From Candidatus Hodarchaeum mangrovi (GTDB lineage Archaea > Asgardarchaeota > Heimdallarchaeia > Hodarchaeales > Hodarchaeaceae), in contig JAEOUE010000042.1 in the NCBI GenBank assembly GCA_016839515.1, positions 1-11,197 of the forward strand: a DNA stretch of 11,197 bases, written 5' to 3'. A model generated the notes under the pieces. It was not told where the DNA came from, did not search any database, and saw only the letters and a program-made list of their open reading frames with translations. This document shows, in pieces, positions 1 through 11,197 of the stretch (position 1 is the first letter of the stretch; every line of letters begins with the position of its first letter). A program made the translations under genes and the position numbers.

Positions 1-1841
1 CGTTTTGCTTTTTCAAGATTGAATGCAACTTTATCACTATCAGGGAGAAAAATATATGCACCATCGCTCTCGATTTCCATTGGTATTATAAATTCCAGAG
101 TATCAGCTAAGATTCCACCTTCACTTCTTGTTCTTTTAGTTTCTACTTCAAGGGTTGAGCTTTTTTGTCTTAATTTGAGTTGTCGAATTGATTCATGAAT
201 AATCTTCGCTCCAAATTGCATAGAAAGAATTCCATCTTCAAAAACACCTATCCCGCTAAGATTTTGTTCATATGCTAGAATATAAAGGATTTCATCAACA
301 GTTGCATCCGCCGATACTAGAGAGCTTCCAATCATCTCTTTATGTCCCATTCTGCTTTGTAACTGAAAACTAATTTTAGCATTAAGACCATCTTCTATTA
401 AATCAACTTTAAATCCCATTCCTTGAGTATTGGGTAAAGCTATAAATCCATCACTACTCTCAACTTCTATAGGTATTTCCATATGTGCAACTTCGGCAGG
501 TTTTGTAATGATTTCTTTGATTTTCCTTGGTTCTACTTCTTGTATAAGATACTTTGTGTTAATTTCCCTTATGCTAAGATTTGGTTTTTCAACTGCTAAT
601 ACGAGACATTTAACAATATTTTCCTCCCTTAATTCACCTTTAAGGTAGGTTGAAAATAATTCGAGAAGCTTATTGGTGTCAAAAGTTTTGGTTTTTTCTT
701 CTCCCTGTGATTTTCTAATAAAAGGCAAATATTTTAAGAATATATCAAGAACTAATGGAACAGGCATTCCTGAAGTAACAGCCATCTCAAATAATTGATC
801 CCACTCGTTTTCGATCAGCTCAGCTGCATTTTCTGCCTCAATTTGATAAAAATTTATAAGATGAGTTAGTTTTGTTGGATCAACCTGTGCGAATTGATTT
901 AAAACAGTAGTATCCTCATCTACAGGTTCAGAAATGTCTAAATTTTGTTCTATTTCTAATTCTCTGATATGAGGGATTTCTGTATGTGCTAAAACTGTCT
1001 CTGAAATAGACTCCTCTGAAGCAGCCTTCCCTAGAAAAACTTTGTTTTCATTGGGAGCACCATTCTCCGTTTTTAATGCATGTTTCATGATAAATTGAAG
1101 TTTCTGTAAGACTTCTGGATCACCAGCCATTTTTTGAGTAATAGGTGCTATTGGAACTTTTCTTACAATCTCTTCCTTTGGTTCGATTAAGGTCATAGGA
1201 GTTGTATGATATTCCTCAATTTCTCCTATTTCTCTTCCTTCAACGAAATCACTCTTTGTAAGCTCAGGAATGGTTAATTCAAAAATACGACCGAAAGAAT
1301 CTATCACACTTTCAGGTCGAAAAATAGTTGTTCTAAAAAATCTTAAGGGAGAATCTTTGTACTCAAGCTGAAATTGTTCCTTTAATTGTTCATGAATAGA
1401 TTCATAATTTGGTCTATTTCTGATTAAATCATTTTTATGTAGAAAGACAAAAACATTTGTTTCAGGTGAAAATGTTTTTAATTTCTCAATACATGATGTA
1501 AAATATTGAATTGCATTATTACGAGAGGTTTTATTAGCTACATCAATTAAAAATATGAATATTTTGACATTACTAAAGACAAAAGGACTAAATCCTGTTA
1601 AAAACCTTTTTAAGAATATTTTTTGACCCCCCAAGTCTACAATCGTAACTGGCGAGTCATTAACCGTAAGAGAGAGTCTTTCATAGTTAATTGTGGCACT
1701 AAGCTTGTTTACATCCTCAGTTTGTTGTTTTAGAAAGAATATACGTTTAACTGCGGTCTTTCCAGCCTCACTCAATCCTGCAATTAAAATTTTATAGCCA
1801 AGATGCTGAGAAATCTCAGTTTCTGATACCCAACGAGACAT
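1..1841 (-). CDS. Multidomain Rag/Gtr-like small GTPase: G domain, acidic linker, helical domain, repeated C-terminal alpha/beta module; 3' end runs off the window (>613 aa)
   Basis: Absent from the ORF track. Manual translation from ATG 1841 gives 613 stop-free codons to the edge (MSRWVSETEISQHLGYKILIAGLSEAGKTAVKRIFF...). Motifs: G1 GLSEAGKT (aa22-29), G2 ATINY, G3 DLGGQ (aa69-73), G4 HKND (aa135-138), G5 RTTIF. His-led G4 and the DxGGQ context are Rag/Gtr-like. Colinear with the 9919..11197 ORF. Confidence 0.92.
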   Translation of the reverse strand, partial: MSRWVSETEISQHLGYKILIAGLSEAGKTAVKRIFFLKQQTEDVNKLSATINYERLSLTVNDSPVTIVDLGGQKIFLKRFLTGFSPFVFSNVKIFIFLIDVANKTSRNNAIQYFTSCIEKLKTFSPETNVFVFLHKNDLIRNRPNYESIHEQLKEQFQLEYKDSPLRFFRTTIFRPESVIDSFGRIFELTIPELTKSDFVEGREIGEIEEYHTTPMTLIEPKEEIVRKVPIAPITQKMAGDPEVLQKLQFIMKHALKTENGAPNENKVFLGKAASEESISETVLAHTEIPHIRELEIEQNLDISEPVDEDTTVLNQFAQVDPTKLTHLINFYQIEAENAAELIENEWDQLFEMAVTSGMPVPLVLDIFLKYLPFIRKSQGEEKTKTFDTNKLLELFSTYLKGELREENIVKCLVLAVEKPNLSIREINTKYLIQEVEPRKIKEIITKPAEVAHMEIPIEVESSDGFIALPNTQGMGFKVDLIEDGLNAKISFQLQSRMGHKEMIGSSLVSADATVDEILYILAYEQNLSGIGVFEDGILSMQFGAKIIHESIRQLKLRQKSSTLEVETKRTRSEGGILADTLEFIIPMEIESDGAYIFLPDSDKVAFNLEKAK

Positions 1842-1864
1842 TTTCGGTCGATTCCCTGATAATC

Positions 1865-1889
1865 AATTATAAACCATAGGTTTTTAATT
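1865..1889 (-). promoter_or_regulatory. Candidate TATA box (TTTATAA on minus, 1873..1867) inside an imperfect palindrome; duplicated at 1945..1969
   Basis: AATTATAAACC-ATA-GGTTTTTAATT has arms matching 10/11. TTTATAA ends 25 nt upstream of ATG 1841, spacing compatible with a near-leaderless archaeal transcript. Confidence 0.5.
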
Positions 1890-1897
1890 TATGTATT

Positions 1898-1921
1898 TTA
1901 TCCAGATACCCAATGAGACAT
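1898..1921 (-). other. 7-codon mini-ORF MSHWVSG* created by the duplicated gene start
   Basis: Minus strand ATG TCT CAT TGG GTA TCT GGA TAA versus the true start ATG TCT CGT TGG GTA TCA GAA. Translation is not demonstrated. Confidence 0.4.
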
Positions 1922-2053
1922 TTTCGGTCTATTCTATGATAATCAATTATAAACCATAGGTTTTTAATTTATGTATTATAACAAGTTTTAATAAATTAAT
2001 CTAAATATATTATAGGGAACTCATACTCCAAGAAATAGTAATTTTAATTAAAC

Positions 2054-2060
2054 TTTATAA
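2054..2060 (+). promoter_or_regulatory. Candidate archaeal TATA box for the Rag-roadblock gene
   Basis: TTTATAA about 45-55 nt upstream of the candidate starts. The AT-rich background makes this weak. Confidence 0.3.
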
Positions 2061-2104
2061 GATACAATATATGGATAAGTAATTTTTCATCTAGAAGGAA
2101 GAAT

Positions 2105-3010
2105 GTGATTACTATGGAACTTTCTAATCAACCCAACAAAGTATTATTTATGGGTCTTGGAGCGTCCGGGAAATCAAGTATACGGTCAATTGTATTTGAA
2201 GGAAAGTCGGTAAATGATGTGAAAGATTATCATGCGACAATTAACTATACACGTTCTACGAAAAATATTATAGATGCTCCATTCCAGATCTTTGATTGCG
2301 GTGGTCAAGAATCTTTTATCTCTGTATTTGTTGGGGAACAAGCTGAATTTATTTTTAGCGATGTAGCTGTTTTGATTTGGGTAATTGATGTCTCAAATTT
2401 CGATGCAGTCTCTACTTCAAAATTTTATTTTGATCTTGCTTTAAAAAAATTAGCTGCTTATTCTGAACGAGCATCTGTGTTTTGTTTACTTCATAAAATG
2501 GATTTATTACTCCCTGATATGAAAAATCAAGTTATAGAGACTGTAAAAGTCTATTTTGCACCAATTTCTGGTTTAAAGGTTCAATATCGACCAACATCGA
2601 TCTATGACCAATCTATTTATAGCGTGGTTGGTGAAATCATCCAAACACTAATACTTCAAAGTTCAAAAGCACAGACTGTATCAGAGGCTATTGAAGAATT
2701 TCTCAAATCAAATGTTGAAATGTCAGGAATAGCAGTGTATACAGATGAAGGTCTTCCTGTTTTTGAAGGAGGAGAGACAGACAGAATAATTCTTCCAGCA
2801 AATCTTTGGTTAGCCTCTTATGATAGATTGTCTAGCGAGTACCAACAGGAGGAGATTAAAACAGTTCTTGAAACAAACAATTATATTTTTGTCTTCCATG
2901 TCATTAAATCACAGCTCCTCCTTTCTGGAATAGCAAAAAAGGTTGCTCCATTACAATATGTTTTGGTTAAAATGGAGCAATTAGGTGAAATATTAAATCA
3001 ACTTTTATAA
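2105..3010 (+). CDS. Gtr1/RagA-like small GTPase with C-terminal roadblock/LC7 domain
   Basis: KVLFMGLGASGKSSIRSIVF (G1), ATINY (G2), FDCGGQESF (G3), FCLLHKMDL (G4) and PTSIYDQSIY (G5) parallel yeast Gtr1 as recalled (LLMGRSGSGKSSMRSIIF, WDCGGQ, LLHKMDL, PTSIWDESLY). aa~190-301 follows the roadblock pattern (helix, GIAVYTDEGLPV, helix, three strands, helix). ATG 2114 is an equally plausible start. Confidence 0.93.
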   Translation: MITMELSNQPNKVLFMGLGASGKSSIRSIVFEGKSVNDVKDYHATINYTRSTKNIIDAPFQIFDCGGQESFISVFVGEQAEFIFSDVAVLIWVIDVSNFDAVSTSKFYFDLALKKLAAYSERASVFCLLHKMDLLLPDMKNQVIETVKVYFAPISGLKVQYRPTSIYDQSIYSVVGEIIQTLILQSSKAQTVSEAIEEFLKSNVEMSGIAVYTDEGLPVFEGGETDRIILPANLWLASYDRLSSEYQQEEIKTVLETNNYIFVFHVIKSQLLLSGIAKKVAPLQYVLVKMEQLGEILNQLL

Positions 3011-3039
3011 AATACCATGTTTTGACGAATAAACTACCT

Positions 3040-4377
3040 TTATGAGGATTTTGATTCACTTTCTTCTTCAGTCATATATTTCCCAAAAAGATTCTGAATA
3101 TCATCCATTGCAATTTGTAATTCTTCTTGGGGGATACCTTTTGATCTTTCAAACCATCCTCTTTTAATCGGAGATTTAGAATCATCATGATAGCTTATTA
3201 AGTCTGTTGCATCATTAAATACATCACGTAATTCAGGAATGCGTGGAAGGCCAAAAAGTAATAATAATGATGATTTTTCTCTTAGTGGATCATCATAAGC
3301 TACAAATGAAGGCTGAATAGAACCACCTTTAACTAAATACGGCGTTAGAATTTTCTTCAAATAAGCTGAATATTCAATTTTTGAGATATCTTTATTTCCA
3401 GTTATTATAGAATAAACTGAACCAGCATTAGGTTTAGTGTCTATATCAGTCAAAGAACAATGATTTACGGTGTATCTAGCAGCCAATGCCATCTGTTTAT
3501 CAATTCTTCCGTATTCAGGGATGAAATACATGTCTTCAAAGAAACATGGTACAACAACAGGATCCAGTCTTCGCGAATAATCAGCTAAATCAGTTGTTGG
3601 GAGGACTTTTTTTCCAGGTTCTTGAATACTAGGGGACAGAATCGCTTCTATCGTACGTAAAGCAAGTGGATTAACCAATTCAGTGAATTCAACATTAGTT
3701 TCAGATTTTAATTTATCATAATTAATGGCAAGATTTGAAGAATCTATTCCTACTGATTGATCTAATAGACCACTAGCACTCCCCTCTCTCCATTCAATAA
3801 CTCTTTTTAACATTGTTTTATTGGATAACAGAAAGATGAGATTGGGGCCTTTTTTTGGTTCAAGTTGGTTTCGTAATAATGTGGATAGAGACCAAATTGA
3901 ATTAATTGCTTCTGATGATTGGTTTTCAAAAGGCAAAACACCAAAAACATAAATAAAAATACGTCTTTCATCAGAAAATTGATTGTGAAGTAGTTCAACA
4001 AGGGCAGGTGTTCCACCACAGCCTGTTCCCCCTCCAAGACTTGTTAGTATTATGAAACCAGAAACTCCTTCATAACCCAGATTCTGTAACTGATTTAGTA
4101 TTAAATCACGATTTTTCATCACTAAATCATAACCTTCCCGAAATTTTCCTCCTACTCCTATTTCCTCATCAGAATACATTAATGTATTTCTTACTGGAAG
4201 TGAATATTGAGTTCGGGTTTTCATTAGGTCTGTTTTGTCTGTATTCATAATTAAATATTCTCGTATTCTTGTTGATCCTTGTCTTTTTTCTTGTTGAACA
4301 TAAGATCCTACAAGGTTGGAACCACATTCTCCTATTCCTATAACAAATACATCAGCTTCTCTACTAATATCTGACAT
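3040..4377 (-). CDS. Tubulin/FtsZ-superfamily GTPase, divergent tubulin-like protein
   Basis: T1 GIGECGSN, T2 NTD, T3 GVGGKFREG, T4 signature SLGGGTGCG (aa113-121), VLPF, T7 TDLADY, and a C-terminal WF..G....E...A..D...L...Y segment resembling tubulin H11'-H12, followed by a short acidic tail. Confidence 0.93.
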   Translation of the reverse strand: MSDISREADVFVIGIGECGSNLVGSYVQQEKRQGSTRIREYLIMNTDKTDLMKTRTQYSLPVRNTLMYSDEEIGVGGKFREGYDLVMKNRDLILNQLQNLGYEGVSGFIILTSLGGGTGCGGTPALVELLHNQFSDERRIFIYVFGVLPFENQSSEAINSIWSLSTLLRNQLEPKKGPNLIFLLSNKTMLKRVIEWREGSASGLLDQSVGIDSSNLAINYDKLKSETNVEFTELVNPLALRTIEAILSPSIQEPGKKVLPTTDLADYSRRLDPVVVPCFFEDMYFIPEYGRIDKQMALAARYTVNHCSLTDIDTKPNAGSVYSIITGNKDISKIEYSAYLKKILTPYLVKGGSIQPSFVAYDDPLREKSSLLLLFGLPRIPELRDVFNDATDLISYHDDSKSPIKRGWFERSKGIPQEELQIAMDDIQNLFGKYMTEEESESKSS

Positions 4378-4384
4378 TTAATTT

Positions 4385-4389
4385 ACCTC
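4385..4389 (-). promoter_or_regulatory. Shine-Dalgarno-like GAGGT for the tubulin-like gene
   Basis: Minus strand reads TAA-GAGGT-AAATTAA-ATG: directly after the upstream stop, 7-nt spacer, 12-bp intergenic gap. Confidence 0.6.
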
Positions 4390-7300
4390 TTACCTATTCA
4401 TTACATAATAATCTAATGCAAATGACAAATATTGAACCATTGGTTGGTGGGAGTATGTCTCTTCAATTTCTCTTTTCGCATTTGCGATATAAGCTACTTT
4501 TACTTCATGGATTGGGGTTGGTTTATAATCACTAATAAAAAGAAATAATAATCGATGCCATTTTGAAATTTCAGGTAGGCTTTCTTGTAACCATTGGGTT
4601 TTTAATTTCGAAATTGTTGCAAGCAAATTATATACCTCATTTAGATTGCTTTCTGTACTTAGTTTTACTCTTGCATCAACTAGCTCTTTCAATGGAAAGA
4701 TTTCTTTCGAACATTCATTTAATTTATAATCAAACACAGCCTGAATACTTTTATAATATGGAAAAATAGGATTATTTAAAAGATCATTTAGATATTGATC
4801 ATAATTCTTTATTTCTAGTTCTCTAATTGCTTCAAGGAATAACTTAGATGCTCTCATCACTTCTATTGTAGAATTAGCTATAAGATCAAAGGACCAAAAT
4901 TGTATAGCATTTCGAGCTTGTTTAATTCTTACCACGTGTGGCAATAATGTGTTTTGTGTATTTTTCCACCCTAAAGCTTGTATAAAATCGAGTATTCTTC
5001 CAGCTGTAGTATTTGCAGTATCGATAATTTCAAATAAAGCTTTTTGTAAATCCTGGTTCTTCAAAATTTTGTCTAATTCGACAAAAGACTGTGTAAGCAT
5101 TTCAATAGACATCATATCTGTGGAATCCGCCTGAATCAATTGAGTAAATACTTCAATTTGTTCTCCAACTAGATTTTGTATATTAGTTATTCCTAGTGAT
5201 TGGAGTTCGCTAATTCTTCTAAGAAGATTCTTACTTGCGATACTGAGAAGTTCCATTAACTTAGCTAATAATATATATTCATAATCATGTATCGTTTCTA
5301 CAATTAAACGATTAATTGTTTCTAATGTCTGGCCTTTAGGAGTTATAGTACTCTCAAGAAAGGTGTGAACCTTATGAACTTCAGGTGAAACATCTCCCAT
5401 AACTTCTATAATCCTAGGAAGACTAACGGTGACTTTATTATAAAACAATGCTTTAAGTTTCTCTAATCCTTCTAGAGCTTTATTAGTAGCATTATTTATG
5501 TAGAATTCAAATTTATTGATAATTTGTTCAATGTCTTTTGTTTGGGATAATTCTGCAATTCCTTGCTCAAGAATAATGAATAATTGATTAAACATCCCTA
5601 AATAATGGCCAGGAAGTGACTTATATTGTTTTAGCCAACCTGATAAAATATCACGACATTTCAACTGAACTAATTCACTACGTTTTGTATTATAGGTATT
5701 TAGACGGAACCATAGCTCTAAGAGCTCTGAATAATCTAAAGCTTCTAAATCTGTCGGTATTTCAAACATTGGGGGAGAACCTACCTCTTGTTTAAAATAT
5801 GTTAGAGCTAATCTACTCGTTTTTTCTACCAACTCAGTCTGTTTCATGCATTCCTCAATCATTGTGTTTTTTGATGAATTCATTATTCTTGAGAACTCAA
5901 AATAGGCTTTAATCATCGCTATTGAGTTTCTAGATGCACTTACTCCAGTTAATTTAGTTATTAAATCATTCTTTTCTTTTCGTAAATCAACTGGAACTTC
6001 TCCTGGTATCATTGGAAAGTTTAAGCCTTCAATCTTATTCTTGAGGTATGAGAGCATTTTTTGTTTCCAATTTTCGATTTCATCAATTTTAATCAGTAGA
6101 TCTGATAACTCTAATTCACTAGCATCTTCCACAAAAGGAGGGCGAGGAACCCCTGGGTCTGATTCAAGCAGTTCCAGTATTGTTACATCCTTAATGTAAT
6201 CTTTAATATATGCAGCAGTTAATGTAACAAATTGTTTATATAAACGGTCATATGACCTTCTATAGAGTAGAAGAGTCTGAATATTAGTCTCGGAAGCCAT
6301 TTTGTCATAAAGTGAATTAAGTTCACCTTGAAAATTAGGTGGAAAACTATCAAGACCTTTTTTCTCTAACCTGCTTGCTATGGTTAATGTATCATTAATT
6401 GCATGTCGGGCTTCTTGAAGAACATTTATTAGCTTATTTTTCCAAACATTAACTGATCTTAAATAATTCAATAATTCTAAAGGACTATCAGTATCAAAAT
6501 TTACAACAGGTGGTTTCAATGAAATCAATGCTTTGGAATCTGAATCTGTAGCGTCAAAACTTAAATTATTACGAATACTTTCACGGATTCTTTCTAAAAA
6601 TTGTCCATAATAAACATGAAATCCTTTTATCTTTTCAAATACATCTAAAATATTTTCTGAAGCTTCTTGAACCCGAATCGCATGTTCTTTTGCATTCGAA
6701 ATCAGTGTGTTTGGTATTACTACCCCTTCCTGAAAGAGTCCTTCATTTACTTGGTATAATTCATCCGTTGATGCCATCCTTTTAATTCCAATAATTACAT
6801 TCGATTCCCAAGTATGAATTTGTTCTGAGAGATTAGTTAAATCTGAGATTGAAGCATTTACCATTGAAACTTCTGGTGGTGAAGGAATTAAAGTATCAGA
6901 AAGTGTTGGAAAAAGTCCTCTTACCTGTGTAATGATATTATTAACTGTAGTTCGTGTTCGTGTTATTTCAGATTTGAGAATGGTACCAAATTTAACAATA
7001 AATGTAGAAAGTGATCTATGCAATTGATTAAGCTCATAGATGGTTTTTACTTCCTCAATTCCTTTGGTTAATTCTTTAATACCTTGATATTCACTAATAT
7101 CAGAAATCAAATTCTTTTTTTCTGCTTCTTGGACTGAATAATACAGTTCATGAGCCTGTTGAAGCAATTTGTCTTGAACAATGTTTCTTGAAGAATCTAA
7201 GTACTGATCTATTGATTCTCCTTCCTTTTTAAGATCAAAATAAGTGTTTATTAATCCTTTTGGGTCATAAGTGGATAAAATTTCTTCATTTAAATTCCGA

Positions 7301-7821
7301 GTTTTTTTCAAAGATTCTGAATCTAGTTTTACTAAATCAGAATACAACATTGTTTTCGATTTATTTTCTTCCAAAATATTCAAGCATAATTCCTTTACTT
7401 GAGTCTTAGAATTTTCTAATATCCTTTCAAAATTATTTAAAAATATATTAATGGCATTGAGGTCTGCTGTTAAAGGTAAATTAATCGCTCGGATTGAGTT
7501 TGAAGCTTGAGGTGCTACAGTTGCAAGGCTATCTGCTTGTTTGTCAAGTTCAGGTTTTAAAAAATCTATAATTGATTTAAATATACATTCCAAGCATTTT
7601 TCTTCAGCTCGTTGAATATCTAATTGTAATTGTTCAACTTGTTTTTTTAATCCTCTTTTTGCCAACATTCCTGCTGATTCTAGCTCTTTCTCGGTTTGAG
7701 AGTATTGTTGTACTAATTTAGAAAAGGAACTAAGTTCTTTCGAACAAACAGGAGAACTAAAATATTTATTTAATCTGGTAAGTAACTTAGATATTTCTTC
7801 TAACATTGAATAAACATCCAC
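4390..7821 (-). CDS. Large (1143 aa) alpha-helical repeat / coiled-coil protein of unknown function
   Basis: Long open frame rich in L/I/E/K with amphipathic helical patterning and a ~123-aa periodic PP...W motif. No Walker motifs or TM segments seen. Start is GTG 7821 or ATG 7806; an in-frame TGA lies just upstream. Confidence 0.88.
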   Translation of the reverse strand: MDVYSMLEEISKLLTRLNKYFSSPVCSKELSSFSKLVQQYSQTEKELESAGMLAKRGLKKQVEQLQLDIQRAEEKCLECIFKSIIDFLKPELDKQADSLATVAPQASNSIRAINLPLTADLNAINIFLNNFERILENSKTQVKELCLNILEENKSKTMLYSDLVKLDSESLKKTRNLNEEILSTYDPKGLINTYFDLKKEGESIDQYLDSSRNIVQDKLLQQAHELYYSVQEAEKKNLISDISEYQGIKELTKGIEEVKTIYELNQLHRSLSTFIVKFGTILKSEITRTRTTVNNIITQVRGLFPTLSDTLIPSPPEVSMVNASISDLTNLSEQIHTWESNVIIGIKRMASTDELYQVNEGLFQEGVVIPNTLISNAKEHAIRVQEASENILDVFEKIKGFHVYYGQFLERIRESIRNNLSFDATDSDSKALISLKPPVVNFDTDSPLELLNYLRSVNVWKNKLINVLQEARHAINDTLTIASRLEKKGLDSFPPNFQGELNSLYDKMASETNIQTLLLYRRSYDRLYKQFVTLTAAYIKDYIKDVTILELLESDPGVPRPPFVEDASELELSDLLIKIDEIENWKQKMLSYLKNKIEGLNFPMIPGEVPVDLRKEKNDLITKLTGVSASRNSIAMIKAYFEFSRIMNSSKNTMIEECMKQTELVEKTSRLALTYFKQEVGSPPMFEIPTDLEALDYSELLELWFRLNTYNTKRSELVQLKCRDILSGWLKQYKSLPGHYLGMFNQLFIILEQGIAELSQTKDIEQIINKFEFYINNATNKALEGLEKLKALFYNKVTVSLPRIIEVMGDVSPEVHKVHTFLESTITPKGQTLETINRLIVETIHDYEYILLAKLMELLSIASKNLLRRISELQSLGITNIQNLVGEQIEVFTQLIQADSTDMMSIEMLTQSFVELDKILKNQDLQKALFEIIDTANTTAGRILDFIQALGWKNTQNTLLPHVVRIKQARNAIQFWSFDLIANSTIEVMRASKLFLEAIRELEIKNYDQYLNDLLNNPIFPYYKSIQAVFDYKLNECSKEIFPLKELVDARVKLSTESNLNEVYNLLATISKLKTQWLQESLPEISKWHRLLFLFISDYKPTPIHEVKVAYIANAKREIEETYSHQPMVQYLSFALDYYVMNR

Positions 7822-7862
7822 TTTGAAATCAATCGAAGTAATACTTTTTCTAGCTGCTCAAA

Positions 7863-8795
7863 TTATAATGTTGTTGATGATTGTATTTGTTCCCATGCTA
7901 ACGAACATCTGATAATATATTCTGCAAGATCTTTTACATAGCCTTTAATTGTCTTTCTCATGTTTAAATCTACTAAACGAAAAGGTATATTTAGTAAATC
8001 CTCTTCAGAAGTGCCTAATATTGAATTTGATAATTCATTTAATTTTATAGAGATTTGGGTGGACATAATTGAAACATATTTTGCCCAATCATAACTTATG
8101 ATAATGCCTAATGATAAACGATGGGTTTGTCCTTTATCCAGCCATTTTTTTGGGCTGTAAAGGAAAATTGAAAACGATTGGTTTGTAAGATCGATATTTA
8201 ATGCAGAGGATCCTAAATCTTTGCCAAAATCTTTTTCATCACGTTCATTATCATCAATATACTTCTCAACAAATAAAGAAAACATGTCTAATATTTGTTT
8301 TTTATCTACTTCATTCATTTCATAAGTTACTTCCCAAAGAGAAGACGTTGAACCCTGAAATGCTGAAAAAAAATCAATAATTACTGAAATCTTTGCCTTC
8401 TTTAGGTTGGAATAGACTTCTTCATAAGGGATAGTCTTACCTAGTTCTAATAAACTTTGAAAAGCGGATTCATCTGCTTCAAAGATTGATGAAAAATCAG
8501 AACCTAGAGTCTGAGATACATCTTCTTTTCCGCCAAAAGCCATTGTGGCAATATCCTCAAGATCCATTTCTTGAAGCTGCTGCTTTTGTTCTTCTCTTTC
8601 TTGAATTTCTGAAAATAAAGATGAAACCATTGAGGAATCATAAAATAATTGATAAATCCTTAAAAGAAGTCCATTTAAGCTAGTTTCATCTATCTCTTCT
8701 ATATATTCTCTGAGTATTGAACGCATTACAACATGTTTTGCCATACGTGTATTTCGAACTTTATCTTCTATCTCCTCTGTCACAAATTTAGACAT
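7863..8795 (-). CDS. Hypothetical protein; C-terminal half is a possible longin/uDENN-like domain
   Basis: 310-aa ORF 41 bp upstream of the 1143-aa gene. aa~135-262 reads strand-FFSAFQGS, helix, strands, FSIFLY..loop..KG...RLSLGIII, long helix. The CDS is secure; the fold is inferred. Confidence 0.75.
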   Translation of the reverse strand: MSKFVTEEIEDKVRNTRMAKHVVMRSILREYIEEIDETSLNGLLLRIYQLFYDSSMVSSLFSEIQEREEQKQQLQEMDLEDIATMAFGGKEDVSQTLGSDFSSIFEADESAFQSLLELGKTIPYEEVYSNLKKAKISVIIDFFSAFQGSTSSLWEVTYEMNEVDKKQILDMFSLFVEKYIDDNERDEKDFGKDLGSSALNIDLTNQSFSIFLYSPKKWLDKGQTHRLSLGIIISYDWAKYVSIMSTQISIKLNELSNSILGTSEEDLLNIPFRLVDLNMRKTIKGYVKDLAEYIIRCSLAWEQIQSSTTL

Positions 8796-9016
8796 GGTAA
8801 TTCATCTAGCCCAAATCAAGAAGTTTTGAAAGGTCCATGGGAATATCTGAAGAGTACTTTTCTTAATTGATATCTTCGGTGATTTAATAGTCATACTATA
8901 TTTAAAAATATTGCAATTGAAATTCAAGACCTTATTTACTCCTCGATTTGATGTTTTTTATCAAAACTCACTATTAATGTCGGAAGTAAAAAATTTCTAG
9001 AAATCTATGCGATTTT

Positions 9017-9056
9017 AAAAAAATAGAAATTGTAAAAAATTATTCAAAAAATAAAA
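9017..9056 (-). terminator. Oligo-T tracts downstream of the phosphoesterase gene (possible archaeal terminator)
   Basis: Plus-strand A runs at 9017-9023, 9034-9039 and 9046-9051 give U tracts 30-65 nt after the stop at 9082. Confidence 0.3.
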
Positions 9057-9081
9057 GGTTAGAATAACGTTTTTTAAGGTT

Positions 9082-9837
9082 CTATCTTCCTAAAAAGAGT
9101 CGTTCCCCTAACAGTTTAGGTAATCCATACTCATTTAAACGATTAACAACTGAATCAATTAGATAATCTACTCTTATAATTTTAGCATCCATTTTATTTA
9201 AATCAATGACCATGTATGAAGCTTTAGGATTTTCATCTCTTGGTTGGCCAATAGATCCTGGGTTTACCATTATAAGTTTTTTATCAGAAAATATTTTTTC
9301 TTGAATAAAGGGAATATGTGTATGACCAAGAACAAGTATATCAATCCCTAAATTAACCATATAATCAAAAAGATTTTCCTGCTTTTTAGAATTGGCATGA
9401 ATATATTCTGTTAAAGGATATTGAGGGGATCCATGAACTAAACATATCTCTTGGGAAAAATCCAAATGTCGTGTGGTAATCAGTTGAGGTAATTGAGCAA
9501 TTTCCCAGCGTAACTCCAATGGGATTTGTGTTATCTGCCAATTGATTGATGAAACTGCTAAAGGATTAGTAGGAGGTGGTGTAATCCCTTGTCCGATATA
9601 ATGATCATGATTTCCTTTCACCAGTTTTGTAATAATTTTATTTTTTAAAATCAGTTCAGCGCATTCTTTAGGATCAGGGCCATATCCACAAAGATCTCCA
9701 ATAAAATATATTTCTTTAATTTCAGGATAATTTATTGTCATATCATTGAGAACAGCTTCAAGGGCAGTGAGGTTACTATGAACATCAGAGATCAACGCTA
9801 GTGTATACAAGATTGATACCTCATTATATTTATCCAT
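9082..9837 (-). CDS. Calcineurin-like metallophosphoesterase (MJ0912/YfcE-like)
   Basis: Complete motif set: SDVHSN, GDLCGYGP, GNHD, HGSP, GHTH, NPGSIGQPRD. The likelier start is TTG at 9810, preceded by GAGGT (9822..9818) with a 7-nt spacer, the same geometry as at the tubulin-like gene. Confidence 0.95.
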   Translation of the reverse strand: MDKYNEVSILYTLALISDVHSNLTALEAVLNDMTINYPEIKEIYFIGDLCGYGPDPKECAELILKNKIITKLVKGNHDHYIGQGITPPPTNPLAVSSINWQITQIPLELRWEIAQLPQLITTRHLDFSQEICLVHGSPQYPLTEYIHANSKKQENLFDYMVNLGIDILVLGHTHIPFIQEKIFSDKKLIMVNPGSIGQPRDENPKASYMVIDLNKMDAKIIRVDYLIDSVVNRLNEYGLPKLLGERLFLGR

Positions 9838-9843
9838 AATAAT

Positions 9844-9918
9844 GCATAAATGATTTATTTTTAATGTTATTTTATTTATGCTATTTAATAATAATTAAAT
9901 ATTGACTATTATTATTAA
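9844..9918. repeat. Two adjacent inverted repeats in the 81-bp intergenic region
   Basis: GCATAAAT (9844-9851) / ATTTATGC (9874-9881) and TTAATAATAAT (9885-9895) / ATTATTATTAA (9908-9918). The second begins immediately after the upstream stop codon. Low complexity. Confidence 0.4.
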
Positions 9919-11197
9919 TCATTTATCTGAGTTCATTTCGCTTTCTATAATCTTTGCAATATTTATCCCTTTAATTTCTGAACTCGAGGTCACATTATCT
10001 TTATGCATTTGAAATAATGCTTCGTGAATTATTCGAGCAGTAAGATATATAGCACGTTGTCCACCAGTAATAAAGCCCAATGCCTCTAAATTCATTTGAA
10101 AGGATAAAAGATACATTAACTCCTTGTTTGATATAGTACTGGAAATTTTAATTCGATTTACAATCCTATTATTACAATAGAGTGTTAAAAAAATTAGATT
10201 TTCGACCAGAGTAGCTCTAAATCCTAGTCCTTTAGTACTGGGGAGATCTAGAATTCCTTCAACGACTTTAGCTTGAGGGAGAGACTCATCTTGAATGGGT
10301 GTTATAACATCCTCTATTGGCCTTTTAGATTTATCTTTTACTTTCGTTAAATATTTCGAAATGATAGCATCAATACTCATTTTATGTTTCTTTGTAGCAA
10401 AAATAAGACAACTAAAAAGATCATCTTGAGAGATTGATCCCTGTAAGTATGAAGAAAAAAGGTCCAATAGCCTTTCCAAGGATAAAAATTGAATATCCAG
10501 CCCTTTAGATTTGAGAAAGGGAATATATTTAATAATAACATCGCTTACAAGAGGGATGGGAACACCTGCTGTTGCTACCATCTTGAATAGGCTATGGTAT
10601 CCTGAATTTACAATTTCTATTGCTAACTCTGTATCTATGCCAAAATAATCAATCAACGAACTGATTTCTCGATTAATTCTTACCTGTTCAGGAGAGGGTT
10701 TTCCAGATTCGACTAATGAAGTGGGAGGTGGAGCCTCAGAAGAATTGATATGAATTAATTCGGTTTCTTCAACTATTTCTTCAGTAATTACCTCTCTTAA
10801 TGTAGATTGAGAAGTTAATGGCTTCATGGAAGCATCAACAATCGATCCCCTCATTAAGTTTTGTATTCTTTCCAAATAAGCTGGATCCTCTTCATCTAAG
10901 TTTATTACTTTTTTTTCCTCCGGTTTCTTTATCATTTCTGCAGAGAGGATTCTAGGAGTAGAAGTAACCTTATCGCAGTATTCTTCGATTTCACCAATAT
11001 GTTGTCCATTAACTAGTTCACTTTGACTTAAATCTGGCATTGATAGTTCGATAATTCTTCCAAAACTGTTTGATACCGATTCAGGATTAAAAATTGTTGT
11101 CCTAAAGAATTTTATTTCTTTTTTGCATTCTACCTGAAATTCTTCTTTTAATATGTTGTGAATTGTCTCATAATTAGGCCAATGTTCCACTAAATCA
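9919..11197 (-). CDS. Paralogue of the <1..1841 multidomain Rag-like GTPase; 5' end lies beyond the window
   Basis: The frame is open to the edge (GAT TTA GTG GAA CAT = DLVEH). DLVEHWPNYETIHNILKEEFQVE..FFRTTIFNPESV aligns with (HKN)DLIRNRPNYESIHEQLKEQFQLE..FFRTTIFRPESV, so the window cuts the gene inside G4 and the track's GTG 11190 is an internal Val. Confidence 0.9.
   Translation of the reverse strand, partial: DLVEHWPNYETIHNILKEEFQVECKKEIKFFRTTIFNPESVSNSFGRIIELSMPDLSQSELVNGQHIGEIEEYCDKVTSTPRILSAEMIKKPEEKKVINLDEEDPAYLERIQNLMRGSIVDASMKPLTSQSTLREVITEEIVEETELIHINSSEAPPPTSLVESGKPSPEQVRINREISSLIDYFGIDTELAIEIVNSGYHSLFKMVATAGVPIPLVSDVIIKYIPFLKSKGLDIQFLSLERLLDLFSSYLQGSISQDDLFSCLIFATKKHKMSIDAIISKYLTKVKDKSKRPIEDVITPIQDESLPQAKVVEGILDLPSTKGLGFRATLVENLIFLTLYCNNRIVNRIKISSTISNKELMYLLSFQMNLEALGFITGGQRAIYLTARIIHEALFQMHKDNVTSSSEIKGINIAKIIESEMNSDK

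Follow-up and report, generated by a model that had tools for sequence, protein, structure and literature searches.

Here, we describe an 11,197-nt window, a complete contig of seven open reading frames (named G, F, E, D, C, B and A; Table 1) representing a fragment of a Hodarchaeales (Heimdallarchaeia, Asgard) genome, in which the operon E-D-C is a diverged, fast-evolving duplicate of an ancient Asgard cassette formed by a CetZ-like tubulin (C) and a large all-alpha partner (D). The tubulin-plus-partner module is real, and the best explanation of the locus overall, which we consider probable, is a duplicated tubulin-scaffold cassette that came to lie beside a separate Rag-type GTPase pair (A and B) by insertion.

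Table 1. Genes and sequence features of the 11,197-nt window
Feature	Position	Strand	Size or sequence	Description
Gene A	3-1841	-	613 aa visible, runs off contig	Long Rag-like GTPase
Tandem duplication	1825..1977		80 bp, 1.9 copies, 94% match	Divergent A/B intergenic region
Gene B	2105-3010	+	301 aa	Gtr1/RagA-like GTPase
B/C spacer	3011..3039		29 bp	Between convergent stop codons
Gene C	3040-4377	-	445 aa	CetZ-like tubulin/FtsZ-superfamily GTPase, window-type paralogue
Main predicted D contact in C	3460..3528	-	Residues 284-306	Lowest expected errors, 1.6-2.1 A
Candidate T7 (catalytic) loop in C	3580..3600	-	PTTDLAD	P260, D263, D266 invariant, 17/17 family members
Tubulin signature (T4) in C	4015..4035	-	GGGTGCG	Invariant, 17/17 family members
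T1-like nucleotide loop in C	4315..4338	-	GIGECGSN	Loop named by motif
Gene D	4390-7821	-	1143 aa	All-alpha "scaffold", no family match
Conserved C-terminal domain of D	4393..4758	-	Residues 1022-1143	Most conserved part; predicted tubulin-binding domain
Gene E	7863-8795	-	310 aa	Orphan, heads the E-D-C run
Gene F	9082-9837	-	251 aa	YfcE-like metallophosphoesterase
Gene G	9919-11196	-	425 aa, 5' end off contig	Tail of a third long Rag paralogue

The tight co-oriented run E-D-C and the convergence of C on B, both described in an earlier sequence-only reading of this DNA, were recovered to the base, with spacers of 41 nt (E-D), 12 nt (D-C) and 29 nt (C/B). A GAGGT on the coding strand of the D-C spacer, 7 nt ahead of the C ATG, would be a ribosome-binding-site-like motif of the kind typically found ahead of genes inside operons. 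The GTG start of D is uncertain: alignments with orthologues begin at residue 7-10, and codon 6 is an ATG. The tandem duplication takes in the start codon and first codons of A, and public contigs stop at it; at the other end of the gene, the A C-terminus carries on onto an overlapping contig (C235), and A orthologues are 725-751 aa long. Gene adjacency is not an assembly artefact, because public contigs of other runs span B-C-D (X4, 2196-5129; X3, 2294-3633) and D-E-F (X4, 7007-9577), one bridging run possibly being the window's own source.

The tubulin-like identity proposed for C holds (Pfam Tubulin, 5.5e-18, scoring 66.4 bits where the cut-off is 33). CetZ was the top match in a single-sequence search (2.3e-10), and the family profile searched against the PDB ranked CetZ (8e-14) ahead of beta-tubulin (1.7e-7), OdinTubulin (7evb; 6.8e-7) and gamma-tubulin (approximately 1e-5). 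Solved relatives align to the N-terminal domain of C only; euryarchaeal CetZ proteins (4b46, 4b45 and 3zid), the best of them by both searches, have in common with C the N-terminal GTPase domain and a GGGTG-type signature and align over approximately residues 14-175 (to 235 for 4b45), whereas the C-terminal domain of C has no detectable CetZ similarity and, with the family profile, aligned to no solved tubulin, FtsZ or CetZ in the PDB. C shares its superfamily with OdinTubulin, AtubA/B and eukaryotic tubulins, to which the matches are weak and partial (profile positions approximately 70-199). Five positions of the T1-like loop (G14, G16, E17, G19 and N21) are invariant in 17/17 family members, and the candidate T7 loop was assigned because it resembles the NxDxx[D/E] motif given in the available excerpt of PMC12583498. 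Because the nucleotide-binding loops and the T7-like aspartate pair are kept, C would most likely bind GTP and polymerise like other tubulin/FtsZ proteins.

By description, C and D fit the tubulin/CetZ-like paralogue group "Asg.Tub" of Asgardarchaeota, whose C-termini match no other family and whose neighbours are unknown, mostly coiled-coil genes, according to the accessible passages of Santana-Molina et al., 2023 (PMC9871819). Those passages name the group from Heimdallarchaeia and Lokiarchaeia, whereas relatives of C found here carry Hod-, Thor-, Hermod-, Borr- and Sif-archaeal titles, and they contain no conserved three-gene cassette, predicted tubulin-scaffold complex, Hodarchaeales paralogue or Rag neighbours. 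The context of C, with an obligate partner of approximately 1000 aa and a third gene, is also unlike the CetZ context that they describe. CetZ is presented as a cell-shape cytoskeleton and not a division protein in the excerpt of PMC12583498, and AtubA/B as tubulin-tubulin operons in that of PMC13394414, in contrast to the pairing of C with a helical giant.

Of 400 genomes from the phylum, 127 have the tubulin-like family, and the ancestral cassette order is large all-alpha protein, CetZ-like tubulin and a protein of approximately 350 aa. In a neighbourhood survey of 80 loci, the scaffold gene lies directly upstream of the tubulin gene in 64 of the 67 ancestral-type loci assessable for it (further upstream in the other three), and the third gene lies directly downstream in all 71 assessable for that position; a second, largely overlapping genome set agrees (14/14). 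Tubulin and scaffold occur strictly one-to-one, and a second scaffold-tubulin pair is found on contig C238 of the same genome (55% and 27% identity). The window-type paralogue, present in nine of 22 genomes of one genus, lacks the ancestral third gene, and the genus-specific orphan E heads the operon instead. C, D and E are all under purifying selection (dN/dS 0.04-0.05, 0.08-0.13 and 0.07-0.19, respectively; 0.04-0.19 overall).

In a 41-row tree, the window-type sequences group together with 100/100 support, and their stem measures 1.31. Their sister group is the ancestral type from the same order, and both fall within a clade supported at 100/99. That long stem, the patchy presence within the genus and the difference between the close relatives G066 (with the block) and G074 (without it), whose ancestral-type tubulins are approximately 0.05 substitutions per site apart, could also indicate that F-E-D-C travels horizontally as accessory cargo, such as a defence or mobile island, and that the Rag neighbourhood is an insertion hotspot. 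We regard this as very improbable, since grouping with copies of the same order marks the window type as a duplicate and not an import, GC content across the window is flat (0.29-0.34), and searches of it found no integrase, transposase or tRNA and no flanking repeat.

D matches no Pfam or NCBIfam family, the Pfam GCP domain included, and its AlphaFold2 model (22 sequences; pLDDT 82.3, pTM 0.39) consists of helices only. Conservation peaks in the C-terminal domain, where W1088, Y1131 and L1132 are invariant and Y1022, Y1023, V1029, I1041, W1077, H1089 and I1119 nearly so. When C was modelled together with D residues 640-1143 in ESMFold2, the complex reached an ipSAE of 0.70 (runs 0.70, 0.71 and 0.63), while the best of three controls gave 0.00. 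Among solved complexes, 58 of 80 attain this mark, and among mismatched pairs 2 of 110 do, counts that hold only roughly here as the complex used its own alignments. The runs share at least 50% of contacts, with partner pLDDT of at least 83. The predicted interface on D (residues 1022-1029, 1087-1101 and 1118-1143) falls on its invariant residues, and the contact on C includes G290, invariant in the family. The D C-terminal domain is thus predicted to bind C, the ipSAE expressing how confident the model is and being no measured value of binding.

GCP (GRIP-domain) proteins are large and all-helical, and their C-terminal domain holds gamma-tubulin. By analogy, C could be a non-filamentous, GTP-binding subunit of a stable stoichiometric D-C complex, acting in nucleation or capping as in gamma-tubulin-GCP assemblies, or as a non-cytoskeletal GTPase switch. 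The predicted contact between the two C-terminal domains and the one-to-one pairing fit such a complex; yeast gamma-tubulin is the best eukaryotic match of C in the single-sequence search (1.6e-5), and GCP chains appear weakly among Foldseek matches of D (6v69_I, E 0.14, probability 0.33; 9g3x_J, 9g3z_B and 9g3y_J). However, the likeness is one of mechanism only: D has no significant similarity to GCP in sequence (Pfam) or fold, Foldseek against the PDB giving no match at E <= 1e-3 and ranking dynein tails above GCP chains, and VIA-align returning only generic helical bundles (best Z 10.4, where roughly 13 is needed for helical proteins). The profile ranking of CetZ and beta-tubulin above gamma-tubulin and the invariant T7-like aspartates, which fit polymerisation-activated GTP hydrolysis, also argue against a non-filamentous C, and we consider it quite unlikely.

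The flanking genes A, B and G are Rag-like and F is a phosphoesterase, as had been proposed. A and B match Pfam Gtr1_RagA (2.2e-30 over residues 17-194, and 2.7e-40, respectively), and the best solved relatives of B are Gtr1 (3.9e-27) and RagA (5.7e-23). The name Rag-roadblock given earlier to B stands for its GTPase part; no Pfam family matches its last 107 aa, and a roadblock domain, which we presume for this C-terminal third from family knowledge alone, is not detectable by sequence. G aligns from its start to A residues 138-567 (32% identity, 7e-56), which places its GTPase domain off the contig. A GatE-tail-like region occupies G residues 174-301, and a weak helical one A residues 318-448 (NF003107, 3.7e-9, far below cut-off), within a tail of approximately 500 aa that distinguishes A and is genus-specific (18/21 genus genomes, 0/378 others). 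F matches Pfam Metallophos_2 (3.2e-18) and falls just under the TIGR00040 cut-off (54.1 against 56.25 bits); it lies upstream of E in three genomes (G000, G071 and G076), and a counterpart of G is absent at the same position in the latter two.

A and B lie side by side and are of the Gtr1/RagA family, like the eukaryotic Rag/Gtr heterodimer. They appear to be a separate, divergently transcribed Rag pair that probably forms a Gtr1/Gtr2-like dimer, judging from the family. In the text available from Tran et al. (PMC10933270), a Rag-like pair of MK-D1 is in an operon, in contrast to A and B, and is predicted by AlphaFold2 to heterodimerise through roadblock domains.

The window-type tubulin gene has long-Rag A as its neighbour in 9/9 carrier genomes (G000, G060, G062 as a fragment, G066, G067, G071, G072, G073 and G076), which are well diverged (protein identity 55-87%) and show two orientations, Tub-><-A B-> and Tub-><-B A->. 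The 4.0-Mb genome has eight strong Gtr1/RagA matches (E <= 1e-20), and two of these plus the G tail lie on this one 11-kb contig, so the clustering is real. Conservation of GTPase genes beside the cassette, by which the sequence-only reading proposed to judge its locus, is confined to this one genus's paralogue: an A/B-type Rag gene lies within approximately 10 kb of 0/73 ancestral-type loci (1.14 Mb of flanks) and near 0/13 loci of the second set, largely the same genomes. A/B-like Rag pairs are also found where there is no cassette (contig C28 of the same genome; G074, G059 and G061), and G069 has an A-like gene alone, without the cassette. Synteny between G066 and G074 extends to either side of the cassette; in place of the C-D-E of G066, G074 (99% complete, with one tubulin-family match only, of ancestral type) has a giant gene directly adjoining A. 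The cassette would have been inserted once between the giant gene and the long-Rag gene, with adjacency then inherited in some species; because adjacency traces to one insertion, the nine carriers count as one event.

Of the filament-and-scaffold module under GTPase control proposed earlier, the partnership of D with C stands, by gene adjacency and predicted complex, and the Rag genes accompany only the paralogue. In a fuller form of that proposal, A/B (and G) would regulate the tubulin-like polymer and E would be a longin- or roadblock-type platform coupling the GTPases to D-C, making a small-GTPase-controlled cytoskeletal system of one Hodarchaeales genus. Roadblock and longin domains have the element order alpha-beta-beta-alpha-beta-beta-beta-alpha, and the C-terminal half of E is weakly predicted to have it too, in an AlphaFold2 model of pLDDT 36; this is the sole hint towards the longin assignment of E, which found no family match. 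E has six orthologues (63-77% identity), gave only six matches, one full length, among 1.84e9 representatives, and is present only with the window-type, Rag-adjacent cassette, in keeping with the platform, as are the adjacency in both orientations, the Rag clustering on the contig and the paralogues that Rag and tubulin modules both have elsewhere in the genome. Nevertheless, E matches no Pfam model, including longin and roadblock, and resembles neither the B C-terminal domain nor the A tail; the Rag genes point towards the cassette or away from it, with no co-transcription; the long-Rag tail is genus-specific and the cassette phylum-wide, without co-variation; Rag pairs exist without the cassette; and a local inversion trivially keeps neighbours adjacent. 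We consider Rag control of the polymer unlikely, and we prefer the duplicated cassette with an inserted position beside the Rag pair.

Under the duplicated-cassette reading, the conserved C-terminal helical domain of D would clamp onto the C-terminal domain of C, and the helical body of D, approximately 1000 residues long, may serve as an adaptor or spacer tying the polymer to something else, "adaptor" being only a guess because the overall architecture of D is uncertain (pTM 0.39) and its fold matches nothing specific. Adjacency in 9/9 carriers that survives an A/B inversion, together with three Rag genes in 11 kb, exceeds what we would attribute to chance alone and keeps real coupling in play; Rag-cassette coupling may possibly be a lineage-specific feature of this genus.

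Seven open reading frames were called on the window, which is the entire contig C186 of a 4.0 Mb, 91% complete Candidatus Hodarchaeum mangrovi genome. The gaps of 41, 12 and 29 nt given in the sequence-only reading were exact and, with the Pfam matches described below, confirm its observation of a locus of Rag-like, phosphoesterase and tubulin-like genes. G+C content across the window is flat (0.29-0.34), and Rfam gave 0 matches in it. Contigs of other public sequencing runs bridge B-C-D and D-E-F, which shows that the gene order did not arise in assembly. The D-C spacer carries GAGGT on the coding strand, 7 nt before the ATG of C, and we read this as a putative internal ribosome-binding site. 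D has a GTG as its listed start (window 7806-7821). Since alignments with orthologues begin only at residue 7-10 and codon 6 is an ATG, the E-D gap could in fact measure 56 nt instead of 41.

Genes called on contig C186 (positions in the window, 5' to 3')
Gene	Position	Strand	Length	Assignment	Remark
A	3-1841	-	613 aa	Rag-like GTPase	runs off contig
B	2105-3010	+	301 aa	Rag-like GTPase	
C	3040-4377	-	445 aa	tubulin-like	
D	4390-7821	-	1143 aa	large helical scaffold	
E	7863-8795	-	310 aa	orphan	
F	9082-9837	-	251 aa	metallophosphoesterase	
G	9919-11196	-	425 aa	Rag-like GTPase	5' end off contig; assigned by homology to the A tail

Gene C belongs to the tubulin superfamily, matching Pfam Tubulin (PF00091) over residues 10-169 with 66.4 bits (cut-off 33; E 5.5e-18). 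Its GGGTGCG, which we take to be the T4 glycine-rich signature loop (GGGTG[ST]G) of the tubulin/FtsZ superfamily, has Cys in place of Ser/Thr and is invariant in 17/17 family members, as are GIGECGSN and PTTDLAD (D263, D266). The last is a candidate T7 loop, placed by motif only, in which Thr replaces the Asn of NxDxx[D/E] and both aspartates are retained throughout. The closest solved relatives of C are CetZ structures (4b46, 4b45 and 3zid; 2.3e-10 with the single sequence and 8e-14 with a 17-member profile), which rank above beta-tubulin, OdinTubulin, BtubA and gamma-tubulin. The likeness to CetZ is confined to the N-terminal domain, with C-terminal stretches scoring -2.9 to 1.0 bits, and does not extend over the full length; we call the protein CetZ-like, not CetZ. 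For the Atub, OdinTubulin and alpha-, beta- and gamma-tubulin group the best match was 1.7e-7, restricted to profile positions 76-180 and likewise short of full-length similarity. The same genome also encodes one canonical FtsZ-like gene (1e-46) and one further copy of the family of C. FtsZ and the Atub tubulins are joined, in this locus, by a third and distinct Asgard tubulin-superfamily system.

Neither D nor E matches any Pfam or NCBIfam family, and a Pfam search at E <= 10 with D and three other scaffold orthologues returned noise only. D was modelled as entirely helical (AF2, 22 sequences; pLDDT 82.3, pTM 0.39). Foldseek with the whole model gave no PDB match at E <= 1e-3, with dynein tails at the top and GCP4/5 chains among the weak rows (E 0.14-0.41), and VIA-align in wide mode gave generic helical bundles only, the best (Z 10.4, rmsd 3.4, 99 residues aligned, model residues 1-106) lying below the level that the tool calls meaningful for helical proteins. 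For the GRIP1/GRIP2 helical domains of the GCP gamma-tubulin complex proteins, Pfam gave no match in D, and GCP chains were absent from the VIA-align top 50 for whole D. In the ESM Atlas D retrieved one Thorarchaeota cluster at 0.81, which is probably its own family and serves as a lead only. Approximate dN/dS values (dS was saturated in many pairs) are 0.04-0.05 for C, 0.08-0.13 for D and 0.07-0.19 for E, the last indicating that E is a real gene. A hydrophobic-window scan of C, D, E and the third-gene family of the ancestral cassette (see below) found no convincing membrane segment.

Conserved residues of D concentrate at its C-terminus. Of the pairwise complex predictions that the sequence-only reading had proposed, the one for C with D residues 640-1143 gave an ipSAE of 0.70 (runs 0.70, 0.71 and 0.63), whereas the best-scoring of three controls reached 0.00; at least 50% of contacts agreed between runs, and partner pLDDT was at least 83. 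Among solved complexes 58 of 80 attain this ipSAE mark, as do 2 of 110 mismatched pairs, counts that are only rough here, where our own alignments were used. The predicted interface on D (1022-1029, 1087-1101 and 1118-1143) is exactly its invariant patch, and on C it comprises residues 195-217 and 284-306. Judged by its distance from the T7-like motif, the stretch C 284-306 would correspond to the loop and helix that follow the first strand of the C-terminal domain. The corresponding region of tubulin forms lateral contacts. The prediction supports a C-D complex, short of proof, and is compatible with D decorating a filament or holding a monomer.

Members of the tubulin-like family were found in 127 of 400 genomes of the phylum, including 21/21 of the own genus and 76/89 of one large family group; with this query there were none in a family of the same class (0/31) or in the largest family (0/135). 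The second scaffold-tubulin pair of the own genome lies on contig C238 (27% and 55% identity) and is followed by genes of 348 aa and 273 aa. Neighbour clustering recovered an ancestral order of scaffold (870-1170 aa), tubulin-like gene and a ~300-380 aa protein in 14/14 ancestral-type phylum-survey loci. A second set of 80 loci from Hod-, Thor-, Hermod-, Borr- and Sif-archaeal MAGs draws largely on the same genomes and is not independent; in it, the scaffold lies directly upstream of the tubulin-like gene in 64 of 67 assessable ancestral loci and farther upstream in the other three, in one of them behind an inserted ORF of 1202 aa, and the third gene lies directly downstream in 71/71. Neither the third-gene family nor the fourth gene of the own genus matched a Pfam family. 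This ancestral-type locus (L040 10638-14906 of genome G057, the same as L068, from a Heimdallarchaeota MAG) has the 1202-aa ORF between scaffold and tubulin-like gene, the sole split by insertion seen. Beyond the cassette, Thorarchaeota-type loci (L044 11551-14207, L045, L046, L051 and L041) carry a CoA-binding/succinyl-CoA-ligase-like gene (468 aa) and an FMN-dependent dehydrogenase-like gene, each of them a conserved neighbour in 4 loci. An Arf-family GTPase gene of ~310-320 aa (Pfam Arf, 2.8e-33) lies ~3.5 kb from the ancestral cassette (G000:C238:10907-11866 in the own genome; L039 1339-2262), with a CinA-like gene and a 766-aa gene in between; this Arf-like neighbour is restricted to the own genus (9/73 ancestral loci).

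Window-type copies (82-87% identity) occur only in the own genome and in G060, G066, G067, G071, G072, G073 and G076, with a fragment in G062; G059, G068 and G077 yielded short tubulin fragments (61-64% identity) that do not distinguish window from ancestral type and were left uncounted. In a 41-row tree the window type forms a 100/100 clade on a stem of 1.31; its sister group, within a 100/99 clade, is made up of the ancestral copies from the same order. This placement identifies it as a fast-evolving duplicate rather than an import. It is found without the third gene (0/7), and E stands in front of it instead. That E is the ancestral third gene relocated was ruled out by comparison of the two families (hhalign probability 0.2).

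Only 6 relatives of E were found in 1.84 billion representative proteins, and a single one is full length. Pfam at E <= 10 returned noise only, the ESM Atlas gave no usable match, and pairwise hhalign comparisons among E, the C-terminal domain of B and the tail of A gave probabilities of 0.1-0.2, so none of the sequence methods used (Pfam, ESM Atlas, hhalign) links E to longin or roadblock domains. The longin fold runs beta-beta-alpha-beta-beta-beta-alpha-alpha. The AF2 model of E (6 sequences; pLDDT 36) was too poor for a fold search; its residues 124-307 run alpha, beta-beta, alpha, beta-beta-beta, alpha, beta, alpha, an order compatible with the roadblock and longin folds. This element order is only a hint that E may be longin- or roadblock-like, and is worth noting because E is confined to the cassette copies that adjoin Rag genes.

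Genes A and B match Gtr1_RagA with 106.3 bits (2.2e-30) and 138.7 bits (2.7e-40), respectively, against a cut-off of 22, and both contain a G domain; the top solved relatives of B in the PDB are yeast Gtr1 and human RagA. G, whose N-terminus lies off the contig, was assigned through its homology to the tail of A (32% identity). As regards a C-terminal roadblock domain mediating dimerisation, no Pfam family matched B residues 195-301 at E <= 10, the tails of A and G gave noise only at the same threshold, and the A tail showed no similarity to the C-terminal domain of B (hhalign probability 0.2). The long Rag tails (window 3-1244 in A, 9919-11196 in G, and G000:C28:12572-14827 on another contig of the genome) span ~500 aa and include a weak GatE-tail-like helical region (NF003107, ~452-580; E 4e-9 to 7e-10, far below cut-off). 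They occur in 18/21 genomes of the genus, as 1-3 paralogues each, and in 0/378 others; set against the 127/400 genomes with the tubulin-like family, this distribution led us to reject a phyletic link between the two. F matches PF12850 (Metallophos_2) with 66.6 bits (cut-off 27), and at 54.1 bits is just under the 56.25 of TIGR00040, leaving the YfcE subfamily borderline.

Several observations concern the ends and repeats of the contig. The last 41 visible codons of A (window 1-125) are a 100% repeat of the start of the 2-kb contig C235 (3-125), on which the open frame of A continues for ~98 codons; from this overlap and shared frame, C186 and C235 probably join, which would give A ~710 aa. The divergent A/B intergenic region holds a tandem duplication of an 80-bp unit (1.9 copies, 94% match; window 1825-1977), at which public contigs break. 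Each copy carries an ATG and the first codons of A, but from the second just 7 residues would be translated. One contig in each of the public runs X1 and X9 joins window 11190, in the upstream part of G, to 1425 in A, which is the exact start of the A/G alignment; the shorter side is 42 letters. This junction likely stems from a near-identical stretch common to the paralogues, which would also explain the contig end there, and a recombinant or circular form could also lie behind it.

The long Rag gene A adjoins the tubulin-like gene in 9/9 genomes with a window-type copy. The tubulin-like gene converges on A, with B beyond, in G066, G067 and G072; it also converges on A in G071 and G073, with no B-type gene directly beyond (G073 has a Rag gene ~3 kb away), and in G076, where the contig ends inside A. 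For the own genome, G060 and G062 the gene converges instead on B, with the divergent A behind it. Loci L052 and L054 end inside or just after B, and their context was left uncounted. With only 8 strong Gtr1/RagA matches in the 4.0 Mb of the own genome, adjacency there is not a random coincidence, and it might reflect a real Rag coupling, perhaps through E, although we hold this to be unlikely. A/B-type Rag genes are absent within ~10 kb of all 73 ancestral loci of the 80-locus set (1.14 Mb of flanks) and all 13 ancestral loci of the phylum-survey set, so Rag genes do not accompany the ancestral cassette; the sequence-only reading had named such a lack of conservation in related genomes as counting against its module. 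Contig C28 of the own genome and genomes G074, G059 and G061 carry A/B-like pairs without an accompanying tubulin gene, and G069 has an A-like gene alone.

Genomes G066 and G074 are syntenic on both sides of the locus: C-D-E lies between A and a giant gene in G066, and the giant gene abuts A in G074. The latter genome, 99% complete with a single tubulin-family match of ancestral type, has the same layout as C28. The giant gene, whose C28 copy encodes 3096 aa with a hydrophobic segment at the N-terminus (G000:C28:3276-12566, L035 52-3432, L053 ~990-8900, L038 ~15780-16440), stands beside the long-Rag/Rag pair in several genomes of the genus and forms the other border of the cassette insertion site. 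The simplest history would be that a duplicated cassette was inserted once beside a Rag pair and then inherited, with losses, A/B being inverted locally at a later stage; on this view the nine genomes amount to about one event. What speaks against a general Rag-cassette link outweighs the adjacency. We consider it reasonably probable that a conserved Asgard cassette, made up of a CetZ-like tubulin and its dedicated helical partner, was duplicated in this lineage and that the duplicate entered the genome next to a Rag pair independent of it. The small-GTPase-controlled filament and scaffold module suggested earlier survives as a conserved tubulin-partner cassette with a predicted C-D complex, and loses its general Rag link (0/73 ancestral loci).

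Hodarchaeales are described in the literature as the closest relatives of eukaryotes, and PMC12583498 cites a preprint on a cultured Hodarchaeales strain. One paper describes a CetZ-like 'Asg.Tub' group in Asgardarchaeota with unique C-termini and unknown coiled-coil genes as neighbours (Santana-Molina et al., 2023; PMC9871819). Asg.Tub is probably the family of C, and the tubulin family is probably already in print. Another paper reports Asgard Rag-like GTPases, one MK-D1 pair of which is predicted to dimerise through roadblock domains, and places small-GTPase genes generally outside operons with their regulators (Tran et al., 2024; PMC10933270); two more describe a RagGtr clade common to Asgards and eukaryotes (bioRxiv 10.1101/2024.02.28.582541) and AtubA/B operons of a different tubulin family (PMC13394414). 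In full-text searches of bioRxiv and of PMC papers under CC licences, neither the three-gene cassette nor a predicted tubulin-scaffold complex nor a Rag-tubulin neighbourhood was described. What appears to be new is the conserved cassette, together with the predicted complex of C and D and the variant in Hodarchaeales.

The origin of the eukaryotic cytoskeleton and of its small-GTPase regulation is still to be explained, and Asgard archaea are the organisms in which ideas about it can be tested. A bolder and quite improbable reading is that in several Asgard classes a tubulin-superfamily polymer GTPase is always paired with a ~1000-aa all-alpha protein gripping its C-terminal domain, as a prokaryotic analogue and possibly a forerunner of eukaryotic tubulin-scaffold complexes, and that the Hodarchaeales duplicate gained E, possibly a longin/roadblock platform, and became fixed beside a Rag pair. 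If true, this would be the first small-GTPase-regulated tubulin-like cytoskeletal module in a prokaryote. In several Asgard classes the tubulin-like protein comes with a conserved, obligate large partner that is predicted to bind it, and the locus offers a defined two-protein complex for expression and imaging. One Hodarchaeales genus provides a natural experiment, with versions of the cassette with and without Rag neighbours and the orphan E; comparing them can show whether a tubulin-like polymer responds to Rag-type GTPases. Should coupling be absent, the result would still set right a gene neighbourhood that is attractive but has been over-read.
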